Shown: one piece after another, positions 1 through 64,000 of the stretch | Numbering within the stretch: position 1 is the stretch's first letter | Layout of the letters: each line of letters starts with the position of its first letter | Assembly (NCBI GenBank): GCA_951406725.2 | Contig: OX597817.1 | Coordinates: 154,566,001-154,630,000, forward strand | Source of the DNA: Octopus vulgaris | Taxonomy: Eukaryota | Direction of reading: 5' to 3' | DNA length: 64,000 bases | The notes under the pieces: model-generated | What the model was told of the DNA's origin: nothing | The model's input: only the letters and a program-made list of their open reading frames with translations | Database searches by the model: none | Made by a program: the position numbers and the translations under genes

Positions 1-262
1 TGGCACCTGTGTCAGTGGCACATAAAAACACCATCCGAGCGTGGCCGTCTGCCAGCCTCACCTGGCACCTGTGTCGGTGGCACATAAAATCACCCACTAC
101 ACTCTCGGAGTGGTTGGCGTTAGGAAGGGCATCCAGCTGTAGAAACACTGCCAGATCTGACTGGCCTGGTGCAGCCTTCGAGCTTGCCAGACCCCAGTTG
201 AACCGTCCAACCCATGCTAGCATGGAAAGCGGACGTTAAACGATGATGATGATGATGATGAT
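1..262 (+). mobile_element. 3' end of the RTE-like LINE with (GAT)n tail. Further copies: 1683-2052+, 5533-5826-, 6330-6543+, 6627-7053+, 7908-8586-, 17660-17909+, 39162-39444+, 56995-57285-, 58145-58513-, 62172-62370-
   Basis: Shared GGAGTGGTTGGCGTTAGGAAGGGCATCCAGC...CCATGCTAGCATGGAAAGCGGACGTTAAACGATGATG. It is linked to RTE coding sequence at 3685-5138 and 8550-8586. Confidence 0.85.
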
Positions 263-446
263 TTGAGTAGTAGAATGAATTATCTTGTTATGGATAATTC
301 GGTTAACCGATACCTGGGTAGCAAATTCACATCAGAGAAGACACGTTTGAAGTTACGTGCTTTCATGTGGAAATTTGTATGTTATTTTTAAAAATATAAA
401 TATATGAAAGAATGGAGTTGAACGACGAATTAACAAAATTCCTTTA

Positions 447-529
447 TTTTCGACATATGTTTCGAAGGCTGCATATTCCTAATTGCGAAGGAATAAGGAG
501 TATATTATGCCGCTTTCTCATCAGGAAAA
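447..529 (-). ncRNA. Hammerhead ribozyme motif (type I, PLE-type)
   Basis: Minus strand reads TTTTC-CTGATGA-[long helix II GAAAGC...GCCTTC]-GAAAC-ATAT-GTC-GAAAA, with a palindromic helix III (ACATATGT). Confidence 0.8.
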
Positions 530-599
530 GCAACTGGCAAAAACACCTTTCAATCATATCATTATTCATATGATTGAAAGGTGTGTTTTTGCCAGTTGC

Positions 600-682
600 T
601 TTTCCTGATGAGAAAGCGGCATAATATACTCCTTATTCCTTCGCAATTAGGAATATGCAGCCTTCGAAACATAAGTCGAAAA
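600..682 (+). ncRNA. Hammerhead ribozyme motif (type I, PLE-type)
   Basis: TTTTC-CTGATGA(605-611)-helix II-GAAAC-ATAA-GTC(675-677)-GAAAA. This is an inverted copy of 447-529. Confidence 0.8.
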
Positions 683-753
683 TAAAGAAATTTTGTTAAT
701 TCGTCGTTCAACTCCATTCTTTCATATATTTATATTTTAAAAAAATATATATA

Positions 754-789
<36 letters not shown>

Positions 790-1053
790 AATAGATGAGT
801 GTATTTTTACCTTGTTAACAATTAACACAGAAAAAATAAATAAATAGTAACCAGGGTAGCAAAAATCTCACAAGTAAACATACATTTAGTGCATATAAGT
901 ATTCACTATTGGTATCCCTACTCTTTCTGTTAGCTACTTATGACGTTATATCAGATAACGTTTTTTTAAACAATATTAATAGCGTTCTGTCAATCGCTAT
1001 ACAAATCCATCATTTTTTGCTAAAATGTCTTATTGACGAGTTTCGCTTTTTTC

Positions 1054-1139
1054 ACTTTCCTGAGGAGAAGATTGCATTGTTTATACCATTTATTCTTTTG
1101 AATAGTATCAGTGGAATTTTCGAAACATGTGTCGAAAGT
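1054..1139 (+). ncRNA. Hammerhead ribozyme motif (type I)
   Basis: Helix I ACTTTC/GAAAGT, core CTGAGGA, helix II GAAGATT/AATTTTC, then GAAAC-ATGT-GTC. Confidence 0.8.
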
Positions 1140-1180
1140 AAAAATATTTGATTACACCTGCGTTAAACTCCACTTATTTA

Positions 1181-1615
<435 letters not shown>

Positions 1616-2283
1616 TGACGGAACGCACGCATCCATTTCTAAGTAAGATTGTTCTTGATATATATATATATATATATATGATGCCTGTGCCGGTGGCACA
1701 CAAAAAGTACTATCCGAACGTGGCCGATGCCAGCGCTGCCCCGACTGGCCTCTGTGCCGGTAAGACCATCCGAACGTTGCCAGCGCCGCCTCTGCTGGCA
1801 CGTTAAAAGCTCGAACCGATCGTGACCGATGCCGGACCCCCCCCCCCCCCCGGCCCCTGTGCAGGTGGCACGTAAAAAGCACCCACTACACTCACGGAGT
1901 GGTTGGTGTTAGGAAGGGCATCCAGCCGTAGAAACTCTGCCAGATCAGACTGGAGCCTGGAGCGGCCCCTGGCTTCCCAGACCCCGGTCGAACCGTCCAA
2001 CCCGTGCTAGCGCGGAAAACGGACGTTAAACGATGATGATGATGATGATGATATGAATCACAATCAAGGTGCAGAAATGGCATATTCCGAATAAACAAGG
2101 TAATGTAATCTGATGGTAGAAAGAATTCTGCGAATTAAGTACTCCAAAATCAGTTGGAAGGCCAGGGGTCCATGTGCGCATACAGTAAATAGTTGATCAA
2201 AAAAGAAAAACAAAGGAAAAATACAACAAAAAACATATGTGTGTGTGTGTGTGTGTGTGTGTTAAAATGATAATGATGATATA

Positions 2284-2424
2284 TTAGGTTGTCCCAAAAG
2301 TTCATAAACACTTGCGAAAATTGAATTTTTACTCGCCAAGTACTAACAAAAACAACAAAAATTATTCCTCAAAATAAAGACCATTATTTTCCAAGACTTT
2401 CTACGAACTTTTGGGACAACCTTA
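2284..2424. mobile_element. Mariner-like MITE
   Basis: TIRs TTAGGTTGTCCCAAAAGTTC / GAACTTTTGGGACAACCTTA, with TA flanks. Confidence 0.75.
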
Positions 2425-2639
2425 TATATTATTTATTTGTTGTAAAGCTACATAAGTGACTTAAGGTCCTAAAGTTTCATGCCTAATTTCTTTAAATTTG
2501 ATAAGTGCTTTGTATCACATAGCGTCACAGCTAATAAATAGTATATAGCATCATGTATTTTTGAATTTTAGAGTTGTTAATTTTTTTCCCCTTTTCCTTT
2601 AAGATTAGATTTGCTCAAAAGAATTGCAAGCTAGGTCCA

Positions 2640-3065
2640 CTACTGCTCTCCATCGCTGGCAGTCCCATCCCAGCCCCTTACAGAGTGGTGTCGAGTCTCT
2701 GGAGATCTTCCTTAATCACATCCAGCCAGCTAGTGCAGGGCCTTCCACAAGGTCTCTTCCAGCGCACAGCTGCTCCATCGAATGAGAATATATCACTGGT
2801 ATGGTGATCTAGCAGGAGATGGAAGACATGTCCATACCAGTGCATGCAATGGATACTTATGAGGTGGGAGGCTACAGATTGAAACCTGTGTGCACGCAAT
2901 TCTTTGTTGGAAACGTAATGGCACCTTCTGATGTTTTCAATGGTTCTCAAGGCTCTGCTATTTAAGCCATTGAGCCACTTTGCCAAGGTCTTCAAGAGGT
3001 GTTGCATCTTTGCTCCATAGAGGAGTATGGAGAGGACTGATGCATACTTCCTATGGAAGCTCCTC
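2640..3065 (-). mobile_element. RTE-clade LINE, fragment of the ORF 3' end
   Basis: SILLYGA...WYGHVFHL...WKRPCGRPCTSWLDVIKEDL. Confidence 0.75.
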
Positions 3066-3684
3066 TGATGCCACTGCTCTCCTTCAGAAGAAGTTTCTGT
3101 AAGACTGCCAGCCACAAATTGAACATTTTATTTAGTATATGGATTTCTTGTCAGTTTTGACAATGAGTACTCTGTTTGGTTGATCAACTGGACTTTCTAG
3201 ATTCTGAATTTGTAAGTGGCTAATTATTCCACAGTGTGGTTGGCTCTTTGAATTACAAATTCACTCTGACCTATTGGTTTCTGCAGTACTATTTCATAAA
3301 TCCCATTCACAAGCTATAAGTCAACACAAGGCAGTTGCTCTAGGTGCCACACAGCTACCAGCACTGGACACAGCAGTGTCCAGTACTAAGTTTGTCCTCT
3401 CAGTCCTTATTGCTGTAAACATAAAATCCAATGCAGGGGTTTTACAAAAAAGAAAGAAAGACACATTAGATAATACATACAGTCTTAGATATACTATCTC
3501 AAAAAATTCAGTAAGAAACGCCTTTGGTTATAGTATCTTTTTTTTGTTAATATTATTATTGAGTGAGAGAGCAGCTCATGCCATCAAAGTGACACTGGGA
3601 CACAAATATATAAAGCCCAATGCACCCATCATGACTATTCACCTGATAAGGGTACACCAGGCACATGACTTAGCAGATTAGTAT

Positions 3685-5138
3685 TCATCATCATCATCAT
3701 TATCATTTAACGTCCATTTTCCATGCTGGCATGGGTTGGATGGTTTGACTGAGGGCTAGCGAGCCAGAAGACTGCACCAGGTTCCAATCCAATCTGGAAA
3801 AGTTTCTACAGCTGGATTCTCTTCTTAACACCAACCACTCCAAGAGTGTAGTGGGTGCTTTTTACATGCCACCAGCACAGGTGCCAATCAGGTGATACTG
3901 TCATCAACCATGACGACTTCATTTGCCTCAACAGGTCTTCACAAGTGCAGTTTATTGCCCAATGATTGAAGGGTGCTCTTAAATGGGCTTGTTATGTTGC
4001 ACTGGCATAGGCTACAGTTACAGTCTTCTCAAGCACAGCATATCTCCAAAGGTCCTGGTCACTTGTCATCGCCTTGTTGAAGCCCAACGTTTGAAGGTCG
4101 TACTTCACCACCTCATCCCAGGTCTTCTTGGGTCTACCTCTTCCACAGGTTCCTTCAACTGCATGGGTGTGACACTTTTTCACCCAGCTGTCCTCATCTA
4201 TATGCAACACATGACCATACCAGCACTGCCATCTCTGTTGCACACCACATCTGATGCTTCTTATGTCTAACTTTTCTCTCAGGACACTTACACTCTGTCG
4301 AGTATGCACACTGACATTACACATCCAGCAGAGCATGCTAGCTTCATTCCTTGCAAGCTTATGCATGTCCTCAGCAGTCATGGCCCATTTTTCACTGCCA
4401 TGTAGCATGGCTGTTCACACACATGCATCATACAGTCTACCTTTTACTCTGAGTGAGAGGCCCTTTGTCACCAGCCGAGGTAGGAGCTCTCTGAACTTTG
4501 CCCAGGTTATTCTTATTCTAGCAGCTACATTCTAAGAGCAACCACCCCTGCTGCTGACTTGGTCACCTAGGTAACAGAAGCTATCAACTACTTGTAGTTT
4601 TACCCCCAGGAATGTGACAGAGACTGTTTTCTGCACAATTTCAGTGTTCATTGCACCTGAGTATTTGACACACACAAAATCGATCGTCCCTGTTAGCTTT
4701 CCTTTGATATTGCTGCACCTCTCTTATGTATCCATTGCTTACATCTTATGGAGTTTCTACCTACACCTTTTCTACAGATTGATGAGGGCCATCTACCTGA
4801 AGGGATTTGTGGTTTATCTGCTTTCCTACTTATTAAGACTTTGGTTTTTGCTAGATTGACTCTAAGGCCCTTCGATTCTAGACCTTGCTTGCACACCTGA
4901 AACTTCTCTAGTTCTGATTGTGACTCCACTTTTAGAGCAAGGTCATCAGCATAGAGAAGCTCCCAGGGGCACCCTGTCTTGAATTCCTCTGTTATTGCCT
5001 AAAGGACTATGATAAATAAGAGGGGGCTGAGGACTGATCCTTGGTGGAGCCCTACTCCTACCCGGAATTCTTCACTGTACTCATTACCAACCCTCACATT
5101 ACTGACAGCATCCCTGTACATGACTCGTACAGCTCTCA
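3685..5138 (-). mobile_element. RTE-like LINE, 5'-truncated (RT plus 3'UTR and (GAT)n tail)
   Basis: QGSVLSPLLF (about 5015-5043), LLYADDL (about 4938-4960), VNLAKTKV, LHGSEKW, WYGHVL and GRGRPKKTW, followed by the abundant 3'UTR family ending in GGACGTTAAA(TGA)n. Confidence 0.9.
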
Positions 5139-5285
5139 CTAACCACTCATCTGTAGCAGATGAGAACACTTAGCAGTGCTCAAATGATTAGAAATTACAC
5201 TCCAATATCTCATAATAATAATAATCGTAATAATCATAACCCTTTCTACTATTGGCACAAGGCCTGAATAATGATGATGCTGATG

Positions 5286-5332
<47 letters not shown>

Positions 5333-5972
5333 CCTTTCTACTAGAAGCACAAGGCTTCATATTTGGGTAGAAGGGATTAAGTCAATTACATCAACCCCAG
5401 TGCTTAACTGGTACTTATTTAGTTGACCCCAAAAGGATGAAAGGCAAAGTTGAACTCAGAACTTAGTGACAGGCGAAATACCACTAAGCATTTCGCCTAG
5501 CATGCTAACGATTCTGCCAGCTTTGCCACCTTCATCATCGTTTAGCGTCCGCTTTCCATGCTAGCATGGGTTGGACGGTTCAACTGGGGTCTGGGAAGCC
5601 AGAAGGCTGCACCAGGCCCAGTCTGATCTGGCAATGTTTCTACAGCTGGATGCCCTTCCTAACGCCAACCACTCCGTGAGTGTAGTGGGTGCTTTTTATG
5701 TGCCACCGGCACAGGTGCCAGACGAGGCCATGGGTTATGGTCTCTACACGGGATGTAGCCAGTCCACTTATGCATACCTTTCCTTCTTGGAACACAAAAC
5801 TCTACTTGTGAAGACCTTATGCATACCTTAATAATAATAATAATAATAGTAATAATTGTAGTAGTAGTAGTAGTAGTAAAAAATTTTTTAAAAAGAGAGA
5901 TATTAATATAAACATTTCTGGCTTGTTTTTTTTGTTTGTATTTGTTTTTTCGTTTTTTCTTTCTCTTTACAG

Positions 5973-6065
5973 AAATTGGCAGCATGGAAAGTCTTGACAA
6001 GTTGATGGAAAACATTCAGTTTTTAGAGAAGATAGTTGAAATTCATCAAATGGAAGTTAGGAAAA
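5973..6065 (+). CDS. Internal coding exon of a TBK1-adaptor-like / UBZ protein; encodes (E)IGSMESLDKLMENIQFLEKIVEIHQMEVRK
   Basis: A strong polypyrimidine tract and CAG acceptor end at 5972, and a GTATGT donor starts at 6066. The exon is 93 nt, phase 1-1, and joins the 10214 exon in frame (A+TC = Ile). By eye the peptide aligns without gaps to the TBK1-binding helix pattern of AZI2/TANK/TBKBP1. Confidence 0.7.
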
Positions 6066-7275
6066 GTATGTACTTACTTACTTTCTTTCAATTAATTAAG
6101 ATGTCTGACAGTTCTTACTTTCAATCTTCATGAAATTATAGATGTGGGGGGAAAAGCAGCAGATAGAATTTTGACAGGATTTATTTACCAAGAATCTGGC
6201 ACGAAGGAATCCAAAGACTGTCTTCAATGGAAGACGATAATTCTTTTATTAATCTTGTTCCTTAAATGTCAGCTCAAGCGCCCATGTGGCATCACATAGA
6301 CACATGAGTGTATGCTTCATGTATGTAAAAGCACCTGTGTGGTGTTACATTAAAATGCCCCTGCAGTGCCATGTAAAAGCATCCAGCATACTCAGTAAAG
6401 TGGTTGGTATTAGGAAGGGCATCCAGCCATAAAAACCATGCCAAATCAGACTGGAGTCTGTTGCAGCCTTGTGGTTTGCCAACTCTGGTCACACCATCCA
6501 CCCATGCCAGCATGGACAATGGATGTTAAATGATGATGATGATTCCAGATCTTCTTGGTTGTGTGGGCTAACTGTCACTATCATGCTCATAATAAAAAAT
6601 ATTTAATAGCTGTAGGAGTTTTGGCTTCGTGCCGGTGGCACGTAAAAAGCACCATCCGTTCGTGTCCGTTGCCAGCTTCGCCTGGCCCCCGTGCCGGTGG
6701 TACATAAAAAGCACCGTCCGCTCGTGTCCGTTGCCAGCCTCGCCTGGCCCCCATGCCAGTGGCACGTAAAAGCACCGTCCGTTCGTGTCCGTTGCCAGCC
6801 TCGCCTGGCCCCCGTGCCGGTGCCATGTAAAAGCACCATCCGATCGTGGCCGTTTGCCAGCTCCATCTGGCACCTGTGCGGGTGGCACGTAAAGAGCACC
6901 CACTACACTCACGGAGTGGTTGGCGTTATCCAGCTGTAGAAACACTGCCAGATCAGACTGGGCCTGATGCAGCCTTCTGGCTTCCCAGACCCCAGTTGAA
7001 CCGTCCAACCCATGCTAGCATGGAAAGCGGACGCTAAATGATGATGATGATGATTAGCTGGAAAATAGCCATACTTTATTTTCGTGAGGAAGCTAGCAGA
7101 GCTAATTATTCAATATAATTACTAGAGTTTTTAAAAAAATAGTCGAAATCTATGTCAAAAAGAGCTTAAGTAAAATATATGAGGGGATATTTTGCCGTAA
7201 GACAAGGAAATAGGAAAAGATTTAAAAACCTCTCATGGAAAATGAGAGAATACCAGTTCAGTGTTATATAAGCAA

Positions 7276-7669
7276 CTAGCAATATCGCCCAGCATTGCTC
7301 GGGTTTGTAAGGGAAATAACTATATAAGCATTTTTAGAGAGTTATAGCAAAAAAAATGCATTAAAAATGGAAAAAAATTATGGTAAATTTTTTTTTAAAT
7401 CGTTGACTCATCGTAGACATTTTTAGAGAGTTACTTCCCTTATATAATAGTGAAAAAAATGCATTAAAATGGAAAAAAATTATGTTAAATTATTTTTAAA
7501 ATCGTAGACTCATCGTAGACGCGCGCTAATACTCAGACGGGCTCGATATGAATCACGACTGTAAGATACCCGAATTTGGTTAAACTGCACCGCAAAATGT
7601 GGGAGTAGTTAGGAATCTAAATCGAAGGGGACAGACACTCACACAACTACAGTTTTATATATATATAGA
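7276..7669 (-). mobile_element. Non-autonomous Helitron
   Basis: The minus strand begins A|TCTATATATA and ends with the hairpin CCCGAGCAATGCTGGG followed by CTAG|T. No TSD. A second copy lies at 24233. Confidence 0.8.
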
Positions 7670-8771
7670 TATGCAAAATGTGTAATGGAAATTAAGGTGA
7701 ACAAAGAGTCAGTGGTTTAGGTGCACCATATGAACTGGTAAAACTGTCAGTAAGAAATATCAGAAACAAAACACCAAGAACTGCCCCTGTAGTTTGCTTG
7801 GGATAGTATATAAGTTTTGCTGGAATGGAACCTTCAGGAGCTTAATAAAGTACATAACATATTTAAGGGGCTTAGTTTTTATTGTCATTAGAGAAGTTTT
7901 ATCTCTATCATCATCATCATTATCATTTAACGTCTGTTTTCCATGCTAGCATGGGTTGGACGCTTTTGACTGAAGGCTGGCAACCAGATGGTTGCACCAG
8001 GCTCCAGTCTTAATCTGGCAGAGTTTCTACAGCTGGATGCCCTTCCTAACGCCAACCACTCCGAGAGTGTAGTGGGTGCTTTTTACGTGCCACCTGCACG
8101 GATGCCAATCAGGCGGTACTGGCAATGACCTCACTCGAATCTTTTACACGTGCCACCGCCACAGGTGCCAGTGAAGCGACGTTGGTAACGATCACGCTCG
8201 AATGGTGCCCTTTTACGTGCCACGGGTACGGAAGCCAGTTGGCCGCTCTGGTAACGATCACGCTCGGATGGTGCTCTTGGCACCCTACTAGCATAAGTGC
8301 CAGTAAGGCGACGCTGGTAATGATCATACTCGAATAGCCACTCTGTCAACGGTCACACTCGTATGGTGCTCTTTGCATCCCGCTAGCATGGATGCCAGTC
8401 ATCGAAATGATTTTGATTTGATTTCACTTGCCTCAACAGGTCTTCGCAAGCAAAGTTTAGTGACCAAAGAAGGAAAAGCTACGCATAAGCGGGCTGGTTA
8501 TGCTCCTGGCATAGGCCATGGGTTATGGCTTCATCTGGCTTGCCGGGTCTTCTCAAGCACAGCATATTTCCACAAGTCTCAGTCGCTAGACCAGGGTTGT
8601 GGTGCTGTATGACCATAAAACATGGACATTGAAAACAGGTGTCCTACAGAAAAATGAATGGAATGAAAAAACGAGAGAAGAAACTCAGTTGTTAAACAAA
8701 TGTATGCAAAATAGTTGTAAACATGATATGAAAGTTGTTATATCTCCAGTTGACTATGTCTGAATACAGTG

Positions 8772-9089
8772 AGGGCGCGTGGCTTAGTGGTTAGGGCATT
8801 CGGCTCATGATCGTAAGGTTGTGAGTTCGATTCCCGGCGACGCGTTGTGTCCTTGAGCAAGACACTTTATTTCACGTTGCTCCAGTCCACTCAGCTGGCA
8901 AAAATGAGTTGTACCTGTATTTCAAAGGGTCAGCCTTGTCACTCTCTGTGTCACGCTGATTATCCCCGAGAACTACGTTAAGGGTACACGTCTCTGTGGA
9001 ATGCTCAGCCATTTGCACGTTAATTTCACGAGCAGGCTGTTCCGTTGATCGTATCAGCTGGGACCCTCGTCGTCGTAACCGGCGGAGTC
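8772..9089 (+). mobile_element. tRNA-derived SINE family D. Related or chimeric copies: 14474-14790+, 16602-16885+, 16890-17268-, 57827-58132+, 58741-59050+
   Basis: A box TGGCTTAGTGG, B box AGTTCGATTCC, and shared body GTGTCCTTGAGCAAGACACTTTATTTCACGTTGCTCCAG. Confidence 0.85.
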
Positions 9090-9515
9090 TTTATGCCTGA
9101 ATACATCTATGGTTTGAAGTTCATCACTTGAACGTTAAGCAGTGGCAGCCTACATGTCTTATACTCCAAATATACTGAACTTCTTCCTGCTCTGTCTCAA
9201 TACTGTAACGTTCTGCTGTAAAATCCTTGACTGGATAGATGCAGAACAGCTGTCAAGATATGTTGCAACTACTTTGTTACCCAGTCTGTTCACAAACAAT
9301 TGAAGACTGGTGTTTCACAACAGTGAAAAAATTTAATCAAGCGAAACAGTTGAAATGAAGTATATCATGTTTTACACAGGTTAGGCCTGCACATGAGATA
9401 ATATTGTTGCTCAAACATATTCAATTCATGACACATTGTCACTATTATTCCTAGTATTTGAATTCATGTATTAATAACTGTATTGTAGTCATAATTTCTT
9501 ATCTTCCTCAAATGG

Positions 9516-9846
9516 TTTAGTTAGGACAGCTTCGTGCGTGCGCACATACACGCGAGTACTGTCCAAATCTCTGACCAATCACATACAGCTTGCTGGCATT
9601 CAATTGGCGTATCAAATTTCAGGCATTTTGATTGGGTTTTGGATAGAAAATTCACAAAAAAGTAACTTCTATTGATTTTTTTTAATAGCTTTGCGGGGTG
9701 ACTGGGGAAATGTAAAGATGTGTACGACCACCCTTGGACGGTTTTGAATGACCATAGAAAGTGTGAGCCCTCTAACTGAAAAATTGTGGATTTATATAAA
9801 GGACACACACACAGACAAACGTTTTACCATTTATATATAGAGAGAT
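9516..9846 (-). mobile_element. Probable non-autonomous Helitron of a second family
   Basis: The minus strand starts A|TCTCTCTATATATAAA...GTTTGTCTGTGTG and has a GC-rich subterminal hairpin; the 3' CTRR end is decayed. Confidence 0.45.
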
Positions 9847-10213
9847 AAAGGACACAGTGCCCACGACCTTCACTGGCCATCTATCATGAATTGTCTAGTT
9901 TTTGGGGGTTTTTTGTTGTTGTTTTTTTTTGTTTTGTTTTGTTTTTGTTTTTTTTGTACATCATCTTCTTCATACAATACCTTTTCTCATCTACCAGTGT
10001 CTTGTCTACATTGTCATTTCTTCAATTCATATTTCTTAACTTTTCCTGAATATCTCTCTGGAAAAACGTTTAGCCTTGTTTGTTTTTTTTTAATTGCCTC
10101 ATGTTATATGTGAGAATTTGTTGTCTCTATATTTTACTTTTTTACTACATCTCTCTATCAATATTTCTAGGATGTAAATTAATTGTGATTTTTTTACTTT
10201 ACTAATCTTTCAG

Positions 10214-10836
10214 TCCGTCTGCATAGAAATCCTTCCAATGTGATTGCAACATTATCCACCTCATCACATCCAAGAAAACAACTAGAACATAATGAACTTG
10301 ATATCTTAAACCCAAGTGAGCATTTTAAACCTTGTTATCCTTATTCTGTGGAGCCTTCAGCTGAAATAGTTCAGGATGAGGATGATGATGACGATGATAA
10401 TGATCCTAGCTGGCAGGATTTCAAGAGAGACCCATTTCAAACTCTACATAATCCTCAAAAAGTGATTGACTTGCATCAGAAGCCAAAAACTGTTGATAAA
10501 CTTACAGATTTAAACAAAACTTTTCTGTATGAATCTACAACTCATTCTCCTCAAAATTCTTCTGTGGCAGAGGCAGCATATAACCTTCCTTTTGAAAACC
10601 CTACAAAGAGGACCGAAGATGAGAATATTATTTGTCCTTATTGTTCAAGAAGCTTTCATTGTTTAGAAATGGTTAAATTCCAAGAGCATATTGCTAAATG
10701 TTCCTCCCAAGGTGAAACAAGAGACTCACACCGTAAATGTCCTGTATGTGACAAAAACTTTCAACATGTATCTCAAAAGGATTTTGAAGTGCATGTTAAC
10801 ATGCATTTTGACCAAATGGATGGGCTGGATATCTGA
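10214..10836 (+). CDS. Terminal coding exon of a TANK/TBKBP1/TAX1BP1-like protein with two UBZ1-type zinc fingers
   Basis: TTTCAG acceptor at 10208-10213; the frame is open to TGA at 10836. Zinc-finger motifs CPYC...FQEHIAKC and CPVCDKNF...DFEVHVNMHFD; the second resembles the C-terminal UBZ of TAX1BP1/TANK. An AT-rich 3'UTR with AATAAA follows. Confidence 0.8.
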
Positions 10837-11007
10837 GATACTGTTTAATATTTAAGATATTTGGTTAATTTTTTTATTTGCTATTATTTATTTATATTTT
10901 GTATTAAGTTATCTTCAAACATGTACAGCAATACATGCTGCTATAATTTATTCTCATTTATATTATAGAAATTATTAAATTGAGTACAAAATTATATTGT
11001 ATATTAT

Positions 11008-11013
11008 AATAAA
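11008..11013 (+). promoter_or_regulatory. Probable polyadenylation signal of the UBZ-protein gene
   Basis: AATAAA about 170 nt after the stop codon, followed by a GT/T-rich downstream tract at about 11050-11076. Confidence 0.5.
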
Positions 11014-11080
11014 CATTTTGACTCTATTTAGAATCAATTTCATGCATCTTTTGTTGTAATTTGTTTTGTTTACTTTTTAA

Positions 11081-11300
11081 CCCTTTCGTTACCAACCTGG
11101 CTGAAACCGGCTCTGGCTCTGAGTACAAATGTCTTATTTTCATAAGTTTTGCATTAAAATATACCACCAAACCTTAGTCACAATTTATGTTCCTAACACT
11201 AGCTGAATGGTAACTAAGTTATTTTACTAAATTCTTTGTTATATTGAAAGTAATTGAAAGAAACAGAGAGCATCTCGGAATAAATACAGTAATAAAAGGG
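11081..11300. mobile_element. piggyBac-like MITE
   Basis: TTAA|CCCTTT...AAAGGG|TTAA. Confidence 0.7.
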
Positions 11301-11699
11301 TTAATAAAGAGTTTAAAACATCTAAACAATTTCTTTGAGGGTGAGGAATGGAAAAATAACAGATGGTCTGAAGCCAAAAAAAGTAAGAAAATCAGATTGT
11401 ACTAAGTGTTAATTATTTAGTTGAGTTGTCCACTGCATAATATCTCGCTCACTAACATTGTCAGTAGCACAACGATTCATTCAGTCGTTTCTATAAAGGG
11501 GTTGGTGATAAAATGGACATTCAGATATAACAATTGTAACATGCAGAACAACAAAGATTTGTCTGTTTTTTTCTGCTGTTCTGTATATTAGATGACAAAA
11601 GACAACATGTAGCAAAACATTGTGCTGGAACAGATCTGTCCAATCTGTGCCAACATGGGAAAATGAAACAGTTCTATATTTGAGAGATGAGGAATTATG

Positions 11700-12345
11700 T
11701 ACATTATTTACATTTGACAGATATTTGTCCTCCTCTTGTTTGTTGTTAGCACAACATTTCGGCTGATGTAGGTTATACAAAGGTAGAACATGCTACCCCC
11801 TCAAGATAAGGGTAGAGGAACATCACAGAGCTGTGACATGGAGATATTGATAGATCGGGTATAGCTGATCATGTATGAAAAAAACGGAGACTACCTCCCC
11901 TTGTGGGATGAAGTTAAAATAATAGACAGAGAACACCAATGGAAAATACAAAAACTAAAATAGGCAGCACATATGCTAGGACATAATAACCTCCTAAACA
12001 GACCTAGTGCAGATATGAGTAGAATATAGGAACCAGTATTAAGGAAGGATAGGAAAATATTAGATTTATAAACCCTAAAATTCACTCCATAATTGCCCAC
12101 TGGCATATGGCGTAGTGGTTAAGAGTGCAAGCTACTAACTCCAAGATTCCAAGTTCGATTCCAGGCAGTGACCTGAATAATAATAAATAATAATAATAAT
12201 AACATCAGAAAAATACCTTAGGAATGAGAACCCAGGTTCAAAATTCCTCCAGGACACCTGATGAAGGCTGCAGAGTACATCAGCCGAAACATTGTGTTAA
12301 CAACAAACAAGATGAAGATAAATATTTGTCAGATGTAAATAATGG
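11700..12345 (+). mobile_element. 5'-truncated Penelope-like element: GIY-YIG C-terminus plus hammerhead-bearing terminal repeat with an inverted copy
   Basis: The degenerate frame reads EHHRAV..GDIDRSGIADHV...WDEVKIIDREHQWKIQKLK*AAHM. Inverted repeats lie at 11703-11770 and 12276-12343, and a hammerhead starts at 12253. Confidence 0.75.
12253..12298 (+). ncRNA. Minimal hammerhead ribozyme motif in a Penelope-like terminal repeat
   Basis: GACAC-CTGATGA-A-GGCTG/CAGCC-GAAACATT-GTGTT. The inverted partial copy at about 11747-11770 reads GAAATGTT, so both probably derive from palindromic GAAACGTT by CpG decay. Confidence 0.7.
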
Positions 12346-12817
12346 AAAAATGAATATAAAATACTGATGATGCTAATTATGAAGATTTCTACAATCTGAA
12401 ACTGCAGGTATGATTATGTGGTTAATGAGTTTGCTTCCCAGCCACATGGTTTTTGGGTTCAGTCCCACTACGTGACACCATGGGTAAGTATCTTCTGCTA
12501 TAGCCCTGGACTAGTTAAAGCCTTGTGAGTAGATATGGTAGACTGAAACTGAAACAAGCTCATTATATATATATGTGGGTGTGTGTGTGCATGTGTATAT
12601 ATCTTGGTGGTGAGCTGGCAAAATTGTTACTGAACTGGGTAAAATGCTTAGCAATGTTTCATCCATCCTTATGTTCAGAGTTCAAATTCTACCAAAGTCG
12701 ATTTTGCCTTTCATCCTTTCGGGGCCAATAAAATAAGTACCAACTGCATGCGGGGATCAATCTAATTGACTTATTTCCTTTGCCCAAAAATTGCTGGCCT
12801 TATGCCAAAATTTGAAA

Positions 12818-12853
<36 letters not shown>

Positions 12854-15800
12854 GTATCTTCTGATTTCACTTAGGCATAGTGATATTAATAATGAATTGT
12901 TAGAACTCAATACATATACTCTGAGTTCACTGCTTCTTATAGCAGAAATAGCTGCAAGCCAATGAAGTTGATTTTATGACTCTTGTTCGCTTGTCATTCG
13001 TGAATTAATGTATTTGTTATTTGTTTCTGTGAATGAGTTCATATTCCCTTTGACTGCTCATGTTTTGCTTACTAATAGTCAGCAATGGCTTTGCTAACAG
13101 TATGACTTGCTTACATTTCACTATGAGAGCACATCCAATTTACAATTTTTGTAAAACAAAAGGCTCATCCATACTGTGTTCTTTGTTTCCTATTCTCCAC
13201 ATAAATATGTCCAAGCTGCTTGTTTAATAGACTGGGAGATTATTACCTGAGTTGGAAACAAATGGGAAATGATGACGGGCAGGACATCCATATAAAGAAG
13301 CCTCTGTCATCAAAATACTCCTGTCTGACCCATGCAATCATAGAAAAGAGTGCATTAAACTGATGATAGCAATAATGTAACATTCTGGTTTTCATAAGAA
13401 TGGTGATAGGAGAGCAACTGAAAAATGTTTGCTGTATTTAGTTAGAGTTCTTGATGTTTGGGATTTGATTCTTGTAGACAATTTTGACTTCAGTCATCTC
13501 AGATATTGCTGAAATTAGTACCAGTTAAGAACTAGGTTTCATGTAATTGTTTATGCCTTTCCACAAATACTGTGGATGGTGTTGAAATTTAGAGACCAAT
13601 ATACTGATTTTCAGTATCCTGATGTGAACAGCTAGTGGACTTTATGGGACAAGAATTCTTTCTGTTTACTCAATAATTTAGTCATAAGTCAATGGATTAT
13701 CTTTTTTGTTCAGCCCCAAGTCAACCATAATAGAAATATGTCAATTGATTCCATCTTATCTTATTTAGGACTTTGTTATCTAATGTGTTCTTTCCTTATT
13801 TTAAATGTTAAAGAAGACGCTTATAGCTGTCACTATTACACAATTTAGATAGTGGTTATAGAAAAACCGGTTTACCTAAATCTATATTTAAAAAGAAAAA
13901 GATTTTTTTTCCACATATATGGTGTGATTGGAAGGTTGGTTTTGGGTTTAGTCCCATTTTGTGGAAGCTTGATAAATGTTTCCTATGACCAGATCCCCTT
14001 CCTGTCACCAACTCCTACTTGTTTCCAAGTGAGGCAACAATCTTTTAGTTTATTGAACAAGCAGCTCTGACATGTTTACATGGAGAATCTGAAACAAATG
14101 ACATTTTATAGAGTGAGCTTTTTTGATTACAAAGACCGCACAACATGCCAAAATTTGTCACATTGTCCAGATCCGTTTTCATATTTTACTGCAAGCAAAT
14201 TACATCAATAGCAAAGCCATTGTTTACAATCAACAATTACTCATATAGTCTGAGAAATACAAACTCACTCAAACACACACATGGTCTTTCTCATACACAC
14301 ATACAAACTTACTTATGTACATATACACATAGTTGAAAAGGGGTTAAAAATTCATACAAATCAAAGGTTATAGGTAAAATGTGGAAACAGCATGAAAATG
14401 TTTAAAGATATTTTTTACATTTTTTCTTTAACTGGACAGGATAAGTATTTTTATATGTGTTACATTAAGTGATGGTGCATGGCTGTGCGGTTAGGGGCAT
14501 TCAGCTCATGATCATAAGGTTGTGAGTTCAATTCCTGGCGGTGCGTTGTGTCCTTGAGCAACATACTTTATTTCACGTTGCTCCAGTCCACTCAGCTGGC
14601 AAAAGTGAGTAGTACCTGTATTTCAAAGGACCGGCTTTGTCACAATCTGTGTCACTCTGAATCTTCCTGAGAACTAGTTAAGGGTACACGTGTTTGTGGA
14701 GTGCTCAGCCACTTGCACGTTAATTTCACGAGCAAGCTGTTCCGTTGATCGTATCAGCTGGGATCCTCGTCGTTGCAACCAACAGAGTGCTCCACATTAA
14801 GTATGACTATAAGCAAATCCTTTGCACAGGTCCTTCAGTAAAAACTGAATACTCTTTGATGGGAGAATCCATCACATTAAGCATATGTATATCTGTTTCT
14901 TTATTACCCACAAGGGGCTAAACATAGAGGGGACAAACAAGGACAGGCAAACAGATTAAGTCGATTACATCGACCCCAGTGCATGACTGGTACTTAATTT
15001 ATCGACCCCGAAAGGATGAAAGGCAAAGTCAACCTCGGCGGAATTTGAACTCAGAAGGTAACAGCAGACGAAATACGGCTACGCATTTCGCCCCACGTGC
15101 TAACGATTCTGCCAGCTCGCCGCCTTCAAATATACATTAAGCATATGTATAGCTTCTCCTATGGTCCTGGGCCAACAAAGGCTTTGTGAGTGAATTAGAT
15201 TGACAGAAACTGAAAGGTGTGAGTACCTTTGTCTTGACATCATGTGATGTTGTAAATGAGCATTACTGTCAAAGAAGCAATGTTGTTCATTCCTAGTCTT
15301 CCATGGAAAACAAGTCTGGCTATGAGGAAATATCACCTTGCTTAAAAACAGGTGAGGATGGTGACAGGAAGGGCATCCAGCCATAGAAAATTTGCCTCAA
15401 CAAATTCCATTTGATCTGTGTGTGCATGGGAAAGCGGATATTTAAATGCTGATGGTATATATATCATGACAAGGCAGCGAGCTGGCAGAAACATTAGCAC
15501 GCCAGGCGAAATGCGTAGCCATATCTCATCTGCCATTACGTTCTGAGTTCAAATTCCGCCGAGGTCGACTTTGCCTTTCATCCTTTCGGGGTCGATAAAT
15601 TAAGTACCATTTACTCACTGGGGTCGATGTAATCGACTTAATCCCTTTGTCTGTCCTTGTTTGCCCTCTCTGTGTTTAACCCCTTGTGGGCAGTAAAGAA
15701 ATAGGTATATATATCATGACTATAAAATGCTGATGGCATATATACCAAGAAGCATTCTTCACAACCACATGGTTCCGGGTTCAGTCCTATTGCATGGCAC

Positions 15801-18031
15801 CTTGAACAACTGTTTCCTACTATAGCCTTGGGCTGACCAAAGCCTTGTGAATGGATTTGGTAGACAGAGACTGAAAGAAGCCTGTCATATATGTCTGCGT
15901 TTGTCCTCTACAATTGCTTGACAACTGGTGCTGGTGTGTTTATGATCCCATAACTTGGCAGTTCAACAAAAGAGATTGATAGAATAAGTACCAAGCTTTA
16001 AAAAAATAAGTCCTGAGATCAATTGATTCGACTAAAAACAAAGAAAATTCTCCATGGCGGTATCCCAACATAACCACAGTCTAATGATTGAAACAAGTTA
16101 AAGATAAAAGATGTATAGGTTAAGCTTCTACTCAGCATCTACCAAATTCATTCATGAGGCATGAATCAGCCCAGGTCTATAGTAGAAGACACATGCCCCA
16201 GGTGACATGTAATGCAACTGGACCCAAAACTACATGGTTGCAAAGCACACAGCTATGCCTGTTCCAAAGCAGTTTTTATTTATTTACTTCATAAATTAAG
16301 TCCACGTTTGAGTAAAACTAATTATTTATTGAACCTCGGGCAACTGGCATTGTTTCAATATGAACATATATATCTATTATTCATAGACAGTGGCTAGGAA
16401 TGTTGACTAGTGGGAAATGTACTGTATTACAATCAATTATTGTATTAATGATTGGGAAACATCATGTTATACATATATATTTTAGATTATGTGGTATATG
16501 GTTAGTTTCATAAACACAAGATAAAAAAGTCTGAACTCCTAACTTGTTTTTGTTATTGTTATTAAAATATATTTTGTGACGAATTGTCTCATGTACAGTG
16601 AAGGTGTGTGGCTTAATGGTTAGGGTAATCAGCTCATGATCATGAGTTCAATTCCTGGCAGTGTGTTGTGTCCTTGAGCAAGACATTTTGTTTCATGTTG
16701 CTCCAGTCCACTCAGCTGTAATTCAAAGGGCCGGCTTTGTTACATTCTGTGTCACGCTTAAATCCTCCGGAGAACTACGTTAAGATGCATGTGTCTGTGG
16801 AGTGCTCAGCTACTTGCACGTTAATTTCACAAGCAGGTTGTTTCATTGATCGGAACTGGAACCCTCATCGTCATAACTGATGGTGTGGAAGCACTCCATC
16901 GGTTACGACGACGAGGGTTCCGGTTGATCCGAATCAACGGAACAGCCTGCTCGTGAAATTAACGTGTAAGTGGCTGAGCACTCCACAGACACGTGCACCC
17001 TTAATGTAGTTCTCAGGGATATTCAGTGTGACACAGAGAGTGACAAGGCCGGCCCTTTGAAATACAGGTACAACAGAAACAGGAAGTAAGAGTGAGAGAA
17101 AGTTGTGGTGAAGGAGTACAGCAGGGATCACCACCATCCCCTGCCGGAGCCTCGTGGAGCTTTAGGTGTTTTCGCTCAATAAACACTCACAACGCCCGGT
17201 CTGGGAATCGAAACCGCGATCCTATGACCGCGAGTCCGCTGCCCTAACCACTGGGCCATTGCGCCTCCTTCTGATGGTGTGCCAGTTATATCATGTACAG
17301 AGAAAGAAGGAAAGAGTGATAATAACACTGCTTGAGAAATGTGAGAAGAATTTCATTGCTGAGAAAGTCAATGAGCTCCTATATCCAGTGACTGCTATTA
17401 TTTCATGCTAAAACAATGGATTAGATGATTTCAGAAACAAAACCGTACACATGAAATGGCAATTGTCACAATTCGATTGAGGTACGTGATGTTGATAAGC
17501 TGCGAAAATGCGAAATATCGGTATCCATCACTCCTGAATGGGATGGGAGACAAGTCTCGCCTGTCTATGACTTCCAGGTGGTCTAACACCTAGTGTCATG
17601 AGGGAGTCACCCACCAGCCTCTATCTCAATGAACCGGCAAACAAACAAAACACATACATTGAGTGCCGCCTCGACTGGCTTCTGTGCCAGTGGCACGTAA
17701 AATGCACCAATCCGACTGTGGCCATTGCCAGCCTCGCCTGGCACCTGTGCGGGTGGCACGTAAAAAGCACCCACTACACTCATGGAGTGGTTGGCGTTAG
17801 GAAGGGCATCCAGCTGTAGAAACATTGCCAGATAAGACTGGAACCTGGTCGAATCGTCCAACCCGTGCTAGCATGGAGAGCGGACGTTAAACGATGATGA
17901 TGATGATGAGTGTGTGTGGTCGATAATGCTTACAACACGAACGCTGCTTATATATATATATATATAAGAGTTAAAGCAGCTGGATAGATATTGTTTATAT
18001 ATACATATACAGTATATATATATATATATAT

Positions 18032-18248
<217 letters not shown>

Positions 18249-18838
18249 GGTTTTATCTCTAATTTAATATAATATAATATATTTTACTATAAAATTGGAT
18301 TTAATCCTAAATCTGATTTTTCCCTGTAAGTTTGGATTTATTCCCTAATATTTTATAATTAATATATATATATATATATACATACATATATTGGGTTGGA
18401 ACAAATGTCCATGCCATTTCTGAAGTAGAATTCAAAAATAATATTTGAATATATGTACATACCTTTATTCAACTACCTATGTCCAGGGTTGTTCCACTGC
18501 CATTCAATATCTTTGTTACGGTTAGTAAGGAGAGACACACAAATAAGAAAGAAGAAAGCAAAGGACCACTGATGCGGTCACAGGAGTGTGATGAAAGAAC
18601 TCTGGCCGAAATAAGATTAAGTTTAATGTAAAAAATAAATAACACTGAAGCAAAGTAACACCAAATATACAGTGCGTGTGTTTTTATTGGCTAAACTGGC
18701 AAAATGAACATTCCAAAATACAATATCTGTTTCAACACACGATTTCACATAAAAAATCTTGCACAGCAAATATATATATATATATAATCAAAAATAAGGG
18801 TGAAAAAATTGAATATTAATTGGACACTCTCTTATTTT

Positions 18839-18905
<67 letters not shown>

Positions 18906-19749
18906 AAAAATACGTATAGAGAAAATTATATCTTTATTATAGATCTCACTTTATAAAACCGACAATTGTTTCTATTGCATTATCATATATATATAGAGAG
19001 AGAGGAGGAGATCACATATAGAATTACTAATATTGTACGATGATGCATAACTAATAATGAACCACTTTAGATCATACTTAATGTTCCTATCTTTTAAATC
19101 CCAGATGCATTTACTAAGATTAGTAGATTTACTTTTGATTCAATTGCTACCAATATCCCTTGTAAATTTTTTGCTGTACTAAGTACGTATTTTCTATCTT
19201 CCAATAAGTATGGGAAATTATTTAATCGCCATATTATAAAGTTTTCCTATTCAACTACTAGAAATTTAACTAAGATTATATATATGTGTGTGTGTGCGTT
19301 AGTATGTATGTATTCTTGTATTCTTTTACTTGTTTCAGTCATTCCACTCCAGCCATGCTGGAACACCACCTTTAGTCAAGCAAGTCGACACCAGGATTTA
19401 TGCTTTGTAAGCTTGTACATATTCTATCGGCCTCTGTTGCCGAACTACTAGGTTAAGGGGACGTAAACACAACAACATCAGTTGTCAAGCGATATATATA
19501 TATATATATATATATATCCTAAAATTTATATATCCTAAAATTACAGAATTTGTCCCTGGGCAGTTTAGCTTAATTCTAAAGCACTTGATCTTTCTGCTAA
19601 ATATGAATAGTTTATCCTGTTTATGCTATAGTATTAGCATTATCTGGCGTTTGAGAATAAAATCAGTTCTGTATCTTTCAATATATCTCAACGCTTCTAA
19701 AGCAAACTTTGTTGACTTTCACCAAAAGCTGAATTTATGATATATATGT

Positions 19750-20845
19750 AAGATGTTACAGGGGGAATGGTTGGCGAAGCAGAAGTGATGGGTGACGGAA
19801 GAGTTGGAACGTAGCCGAACACCTCTTAGATGTTCGGTGAACCGGTTGGCCAGTCGGCGGCCCGCCTGACCTACATAAAGCATCCCACAGAGGTTGCATT
19901 TTATACAGTAAATGAGACCAGATGAAGTGCACGTAAAAGAATGTCTTATACGTACAGTTCGTTGGTTGGAGCCGGTGATAGCAGTGATGTTGGTGATGAA
20001 GAGGCAGGTGTTGCAGCGGGATCTGGAGCACGGGAAGGATCCATGGGGGGGCTGAGGGGGAAGAGGTTCCAGGCTCGTTTGAAGGAGGACAATGGTGGGT
20101 TGGGGGAAAAGGGGCAGGTGGTGGGGTCGACCTGGAGACGACGGAAGGCCCGTAGTATCCTCCGACAAAGGGGTAGAGTGGAGGGGTGGAAAAGGAGGGT
20201 TGGTGAGAGGAAGGAGAGAGGGCGGTGGTGCGGTCGATTCGACGAGCGCAGGCAAGGGCGTTCTGGACCAGGGTCGTGGGGTATCCTCAATGCCTGAACA
20301 GGCGGGCCAGGTACTGTGACTGGGTCTCAAAATCCTGGTCACAGCTGCACAAGCGTCGGAGGCGGAGGAACTGGGAGTAGGGGATGGCCCGTTTGGTGTG
20401 GAAGGGATGGGAGGAGGAGAAGTCGAGGTAGAGGTGGGAATCCGTAGGTTTGAAGAAGGCGGAGGTGGTGAGAGAGTGGGAGGGGTGGCCAATGCTAAGA
20501 GAGATGTCGAGGAAGTTAACAGAGGTATTAGAGATAGTAGAAGTGAAATGGAGAGAAGGGTGGAAGTTAGAGAGGAAAGAGATGGAGTGACAGAGTTGTT
20601 CGCGGGAGAGGGAGGTGGCACCTATACAGTCGTTTATGTAGCGACCGTATAGCTCTGGGGTCGGCCCGGAGAATTGGGAGAATGCCTGGGCCTCAATGTA
20701 GCCAACGAAGAGGTTGGCGAAATTAGGGCCCATTCTCGTTCCCATCACGATCCCAGACACCTGAGGGTGAGGATGAGCTCGGCCAGGCAAAGAAGGGTGG
20801 GGGTGCTGGGTGTGGGGTCAGGGCGTCGGTCGAGGAAGTATTGGA
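19750..20845 (-). mobile_element. Penelope-like retroelement fragment (RT C-terminal half plus GIY-YIG endonuclease, Neptune-type), frameshifted
   Basis: RT motifs MGTRMGPNFANLFV, RYINDC (degenerate YIDD), VNFLDI and KPTDSHLYLDFSSSHP...AIPYSQFLRLRRLCS. These are followed by a Cys linker CSRSRCNTC and GLIYCIKCNLCGMLYVGQ...RFTEH. Confidence 0.9.
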
Positions 20846-20856
20846 GGGTATATATG

Positions 20857-20889
<33 letters not shown>

Positions 20890-20895
20890 TTACAA

Positions 20896-21543
20896 ATTAG
20901 AATTTTCTCTGATTTTTCAGATTTTTTGTATGCTAGACTACTGGTTTTAAATTGATATTAAAATTAATATTAATTTATCTCCCTCATTATTTAAATATTG
21001 AAATAAATACGTTCTCTAGTAGCAAGCACTAACCGCAGTGAATTATTTACTGCAGTTCTTCACTTCAGGAATTTTTTAGCGTGCCGGAACTAAGACATTT
21101 GAAATTTTATCCCTAATGTAATCGGTAAAACTAAACACGTGTCTGTTTTGGCACAGAAAGCTGGGGTTAGTTTCAAATTGAATTTACACTGAACGATTGT
21201 ACTGATGAGGCCACGGACATTTGAATTATGTAAGTAATTCTTTTGTTAAAGACCGAAACCGAGGTATGCAGTTAATTCTGTTTTTTATATAAATTTTCAT
21301 CTGTCCTGCTCGCCAAATTTGGTTCTGGTGTTCGCTGAATTTTTCCTCTAGAGAACTTTCTTTGTAGTTTGATCGTTGATGATCTGTTTCTAGCATACGG
21401 CCGACTACCTAGCAGTCTTGCCCTGCCAATATACACATATATTAGAATTTTCTCTGATTTCTCAGATTTTTTGTATGCTAGACTACTGGTTTTAAATTGA
21501 TATTAAAATTAATATTAATTTATCTCCCTCATTATTTAAATAT

Positions 21544-21546
<3 letters not shown>
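20896..21546 (+). mobile_element. Direct-repeat-bounded non-coding element with an internal hammerhead (PLE-derived or retrozyme-like)
   Basis: About 105-bp direct repeats at 20896-21001 and 21441-21546, a hammerhead at 21196, and (TA)n-rich tracts on both sides. Confidence 0.65.
21196..21272 (+). ncRNA. Hammerhead ribozyme motif
   Basis: Helix I ATTGTA/TGCAGT, core CTGATGA, helix II GGCC/GACC (one mismatch), then GAAACC-GA-GGTA. Confidence 0.7.
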
Positions 21547-21581
<35 letters not shown>

Positions 21582-21889
21582 ATTATGTATGTATGTATAT
21601 ATATATATATGTATATGTATGTATGTATATGTGTGTGTGTCTGTGTTGGTCCCCCCACCATAATTTGACAACCGATGTTGGTGTCTCCAAGTCCCCGTAA
21701 CTTAGCGGTTTAGCAAAAGTGACCGATAGAATAAGTACAAGGCTTACAAAGAATAAACCTTGGGTCGACTAGTTCGACTGAAGGTGGTGCTCCAGCATGA
21801 CCGCAGTCAAATAACTGAAACAAGTAAAAAGAATACAAAAAAAGAATATATATATTTAATATATGTATATATATATAATAATAATAATA

Positions 21890-23545
21890 ATATTAGGGAG
21901 TAAATCCAAACTTACAGGGGAAAATTAGATTTAGGATTAAATCTAATTTTATAGTATAAATATATATTATATTAAATTAGAGATAAAACTAGTACTAGGC
22001 AAATCAAACAGTGAAAATCATAAGCCAATACATAGAAATAAAATTAATTAAAAAATATATAAAAAATATAAAATATAAAAATCCAATTAAAATATTTAAA
22101 TTAAAGTTAAAAATTAAAAGAATTAAAAAAAGAGTTCATTACAAAACCTCGCTAAGATAAGTATATATTTATATTTAAGATCTTTAAATTTTAATATTTG
22201 TAAGTCTCATGGTATAATATTATTGTTTTTTTATGTATATATCGTTGTTTATCCAATTATCGTAATTTTCTATATAATTATTAGATATTAACTTTAAGTT
22301 TATTCGTAAGAATTTACTTAGCGATAGATATGTTGTTTGATAGCAAGTATATGAGTTTGTATAAGTTAGATTCATGTATATACATGTATTAATAGCATTA
22401 ATTGTAGTTTTAAATTTCTTATAATTATTATTTTAACTTATATATTGTCTTTTTAAATTGTTATTTGCTAGTTACATTATTCCCATTGATAAATATATTT
22501 ATAGTATTTATTTGTTACTATATAACTACGAATTGATTATTTCTTTAAGTACTTTAAAGATAAGATTTTTGAAAGTTATTATTTAGCCAAAGAGATAAAG
22601 ATAGTTAATTTACTATAGCGTTCGTTTAAGATGGTTTGTTTGTATTTTTGAAATTAGCTATTTCATCTTTAAATATGTAAAATTAATTTATTAGGTCTTA
22701 TTATATGTGCATATATATTTATTTATAGAGATTATTTAGATCTTAATTATATATTTATATATTTATATACATTTATATATTTTCATTGATAATTTATATA
22801 TTATTTAAATTTTATATTTTAATAATATGAATAATCATTTTTTTTGTAAAATATTTATGTAATTAGATATTGACTATTACTGATATTAGATTATTGGTGG
22901 GTTTCTTACCTTAAAAATTAAAATTAATATTTAACATTATAATCGTTGCTTTGACATAATCATAATCGTTAAGTTTCTAGTTTGATAATAGAGTTTTTTA
23001 TAAGAAAATTTATTATATTATTTATTTCTTAAAAAATGTTGTTTAAATATTTTTGATTATTTATTAAAATATTACAATTAACCTGAAGATTGACTGTAAC
23101 CATAACTCGAATTATTAATTGAATTTAAATTATTGTTATTCGAATTGGTTACGGGCATGAAATGATCGTAGTGTTTTTACTCTTTATCTTATTAAACTTT
23201 TAATACTTTTTGATAGTTTATAAAAAAAAAATAAATAAATATAAAAATATAAAAAATATAAAAAAATAAAAATTAAAATAAAATAAAATAAAAAATATAA
23301 ATAAAAAAAATAATTAAATAAAATAATAATAAATATATATATATATTTATAATTTATAAGTTTAAATTATTAATTTAAATAATTTTTTTAAATTTTTAAC
23401 TTTAATTCAAATATTTTAATTGGATTTTTATATTTTATATTTTTATATATTTTTTAATTAATTTTATTTTTATGTATTGGCTTATGATTTTCACTGTTTG
23501 ATTTGCCTAGTAATGGTTTTATCTCTAATTTAATATAATATAATA
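21890..23545. mobile_element. Extremely AT-rich, inverted-repeat-bounded element; probably a decayed PLE
   Basis: Inverted arms at about 21965-22125 and 23385-23545, and a hammerhead at 23079. The same terminal sequence (TTTCCCTGTAAGTTTGGATTTATTCCCTAATATT) also occurs at about 18320 and 33190. Confidence 0.55.
23079..23175 (+). ncRNA. Degenerate hammerhead ribozyme motif
   Basis: CTGAAGA, a long helix (CTGTAACC/GGTTACGG), then GAAAT-GATC-GTA. Helix I is weak. A homolog lies at 32927-32998. Confidence 0.5.
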
Positions 23546-23570
23546 TATATATATATATATATATTACTAA

Positions 23571-24145
23571 CATAGGATAAAAAAAATTTTTCCAGAGAAA
23601 ATTTCATCAAAAGTGGCAGCTTATTAAAATACCTTTAAAGGTGAGAATTATAAACAATTTATAAACAAGGGCAAAAGAAAAAATATTTCTATGCTAATAT
23701 GCTGAGAACAGGCTTTAAATCGTCAATCACCACTTTACAATATACATTCACTATAAATACACATTGTGCTGAAGTCGAGGGAAGCAAGCTAACAGAATTT
23801 TTTTTTAAATTTGTTATTTCTATTTTGAATCAATTTCGGGATTAATCCGGTGTACTCATGACTCATACTTCTGCTTTTTTCCCTGGGTGCTTGTAAATAT
23901 TTCATTTATTTCTTACCGTATTTTCTACTGAAGAGGGGGAAAATCCATAGGATTAATCCTGAAATTGATTCAATATAGAAATAATGAATTTTTAAAAAAA
24001 TTCTGTTAGCCTGCTTTCCTCGATTCCAGCACGACGTGTATTTATAGTGAATGTATATTGTAATGTGGTGATTGACGATTTAAAATCTGTTCTCAGCATA
24101 TTGGCATAGAAATATTTTTTCTTTTGCCCTTGTTTATAAATTATA
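23571..24145. mobile_element. Inverted-repeat element of the 'ATAGGATAAAA...' family with a hammerhead; relatives at 53130-53600 and 59722-60092
   Basis: Arms at about 23655-23850 and 23950-24143. All three loci share the leader ATAGGATAAAA...AATACCTTTAAAGGT...TTATAAACAATT...AAGGGCA. Confidence 0.7.
23922..23981 (+). ncRNA. Hammerhead ribozyme motif
   Basis: Helix I TTTCTA/TAGAAA, core CTGAAGA, helix II GGGG/TCCT, then GAA-ATTGA-T-TCAAT-A. Confidence 0.75.
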
Positions 24146-24200
24146 TATATATGTGTGTGTGTGTAATATATATGTGTATATATATATAATATATATAATA

Positions 24201-24232
<32 letters not shown>

Positions 24233-24626
24233 CTAGCAGTATCGCCCAGCGTTGCTCGGGTTTGTAAGGGAAATAACTATAAAGCATTTTTAGAGAGTTA
24301 TAGCCAAAAAATAGCAAAAAATGCATTAAAAATGGAAAAAAAATTATGGTAAATTTTTTTAATAATCGTTGACTCATCCTAGACATTTTTAGAGAGTTAC
24401 TTCCCTTATATTTAAAAAAATATGCATTAAAATGTAAAAAAATGATGGTAAATTATTTTTAAAATCGTAGACTCATCGTAGACGCGTGCTAATACCCAGA
24501 ATGGCTCGATATGAATCACGACTATAAGATACCCGGTGTTGGTTAAACTGCACCGCAAAATGTGGGAGTAGTTAGGAATCTAAATCAGAGTAGACAGACA
24601 CACAACCTTTCTTTTATATATAAAGA
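24233..24626 (-). mobile_element. Non-autonomous Helitron (same family as 7276)
   Basis: Near-identical body; A|TC 5' end; hairpin plus CTAG|T 3' end. Confidence 0.8.
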
Positions 24627-24687
24627 TAACCAGTTTTATGCATCGTAAAAATTGTTTCAGTTTATCTGCAAGAGCCTGTATGTGTGT

Positions 24688-24719
<32 letters not shown>

Positions 24720-24968
24720 TAATACAATAGGAACAATTGTCGGCTTTATAAGATGAGAGCTATAATAAAGAAGTAATTTTCTCCATACATATTTGTTGTT
24801 GTAGTAAATATTGTTTGCCAACATAACATGGCAGTTCAGGTTTAGAACTAATGTTGCTGTAATTTAGCCCCAGGAGACATCGTCTCCAGCTGGCTATACG
24901 AAACGATCTGTGTCCTTATATTTTCGAACAAGGGAATCTAGCAGCACCAACTCAGCTCAAAACAATAT

Positions 24969-25011
24969 CTGTGTATAGCGATTTCTGGGTTATTTCCCTT
25001 CATCAGCACAG
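24969..25011 (-). ncRNA. Minimal hammerhead ribozyme motif
   Basis: Minus strand reads CTGTG-CTGATGA-AGGG-aaataa-CCCA-GAAAT-CGCT-ATA-CACAG. Confidence 0.65.
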
Positions 25012-25024
25012 CCGAGCAATTATT

Positions 25025-25067
25025 CTGTGCTGATGAAGAGAAATAACCCAGAAATCACGATACACAT
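25025..25067 (+). ncRNA. Minimal hammerhead ribozyme motif (inverted partner of 24969-25011)
   Basis: CTGTG-CTGATGA-AGAG-aaataa-CCCA-GAAAT-CACG-ATA-CACAT; helix II is slightly decayed. Confidence 0.55.
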
Positions 25068-25110
25068 ATTGCTTTGAGCAGAGTGGGGACGTTAGAAAAT
25101 GTAAGGACAC

Positions 25111-25276
25111 AGGCGCAGGAGTGGCTGTGTGGTAAGTAGATTGCTAACCAACCACATGGTTCCGGGTTCAGTCCCACTGCGTGGCATCTTGGGCAAGTGT
25201 CTTCTGCTATAGGCCAGGGCCGACCAATGCCTTGTGAGTGGATTTGGTAGACGGAAACTGAAAGAAGCCTGTCGTA

Positions 25277-25342
<66 letters not shown>

Positions 25343-25560
25343 TGTGTGTGTTTGTGTGTCTGTGTTTGTCCCCCTAGCATTGCTTGACAACCGATGCTGG
25401 TGTGTTTACGTCCCCGTCACCTAGCGGTTCGGCAAAAGAGACCGATAGAATAAGTACTAGGCTTACAAAGAATAAGTCCTGGGGTCGATTTGCTCGACTA
25501 AAGGCGGTGCTCCAGCATGGCTGCAGTCAAATGACTGAAACAAGTAAAAGAGTAAAAGAG
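25111..25560 (+). mobile_element. tRNA-derived SINE family B with a central (TA)n tract. Other copies: 12405-12600+, 15757-16110+, 19314-19490-, 21630-21848+, 36103-36514-, 37566-37962-, 47310-47665-, 50960-51220-, 59308-59720+, 60099-60463-
   Basis: A/B-box-like head GGCGCAGGAGTGGCTGTGTGGTAAG...GGTTCAGTCCC and tail (GTAAAAGA)n; many near-identical copies. Confidence 0.85.
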
Positions 25561-26099
25561 ATCATGTCATATAGCCAGCTGGAGACGATATCTCCTGGAG
25601 CTAAATTACAGCAACATTCGTCCTACACCAGGACTGCCATGTTATGTTGGCAAACAATCTTTACTACTAAGTACTGTTGCTGAATATCTCACGTTGTGAG
25701 ATTTGAAAATGGTAATTTTCTAATATTTTTTGTTGTCGAATACTCTGAATTTCTCGAAATTCTGCCAAAGGATATTTGGATTTACCTGTTATGCATGAGG
25801 ATTTACCTGAGATATGTATTTTATTTACATTTACTGGTGCCTTATTGTTGAACTTTTGTAGCCCGATTCTTTTACTACTGAGTGCTTTATTGATATCTAC
25901 CAGGATCTTTTAATCCTTTTTTCTTTTAACAGTGTGTGTGTGTGTGTGTGCGTGTGCGCGTCCGTGTGTGCGTGTGTGTGTACACATATTTATATATTTA
26001 TTTCATCTATTATTCTGATGAAATATCTTTCGAATATTTTCCATTGATATCTGCACTTTCTTTGGTTCTTTGATATCCAAACTAAAACTAAACCATGGA

Positions 26100-26286
26100 G
26101 GATCTTTTCAGTTTGAAGGCCAGATTTTCCTAGTTAACTAAACAATTTGAAATTGTAATTAGAAATTACAATTCCGTTTTCATTTTGGTTTACAATTATA
26201 TTTTCTTTTGACACATTCTACCAGTATACGAAGTTTCAAATTGTTTAGTTAACTAGGAAAATCTGGCCCTCAAACCGAAAAGATCC
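26100..26286. mobile_element. Short MITE related to 50058-50700, in the TRP gene 3'UTR
   Basis: About 53-bp TIRs (GGATCTTTTC...CTAGTTAACTAAACAATTTGAAA). It shares ACACATTCTACCAGTATACGAAGTTT with the 50058 element. Confidence 0.75.
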
Positions 26287-26320
26287 CTAATGGATTCTGT
26301 AAGAATGACTAACTTCCCAT

Positions 26321-29300
26321 TTATTTCATTTTTGATTGTTTGTTTTTGTTTTTGTTAAATGATAAAATAGCGTAATATTTAATCGAATCGTCCTCATTAT
26401 CAAGACATTTCATTCTTTTAATCTTTCTAGTATAGAAGAATGATCTTACGCAAGGAAGAATCTTCTCAACTCGAATGGCTTGTTTGATTGAATCTATTTG
26501 CCAGTTAAGTTCGTTTCTTGATTTAATAACTGAATAAGTATCATTTAACATTGCCGTCAGAAGATTTATAAAAATAATGACGCCTGTTATAAAATATAAG
26601 CAATATAATACTTTGTAAAGGTCAGTCAGTAAACTGACTTCATTCAGGGCATCTTTCAAATTATATTCAAATATTTCTTCCATTCCTAACAATAGATTAA
26701 ACAGTGCAAAGATTGTTAACCAAGGGCTGTCGTCCTTAATTTTACCGGAACCATTTAACCAGATATGAAATAAAAGCGAAAAAGCTAATAAAACGCACGC
26801 GTACATGCCAAAAAACCTGAGAATGTCCCTTTCAATCATTTCTGATAGCACACGCCAAAAGTAATGCAATGGTTTAAAACCTCGTATAAAAGTTATGCCA
26901 AGAAGCCAACCATAGCATAAAACTACACCTAAACAAAAGTAGTAGTCTGGATCATTTGTCCATAGCTGAATAATCCATGCGATAGAAAGTACTGAATAAA
27001 TGGACATTATTGTTGTTAATGCAAATTTTTTTTTTACATATTTTCTCAATTTTTTAAATTTATATCGAAAAGAATTTTTGTCTGCCGATGAGCATATCAT
27101 ATTGTTTTGATGATGATTTTTATCATCTTCTTCAGGCTCCTCATCACGTCCTTGATATCCTAAATAATTGCAGGTAGAACGGAACGAAGATATCAGACAG
27201 AAAATTAAGATTACAACTGGTTCACATAAGCTACAAATAATTATGGGGTTTAAGTTAATGTTCTTTGCTTCATCTATTCTATATTTCACCAGGCAATTGG
27301 CAGTATAAGTCAATAAGATCATATGTGAAAAATGCACTGCCATTGCCACGATACACAGATCATGATTCATTTTTTCGTATACCTCTGCAATATGTTTTAA
27401 TGGTAAGATAGTGAAAAGTTCCCCAAGCGCTGGCTTAGTTTCCATATTAAGAAATATTTCAAAGGCGCTATTAGAAGGCATACTTGTATCAGAGTTTCTT
27501 TTAATGCTTTTGAAATACATATCATGGTTTAACAGGATTTGTGTCACATCAAAATACTTACGTTCGCCTATATCAAACTGCGTTACATATTTTAGTGTCA
27601 TCAGTTTTTCTATAATGTCTTTAGCACATTTTATGAAAGCCAAACTAAACACACATAACTGTTTTTTGTTCTTCACTTCAAAAATTAATTTTCTGAAATC
27701 TTTGGAAGAAAATTTCAAGTTATTTTTAGAAGTAAAATGATCATGAAGTACGTCGAAAAATTCGAGACATTCACTGTTTTTGATGCAAATTTTAACTAAA
27801 TGATGGAGGACAGTATTTTCTTTCTCTTTGTACTTTAATGTTAAATCAATATTGTGTTGAAGTAACCTTTCAAAGCAACATAAAAAACTATTTTCAATGG
27901 CTTTAAAAACTACAGTTTCTCCTTCATTATTCCTTTTGTTGAGGTCTGCTTTGTTCATTTTAAACTCATAAATATCAAGCATCTTCTGAAAGATTTCTGG
28001 TTGCTTTGCACGAATAGCTAGATGATATGGGGTATCACCATTTATATCAGATGTATTACAGTTCAAAATACGGCATTCCCAAATAACGCCTGGTGAGCTA
28101 TATAGTGCAGCCACATGAAGGGCATTTCTTCCTTCCTTATCAGTATCATTTAAATTATCCCAAGAATGTCTGTTCATCACGTAATTAACTAAAAGCCTCA
28201 TGACTTCAGCAGAAGTGTTTTTAGATTTTGCAGCAATATGCAAAATTGTTTCCCCATTGCAATTTTTAATATTAGCTTTTGCTCCTAATTTAAGAAACGC
28301 ATTTATTGTTTCAAAACTTCCAGTCGAAACAGCTAAATGAAGCGCGGTTTCCTCATTATTATTTTGTTCATTAAGGAAATTTGGGTCCTTAAAACGGTCC
28401 ACGATTGCATGATGCTTTCCTTGAGCGGCAATATGCAGTATTGTATTACCATCCTCATCTTTTATTTTCATATCTAATTTACGTTCTTCTAAAATCTCTA
28501 GTCCACTTAAATCTCCATTTTTTGCAATTTCAAACACAGGTGATCGAGTGTTAAATAGCATCTCCAACTCGGTGCTTCCATTAATAATTTTTTCCCTAAT
28601 AATATATATGAGACCTTGAAAACAGGCTTTATCTCTCTTAAGTAGTGCAAAGGACCAAATATCCTTGCCTTCCATATTCTTGAGATAGACTTCACAACCA
28701 AATTCTATCAGCATCCGAACTATATGCATCTGATCATTTTGTATTGCCAAAAACAAAGCTGTATCGCCTTTTGCATTTGTTACATTAAGGTCTGCCTTAT
28801 TCTGGATTAAAAGTTGTAAGACATCTTCGTGACCTTTATTCGCTGCATAATGAATAGGATATTGCTGGTAGCAGTCAGGGGTGTTCACATCAATCAGAGA
28901 TGAGGCAATTATCGATTCAACGATTTGACTGTAGCCGAAAGCTGATGCAAGATTAAGAGATGATATTAAATCTGATTTATGTTCATTTGTAAAATGTCCT
29001 AAAAGAATGTTGACACATTCAATGTATCCATAACGTACTGCCCAACGAAGTGCTGTACACCCATTAACGTTTTTTAAAAATGGGCAAGCACCCATTCTTA
29101 TAAGCTCTTGAATTAGTAACTTTTGATCACCCCGTGTCGCCCACATTAACGCAGTTTCTTCCATCAAAGTTTTACTATCCACGGTAATTCCCTGCGATTT
29201 ATAGAAATTCGTTAATTCACTAAAGCCTAAATAAGCAGCTAAATGGTAACATGTTGCTGTTCGGAATGATTTCCCTGGAATATTCATAAGAATTTCTTGT

Positions 29301-29677
29301 AGAATAATTTCCGGACGTTTTTCCTTTGGGAATTTGTCTAAGAAACATTTTGCCATATCTTTATCGTTTGATTCAGTTATATATTGTAATAAACTTTTCT
29401 CAATAATTCCTTCATTTCTAACTAGGTCATATTTCTTAAGCAAGATATATTCATCTAAATATTCAATTAGACACTTGATTGTTTCGATTTGGTTATCTTC
29501 CATAGCATATTGCAAGGCACGTTGTTTCAGAGAATCCGACTTATTTTCCAGGTATTCTTTAAGAAGTTCTACTGAGTCATCTCTTACTATCCTTCGCAAT
29601 TCATCGGAAGACGTAGCTGGTTGTTCTGACCAGTCAATGCCTTTGAATTGTTCAAAGTTATAAGCTTCTGGGACTCT
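26321..29677 (-). CDS. Large coding exon (1118 aa plus stop) of an ankyrin-repeat TRP cation channel with a TRPV-like core
   Basis: Uninterrupted 3.36-kb ORF with a TTTTTGCAG acceptor ending at 29678 (phase 0). It has about 16-18 ankyrin repeats (TALHLA, TILHIA, TPYHLA etc.) and TRPV hallmarks: NTVLHHLV, YFDVTQI, S4-S5 GWLLGITFIRGF...MIERDILRF, pore LFNLLLGME, and S6/TRP helix FINLLTAMLNDTY...NW. Confidence 0.92.
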   Translation of the reverse strand, partial: RVPEAYNFEQFKGIDWSEQPATSSDELRRIVRDDSVELLKEYLENKSDSLKQRALQYAMEDNQIETIKCLIEYLDEYILLKKYDLVRNEGIIEKSLLQYITESNDKDMAKCFLDKFPKEKRPEIILQEILMNIPGKSFRTATCYHLAAYLGFSELTNFYKSQGITVDSKTLMEETALMWATRGDQKLLIQELIRMGACPFLKNVNGCTALRWAVRYGYIECVNILLGHFTNEHKSDLISSLNLASAFGYSQIVESIIASSLIDVNTPDCYQQYPIHYAANKGHEDVLQLLIQNKADLNVTNAKGDTALFLAIQNDQMHIVRMLIEFGCEVYLKNMEGKDIWSFALLKRDKACFQGLIYIIREKIINGSTELEMLFNTRSPVFEIAKNGDLSGLEILEERKLDMKIKDEDGNTILHIAAQGKHHAIVDRFKDPNFLNEQNNNEETALHLAVSTGSFETINAFLKLGAKANIKNCNGETILHIAAKSKNTSAEVMRLLVNYVMNRHSWDNLNDTDKEGRNALHVAALYSSPGVIWECRILNCNTSDINGDTPYHLAIRAKQPEIFQKMLDIYEFKMNKADLNKRNNEGETVVFKAIENSFLCCFERLLQHNIDLTLKYKEKENTVLHHLVKICIKNSECLEFFDVLHDHFTSKNNLKFSSKDFRKLIFEVKNKKQLCVFSLAFIKCAKDIIEKLMTLKYVTQFDIGERKYFDVTQILLNHDMYFKSIKRNSDTSMPSNSAFEIFLNMETKPALGELFTILPLKHIAEVYEKMNHDLCIVAMAVHFSHMILLTYTANCLVKYRIDEAKNINLNPIIICSLCEPVVILIFCLISSFRSTCNYLGYQGRDEEPEEDDKNHHQNNMICSSADKNSFRYKFKKLRKYVKKKFALTTIMSIYSVLSIAWIIQLWTNDPDYYFCLGVVLCYGWLLGITFIRGFKPLHYFWRVLSEMIERDILRFFGMYACVLLAFSLLFHIWLNGSGKIKDDSPWLTIFALFNLLLGMEEIFEYNLKDALNEVSLLTDLYKVLYCLYFITGVIIFINLLTAMLNDTYSVIKSRNELNWQIDSIKQAIRVEKILPCVRSFFYTRKIKRMKCLDNEDDSIKYYAILSFNKNKNKQSKMK

Positions 29678-31086
29678 CTGCAAAAAGTTTTATTTAAAAA
29701 TAAATAAACAATATAAACAGTTGATGTCTGTATATAATTATTAATTGTACTACAATGTTTAAGATAAGAATAAAATTTTGCATAATAAAACACAGATTAT
29801 TTAACATTTAACATTCCCAACAGGCATTTAAATTGAAAAATAAAATCTATAATGATAAAAATGTAATTCTGTCTGTCCATCTGGGACCCTTGTAGTTCAT
29901 TCTACATTTGCTCTACATAAACATATACCTTTTTGGAATCAGGATGATCCCGGAATTGAAAATCGGTCCTTCATTTGGTTCTTGAACATCTAGCATTGGG
30001 ATCTGATTTAAAAGCATTTGGGTTGCTATTACTAGCATGTAAAGCTTGGATGATTCCCGCCATCTTGGTTAGCATTTGTCAAATGACGTCACAGATCAAG
30101 GGAGAAATAAATGACATTTGCTTCGTTAATTTTACGTCGTAATAAGAACTTTGGGATTAAATGACCAACAGTTGGAATTCAACTTGGGACTGGGAGAATA
30201 GAATGATTACATTACTGAATTAATTCTCATCTATCCATAACCTCTGATTAAACACCACCATGTAGTCATTATAGACGTATTATAGTGAATGTCATTTAGC
30301 TGTCTTTAGTTTTGAGTCGCAGGCGCAATTAGTTCTCCGCAAGAGCTAGCTTAAAAGTCTGTATGGAGTGTGGCTTTTTAGCTAGTTAAAAATAAATTAA
30401 ATGTTTCTTTTAGGACAGCTTAGAAAAACAACACTTTCTGGAACATTATAACAGATTACAGGAAATTGGCAGTAATTCTACATAAACCTAAATTATTTTT
30501 AGGATTCTTGGAAAGGATATAACAAAACTGTTTGTAGTTGTCTTCTAGAGACCAAGGTGAATCTGAGCACTAGTTCTCAAAAAGACACCAATCATACTGA
30601 TTTTTTTTCTATTTGCATGAAACGATTAGCTGTGCATGCTCATTTCATTTGCTTTGGTCAAAGCAGTGAGAGTTAAATATCTTGTTTAGGAACAGTGAGG
30701 GAATCTTGATATCCACACAAACCTCCGATTCTCCCGCCAAAAAGGAATTAATGCCAAACTTGGCATCCGATATTATTTGAATTTAAGAAACTTTAGGCAT
30801 TTATTTCGACGCGCTATCATTTACTCACGCCCGTTCACTCACGACCGTCAATTATAATCCTTTCTATTATAAGCACAAAGCATGAAATTTTGGGGGAAAT
30901 GGGGGCAGAGACTAGTCGATTTCATCAACCCCAGTACTTGAGTGGTCCTTATTTCATCGACCTCGAAAGAATGAATGTGAAGTTACCCTCGGTGGAATTT
31001 GAACTCAGAAGGGAAAGACAGACGAAACGCCATTAAGCATTTTGTCCAGTGTGCTAACAATTCTACCAGTTCGCCGCCTTGATGAC

Positions 31087-31139
<53 letters not shown>

Positions 31140-31521
31140 TGCCGATGACGATGATGATGATGATGATGCCTTTTCAAGTCACTGGAGTTCTCTCTCCCAG
31201 TCTGCTTGAAGTTGACAGTACATCTCACGAATTGGTGGTCCACGTTGCTAACTATCTGAATCTGTGGAGAGCTTATACTAATCCTATCTGCTAACCTAAC
31301 GTAATTTGATATACGTGGAGTTCAAATTCCGCTGAGGTTGACTTTGCGTACTGGGATCGATCTGATCAACTGGCCCCTCCACCAAAATTTCGGTACCTTG
31401 TGCCTATAGTAGAAAAGGATATTGTTGTTAATTACCATATCAGCTTTTGTTGGATGATCAAAGGTGTTCTAGCCGTGACTATCCAATCTATTTTCAGAAC
31501 TGCATTTTCCACTGAGTCTTT

Positions 31522-31783
31522 GGTGGTGGTGGCGGCGGCGGTGGTGGTGGCGGTGGCGGTGGTGGTGGCGGTTTTGGTTGTGGTGGTTGTGGTGGTGGTG
31601 GTGGCGGTGGTGGTTGTGGTGGTGGTTGTGGTGGTTGTGGTGGTGGTGGCGGTGGTGGTGGTGGCGGTGGTGGTGGTGGCGGTGGTGGTGGCGGTAGTGG
31701 TGGTGGTGGTGGTGGTGGTGGCGGTGGTGGCGGTAGTGGTGGCGGCGGTGGTGGTGGTGGTGGTGGCGGTGGCGGTGGTGGTG
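31522..31783 (+). repeat. (GGT/GGC)n trinucleotide microsatellite in the TRP gene intron
   Basis: About 260 bp of GGT with interspersed GGC/TGT. Confidence 0.95.
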
Positions 31784-32316
31784 TAGCCCCAGGCTAATCC
31801 CTTGTAGTTCATGACATTTTGTGTAGTGTACTGTTTTTTGTATTAGAGTTATTGAAAGAGCCTCCATGCAGTTGATCGCCCATTTCCAGCCAAGCCTCCT
31901 TCGAATAACATCCTGCTAAATTAGTTTCAAATTGTGACACAAGACCAGAAATTTCGGAGTAAGGCGTTAAGTTGATTACATCGATCCCAATCTCTTTGCT
32001 AAATCTAATCGATACTGCTCTAAGTTTTCGTTTCAATATGACCCTCCACCGGTTGTTAATAATAACTCCTTGAATACTTATTTTTTCAACCCCGAAAATG
32101 AAAGACAAAGTCGATCCCGGCAACATTTGATCTTAGAACATAAAGTCTGAAGAAATGCCGTTAAGCATATTTTCCGACACGGTAAGAATTCTGCCAAGTC
32201 GCCGCCTTACCATCTTAACAAATTAAAAAACCAAATAATAATTTATTGCTATTCATGTCAGGCCCAGACGTGAATAATGTTCTTAATACAATAATGTGAA
32301 AGACAAAAATAAATAA

Positions 32317-32461
<145 letters not shown>

Positions 32462-32480
32462 AAGGAGTAGAATTACTAAC

Positions 32481-32579
32481 CTGGGGGATATTTCCTATGA
32501 CTATTCGATCTTCAAGTTCATCTATGTTAGAAACAACGGGAAACATTTCATCCGGCTCAAAAGCTTGGTCACCAGACAT
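32481..32579 (-). CDS. First coding exon of the TRP channel (MSGDQAFEPDEMFPVVSNIDELEDRIVIGNIPQ)
   Basis: ATG at 32579 in GCCGCAATG context, with an in-frame TAA upstream. It has exactly 33 codons, then a CAG|GTTAGT donor (phase 0) matching the phase-0 acceptor at 29677. An upstream TTTTCTAG acceptor ending at 32695 implies a spliced 5'UTR (exon 32694-32481). Confidence 0.75.
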
Positions 32580-32926
32580 TGCGGCTTTGTGATTTGTTTA
32601 TAGTCAATCTATTCTTAGTTCAATGAGCAACATCTGAATGATTCTCTTATTAGCAGTAGTCACGAATGGCACTCACCAACATATTGATATTCTCCTAGAA
32701 AACAAAATAAGAAGTAAGAAAAACCCTTCATAACAGATGTTAATTCATTAAGTCAGTGATTTTTCTTCTTTTTCTAAAATTATTCGCAAATACGGTATAT
32801 AATGCTTAATATTGTCTATTTTATAAGTATTAGCTATTAACTTCATTCCTTTCTGCCTTTCTTACCTTTCTCTCTATTATATATATATATTTTAAATATT
32901 TCTGATTATATTTTAGATATTTCAAT

Positions 32927-32998
32927 TAACCTGAAGATTGACTGTAACCATAACTCGAATTATTACGAATTGTACAGCCATGAAACGATTGTAGTGTT
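32927..32998 (+). ncRNA. Degenerate hammerhead ribozyme motif (same family as 23079)
   Basis: CTGAAGA-TTGACTGTA...TACAGCCAT-GAAAC-GATT-GTA. Confidence 0.5.
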
Positions 32999-33225
32999 TT
33001 ACTCTTTATCTTTTATTAAACTTTTAATACTTTTGATATATATTTAAAATAATATAAATTAAATTAATTTTATGTATTGGCTTATGTTTTTCATTGTTTG
33101 ATTTGCCTAATAGTGGTTTTATCTCTAATTTAATATAATATAATATAATATATTTATACTATAAAATTGGATTTAATCCTAAATCTGATTTTTCCCTGTA
33201 AGTTTGGATTTATTCCCTAATATTT

Positions 33226-33271
<46 letters not shown>

Positions 33272-33390
33272 TTTATTTAAAGCAGCAGAAAATTCTACAA
33301 AACCTGTTACTCTGAGTTTTGCGTTGCCGTTCATCGGACAGTTTTTGCTAGAATATATATATATATTATTACTACTACTATTATTTCTGC

Positions 33391-34124
33391 CTGTTCGGGA
33401 TAAACTCTACCGGCACGGAAGTGCAGTCAGACGGGCCTGCCTGAGGTGCGCCCAGGACGACGAAACCGTTCTGCACGCACTCGTCCAGTGCCCGAGTATT
33501 GCTGAACTATGGGCTTATGTCGAACAGCTACTGTTGCGTATAGGAGGGATCCAGCTATCAGCTGAATCCATAGTGAGGATTGCCCCGCCGACCTCCTTTA
33601 ATCGGGAGAGCAAGGCAGTTTTCCTTTGTCTAGTGGCTGTAGCGAAAGAGGTGATATGGTGGACTTGTTTGAAAGGGCTAAGGTCAGACACTTTCCTCTT
33701 TGGCCAAGGCCTCATCAACTTTTTCAAGTTTCACTTGAAAAGGAAGATGAGAGTAGAGAGGGAAGTACTGTCTCGTAGCAAGTTTATTGAAAGGTGGGTG
33801 AATGTCGCAAGAATGGCCAGTATAAACGGACTAATTCTGAGGATACACCTGTGAAAAATTAAAAGGAAATATAAAAGAAGAAAGGGTCTCTCTACCTCCC
33901 TTTTGACCAGGCTCCCGTGGCTTTTATGGGTTTTCCCACCAGTAACCTTTCGAAGCGCCTCCCCCCTATTGGGAGTTTTAATTGTTACTTACATTTCGTT
34001 GTTATCCTGCTTTTGTATACGGACTTTTTTCAAACGGACAAAACCCTTTGTAACTTTCATCCTGTGTTTTGTCCCTTTATGTTTAATTGATTTTTGTTAG
34101 CCCTTGTGGCCAATAAACGAATTA

Positions 34125-34172
<48 letters not shown>
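33391..34172 (+). mobile_element. L1/Tx1-type LINE 3' end (zf-RVT-like domain, 3'UTR, AATAAA, (ATT)n tail)
   Basis: LPVRDKLYRHG...CLRC...ETVLHALVQCP...W, stop at 33854, AATAAA at about 34112, then (ATT)n. Confidence 0.85.
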
Positions 34173-34175
<3 letters not shown>

Positions 34176-34440
34176 TTTTATTATAAACGGTAAAATTAAT
34201 TAATCAATTAATAATTAATAATTTTACCAAGTAGTTCGGTATGTTAAAAGAATCATTATTGGTAACCTTATACAAAAATTCTATAATTATAAGCCTAATT
34301 ATAATTAGGGTTTAGCAAAATTGCTTCACCTCATACCGAAATTTAGAAATAGCAGTTAAATACTATTTCACTACCATAAGATATCTCCCAGACAGCAATA
34401 CTCCCAACTCACGCAGGTAAAGAGAAAAAATAACGAATCC

Positions 34441-35636
34441 ACCATTTTTTATGAGGTAGGACCGCCTTTGGCAGTAATTACAGCTTGAATTCTATGAGGT
34501 ATGGATTCATACAAAGTTTGAATTGTTTCCAAAAGAATTTTTGTCCAGCCTTCAGCTAAAACAGTAACCAGTTCTTGTGCTGATGATGGAGGATATCGAC
34601 TCCTTACTTGTTTTTCTAAATTGCATCATAAATGTTCAATAATATTGAGATCTGGGGACTATGGTGGCCAGATGTTCCTCGAATGTTCCTCGTACCATTC
34701 ACTAACAACTTTAGCTGTGTTTATTGGTGCATTATCATCTTAAAAGATTGCGTTTCCCTCCGGAAACAGTTCCGCAACCATAGGATGAATATCATCAGAT
34801 AAAATGCTTAAATAGTCTTGACTATTAATTCTGCCATGATGAGAAACCATTGGGCCAGCGGATTTCCAAGATATAATCCCACAGATCCTCCTCCATGTTT
34901 GACAGTTGGAAGAAGGCAGTCTGGTTCGAATACTTCTTTTGACTGTCTCCACATGTATACTCAGCCGTGGTTGGAAATAAGGTAAAGGATGGCTTGTCCA
35001 AGAAAATAACATTCTTCTACTGCTCTAGGGACCAATTCTGTAGGTTTTTACTCCACTCTGAAGGCTTTACAACCTTTGATTTTGAAAGTAGTGGTTTTCT
35101 GATTGCAGACCTCCCGTGAATCCGGCTTTGTACAACTCCGGTGAACAGTTTTGAGAAGAACTGGGTTCTCGAGGAGGTCATTAATCTCTGCAGTAATTTT
35201 AGGAGCTGTACTTTTGTGATCCTTTCTAACAATTCACATAAGAGTCCGATGGTCCCTATCTGAAAGTTTTGGTTTCCTTCCGGATTTTTGTTTCGGGGAG
35301 GAGATTTTTCCCTCTTTCTCAAAGGCTATCATTACTTTCGAGACAGTACTTCTTGATACACCAAGCATTTTGGCTGTTTTCGTTACGCTAGCGCCTGCCA
35401 TATGAACACCAACAATTTGACCTCTTTGAAAGTCTGATAGATCTAACATTTTAATTAATTTTAATTACCTTTTTCTGATGATATCTGAAAAGAAACAGCA
35501 ATTGTAGCAAGACATATTAAGCAACACTAATAATAAATCAAAAATATAAAAATAAACAAGCTTCGACGGTTTTACAGATATTTCAAAATTACGATGTTAT
35601 GATGCCAGGTGTTTCCATTATTTTGTCCAAGCCCTG
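34441..35636 (-). mobile_element. Tc1-family DNA transposon relic
   Basis: Left TIR CAGGGCTTGGACAAAATAATGGAAACAC. The frameshifted transposase reads DLSDFQRGQIVG...GVSRSTVSK...SGRKPKLSDRD, RKPLLS, DDNAPI and WPP*SPDLNIIEHL. Confidence 0.88.
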
Positions 35637-35880
35637 AAAATAGAAGGGAATGAATTTCCTATACAGAACAAAAGTTAGCGCTCATTAAATAGAGCTAAAG
35701 GAATATAAAGTAATAAAGGTTTCAATGAAAAGGCAACTTTCGAGATATTGACAACCCCAAAAAACGTTTATTTTCCTCTATATATAGTCTATTCAAATAA
35801 CAAACAATTAAAAAAAAAAACAGAGAAAAAAAAGAAAAACGCAATATAGTAATTTGACGCTCGGTGAAAGGAGAGAGTTG

Positions 35881-35913
35881 TTAACGTTTCGAGCATAGCT
35901 CTTCGTCGGAAAC
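35881..35913 (-). ncRNA. Minimal hammerhead-like motif with a variant core (CCGACGA)
   Basis: Minus strand reads GTTT-CCGACGA-A-GAGC-tat-GCTC-GAAACGTT-AA, with palindromic AACGTT. Confidence 0.5.
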
Positions 35914-36312
35914 AAGAAGGTTCAAAGAGAAAGAAAGAAAAATAAGGAAAAATCGCCAACAGTTCACGTGCGGTTATGTGTTTGTGTGTGTGTGTGTGTG
36001 TGTGTGCATGTGTCTGTGTGTAACGGCATTATTGGTTGAGAAATCGAAAGTAACGATGAATTTTGGATGATGATGATGATGCATTGAAGATATGAATGAA
36101 TACTCTCTTTACTCTTTTACTTGTTTCAGTCATTTGACTGCGGCCATGCTGGAGCACCGCCTTCAGTCAAGCAAATCGACCCCGGGACTTATTCTTTGTA
36201 AGTCCAGTACTTATTCTATCGGTCTCTTTTGCCGAACTGCTAAGTGACGGGGACGTAAACACACCAGCATCAGTTGTCAAGCAATGCTAGGGGGACAAAC
36301 ACAGACACACAA

Positions 36313-36343
<31 letters not shown>

Positions 36344-36728
36344 CATATATACGACAGGCTTCTTTCAGTTTCCGTCTACCAAATCCACTCACAAGGCATT
36401 GGTCGGCCCGGGGCTATAGCAGAAGACACTTGCCCAAGATGCCATGCAGTGGGACTGAACCCGGAACCATGTGATTGGTTAGCAAGCTACTTACTACACA
36501 GCCACTCCTGCGCCTACTGGAGAACAATATTAATAATGAAGATTGTAATATATCTGGTTGTTTTAATGTCACTACACTATAAAGTAAATGACGGTATCTT
36601 GTCGTTTGTTTGTGTATACACATGTTAGTAGTTTGTTGCAATAAAAATACTTTCTAGTTCCATGGATTCTTTGCGTGTGAGAGTTAACTTCAGTGCCTGA
36701 TGCTAGATAGATAGATAGATAGATAGAT

Positions 36729-37025
36729 ATGTTTCTTTATTAGCCACACAGGGCTGCACACAGACAGGACAAAATTACAAGGTAGAGCTTTTCTTTTGGG
36801 GGTAAAAGAAGGGGGTTTGGTTTTCAATCAAAAGGGATCATAAATGGAAAGAAAGAGGACAAAAAAAGGGGGGGATAAAATAAAATTTAAAAAAAAAAAG
36901 GGAGGTGAGGAAAAAAAAGGGGAGGTAAGGAAAAAAAAGGGGAAAGGAAAAAAAATTGATCAATAGGGATCGGTATCACAGAAATGTCAATATGAAGTGA
37001 TAGATAGGTAGATAGGTAGATAGAA

Positions 37026-37074
<49 letters not shown>

Positions 37075-37130
37075 TCTGTATTGTCAAGCAGAGAGCTTAA
37101 GCAGTGCATTGTCCTTCTCTTCTCCATTCA
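36729..37130 (-). mobile_element. Probable L1/Tx1-type LINE 3'UTR inserted in (GATA)n
   Basis: The minus-strand end CAGCCCTGTGTGGCTAATAAAGAAA resembles the end of the 33391-34172 element (AGCCCTTGTGGCCAATAAA); the UTR is pyrimidine-rich. Confidence 0.45.
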
Positions 37131-37758
37131 GAGCTATGACCAAAGAGACTGACCAAACCCACTAACCTAATATAAAGGATTGACCTTTCCACGACTAGAG
37201 GAGGTCTCAGAGGTCAAGTCATCCTCATCAATCTCCAAGTGCAGAGAGAAAACAAAACAACAGAAAACAATATAACAATTAATAAGCATGTGGATTTTGA
37301 ATCCTCTAAGCAGTATAGCTGGTCCCTAGATCACTTTTCCTCAAAGATAATATGTCCGAGACAGAGTATCAATACAAGGAAAAATTTCAGGATTGTACAC
37401 TAAGCGAAAATTGAAAAACGCTCAAAATTGTGAAAGTGTAAAGTTACTGGTGGATGTGATGCAAGGCCAAGAAAAATCATGGGTTATATATGTGTGTGTG
37501 TGTGTATGTTTATATGTATGTATGTATGTATGTTTGTATGTATGTATATGAATGTTTACTCATTACTCTTTTACTTGTTTCAGTCATTTGACTGCGGCCA
37601 TGCTGGAGCACCGCCTTTAGTCGAGCAAATCGACCCCGGGACTTATTCTTTGTAAGCCCAGTACTTACTCTATCGGTCTCTTTTGCCGAACTGCTAAGTG
37701 ACGGGGACGTAAACACACCAGCATCGGTTGTCAAGCAATGCTAGGGGGACAAACACAG

Positions 37759-37791
<33 letters not shown>

Positions 37792-38107
37792 CATATATAC
37801 GACAGGCTTCTTTCAGTTTCCGTCTACCAAATCCACTCACAAGGCATTGGTCGACCCGGGGCTATAGCAGAAGACACTTGCCCAAGATGCCACGCAGCGG
37901 GACTGAACCCGGAACCATGTGGTTGGTTAGCAAGCTACTTACCACACAGCCACTCCTGCGCCTGTATACTTTTAATTGGTAACTCAAGTCTGACAACCCC
38001 AAAATTTCATAAAAACCGGTAAACGTTTAAAAGTTTTTATTCTTTACAGATTGTCTTAACACATTTAATAGTGTACATGTTTTTTTAGCCTTTTTTAGGC
38101 CCTTTAA

Positions 38108-38308
38108 CCCTTTAGTATTTAAACCGGCCATATCCGGCCAAAATAGCTAATCTGTTTTATGTTCAAACTGACCAGATCCAGGCTCTCACACCTACCCTAC
38201 AATGTTACACCATCAACATCTTGAAGATATGAGATAATGCATGATTAATTCAAATCAATGGGAATCAATAGGCATTACGTTTGATTGAATAATCTGAACA
38301 CTAAAGGG
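38108..38308. mobile_element. piggyBac-like MITE (partial relative at about 57620-57822)
   Basis: TTAA|CCCTTTAGTATTTA...TGAACACTAAAGGG|TTAA. Confidence 0.75.
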
Positions 38309-39778
38309 TTAAAATTGAAAACTATAAAATCAGCATTTTTAAACTCTAAAGCGAAAAACAATTATACTTTTCGGGTTCCAAAGCCCTTTAAAAGGAAAAA
38401 AAAAAACTGATTTTATAGTTTTGGTACTTTTTAAGCCTTTAGTGTTTAAACCAGCCAAAACCCGTTATATCTAATTCCCGTTACTGAATTCTCATAGCTT
38501 TGAGTTAAAATGAGGGCTTTTCTTCCAGAAATCACAGAATTGTATTTTCTTTCAGAAAGCACAGAACTGGGGGAAAAGTAAAATTAACTGAGGCGGATGT
38601 CAACAGAGAAAATATTGACTTCTATAAAGTGGAAAAAAGAAATGGAAAGAAAAAAGTTGGTAAATATTTCGGTGTGAACGCAAATAGCCGCTGCGTGATT
38701 GCAGGGCATACTAGAAATAGATGCTAAATCTTTCCTTTTACGCGTGATTTTGATGTCATTGTAAAATAACCTGGAAAACAAGAAAAAAAAAGTCCATTGG
38801 TGGGAAACTTCGAGGTCCCCACCACCCCTCCCACCTTTCTTTTCCGGGAAAAGGGGGCTTGCGGCGGGTTTGGCGCTCAGATACGTTGAATGCACTCGAA
38901 AAAATTTGAGGGAAAAAATTATTCCACATCAAAGTACGAAATATTTACCGAAAGAATAAGATCTTGTACTGACAATACCTGCATTTTAATTAATTCAAAT
39001 TAATGTGCTTCATTTTGAAAAGTGGCAAAATTTTTGTTGGTTGCCATCTGGGATAATTTTACAAACAAATCAAACAAATAAGACGCATTATTAATTCAAT
39101 TTTAGTGTTTATCCATCAAGCTATAGCCGTTACACCTGTTAATTAAATTTACCTGCCCATACCTGCCAGCCTCGCCTGGCCCCCGTGCCGGTGGCACGTA
39201 AAAAGCACCATCCGTCTGTGGCCGTTTGCCAGCTCCATCTGGCACCTGTGCGGGTGGCACGTAAAAAGCACCCACTACACTCACGGAGTGGTTGGCGTTA
39301 GGAAGGGCATCCAGCCGTAGAAACACTGCCAGATCAGACTGGGCCTGATGCAGCCTTCTGGCTTCACAGACCCCAGTTGAACCGTCCAACCCATGCTAGC
39401 ATGGAAAGCGGATGCTAAATGATGATGATGATGATGATGATGATAAAAGTCAAATTTACTCAGCAAAATTAGCTAAAATTGCATACCAATAAACCAGTGG
39501 TATATAATGCATCCACAGACAAAATTTCAAATCTGTATGTAAAAAATTTACAAAGTCACAAGCAAATATTATGGACACCCCTCTTGAACCTGAATAATTC
39601 AAAATAACATGAACAAATAAGCATTACATGAACATTGAAGATATTAACACTAAAGATTCTTAGTGTGTTACACACACACAATAAGAATCCATAAATATGA
39701 AAAAAATGAACTCGTATATTTGTCAATAGAGTGGGTAAATTCATTGAAATATACAATATTATATATCCTTTACGGCTG

Positions 39779-39861
39779 ATCTTACCAATCGATTTCGCAC
39801 TAGGGGTTCAACGGAGTGTTAGGTAACAGTCCGATTATGTAACCATGTGCTCTTCAGAGAT
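39779..39861 (-). ncRNA. Hammerhead ribozyme motif
   Basis: Minus strand reads ATCT-CTGAAGA-GCAC...GTGC-GAAATC-GATT-GGTA-AGAT; all three helices pair. Confidence 0.75.
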
Positions 39862-40021
39862 GGCAGTTATGGAATGAAATAAGGTGACTGCTCTCTATTG
39901 TTGGAGATGGACAGACGAATAGGGTTTGCGGTTGCGAGGCAACAAGTGTTTTCTGGAAAAAAGTACATGGGTAATGTGTATTTATGTTAGGGTTGGTGTT
40001 CTTATAGAAATGGAATGTATG

Positions 40022-40093
<72 letters not shown>

Positions 40094-42612
40094 GTATATG
40101 TATCAGAGCAAGGGATTGGAAAAATATTGGTTTCTGATTCATTCACAAAGACAACATAAGCATTTTTAAAACTCATTAAAAACTAAACAAAATATTATAT
40201 CTACTCAAGGCACACAAATCTCTGTAAAATAAATATTTTCAATTACAATTTATTTTGTTTATTTTGACTGCAAAATTACATCAAAATAACAGTCAATGTA
40301 CAGACAAATCAGAAACTAAAAAAATATATTGGTCGATGGACTGTAAAAGGGCCACATTTGATAGTAAAGATCAAGAACCACCAACAACATAAAAAGTGAA
40401 AAATTAAAATGCAAGAAAACAATGAAGCAAAAATATAAAATGACTTTGATGTCAAAACAGACCACATTACATAGAACAGCAGAAAAATTCATATTGTGGT
40501 TGATGTTATAAAAAAATACAATTATTTTATAACTGACGTTACTATATCAAAAGACATCAATATTGCCCACCACCAACACCATAAAGAAAATCGATAAATT
40601 CTCGGAACTTGGGTTTCGATTAAGCTGATTTCTGAGTATTTCTGGTACTTATTTTATCTGTTTCTTTATTACCCACAAGGGGCTAAACATAGAGGGGACA
40701 AACAAGGACAAACAAACGGATTAAGTCGATTACATCGACCCCCAGTGCGTAACTGGTACTTAATTTATCGACCCCGAAGGGATGAAAGGCAAAGTCGACC
40801 TCGGCAGAATTTGAACTCAGAACGTAACGGCAGACGAAATACGGCTACGCATTTCTCCCGGCGTGCTAATGGTTCTGCCAGCTCGCCGCCTTTCTGGTAC
40901 TTATTTTAGTGACTCAATTGTGATGATAGGCATAGTCCCTTTCCATGGAATTTGAACCTAGAAGTTTCGGAGATGAAACTAATTATAGTTATTTAGTTTA
41001 GTGTTCTACCGTTTATTTTGTTTTCTTTATTTATTTATCTTATTGGTCATTGAGCCTGATATATTTTTAGAGAAAAGGAAATAAGGATTTGCGACTCTAT
41101 AGTCTTTCCCAAGTCTAAAACTTATTATTCCCCCTCAGCTCCTATCATCCAGTTCTTTTAAATATTGATTTCTGATTTGTGAATCTTTGTGATTTGTGAA
41201 CCCTTTAGTGTCACAATTTTAAGGAAGATGTTATAGTTGATTACATTTATCCAATGCTTACTGGTATTTCATTATATCAACCACCACAGAAATTAAAATC
41301 AGAATGGAGAAAAACACAAGTAAATACAGCAAGGCACTGTCACTGTTGTTCGACTGATTCTGTTAATCCATCACCTTTTGATGGCATAGTACAGCATATC
41401 TTAGAAGACAAATAATAGCTATAGAACAAAAATAAGAGTTGGATAGCCCCAAGTCAGCTTCGTTCGAGAAAACATCTGATTTAAAAGTAGCTGGCTGAAT
41501 GACTAAATGTGGTCCATAGATCTTTTGCCTCGGATTCAATACCTTGCTTCCTTTTAAACTGATATTATATTGCATAATCAGTGGTTAATCGTGTAAGGTG
41601 CAATATGATATGTCCAATATATACGCATGTAGATTACGCTGATGGACATAACAGAGGCAGATTAAGTGGATGCGGCGAAAGCGCGACGGTTTCTCTAACT
41701 AGCATAATGTTTAGTGGGTAGGTGAGCTGATGAGTTTAATGATGCTACACTTTTTGTGTTCTTTTTATGCTGGGTGGATGGACCGAGCGGGAGATATTGT
41801 ATTTAAGATGGTGTTATAATAAAGTTATGAAATACTATGGTTGTGTATTAGATGTTTGATGGTGATTATATATGGTGTAGGAGCAATTGTGAACATTGGA
41901 GCTTACAGCAGCAATAACCTGTGCCCCTCGTATGTCTAGGCGCTCGTTAGATTTTAGTTTTTTTCTTCTTTTCTTTTTGTGAATTTAACGACAAGTGTAG
42001 ATGTAAACTGTCGGTGAACCAAATTTGCATCTCTGTTTTGTTTCCTGTTTGGAATTACATCATTTCGCTTACACTCCTAGTGTCAAAGGGAAATAGTAAA
42101 TCGATCAGATCTTATCAAGGTGAAAAAATAAAACTCGTAGCAATACTCACTTATATTGATGGTTGTCTTGTAGTGATGCTTCAGTGATGGTTAGTTTCTC
42201 CGAACCATATAAAATGTACAGCTTTTGTGGTGATGATCTTTCTGAACAATCTTAATGAATGAATTGATACATGTGGTAAATTCATTATTTATATCGTTAC
42301 TGCTGTTGGTTTAAAAAGAACTTACCTAGAAACAGTCATGCTTGACTTGTTGCTTATTCATTCGTAAGCAGCATCAAAAAGAAAATACAAATCTCCTTAT
42401 ATTACATAAACATGCATATTTCTATCACATGTCTCTATCGATTGAATACTTAACCGATATACAGAAAAAAAGAGGTTTGGATTAAAAAGGAATTTTTTTA
42501 AATCGTTAAAATTTTTTCTCTGAAATACGATAACAAGAATCGGTTGATTGACATGTATTGAAGGTATAGCAGTTGTGACGTTCATACTGTTCATGATGTC
42601 AATAGTAACATA

Positions 42613-43374
42613 CCGTAAATCCTCGAGTATAATCCGCATTTTTTCCCCAAAATTTAACGGCCAAAACCCCTAGTGCGTATTATACACGAGGTTAAATGAA
42701 AATATTTTCTAAGCAATGTTCGAGTCTCTGTTTGCTGTCCGGCAATGTTTATTCAGACGCATTTTGTGATATCGGGCGTGAAAATATCTTAAGCTAAGCC
42801 TGAAAGCAATGAAGTCATAAAAGAATCATCCATAACTTGCAGTAAGCAACGTTTATTAAACGTTATTACTGTTACTTCTTTATTTTCTGCAAACAAAATG
42901 CACAAAAATGCTACACGTTTGCATTATGTTATATATATATAATAATAATAAAGGATGTTACCGTCTACGTTTTTACAAACCAAGGACATTATATAGACCC
43001 CCTTGACTCAAGTTAGAGAAGGGGTGCGTATTATACACAACATTTAGGTTTTTCAGAGGTACAGCCCCCTAAAAGTCTCCTGCATATTATATGTTTCTTT
43101 ATTACCCACAAGGGGCTAAACACAGAGAAGACAAACAAGGACAAACAAACGGATTAAGTCGATTACATTGACCCCTGTGCGTAACTGGTACTTAATTTAT
43201 CAACCCCGAAAGGGTGAAAGGCAAAGTCGACCTTGGCGGAATTTGAACTCAGAACGTAACGGCAGACGAAATACAGCTACGCATTTCGCCCGGCGTGCTA
43301 ACGGTTCTGCCAGCTCGCCGCCTTAGTCCCCTGCATATCATACTCAAGGGCGGACTATACTCGAGGATTTACGG
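42613..43374. mobile_element. Tc2/pogo-like MITE with a nested SINE (43092-43323)
   Basis: TA|CCGTAAATCCTCGAGTATAATCCGC ... GCGGACTATACTCGAGGATTTACGG|TA. The SINE is flanked by a duplicated AGTCYCCTGCATATYATA. Confidence 0.85.
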
Positions 43375-43699
43375 TATGTAAATTGCTATAACCGCGGAAA
43401 TCGAACCTAGACGTTAACTTTTTCGTCTGCGGTTAATCCATTATTCTACGATGCTCAAAACTGACAAAAACAACATTGAATAAAGAAGTGTAAATTATAT
43501 CATTTATCACTGCAATCGACCCCGTTGGATGCATACAGATTAGGGTTCCAGTTTGAGAATAAGTTCCTGTTTTTCTGCCAATTGTCTCGGGGCTCTGAAA
43601 CAGAATAAGAACACTGCATTTGCTCTTCTTAAAAAGCCTTATTAAAATAATAAGCCAAAAAAAAAAAAGAATGAATTTTCATTATCATAATATTATTAT

Positions 43700-44132
43700 T
43701 TGGGCAATCTTTCGTCTCTAGTAGACCTTTCCGTCGATTTCCGTAAAAAAATTTTTTTTTTCACATATGGGCTTGCGGGAACTTTTGAAGTAATGAGAGT
43801 GAAAGAGACTAAGAGAAAGCGATTGTATGACGAGGGAAATTCTTTTGAAGTTACCGTGCACGGGAAGCATTGATGTACATGTGTGTGTGTGTGTGTGTTT
43901 GATGGGGTGTGGGAGACAGAAAGTATGTTGTGTAAGTGAAGTGCTTCTGTTAGTGTGTGTGAAGAGACAGAGTAATGTGTGAAAGAAAGAGATAACTGAA
44001 ATTTTTTACTCGGTGTATGTGTATATGTATGTATATTACTTCAAAAGTTCCCGCAAGCCCATATGTAAAGAAAAAATATTTTTTTACGGAAATCGACGGA
44101 AAGGTCTACTAGAGACGAAAGATCGCCATTAT
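43700..44132. repeat. Inverted repeat (about 95-bp arms) around a GT/GA-rich spacer
   Basis: GGCAATCTTTCGTCTCTAGTAGACC...ACTTTTGAAGTAAT is mirrored at 44035-44128. Confidence 0.8.
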
Positions 44133-44439
44133 TTGAAATGTGTACATTTATCTTATGACCTCAAGCGAAACGTTTTTCCGAGAAAAATTATGATATCGCA
44201 ATTACAATAATTATGTTAACTCAAGCGGTCCTAGTATTATTTCATTTATAATTCGTAATAACGATAATAAAATTTACCTTCCTATTATTATCCCTCTGGA
44301 TCGCATAGTCACTACTAAGTAATTAGTGCTAATGAATGACCGTACTAATAGTAAGGTTATTCACTTGTTTTTATTAGCATACATACATACATGCATACAT
44401 ACATACATACATACATACATACATACATACATACATACA

Positions 44440-44470
<31 letters not shown>

Positions 44471-45182
44471 GTGCGCATGTGTGTGACTTATCTAGCCCAT
44501 CTACTAACCACCTCTTTAATCCAGTATTCTCTAAATGCCATTTGTAATCATTGCAAAATTAAACCCACGAGGACTATTTAGGCAACTTGGGATGAAGGTC
44601 AGTTTCTATGTAATTTAGAAAGTCACCAGAATTTCCTCAATTCTTCTTCACAAGATGCCGAGATACATGTAGCCTAAAGTTATATATTTAACCCTTTGCC
44701 TAAACGTCCTTGCTTGTTTTCAAACTTTTATTTCATACGTTTTGAGTAATATAACGCATTCTTTTCATAAGTCTCTAGTTACCCAGGTGGTTGAAAAAAA
44801 ATTAGGAATATATATCACATATCATGTATGGACGCCAGACGAATAAGTCCTGTGAATCACATATGATACGCAGGATGGGCAAAGATTAAAACATCTCGTT
44901 TGCATTACCCAGTAAGATCAGTTCAGATATGCATTCAAGAAATCCATTGATTATCTGTCAGATAATCAATGTTTAGGCAGATTATCTGACAAATAATTCA
45001 TTAATTATCTGACAGATAATTCATTGATTATCTGTCAGATAATCTGCCTAAACAGATGTGTGACGCTTTTATCCAATCCCCTATTTGCTAATCCTTCCAC
45101 AATCTCAATATAATAATTGTTTCTGACGAAGGCATAAGGGCTAAAATTTGAGGAGGGTTAAGCAATATCATCGCCCTTAATA

Positions 45183-45412
45183 GGTGGCGAGCTGGCAGAA
45201 ACAGTAGCACACCAGGCGAAATGCGTAGCCGTATTTCGTCTGCCTTAGGTTCTGAGTTCAAATTCCGCCGAGGTCGACTTTGCCTTTCATCCTTTCGGGG
45301 TCGATTAAATAAGTACCAGTTACACACTGGAGTCGATGTAATCGACTTAATCCGTTTGTCTGTCCTTGTTTGTCTCCTCTGTGTTTAGCCCCTTGTGGGT
45401 AGTAAAGAAATA
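45183..45412 (+). mobile_element. tRNA-derived SINE family C. Other copies: 5334-5531-, 12605-12820+, 14896-15125-, 15472-15702+, 30855-31080-, 31930-32207-, 40660-40890-, 43092-43323-, 46910-47105-
   Basis: GGCGGCGAGCTGGCAGAA...GAGTTCAAATTCCGCCGAGGTCGACTTTGCCTTTCATCCTTTCGGGGTCGAT recurs across the window. Confidence 0.85.
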
Positions 45413-48400
45413 AATATCATCGCCCTTAATAACTTCAGTGCTTGACGGATATTTTATTTTATTGACTCTGAAAGAATGAAAGGCAAAACTGATCAAGGCG
45501 GGATTTGAACTCAGAGCTTAAAGCGATGCAGTTAATTACCGCCAGGTATTTTGTCCTAAGCGCTTTTCATTCTGCCATTCTTCGACCTTGCCTCAGTATA
45601 GTAACTGTTTCTTAACATAAGCACAAATAGGGAACATACTATTGTATCATTCCCACTACATGACTAGTACTTTATTTTATCAACTCCAACTCATTACCCG
45701 GAAGGATGAAAGACTAAGTTGACCTCGACAGAACTTGAACTTAGAATGTAAAGAATTGGAATAAGATCTTCTAAGCATTCCGTTCCATATTCTTCTGATT
45801 CTGTCCTTCATCTTTTCAGTCAAGTCTGTAACACATAGTGCCAATTAGGTACTTGAGGTGACTAGGAGTGATGGTACCGACTAAACTACTCCCACAGATT
45901 TAAGGACTTATGCCTATACTGGAAACAACTATTGCACTGTGATTGTGAAATAAGGGAATTTTATGAGACAGAAAAATTACAGCGACTGGATTAGCGAGCT
46001 AAATAAACGGGGATTAATGGTGAAACTAAATAGAGTTTTAAATTATGGGTAAGTGTGGATTAAAATGAAAATTTAAGTAAGACTCATTTAGCTTTTAATA
46101 AGAAACCAATCAATCAACATTGTACGCTTATGTAAATGAAACATACCTAGTATGATATTCAGTTTTAATAAATAACCTTCCTCTGCATCTTGATATCTTG
46201 AGTGAATCCTGATGACTTGTTAAATCACATCAAAACTGATTTTTATCCCAAGCTGCCAAAATGGTCCTCATGGGATGGCTTGTTAAATTACAAAAAACTG
46301 GTTGGTCAATCTCCATCCTATGTCATCCAAATGGTCCTTGTGGTATGGTAGTGGTATTAAAAACACACTAGAAAATGCCAGATTAGAGAAATGGTTACCA
46401 ACCCTTTTAACGCAGAAATTGGATATAACTGCTCAAAATTTTATCATTGCTAGGTTTTGAAAAAAATCTTTCTTTGTTCTGTGAAAGCGGAGACACTCTC
46501 AGTGATACTTTTTACTAAATATAGTTTTTCAGATCAATTTTTTCGCATATTTTATCAAATATCTCTTTAGAGAGCAAGAATCAAATACTTTTAGAAGCAA
46601 AAAATATCAATTCTGTCTTTAATAGGTGGATAATTAACATCATTATGATAAATTTAATTATGCAGCTTAAATAAACCTTACGCTCATCAGAGTGTCTACA
46701 CAAAAAACCGATGTAATAACAAAAAAAGAACTGATCTTGTAACATTATATATTGACAACAAACAAATACTTAGGCAAATGCTAACATATGAATATAAAAA
46801 ATCCAGAAAATATGTTTTTACCTATCAAAACAGTGCCTGAAATGTAAAGAAAAAAATCATTAATGTAGATGGTAATTTTTGTTAAAAGTTAAGAGAAACA
46901 ACTCTAAAATATTGGTTTCAAATTTTGGTACATAACCAGCAGGTTCAGGGGAGTGGGAGATCGATTACATCGATCCCAGTGCTCAACTGGTACTTATTTT
47001 ATCGACCCTAAAAGGATTGAAGCCAAAGTCGACCCTCGGCGGAATTTGAATTCAGAGCGTAAAAACGGATGTGTTGCAGCTAAGCATTTTGTCCAACATG
47101 CAGACGATTAATTAAAAACTGGAAGCATGCAGTGTCTCGGGGAGAGCTTGATCTTAGATGAGTAATAAGGTGACTTGACCATACAAAGTGTAAGCTTTAA
47201 TGGTTGGTGAGATTCAAAGACAGATGTACAAGGCTGGAAACAAAAATCCATGATATTATTTCGATGGATCGGAAAGTGCTCGTGATTTCAGATTTCAAAT
47301 AGATTTCTTTTTTCTTTTACTTGTTTCAGTCATGACTACAGCCTTGAAGGTTTTTTAGTCGAACGAATCGACCTCAATACTTTTTTTTTTTAATCTGGTA
47401 CTTACATATTCTATATGTTTCCTCAGCCGAAATGCTAGTTACGGTAACAGACAAACCAACACCAATTATTAAGCAGTGTTGGGGGAAAACATAAACACAA
47501 AGACACATACGCACGCACACACATGCACGTGAACACACATGCATGCACACACACACACGTTGGACGTTTTTTAGTTTCCGTCAACCAAATCTACTCATAA
47601 GGCTTTGGCAGGCCTGAGGCTATCGTAGAAGACACTTATTGGAGGTGTCATGCAATTGGACTGAACACAGAACCAGGCCTGTTCCAATGATGTATGAAGC
47701 CTTTCGGTGCTCTCAGTTGAAAGATCGAAAGATCAACATATGTCATGTTGATGGAGAAGGTCTAAAAGCAAAAACAAAAACAAACATTGACATTAATGGG
47801 AAAAGCTTTGATGAGTTCCTCTCCAAATCTTCCCAATATAGACTATTAATACAAATTGCTTTTGTAATGGAACTGGTTAATTCTTTACACTGTTCGGGTG
47901 CAACCAATTTCCTTTCTTTAATTTCCAGAAACTACCAGTCAGGAACAAGAACGCAACCTTAAAAATATATATACTCTTTATTTCTTATTTACAAAAGAAG
48001 TACGTTGATATATTGGTATCCACTTGGTTCGATATAGCAAGGCTGAATTTTAATATTTGTAAGATTCTTACAACAAATTCAGCAGCAACAGAGCAGGTCA
48101 AATTCTAAGCGTCTGGGACAGGAGAATAGGCTGATCACACATTGAACACGTCCTTTCTCCTCAATAGCCGTGTCTCAAGTCAATGACACTAACAAGGAAC
48201 GCGATAGAATTTTCTTCCCCAGTCTCTTGCGCATGTGCATGAGGGAACTTCCTTAGGCCTTTCCAGAAGGTTCCAGCCCTGCACACGCACACTGAAGAAT
48301 GACGTTCCGCACACGCACACTTAAGAATGACGTTGCGTGTGCGCACACTGGAAAATGATGTCACTACACTTTGCAGACATATAGAAAATTAAAAGCAAAA

Positions 48401-48574
48401 CTTTTTTCATTTGATTGGGAATTTTAGAAAACCGCCATATCGAAATGCTTTGCAAAGACCTTATAAAACTTCTCGCTTAATTAAGAAGGCTGAATCAAAC
48501 TGACATTCTATAGGATCAATGTTAGTGATCCCTCTCGTACTCTTTTTCTTTTCTATCGCCGACAACGTGACTAA

Positions 48575-48775
48575 CCTCAAAATCTGGTGGATAAATGTGC
48601 GCAGCCTAGGAATCAGTTTGGAAGTATGATCACTTGATAAACGACCTCAGGCTGCTTGATACAGATGTGATGGCCATTAACGAGACCAAAACCTCTGGAA
48701 CTCATGCACTTGTGCCCCTTTCCGGTGACCGTGAGATATTTTCATTTCGTGCTCTATTGGGATCGAGAGGTGGTT
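48575..48775 (+). mobile_element. Degenerate LINE endonuclease N-terminus fragment
   Basis: LKIWWINVRSLG ... LRLLDTDVMAINETK across a frameshift. Confidence 0.5.
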
Positions 48776-50057
48776 AGTGATATGAACCGGGTTGTGATAA
48801 CACTGCTGAGAAGGGATGACAGCAAAAGGCAAGTCCTACTGGAGACACACACAGACGCACATGTACACATATACACTTACACACACACACACCTGAGTTC
48901 TGAGTATATTTGGTAGAGTCCACCCAATTGCAAGTTCTCGGACCAAGTTTCGATATCTTGGTTTGGTGCTACCTGCCACAGAAAACTATGAGCTGCAGTT
49001 ATTTCATTTTTTTCCATAAAACCTCGAATATCTTTGAAAAAAAGTCATGGATATCACTAATCTTGCTACTCTACTAGTCATAAAAACAGTTTAACCGTAG
49101 AGAAAGATAGCATTGCTACTGAGTCGTTTGTCAAACTAAGTCCAAGGAAAAGATATCGTAGACAACAACGATGATATTAAGAATGTATATAAAGTCCGAA
49201 ATGAATTGTAGAAATTGTTCAGCAGAACGACTTGTTGATGCCTGATCGAGTTGAGCTATTACCAAAGATGTCCTAACTCTGGTCACTTTTGTCTGTTATT
49301 TTTCGGGCATACCCTGTATAGGATACATAATTCATTGTATATTCTTGGAAAAACTGCTGGGGGCAATTTTCAGGAAAATTAATTGCTATAAACAGAACTT
49401 GAAGCGACAGCGTACAGGTTCCACATTGATTGATTGCTAATTGTCATTTGTAGAGGCTCTTAATGTCAATATCGATCATTATTTATGTGATCGCAAATGC
49501 GTATTTTTATGTTTTTATGTATATTAATTTTTTTTAAACAAAAACAGGCTTGCAAGACGTGACAAAAATCATTAACTGTTTATATCTATGAAGGAATATT
49601 ATTTCCATAAGCTTCAGAACAACATCATACCTGGTAAAAAGTATAGGAAACTCAAGATAATTCACAGAAATGGTAAATGTTTTTTATTGGTTTGTCCTGG
49701 AGGAAAAGAGCTGTACCCAAAACCGTTACAGGTCCTCTTTGAGCTGTGAGATTGTAGTGGCTCATATTCCTCTTAAACATTTGAAAGTTGAGCTGAAAGG
49801 AAAAGTATGTGCTGGAGGATATCAACGGGATGACCTTGTAGAGAGGAAGAACTGGCGTAGTGCAGGAAACGGTGTGGGGAATACACAATAATGGATGGAA
49901 GGAAAACAGATGTGGGAATTTGGATTGCACGTAACAAGCTATATCCAAGGAGCAGAGCTCATTGAAGTAACTGTGGGTAGAGGCAGGAATGTGTTGGGGA
50001 GTAGCTTCATACTGAAGAGTCGACTGTCGTTTCTTTGGATGTCATCGTGGAGATCGC

Positions 50058-50700
50058 GGATCTTTTCCTTTTGAACGGCAGTTTTCAACACAATTTCTAG
50101 TTAACTAAACACTTTTAAACTTCATATACTGGTAGAATGTGTTTATAAAACATCATTTTTTCTTGGCTTTATTGAGAAAATTTTATATGTTGTAACATAT
50201 TTCGACTTTAATTTCGAGCATTTCGGCAATTTTAACCAATCGCTGACCTCCATTGACATAAACAACATTCCGTGTTGTATTTCATTTGACACTGCTAGAA
50301 AAAAATCCCATTTTCTGTGGCGGTATCGTATGAAATTGTCACCCATAATTATAACCCTAGTATCGATATATTGCCTTTCAATCAATTTTAGGGTTAGGGT
50401 TAGAGTTATGGTTAGGGGTGGGGGAAGGGTATGGTTTTTCCTTCGCAAATGTAAATAAATTCAATCTGTTTCTTAAAAGACGGACATATTCATACAGCAC
50501 AGAATGTTGTTTATGTCAATGGAGGTCAGCAATTGGTTAAAATTGCCGAAATGCTCGAAATTAAAGTCGAAATATGTTACAACATATAGAATTTTCTCAA
50601 TAAAGCCAAGAAAAAATGATGTTTTATAAACACATTCTACCAGTATACGAAGTTTAAAAGTGTTTAGTTAACTAAACTGCTGTTCAAAAGGAAAAGATCC
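50058..50700. mobile_element. Merlin-like MITE with about 200-bp TIRs and an 8-bp TSD
   Basis: GAGATCGC|GGATCTTTTCCTTTTGAAC ... GTTCAAAAGGAAAAGATCC|GAGATCGC. GG...CC ends with an 8-bp TSD fit the Merlin superfamily. Confidence 0.8.
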
Positions 50701-51389
50701 GAGATCGCTGTATGTAACAGCAGCTCTGTCCAAAATAACGGAGAAAAAAATCCATTATGGGCGTCACTTTTAGCTTTGCTGTGAGACAGTAGTTGTATGG
50801 AATGAAGAATTTTCCTGGATTTGAAGAATGTAAGCGTATGCATGTTAATATGCTTAGGTTATTACACCTGGAAAAGTACAGAACAAGATTTCTACAGTAG
50901 AATTTGCCTAGTTCGTCACCTTTAAAAGAAACTAAAAAGTACTTAAAACTAAAATCCACGCCAACACCGGTTGTCAAATGGTGATGGAGGCGGGGATAAA
51001 TACAGGCACAAATACAAACACGCATAGATACACGCATACACACGTACACAGACACACACTTAACAAACACGCACATATATATACACATTCAATGGGCTTG
51101 TTTCAGTTTCCGCCTACCAGATCCACACAAAAGGCTTTGGTGGCCCGAGACCATAGAAGACACTTGCCCAAGATGACATGCAGAGGTACTGAGCCTGTAA
51201 CCATGTGGTTGGGAAGTAAGTTTCTTTATTTCATTATATTGGCTTTAAGGCCTTACATAGAGAAAAGAAGCTACGGGCTGGACGTAGACATGTTATATGA
51301 AATGAAAATAAAAATGATGATTAATGGGGGTAAAAACGACGCCCGCCGATCGATTTTTTTCCGAGAACATTGATCTCTTGTATATTTTT

Positions 51390-53100
51390 CATGAGGCAAC
51401 AAAACTCTACACTGTTGACAATATTCAATAACAAAATGAGGTGCTAAGCCTCTTACTTTTCTTTCCAAACTCGGAACTTTCAATAACGCTGAGGCTTTTC
51501 AACTTCTTATCACTATTCCTCCTCAACATTGCTTGTGCCCGCATACTCCGCCATCATCCACGCCTCATTCAAGATCAAAGCGAGTGTCGTGTCGGCATCA
51601 CCCGCGTACAAGCAATATTCCGCATTGAGTACTTTCAGCCTATTCAACATGGGCAACATTATGACCTCCACAGCTATCTGCGGAGGCTATTCGGGATCCT
51701 GTGTGCAGGTTAAAAGTGCTCCCTTATGGTGCATTTCCACCACCTTTTCTACCTCTCTGCTTCTATAGAAGAAGACCAATAATTCGTCTTCCTCCGGGGG
51801 CGTGATATCCAATTCTACCGTTGACGGCACAGTTTTTCTTTATATGGTCAGGCTCCAGGCACCGATGACACCTGGGGGTGGACGACCCTCAAGAATCACC
51901 GGGTACCTGCACCCGGCCATCTTCAAAAAATCTGGAAAAACCAGATTGGCTAATTGGGTCCAAAGGGTCAAAACAAGCTTTTGACCCAACCCAATCAACT
52001 GCAGGAAAAACTTTCACATTAAGGAGCTTGGCTCCGCTGCCACCCAGACCCCAGCAGATAATCTCTATCCACTCGGGTTTTATCCCAGGTGGAAACCCGC
52101 TGACCCAAGCTCTTGTCAACCTCTTCCCACAATACGTGGGAAGAAACAAAATTTCTTTGCCCTCTAAGGCCTGGCTCGCAAATTTGCGAGCCTCTTCAGG
52201 GGTGCCAAATAGCAACCACACCGTTGCGTATTTGACCCCACTGGAAATGAATTTAATAGTTGGTAGATACTCTGCCAACTCCTTTTCAATTACAGTCTTT
52301 TCATAAAGGGCGATGGTATCAAGCGACTTGGAGTAAGTCCTCAACACCACCGTCCTCTCTTTGCGGTCTTTCAACCACTGTTTGGGTGGTATAATTTCCC
52401 ACTCCAAAATATTGTCTTTTTTCATTGCCATGTTTTTTTGGGTTTTTTTTTTTTGTAATAAAAGTTCGAAAATAGTTCAAAATAAAACTTAAAAAGAGAG
52501 AAGAAAAAGGAAAAAAGAAATCAAAAGAAAGTCACAATAAAACAGCAGGAAGAAAAGGAAAACAATTCACGAAAAAAGAAAGTAAAAAAAGTTTAGAAGA
52601 AAGAAAGTCAAGAGTTCAAAAACACAGCAAAAAAATCTTCTGGCCACTAGGTACTCCCGGCCAAGGTCGAACCTGGAACGCTACAACTGGAACACAACTT
52701 CCACAAAAACTGGTATACAAGTCGTTCAATCTTCGGAGGCAAAGACACTCCTCCAATACAGCAATTTTCACAATTATTTTAAAAATTCACAAAAGTGAAC
52801 AAATTTTTAGGAGGCACGATACTCCTCCAAGCAACAATTCTCACAATTAAGTGAGAAAAAAATTTTCACTTAACGTGAACCACTACCTTGGAAGCGGGAT
52901 ACGCCTCCAAACAAAAATTCCCACAATTGAGAAAAAATATTCACTCCACTGCAGGCAGACTAGAGTTTAGAATCCACTGAGGATTTCTTGCTTGTACAAA
53001 AAATTATTACCGCAAACTACAACCTCCACTGGACCCCAAAACAAGAGTCCTACCTTACAATGGAGCTCCAAAATTCTTCTATCCAAGATGGCTTCAAAAG
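51390..53100 (-). mobile_element. Probable L1/Tx1-type LINE 5' end (5'UTR plus a disrupted ORF1)
   Basis: A T-rich leader precedes the ATG at 52431. The RRM-like ORF (LFGTPEEARKFA...FLPTYCGKRLTRAWVSGFPPGI) continues with frameshifts to about 51400. The family assignment is an inference. Confidence 0.5.
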
Positions 53101-53129
53101 CATGTCTTTATATATATGTATATAATTAA

Positions 53130-53587
53130 TATAGGATAAAACTTTTTTCGGAAAAAAAATTTTATCAATGGCCAGCATATCAAAAAATGCCTTTAAAGGT
53201 AAAATTTATACATAATTTACAAGATAAGGGCAGAAGAAAAATTCTAATGCCAGATACGCCGAAACAAAAAATTTGTCGATCACCATTAAATTTATGCGTC
53301 TCGAAACAAACTGATAGAAATCTCTAAAAAATTCGTTATTACCGTATTGGTCCAATTTCGGGGTTAATTCACAAGAAATTTTCCCCTCTTCAGCGGCAAA
53401 CACGCGAGATATAAATGAAATACTTATTCATACCCATGGAAGAAGCAAGCACTAAGTCCTGAGCAGACTTAAGTACCCCAAATATATCAAAAATAGAAAA
53501 ATCTTCTGTGCACCTCAAGACACGTGTGATTCGAACTAGAAACTTTCACAGAGTGATAGAATCCGGATTCTTCTGCCCTTATCTTGT

Positions 53588-53600
<13 letters not shown>
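53130..53600. mobile_element. 'ATAGGATAAAA' family element with a minus-strand hammerhead and short inverted termini
   Basis: Shared leader; ATAATTTACAAGATAAGGGCAGAAGAA is mirrored at 53567-53594; (TA)n flanks. Confidence 0.65.
53339..53399 (-). ncRNA. Hammerhead ribozyme motif (same family as 23922)
   Basis: Minus strand reads TTGCCG-CTGAAGA-GGGG...CCCC-GAA-ATTGG-A-CCAAT-A-CGGTAA. Helices I and III show compensatory changes relative to the 23922 copy. Confidence 0.8.
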
Positions 53601-53624
<24 letters not shown>

Positions 53625-53720
53625 TAAGTCCCCAAAAAGAGCAAACACAAAAAATACAACAACACGAGGACGTGGTACATGTAATGTATTAGCAGACGCT
53701 GAGGAAAGGATAGAAAGATG

Positions 53721-53756
53721 GTTTAACGTTTCAAGCAGACGCTCTTCTTCGGAAAC
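53721..53756 (-). ncRNA. Minimal hammerhead-like motif with a variant core (CCGAAGA)
   Basis: Minus strand reads GTTT-CCGAAGA-A-GAGC-gtct-GCTT-GAAACGTT-AAAC. Confidence 0.55.
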
Positions 53757-53944
53757 AGAGGGAAGTCCAATAGAAGGGAAGACGAAGGAAGAAAATTTCC
53801 AACGATTCACGTGTGGTTGAGGCAAATTGGAAAATGGAGAGAACATACAATCGACATCAGCCAGTAAACATTTAGTTATATCTATTGATTAAATGATTAT
53901 GAACATATGTGCGAGTGATACAAATTATATACATATACATACAT

Positions 53945-53980
<36 letters not shown>

Positions 53981-53988
53981 GTACTGAA

Positions 53989-54906
53989 AGCTTCGAATGT
54001 CCCGTCCGTGCTTTTTGTATCGTCTTCTAAATGTTTTATGTTCTTGTCCCAGTTTGTATTTTTCTACATATAATAATATATATAGCGGCGTCCGTACCCT
54101 CGTTGGCCTTATGTAAGTACATATTCCTATAATTTGGTACGACTCTACACACTGTCTCTCTCTCCTACATTTCTCCGCTTTTCACACTTTGCATTCTACT
54201 CTGATCTGTCCCCTTCTCTCTCTCTCTACTTCTCCTCCTTTTCTCTTTTCTTGCCTCTGATTCTTTGGTCTACTCTTCCCCCACTCTCTCACATTTCTGT
54301 CTTTCTCACTTTGCACTCACAAGCCAATCCTTGGCATGCACTCTTTCTCCCCTCTTTAATTCCTTCTTTCTCTCTCTTCTCCCCTCTTTGTTGCCTTCGT
54401 CCCTCTTTCTCTCTCTCTCTTTGTTTCCTTTGCCCCCTTTCTTTTCTCTCTCTTCCCTCACGTGACCGCTGGTCAAAATCAGCCTTTTGGCCTTCGACCA
54501 CTGCCGTGAGAACATCGTTGTCTTCATCTGCCGATAAAGGCATTTTTTCCAAATACGCCTGCTAAACTTGTACTGTTTATTAGTCGTAAGACACCCGCTG
54601 TTTTTGTCCTGCTTTTACCATTATTGTTTTTTGTATTTATATTCGTGTGGCATCGTCCATTTTTCTGTCCCTGTTTCGTATGCATTCGATCCTTCTTCCA
54701 AGAAATCTAATGCTCGTAGCTTAGTTTTTCCTTGGGGCTGGCCGGATTGGAGCGATCTCAAGATTAATCAGCCGAAATTGCTAGGATGATCCGGTTCTTG
54801 ACTGAAGATTGAAGGCTTCGAATGTCCCGTCCGTATTTTTTGTAACGTCTTCTAAATGTTTTACGTTCTTGTCCCAGTTTGTATTTTTCTACATATAATA
54901 ATATAT
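53989..54906 (+). mobile_element. Direct-repeat-bounded non-coding element between microsatellites (possibly PLE-derived)
   Basis: A repeat of about 90 bp (GCTTCGAATGTCCCGTCCGT...CTACATATAATAATATATA) occurs at 53990-54081 and 54816-54907. Confidence 0.55.
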
Positions 54907-54908
54907 AT

Positions 54909-55225
<317 letters not shown>

Positions 55226-55605
55226 TATATACATATCATTTGTTTCTATATATATATGTGTTTGTGTGTGTGTGCATGTGCGTGTGTGTATCTCTTTATG
55301 CTGTTATTGATTTATTTCATTCATTAATTTGTATCACTCACACATATGTTTATTAATCATTTAATAAATAGATATAATTGAATATTTACTGGCTGATGTT
55401 TGTCAATTGTATACCCTCTCCATTTTCTTATTTGCATTATAAATTCCTGGGTAAATTTCTAATTTACCCCCACCCATATCTAATACTCAATTGCGATATT
55501 GCCATACAATAGTAAGCACTTGGTTATAAATACTTAGATACACATCCAGCAGTATATTGGATATTTGATATCCCTTAGACGGTTTCTTAACCTCTAACTC
55601 ATTCA

Positions 55606-55636
<31 letters not shown>

Positions 55637-55640
<4 letters not shown>

Positions 55641-56990
55641 TTTCTTTGTATCAATCCCAGAACTTTCTTGCCTATATCATAAACTGACTTTTTAAGGGTC
55701 AGCCAATCCTCCCCAATATCTGCAGCATTCATTTCCTCTCGTAAAGTTCTCTCCACACTATTATACCTAAGACGATCAACATTCAGTCTTTTAGGCAGGG
55801 ACATCCCTGCAGCTCGGATTTTATGTTTTGTGACTAATTTCACTTTTGCACGTACTAGGCGGTGATCAGTCCAACACTCAGCTCCACGAAGAATACGAAC
55901 ACACTGCACATCCTGTCTGTCACGCACCCTAACAAGGATGTAATCCAGAATATGCCATTCTTTAGATGCAGGGTGCATCCATGTAGTCATAAACTTATTC
56001 TTTTGTTGAAACAGGGTATTGGTAACACACAGACGCAGCTCCACACACATCTAGCAGCAAAAGCATGCCATTACTATTACACTTCCCCACCCCATGCTTT
56101 CCAATTACAGTCCATGTGTTAAAATCCCTACCCACTCTAGCATTAAAGTCACACAGTATGATGACTTTGTCTGCCCGAGGGATATTTCTTATAATGCTCT
56201 TCAAAGCATGGTAGAAAGAAAGTTTTTCGTCATCAGTATAGCACATAGTTGGAGCATACATACTCACCAAGGTCATATAATTTCCTTTAGCCAAAGGAAT
56301 TCTCATGGACATAAGACGCTCATTAATTCTGATTGGGAATTCTTCCAACTTGTCCACAAGAGAAGTCTTAACAGCAAATGCCACTCCAGCTTCTCCTCTA
56401 AACTCTTCATCTCTCCCTTTCCAAAAGAATGTATATTTTCCACAAGATTCTGTAAGATGACCATCTCCAGGTAATCTCGTCTCAGATAAAGCAACAATGT
56501 CAAGATCATAGCATTGAAGCTCCTTCGCAACAAGTGCAGTCCTTCTTTCAGGACATTCAGAGGACTTGTGGTCAAGCAGCGTCCATACATTCCAACAGCC
56601 AATATTCATCAGTTTCTTTGGTTCTATCACAGTAGCATGATGACGGCCGGGTTCAGACTGTGATGCTCTGGAGCCCCTGCCAGGCCAAACTCTTTCAGCT
56701 GATGTGGTTCTAGAGTCCTTACTGCCATTTATTTTTATACTGTTTTGGTACATCATTGATTTTTGCTTTTTAAGGCTACAGCCAGCCATTCAGTTGAGAC
56801 TCACAGCACTATCAACAATCATGAATTAGGTAATCACTTTAATCAATCCAATGTAGTTATCGTGCAACACCTGTGCAAAAAGATTTTTTTTAAGTGAGGA
56901 AAGGCTGTGCACTGAGTTAATCCCACTCACTAAGCAACAGCAGTCATAATCCGAAAAAAAGAACAAGTCAACATCATTGCTAACCACTGA
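55637..56990 (-). mobile_element. RTE-clade LINE 5' portion (APE endonuclease), frameshifted
   Basis: IGCWNVWTL...PERRTALVAKEL..YDLDIVALSETR, YAPT, DFNARVG, TWMHP..K.WH.LDY and TDHRLV. Confidence 0.9.
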
Positions 56991-59721
56991 GCTGCAGGTT
57001 TTATGTCGGTACTGGCAACGACCACGCTCAAATGGTGCTTTTTATGTGCCACCTGCACAGGAACCCATCCAGTGGCACTGGCAACGACCTTGCTTGAATG
57101 CTTTTTCACGAGCCACCAGCACAAGTGCAAATAAGGCGATGGAGGTAACGACCACACTTGAATGGTGCTTTTTACGTGCCACCAGCACAGAGGCAACTTT
57201 GTTGCTCTGGCAACGATCGCGCTCGTATGGTACTCTTAGCGCTCCACTAGCACGGATTCCAGTAATTGAATTTGATTTCGATTTCAATTTCAGTATATAA
57301 AATGTAAATGTTATTGGCTGGAATTTCTTAAAGCATGTCTTGTTATTGTAAAACATGATTTATAAAGAACATAAAAAGTATGCTCATTGCCCTTCACATG
57401 ACTTTTTATTCTCAGGACAAAGTATTTAATCAGTGAAACTATGAAGAGTACTGAGAAGTAGAATAATAGGCAATACATCCAATAATTAACATCCAACATA
57501 AAATATATTTTTTTCTTGAAAACCTCTGAAGGTTGTCTACACTTGCAAAATAGTAGTTTTCATTTATATTATCAATAAATGATACCTACATGATGTGATG
57601 TTTTGGAAATCATACAAGGCTTAACCTTTTAGAATTCAAACCAGCCATATCTGCCATAACTACTCTACCTGTTTTATGTTCAAACCAGCCAGATGTGGCC
57701 TCTCACACCTATCTTGCAATGTCCTTCTAAAAATAAGCAATTACATCATGAAAATCTCATGGCTACAGAATAATACATGATTAATTCAAAACAATGTGAA
57801 TAAACGAACATTACATTTGACAAGTGGAGGCACATGGGCTAGTGGTTAGAGCAGCGGACATGTGGTTGAGGGATCGCAGGTTCGAATCTCAGACCGGGCA
57901 ATGTGTGTGTTTATGAGTGAAACACCTAAGCTCCATGTGGCTCTGGCAAAAGGTAATGGTGAACTTCTGCTGACTCTTTCATCACAACTTTCTCTCACTC
58001 TTTCCTCCTGCATCTTGCAGCTTGCCTGCGATGGATCAGCATCCTGTCCAGGTGGGGAACCAATATGCCAAGAAAACCTGGAAACCAGGAAACCGGCCCT
58101 ATGAGCCAGGTGTGGCTTGAGAAGGAACAAACAACATTTGACAATCATCATCATCATCATCATTTAGCGTCCGCTTTCCATGCTAGCATGGGTTGGACGG
58201 TTCAACTGGGGTCTGTGAAGCCAGAAGGATGCATCAGGCCCAGTCTGATCTGGCAGTGTTTCTACAGCTGGATGCCCTTCCTAACGCCAACCACTCCGTG
58301 AGTGTAGTGGGTGCTTTTTACATGCCAGGTGCCAGACGGAGCTGGCAAACGGCCACGGACGAATGGCGATTTTTACGTGCCACCGGCACGGGGGCCAGGC
58401 AGAGCTGGCAACGGCCACGAAAGGATGGTGCTTTTTACGTGCCACCGGCACGGGGGCCAAGCTAGGCTGGCAACAGCCATGAACGGATGGTGCTTTTTAC
58501 ATGCCACCGGCATGTGCACATGTAGAATAATAAGGGATTTTGGTATTCTTGATAGAATAAAGTTATTTTAAAGAGATAATTAACTTATTCTGAAATTTGA
58601 TCCTAGCAAAGCATCTCCTTCCCATCTTTGTCACAGCCACCAAATTACCATCTTGCAACTTGGAGGAATGCAAGCACTCCAGGCTTGAAATTAGACCATA
58701 GAATCTTTCAAAAAAAATAATGATTCATAAATATAGTGTGGATGCGCAATGGCACAGTGGTTAGGGCAGTGGGCTCGCAGTCGGGGGAACGAGGTTTCGA
58801 TTCCCAGACCGGGCGTTGTGTGTGTTTATTAAGCAAAAATACCTAAAGTTCCATGAGGCTCCGACAGGGGATGGTGGCGACTCCTGACATACTCTTTCGC
58901 CCCGACTTTCTCTCACTCTTTCTTCCTGTTTCTTGAGTAACGCTGCGATGGACTGGTGTCCCGTCCTGCTGGGGGGAACACATACACCATAGAAACCGTG
59001 AAAACGGGTCCATGAACCTGGCTAAGCTTGAAAAGGGCGCATAAATAAAAAATAAAATAGATATAGGATGTCTGATTAAAATATGGAATGATCGTAGCTG
59101 GAATAGTTTTGAACATAGTATTTCTGGATCAGGTTGACCCAGGGCTAAATAATATCATCATCATCATTATCAGCAGCAAAAAGAAATATATATATATAGT
59201 ATTTTTTAACATGCTTGGATTAGTGAGTGGGTGTGAAAAAATTGCAATACAGGTGTGTGATGTTTACACGCGTACATATACATAAATATATATACATCTA
59301 ATGTAATAGGCACAGGAGTGGCTGTGTGGTAAGTAGCTTGTCTACCAACCACATGGTTGCAGGTTCAGTCCCACTGCGTGGCACCTTGGGCAAGTGTCTT
59401 CTACTATAGCCTCGGGCCGACCTAAGCCTTGTGAGTGGATTTGGTAGACGGAAACTGAAAGAAGCCCGTCGTATATATGTATATATATGTATGCGAGTGT
59501 GTATTTGTGTGTCTGTGTTTGTCCCCTAGCATTGCTTGACAACCGATGCTGGTGTGTTTATGTCCCCGTTACTTAGCGGTTTGGCAAAAGAGACCGATAG
59601 AATAAGTACTGGGCTTACAAAAGAATAAGTCTCGGGGTCGAGTTGCTTGACTAAAGGCGGTGCTCCAGCATGGCCGCAGTCAAATGACTGAAACAGGTAA
59701 AAGAAAGAATAAAAGAAAGAA

Positions 59722-60092
59722 AATAGGATAAAATTTTTTTCGAAAAAAATTATTTTCCCAAAAAAAACTTTATCAATGGCCAGCATATTAAAAAATACCT
59801 TCAAAGGTTAAACTTATAAACAATTCATAAATAAGGGCAAACGAAAAAATTTCTAATGCCAAATATGCCGAAAAATTGGACATGTCCATTAACCATTAAT
59901 TTTTTCACACAATCCGCACACTATCTATATGGTAATAATGGAATTTTTTTAGAAATTTCTGTCGACCTTTTTTCGAGTAGAGTGCAGATTGTGTGAAAAA
60001 ATTAATGGTTAATGGACAACATGTCCAATTTTTCGGCATGTTTGGCATTAGAAATTTTTTCGTTTGCCCTTATTTATGAATTGTTTATAAAT
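59722..60092. mobile_element. 'ATAGGATAAAA' family inverted-repeat element (about 110-bp arms)
   Basis: 59814-59922 is mirrored at 59981-60090; shared leader. Confidence 0.7.
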
Positions 60093-62478
60093 ATATATAC
60101 TCTTTAACTTGTTTCAGTCCGCCTTCAGTCAAGCAAATCAACCCCGGGACTTATTCTTTGAAAGCCCAGTACTTATTCTATCGGTATCTTTTGCCGAACC
60201 GCTAAGTGACGGGGACGTAAACACACCAGCATCGGTTGTCAAGCAATGCTAGGGGGACAAACACAGACACACAAACACACACATGCATATATACATATAT
60301 ACGACGGGCTTCTTTTCAGTTTCCGTCTACCAAATCCACTCACAAGGCTTTGGTCGGCCCGAGGCTATAGTAGAAGACACTTGCCCAAGGTGCCACGCAG
60401 TGGGACTGAACCCAGAACCCTGTGGTTGGTTAGCAAGCTACTTACCACACAGCCACTCCTGCACCCATACATATAAAGATATGTATGTATTTGTGTAGTC
60501 GCACACATCACATACACACTAATCCCAAGAACGTCTTTTTTTTTTTTTATAAATTTAATGCAACAGACAGTCTCGTTATAAACAACTGACTTCGTCTGCT
60601 TAAGAACAAGTTAATTGGCCTTCAGAGCCTTTTCAGAATTAAGGAAGTTGAAGACTAAAGGGCAGATAACTCAAAGTTCCCGCACATGCTGATTTTCATT
60701 ACGGGAAAATATTGCTTCATCGCTCGTCGTAGTTTTGGTGTGTTATGGCTGGAACTTGAACTAAACACTCAAAGAGTAAGTAAATATCATAAAAATACGA
60801 TTCTATTTATTTATTATTATATGTATTATGCTTCTTCTTTCTTTCTTTCTGAACAGTATCCCTTCATCTGAAAGTAGTTACGTAAGCGCCATGCAAGTGA
60901 TACGATGTGATGTGAGGAGCACCTAATTGAAAACTAAAACATTTACAGTGTAGAATAATTATATTAGTAATTTAAAATAGCATCCTTATAGTCAATTTTG
61001 TAATATTTTGTTATTTTATTATCTGTTATAAAGTATCAAGACGTTTCATCGTACATCAATGAACACCAGGTCGTTGAAACTAGGAATTTCCTCTTTTTAT
61101 GATGCAACTGTAAGCTTTTTATGAGTAAGATTAAAATCTAGAAGAATAATTCTTCACAGGCTTTGAATCTTGCGATTTAAAATTAACTTAAACAAAAGTT
61201 GATTACTTTTTGTGTTGGTCTATCCGTCACTTTTCTTGCCAGTTCATCATAGACCTTTGTCATAAAAGTCGAGATACGTCGTAATTCTACGCAGTATTTT
61301 GAAGTGCGTGATGGATCGCTGCCCTTAAGATTAGGGGCTCCTCACATCACAACATTATACCTCATAACTACGATCAATTTATTATATTTTTGTTTAAAAT
61401 GGAGATAATGCTGAACCTATGAGGCTGCTCATGTATTTTTCAATGAAGTTAGTATGATTAAATTATAAAATTGTTGCTGGTTAAGGACTGAAATGGTAGT
61501 GCCCTACTATGTAGTTTCATTCATGTAGCTTAACCTTAGAATCCCTTCGGAGTCAACTTCACCTGAATCACTTTTAGATCGAAACAACTCATGCCATTCA
61601 TGTAAGAGAGTCAGTTACATAAACCTATTAAGATTACGTAAGAATTGCTAAGTCGGGACCTGAGAGGAATGGTCTTCAAACTGAGAGAGAATTAGAGAGA
61701 ATGCGATGTGCTTCATGAAAAAATTAGAAATCATTGTAAAATAGAGGTGTGAAGCCCTTCGGTAGAAGATCAAATTGTTTCTAATGATAAGTTTATGGTG
61801 AAACTAATGGCATTAAGTTTTCCACCAGGGACTAAGTTTGCTCGTCCACAAAATTATAAGTTATTTGTTGAGCTAAATGTAAAAATATTATTTCAGGCCG
61901 AAATCTAGGTTTTATAAATGGTCACTAACTACTCTGAACTTATCTTGGGCGTTGTTTGAAATATAATCTCGCACTTTTCTTCAGCTATCTTATAAAGTGG
62001 CTTTTCCGGGAAAGATCGCTGTGTGTGTGTGTGTATAAACGCAAGCATAGCTGTCTTATTTAAGACGTTCTCATCGCAACCACGTGGTTTCGAGTTCAGT
62101 CCTGCTGCGCGACACCTTGGACAAGTGTCTTTTACACAGTGCCTTGTTAGTGAATTTGAGAGACGAAATCTTCATCATTTAACGTCCATTTTCCATGCTG
62201 GCATGGGTTGGACTATTCGGCTGGAACTGGCATGGCTATAAGCCGCACCTAGGTTCCATGGTCTGTTTGGCATGGTTTCCACAGCTCGATGCCCTTCCTT
62301 ACGTCAACCACTTTACAAGGTGTACTGGTGCTTTTTTTAAAATTTCATGCCACTGGCACTAATGAGATTGCTAAGTAACTTACTAGACTAATATTCCTTT
62401 TCAGCTTTGATCCATTTTTCTGTATTTTATTATTTAATATCTTATTTTTCTGTTTCAAATTTTAGGCACTCACCAGAA

Positions 62479-63856
62479 ATGGCACAGAGAGCCTTACAAC
62501 TGTCTTATAGACATTTTTGGCAACTATTACGTCCTGTGATTGCTCACAAATGCCCTTTCAAATGCAACAGATTTTATTCCAACAGAATATTTCAAAATCG
62601 TATTCTCAGTTTATCATCAATCCTCTTACAAGATGGGCTTGATGTCACAGAATTACCAATATTCATTCGTAAACTGGACCTCAGTAAATTTCCACATGAA
62701 AATGAGAAGAGTGTTACTCAGGTAAAACCAATGACAGCTGAAGAAGAATTCTTCCAAGAAAAATTAGAACAATGCAATAATCTGAAAGAAGTTTTCAAAC
62801 TGTTGGAAGTTCCTTCGGATGTGATCACGGGTTATACTGCAGCATTTGCTTTGCAGAAAATCTGCCATTTTCAGAGGAATGATACTGTTGGTGAAGCTGT
62901 TGATTCCTTCATACAAACAGCAGTAATGAATGAACTATATGAAATGGTGAAAAAAGAAGTAACCACTTTAAGTAACGACACATTATTTTGCCTCATGCGT
63001 TGCATCCTTACATCAGATTACAATATAATGGGATCGACACAGTTCTTGTTTGAAGAGATAGAAAAACGTATTAGTAACAGTAAATTTAGCATTGCAGAAC
63101 TGTGTGAACTGAGTTGCATTGCTTCTTTTCATTCTCAACAGACTCTTATTGAGACCTGTTGGATTCATATTGGAAACCGCTATGATGAGATCGATGCAAG
63201 TAACATCCATTTAGTTTTTCGATGCATTCCTACTTCAAAAAGACCCTTAATGAAACTAATTCGGAAGCAATTCTTTTTGTGTTGGTGGAAACTGAAAGGG
63301 TCAGATGTTGCTAGTATTGTCTTAGACATGCTTCGTTTGAAGATGAATGATATCAAAGTCCTGCAATGTATTGGAAAATGGACCCGTATGAATATACATG
63401 ATTTGAATGATGCTCATTTAACTCAAATTATTGCTGGATTTTTACATTTTCATTATACTGAATCAAGTATTATAAAATCTCTTGAGCGATATATTCCTGC
63501 TAAAATTGCTAAAATTGATTATAACCTGTTGGCTTTAGCAATGGAATATTGTCGAGCTCAACGTTATTTGTCTCCGTTACTATTTGATATTGTAGCAGAA
63601 GACTTTATTAAAAATGGTCAAAATTATTCGTGCCTACAGCTTTATTCTATTCTTCGACCCTATGGACAATTGAATTATTTGCCAACTGAAAGTACCAAGT
63701 TTTTCTTGAAAACAGAAGAAGTTCTTCAATCTAAAATATCAGACTTTACACTTCCAAATATTGTGGAGCTTTTATGTTCTTTTGCATTCTTACAACGATA
63801 TCCTCTCAACTTCTCACATTTCATACTTACACCATCATTTTTGTCCAAGATCAAAA
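62479..63856 (+). CDS. FASTKD3: FAST kinase domain-containing protein 3-like (mitochondrial), large first coding exon; the gene continues beyond the window
   Basis: TTTAG acceptor ends at 62465, ATG at 62479, GTAAGT donor at 63857 (phase 1). The Arg-rich, acid-free N-terminus looks like a mitochondrial presequence. The segment MEYC...L...VAE.F...PYGQLNYLP....F.K.E.VL...LL.S......P.NF follows the FASTKD3 pattern as I recall it. Confidence 0.82.
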
Positions 63857-64000
63857 GTAAGTAATTTCAATTTTACCTTTTATCAATACTTGTTTCAGTC
63901 ATTGAAATGCAGCCATGCTGGGTCACTGCTTTGAAAGGTTTAGTTGAAGAGTGGACTCGAGACAAAACACAACAAAGAATAGTTCTGATGTTAAGCTATC

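Follow-up and report, generated by a model that had tools for sequence, protein, structure and literature searches.

The Octopus vulgaris locus described here is an intact two-exon ion-channel gene, a TRP gene whose product combines a TRPV-type membrane core with a long array of ankyrin repeats. The interpretation that we favour, and hold to be probable, is that this core originated from invertebrate TRPVC/D-like channels, which are poor in introns, and that the gene belongs to a mollusc-wide clade which would have gained about 13 ankyrin units. A further-reaching interpretation, proposed more tentatively and at somewhat less than even confidence, is that the clade represents an unrecognised molluscan TRP subfamily in which a TRPV lineage kept its pore and re-evolved the overall architecture of TRPA1, with 17-19 ankyrins and a coiled coil at the C-terminus. 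The gene would then be a third vanilloid-type channel of the octopus and, in cephalopods, the last remaining relative of the lineage leading to vertebrate TRPV1-6, and in octopods it would have become a fast-evolving sensor through loss of the coil, an Ile-to-Thr change at the gate and many new cysteines. The novelty that the sequence-only reading had expected does not extend to the gene itself, already published as γTRPA, and this prior cataloguing limits what is new; the TRPV-type core and the mollusc-wide range, as judged from sequence comparison, are what the present analysis would add.

Gene structure and locus

In the window (the whole stretch of 64,000 nucleotides that was analysed), the gene lies on the minus strand with the following features.

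32481..32579 (99 nt), minus strand: coding part of exon 1, residues 1-33, from the ATG to a GT donor
29678..32480, minus strand: the single intron, phase 0, GT-AG, 2803 nt, with simple repeats inside
26321..29677, minus strand: exon 2, residues 34-1151 and the stop, a 1122-codon open frame in which the entire channel core is intronless
26090..26296, no strand assigned: inverted repeat just beyond the stop, 63-nt arms 90% complementary, with very high multi-copy depth

Both exons (33 and 1118 aa) join into a protein of 1151 aa with a single stop, which reproduces the phase 0 spliced product first proposed, and all eight of the motifs quoted in its favour were found, at residues 654, 741, 769, 963, 980, 1028, 1031 and 1071. 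The acceptor of exon 2 is a T tract followed by ...GCAG. The protein differs at 6 of 1151 positions from that of O. sinensis (XP_036357758.1, 1151 aa) and is 86% identical to that of O. bimaculoides (XP_014768751.1, 1150 aa); the N-terminus is identical in both models and the junction is also the same in O. bimaculoides. RNA-like contigs from two studies matched the locus up to position 29680 and then continued for 293 and 150 further letters without alignment, and most of exon 2 was covered by RNA-like contigs of a related species. These contigs are termed RNA-like only, as none of the listed sequencing runs is on record as RNA, and they are evidence of presence, not of absence.

The O. vulgaris database model, CAI9722032.1, is a truncated protein of 796 aa devoid of the membrane part, the tail of which is provided by the inverted repeat. 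Its splice joint was seen in none of four runs, in which contigs can show presence but not absence, and one contig reads unspliced across its donor. The mislabelling anticipated from the sequence was indeed encountered, since this model is called 'TRPA1-like' and a Dreissena relative is called 'ankyrin-3-like'. The lack of a membrane domain in the database model may also be the reason why a proteome screen missed the gene.

Ankyrin array and membrane core

The domains of the protein were located as follows, all on the minus strand.

27599..29608: ankyrin array of about 16-19 units, spanning residues 57-726 (Pfam; AlphaFold secondary structure)
27599..28144: final five units of the array, which align colinearly with the ankyrin domain of TRPV but lack its long finger insertion (profile-profile alignment with 16 TRPV-type proteins)
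27548..27580: predicted linker beta-hairpin, residues 733-743 (models and profile alignment)
26528..27370: S1-S6 and pore helix, about residues 803-1083 (hydropathy; Ion_trans E 1.2e-6; AlphaFold model)
27080..27157: charged loop between S2 and S3, which the model shows as disordered (pLDDT <50)
26831..26833: E982, a single-residue insertion of TRPV type at the S4-S5 linker / S5 start (alignment rows)
26675..26686: filter G1031-M-E-E1034, with E1034 aligned to the TRPV5 filter Asp
26555..26557: T1074, S6 gate position, Ile in other group-1 TRPs (alignment rows)
26360..26524: TRP helix with W1092, then two C-terminal strands (predicted) and no coiled coil after them

For the array, Pfam returned 8 Ank_2 stretches, a custom-built ankyrin HMM gave 11 matches in total, 7 of them strong, and in the AlphaFold model (pLDDT 84.8) a count by eye gave 19 helix-pair units from residue 57 to residue 726, of which the first two or three are degenerate. 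The original figure of about 16-18 repeats is a fair estimate by these three counts. The array agrees with the 14-18 ankyrin repeats that characterise TRPA, whereas TRPV channels are recognised by about 6 repeats with a long finger, against about 19 units and no finger insertion here. The short ankyrin domain and the finger both being missing, the protein is therefore classed as TRPV-like and not as a canonical TRPV.

Beyond the array, similarity was to TRPV. The best 60 of 105 matches of the post-ankyrin sequence to PDB sequences were all TRPV, as were the best 60 of 268 matches of a 34-row family profile (E 1e-48), which covered the region from the linker to the C-terminal strand, and as were ranks 1-50 of Foldseek with the post-ankyrin model. 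By VIA, the best structure for the core was TRPV6 (Z 21.2, rmsd 4.4, 363 aligned); TRPA1 (Z 17.3-18.0) was level with Inactive (18.1) and TRPV1 (17.7-18.6), TRPV4 reached just 12.5 and NompC 13.4. Foldseek with the whole model gave fly TRPA1 as best match, and was discarded as a classifier because ankyrins dominate the score. ESM Atlas features did not separate TRPV, TRPA and TRPN (all 0.98).

Two insertions are found on the TRPV side of the alignment. The one at E982, a TRPV trait as derived from the present alignment, occurs in 32/32 family and 19/19 TRPV-type rows and in none of the 15 TRPA or 3 TRPN/TRPC rows; the one at residues 781-782 occurs in 32/32 family and 14/16 TRPV-type rows, and in 0/15 TRPA and 0/2 TRPN/TRPC rows. 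The TRPA S6 signature and Trp-less TRP-like helix are absent, residues 1075-1078 and 1092 being unlike all 15 TRPA rows. The six helices, the pore loop, S6 and a TRP helix that carries Trp are all of TRPV type, but the S6/Trp pattern is common to TRPN/TRPC and therefore excludes TRPA without proving TRPV. The linker hairpin and a C-terminal strand were predicted in both structure models, a similar element existing in TRPA1. The S6 gate residue is Thr in the 3 octopod rows and Ile in 29/32 family, 19/19 TRPV-type and 3/3 TRPN/TRPC rows. Two traits singled out by the sequence-only reading lost their significance in the family: E1033 of the acidic filter is found in 5/32 rows, against G in 17/32 (GMGE in O. 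bimaculoides), and an acidic residue at 1034 is usual in TRP channels; the S2-S3 loop ranges from 10 to 119 residues.

The product is likely a tetrameric non-selective cation channel. Four subunits are predicted to form a domain-swapped, Ca2+-permeable pore with a TRPV1-like G-M-x-E filter, and octopod subunits, devoid of the heptad helix, would assemble in TRPV fashion through the linker hairpin and C-terminal strands. By analogy with TRPA1, the long ankyrin solenoid may serve as a cytoplasmic gating or regulatory module that responds to temperature, chemicals or redox state, and opening could be made easier by the polar Thr of the S6 gate, which would lower the energy barrier.

Placement of the family and alternative origins

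Full-length relatives were recovered by HMMER beyond cephalopods, in gastropods, bivalves and a chiton, and the named family clusters were molluscan in six of six cases; the earlier term 'lineage-specific' is thus not supported in its narrow sense. Word-based homologue searches yielded only octopod orthologues (3 and 2 proteins), and the wider family was therefore taken from HMMER. A mixed search returned TRPA and TRPN, with TRPV absent from the best 120 of 427 matches. In the O. vulgaris genome, an S4-S6 query gave two matches out of 20 scored, one to the gene itself and one to TRPN, and exon and family searches, whose counts are lower bounds, found no second copy and at least the Nan, Iav and TRPC genes, TRPN and three TRPA genes. 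A degenerate DNA pattern written for a TRPA S6 motif had no match; the exon ends within the motif. TRPN of the octopus is encoded elsewhere, by a gene of its own on C7; TRPN/NompC identity was rejected on this location, on about 19 units against about 29 ankyrins and on the NompC Z score.

Three membrane-domain trees were compared, with thin TRPV sampling of mostly unnamed rows, TRPVL left out and P0274 excluded as a broken model. The family was monophyletic in all three (98/93, 99/94, 100/100), and TRPA formed a separate clade without it each time (100/100), placing the family outside crown TRPA (alpha and beta). The core does not group inside TRPA1. The family was nested with TRPV in two of the three trees, and invertebrate TRPVC/D-like channels were the nearest rows, likewise in two. 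In the TRPA-rooted tree it was sister to two short-ankyrin TRPV-type proteins (98/95); the group holding it and vertebrate TRPVs had 89/91 there and 91/70 in the other of these two trees. Sequence, fold, insertions and trees support a TRPV-like core with a long ankyrin array, neither crown TRPA nor TRPN, as had been proposed.

In the 348-column tree with TRPN/TRPC, the family attached outside TRPV and TRPA (85/92), as would be expected of a lineage that separated early, whose sister group would be either the whole of TRPV or TRPV and TRPA together, which may be allied to TRPVL, which kept an ancestral long array, long pore loop and C-terminal coiled coil that crown TRPV lost, and which survives only in molluscs and perhaps other lophotrochozoans. 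The post-filter loop, long in 32/32 family, 15/15 TRPA, 3/3 outgroup (TRPN/TRPC) and only 3/19 TRPV-type rows, is in line with such an origin, as is the TRPA-like heptad tail found by a custom-built score in 15/17 non-octopod core members, 0/17 TRPV-type and 0/3 octopod proteins. TRPC and TRPM also carry C-terminal coils. In the 348-column tree the grouping of family and TRPV was not the best topology and was not rejected (AU p 0.304). This origin is nevertheless considered unlikely: long branches meet at that root, according to the tool's warning. Without TRPN/TRPC the family nested among TRPV-type rows on a starred branch. Many losses would be required for a family with exclusively molluscan named clusters, and a W-W/F/Y-C motif ahead of the last repeat is common to the family (17/32) and two of 17 TRPV-type rows, with 0/15 in TRPA.

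Less probable still is a third TRPA branch, sister to crown TRPA, that split before the TRPA S6 and TRP-like helix diverged and is TRPV-like by retention. The published placement under TRPA (Molina-Carrillo et al. 2026, PMC13402157) is of this kind, the array and heptad tail are as in TRPA, the whole-model Foldseek match points the same way, and AU tests did not reject family and TRPA as a single clade (p 0.239, 0.104, 0.078). However, that clade was the best tree in none of three, with log-likelihoods 7-12 lower, the two derived insertions are those of TRPV and the gene structure is unlike TRPA. The BS of 100 belongs to the cephalopod clade itself, and since the published methods name no trimming to the membrane domain, ankyrin content can drive the grouping.

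The least probable origin is a chimera, in which, early in molluscan history, an intronless core of TRPVC/D type would have acquired its N-terminal ankyrins from TRPA or from some other ankyrin protein. The family profile and the TRPA profile can be aligned over almost the entire array (scores 890 and 827) and the last five repeats with the core align best to TRPV, but ankyrin arrays align irrespective of descent, both alignments need repeat-sized gaps, and the TRPA-like tail at the opposite end would require a second event.

Present work on cephalopod nociception and thermosensing reckons with two TRPVs and counts this gene among the TRPAs. A correct TRPVC/D derivation of the core, as favoured here, would alter the channel repertoire, the names in use and which agonists are chosen for testing. 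The clade would moreover offer a natural experiment for separating the contributions of a long ankyrin array and of a coiled coil to a channel with a TRPV pore, since octopods have the array without the coil and their gastropod, bivalve and chiton relatives have both.

Comparison with known systems

The cephalopod γTRPA is the same gene, Table S1 of PMC13402157 containing LOC106868134 and LOC115210253. Its O. vulgaris entry, PV783902 (892 aa, 103018.76 Da, pI 7.29), corresponds to residues 228-1119 of the present protein, the mass being within 1.2 Da and the pI 7.29, so that accessions and mass/pI agree on orthology. In that survey the O. vulgaris sequence is partial, the range outside cephalopods is left open, γTRPA is not one of the nine assayed genes and its filing under TRPA was made without functional or expression test, according to the methods on a Clustal Omega protein alignment with a Piezo root and without TRPVL; γTRPV was not found in cephalopods. 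The filing under TRPA looks wrong or incomplete. Our literature search, in which subscription papers were poorly covered, found no description of a long-ankyrin TRPV-type clade.

TRPA1 (alpha, beta/basal) is alike in overall size, in its 15-18 ankyrins and in a sheet-containing linker, and its heptad tail recurs in the non-octopod relatives of this gene. It differs in S6 (G-L-A-V in 15/15 TRPA against x-A-M here), in the TRP helix (Arg in 15/15 against Trp) and in the S4-S5 insertion. The Nanchung/Inactive-type OvTRPV1 and OvTRPV2, described as the only vanilloid channels of O. vulgaris (bioRxiv 10.64898/2026.03.27.714695), have a TRPV-type core and lie in the same genome (C22, C3), but are intron-rich and form a separate branch. 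TRPVL is described as sister to TRPV and patchy among invertebrates (PMC8749608); the one described molluscan member, abalone TRPVL-like_30, differs in architecture (959 aa, 5 ankyrins, 25 exons).

The molluscan and annelid TRPVC/D (γTRPV) and vertebrate TRPV1-6 (Morini et al. 2022, PMC9664204) have in common with this protein the linker, S4-S5 insertion, S6, TRP helix, C-terminal strands and few introns. They have 3-6 ankyrins against about 19 here, and the family differs from them by the absence of the long finger, a longer post-filter loop and, in most relatives, the heptad tail. In abalone, TRPVC/D-like genes have 1-3 exons, Nan/Iav-type genes 16-18 and the listed TRPA genes 24-32 (among 6 rows), compared with two exons in the octopus gene.

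Gene model, naming history and neighbouring loci

A frame scan of the window gave a 1122-codon open frame on the minus strand (26321-29689), and joining exon 2, which lies within it, to exon 1 gave the 1151-aa TRP channel product proposed in the sequence-only reading, with all eight quoted motifs found.

Channel gene and its 3' flank
32579-32481, minus strand: exon 1, 33 codons, GT donor
29677-26321, minus strand: exon 2, AG acceptor preceded by a T tract
26090-26296: multi-copy inverted-repeat element immediately 3' of the channel stop

Of the 1151 positions of the channel protein, 6 differ in O. sinensis XP_036357758.1; O. bimaculoides XP_014768751.1 shows 86% identity and shares the junction. 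The gene is fast-evolving, post-ankyrin identity between O. vulgaris and O. bimaculoides being 81%, compared with 96-97% in beta-TRPA and in an exon of TRPN. Contigs of runs from a related species, guessed to be RNA, covered 26363-26978 and 27100-29680, and those of two studies ended at 29680, followed by 293 and 150 letters without match to the intron. These ends are a hint, not proof, of exon 1-2 splicing, since the DNA-like run left 29680 uncovered and so offers no comparison. Exon and family searches of the genome found no second copy.

Novelty of the gene itself is not supported: the locus is already listed as γTRPA in a published survey (PMC13402157), where the available part of Supplementary Table S1 includes LOC106868134 and LOC115210253 under that name. 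By mass and pI, its 892-aa O. vulgaris entry equals channel residues 228-1119, and its O. sinensis entry the same span. In the parts available, the γTRPA clade (BS 100) comprises octopods, decapodiforms and Nautilus with its wider range left unsettled, the labels are termed a working framework, γTRPA is absent from the assays, and the methods comprise Clustal Omega without membrane-domain trimming, a Piezo root and no TRPVL (PMC13402157). Within the same parts, the survey reports no cephalopod member of the mollusc/annelid TRPV branch TRPVC/D, and the accessible portion of a 2026 preprint gives two O. vulgaris TRPVs only (bioRxiv 10.64898/2026.03.27.714695). The expected mislabelling was borne out, the O. 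vulgaris database model CAI9722032.1 being named 'TRPA1-like' and a Dreissena relative 'ankyrin-3-like'. This public model (796 aa) departs from the channel frame past residue 798 and terminates in the inverted repeat, it is spliced into 26090-26296 and lacks the membrane domain.

Other features of the window
10189-10836, plus strand: frame whose end encodes a zinc finger of autophagy-receptor type (Zn-C2H2_12, E 1.6e-5), comparable to the final exon of a gene of the TAX1BP1/CALCOCO type
62392-63864, plus strand: frame of 490 codons containing a FAST_1 domain (E 1.8e-17), a FASTK-domain gene
33189-33854, plus strand, and 55995-56789, minus strand: retroelement remnants with zf-RVT and Exo_endo_phos matches

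Elsewhere in the O. vulgaris genome (G000; C, contig; L, locus), a TRPC gene (G000:C13:21579751-21581731; L039/L040/L051) carries three near-identical pore-S6 exons in tandem, an arrangement that points to mutually exclusive pore exons. TRPC-like loci number at least six (C1, C6, C13, C15, C16, C21; L106/L107 at C6:115.62 Mb), exceeding the two or three given for each species in the available Table S1 (PMC13402157). Two alpha-TRPA genes (G000:C3:46958953 and C9:55159665) were found alongside beta-TRPA on C2; for O. vulgaris the same part of the table lists the chromosome 9 gene only (PMC13402157).

Similarity, predicted fold and taxonomic range

An AlphaFold model (alignment of 55 relatives, pLDDT 84.8) displays 19 helix-pair units at residues 57-726, counted by eye, the first two or three degenerate; beyond them a linker hairpin, six membrane helices, a pore helix, a TRP helix and two C-terminal strands are predicted. 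The proposal of a TRPV-like core with a long array was upheld by these units and by the core matches: the best 60 of 105 PDB matches of the post-ankyrin core, the best 60 of 268 of the family profile and Foldseek ranks 1-50 with the core were all TRPV. In a VIA fold comparison the core gave Z 21.2 with TRPV6 and 17.3-18.0 with TRPA1, level with other TRPVs. Foldseek with the whole model gave fly TRPA1 as top match, indicating that the ankyrins mislead classification. In alignment, the last five repeats are colinear with the TRPV ankyrin domain but without its long finger. By similarity of sequence and modelled fold, the channel core is classed as TRPV.

HMMER with the post-ankyrin 459 aa gave 325 representatives at E ≤ 0.001 (21 at 1e-30), of which the best 150 were covered; the wider family (the channel and its relatives) comes from this search. 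Many relatives have 1050-1450 aa and match the channel from end to end at 25-32%. Six of ten clusters looked up had names, all molluscs (Lymnaea, Batillaria, Solemya, Pinctada, the 'ankyrin-3-like' Dreissena, the chiton Liolophura), while two of ten more distant relatives were named (Batillaria, Lingula), both short-ankyrin TRPV-type. The family is mollusc-wide, and 'lineage-specific' in a narrow sense does not hold, as named relatives span gastropods, bivalves and a chiton.

Placement between TRPV and TRPA

Sixty-nine rows were picked by hand: 32 family, 19 TRPV-type, 15 TRPA and 3 TRPN/TRPC. Identified TRPV-type rows were five of the 19: two TRPV5/6-like (one of them, P0148, by PDB search), one TRPV3-like, and octopus Nanchung and Inactive rebuilt from exons. 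An insertion at 982 (numbering of the 1151-aa protein) occurs in 32/32 family, 19/19 TRPV-type, 0/15 TRPA and 0/3 TRPN/TRPC rows, and one at 781-782 in 32/32, 14/16, 0/15 and 0/2 respectively. The long post-filter loop counts against TRPV (32/32 family, 3/19 TRPV-type, 15/15 TRPA, 3/3 TRPN/TRPC).

In the 190-column tree of 69 rows (family 98/93, TRPA 100/100), the family grouped at 91/70 with the vertebrate TRPV-type rows and 10 from invertebrates. A 348-column tree of 49 rows, omitting 20 long or redundant ones, placed the family (99/94) outside TRPV and TRPA, with a long-branch warning; with the same columns, 40 rows and TRPN/TRPC omitted, the family (100/100) had two TRPV-type proteins with short ankyrin domains as its sister group (98/95). 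Family with TRPA was the best tree in none of the three but was not rejected by AU tests (p 0.239, 0.104, 0.078), nor was the family-with-TRPV constraint (AU p 0.304). In the 69- and 49-row trees crown TRPA (alpha and beta), on a very long stem, joined next to Nanchung/Inactive plus a pair of unnamed TRPV-type proteins, not outside TRPV, possibly a long-branch effect.

TRPVC/D is described, in the part of the paper available, as the branch of lophotrochozoans lying basal to the vertebrate TRPVs (Morini et al., PMC9664204), and from the trees we infer that the unnamed TRPV-type neighbours belong to it. In abalone, TRPVC/D-like genes have 1-3 exons, TRPVL-like 25 and the six available TRPA rows 24-32; the two exons of the channel gene agree with TRPVC/D.

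A home-made heptad score gave a C-terminal coil-like helix in 15/20 core family members (15/17 of the non-octopod ones) and 4/12 distant members, compared with 13/15 TRPA and 0/17 TRPV-type; the three octopod proteins stop short of its position. Two traits thought special were not sustained: the acidic filter residue E1033 is in 5/32 family rows (Gly in O. bimaculoides, most members having G-M-G-E/D), and the S2-S3 loop, 49-52 residues in octopods, ranges over 10-119 across the family. Residue 1034, aligned with the TRPV5 filter Asp, is acidic in 22/32 family rows. Octopods have T1074, aligned with TRPV5 I575 and presumably a lower-gate residue, versus Ile in 29/32 rows of the family, 19/19 of TRPV type and 3/3 of the outgroup. 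At residue 682 they replaced the family Cys, kept in 41/47 others, and they share many cysteines absent from other members.

Proposed mechanism and relation to known channels

TRPV channels are domain-swapped tetramers with a short G-M-x-acid filter, passing Na+ and Ca2+ non-selectively, in which the TRP helix and the linker sheet couple the pore to the ankyrin domain. The channel is predicted to work like a TRPV-type channel and, by analogy, would be such a tetramer passing both ions non-selectively. The array, three times TRPV length, is predicted to curve beneath the membrane as in TRPA1 and could offer a surface on which ligands, redox state, temperature or partners act. Octopod subunits, having no coil, would rely on TRPV-type contacts for assembly, and the polar gate residue T1074 may confer basal activity or a low threshold. 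A TRPV5/6-like role in epithelial Ca2+ entry and a sensory role are equally candidates.

Taken together, the feature is real, at a locus already known, and the survey's classification probably wrong. The channel's array is too long for canonical TRPV, and its S6 and missing coil do not fit TRPA; it is therefore classed among group-1 TRP channels as a new variant in architecture. With TRPA the family has in common the long post-filter loop and, in most non-octopod relatives, the C-terminal coil; with TRPV it has in common the core and two insertions but differs in the long array and the missing finger.
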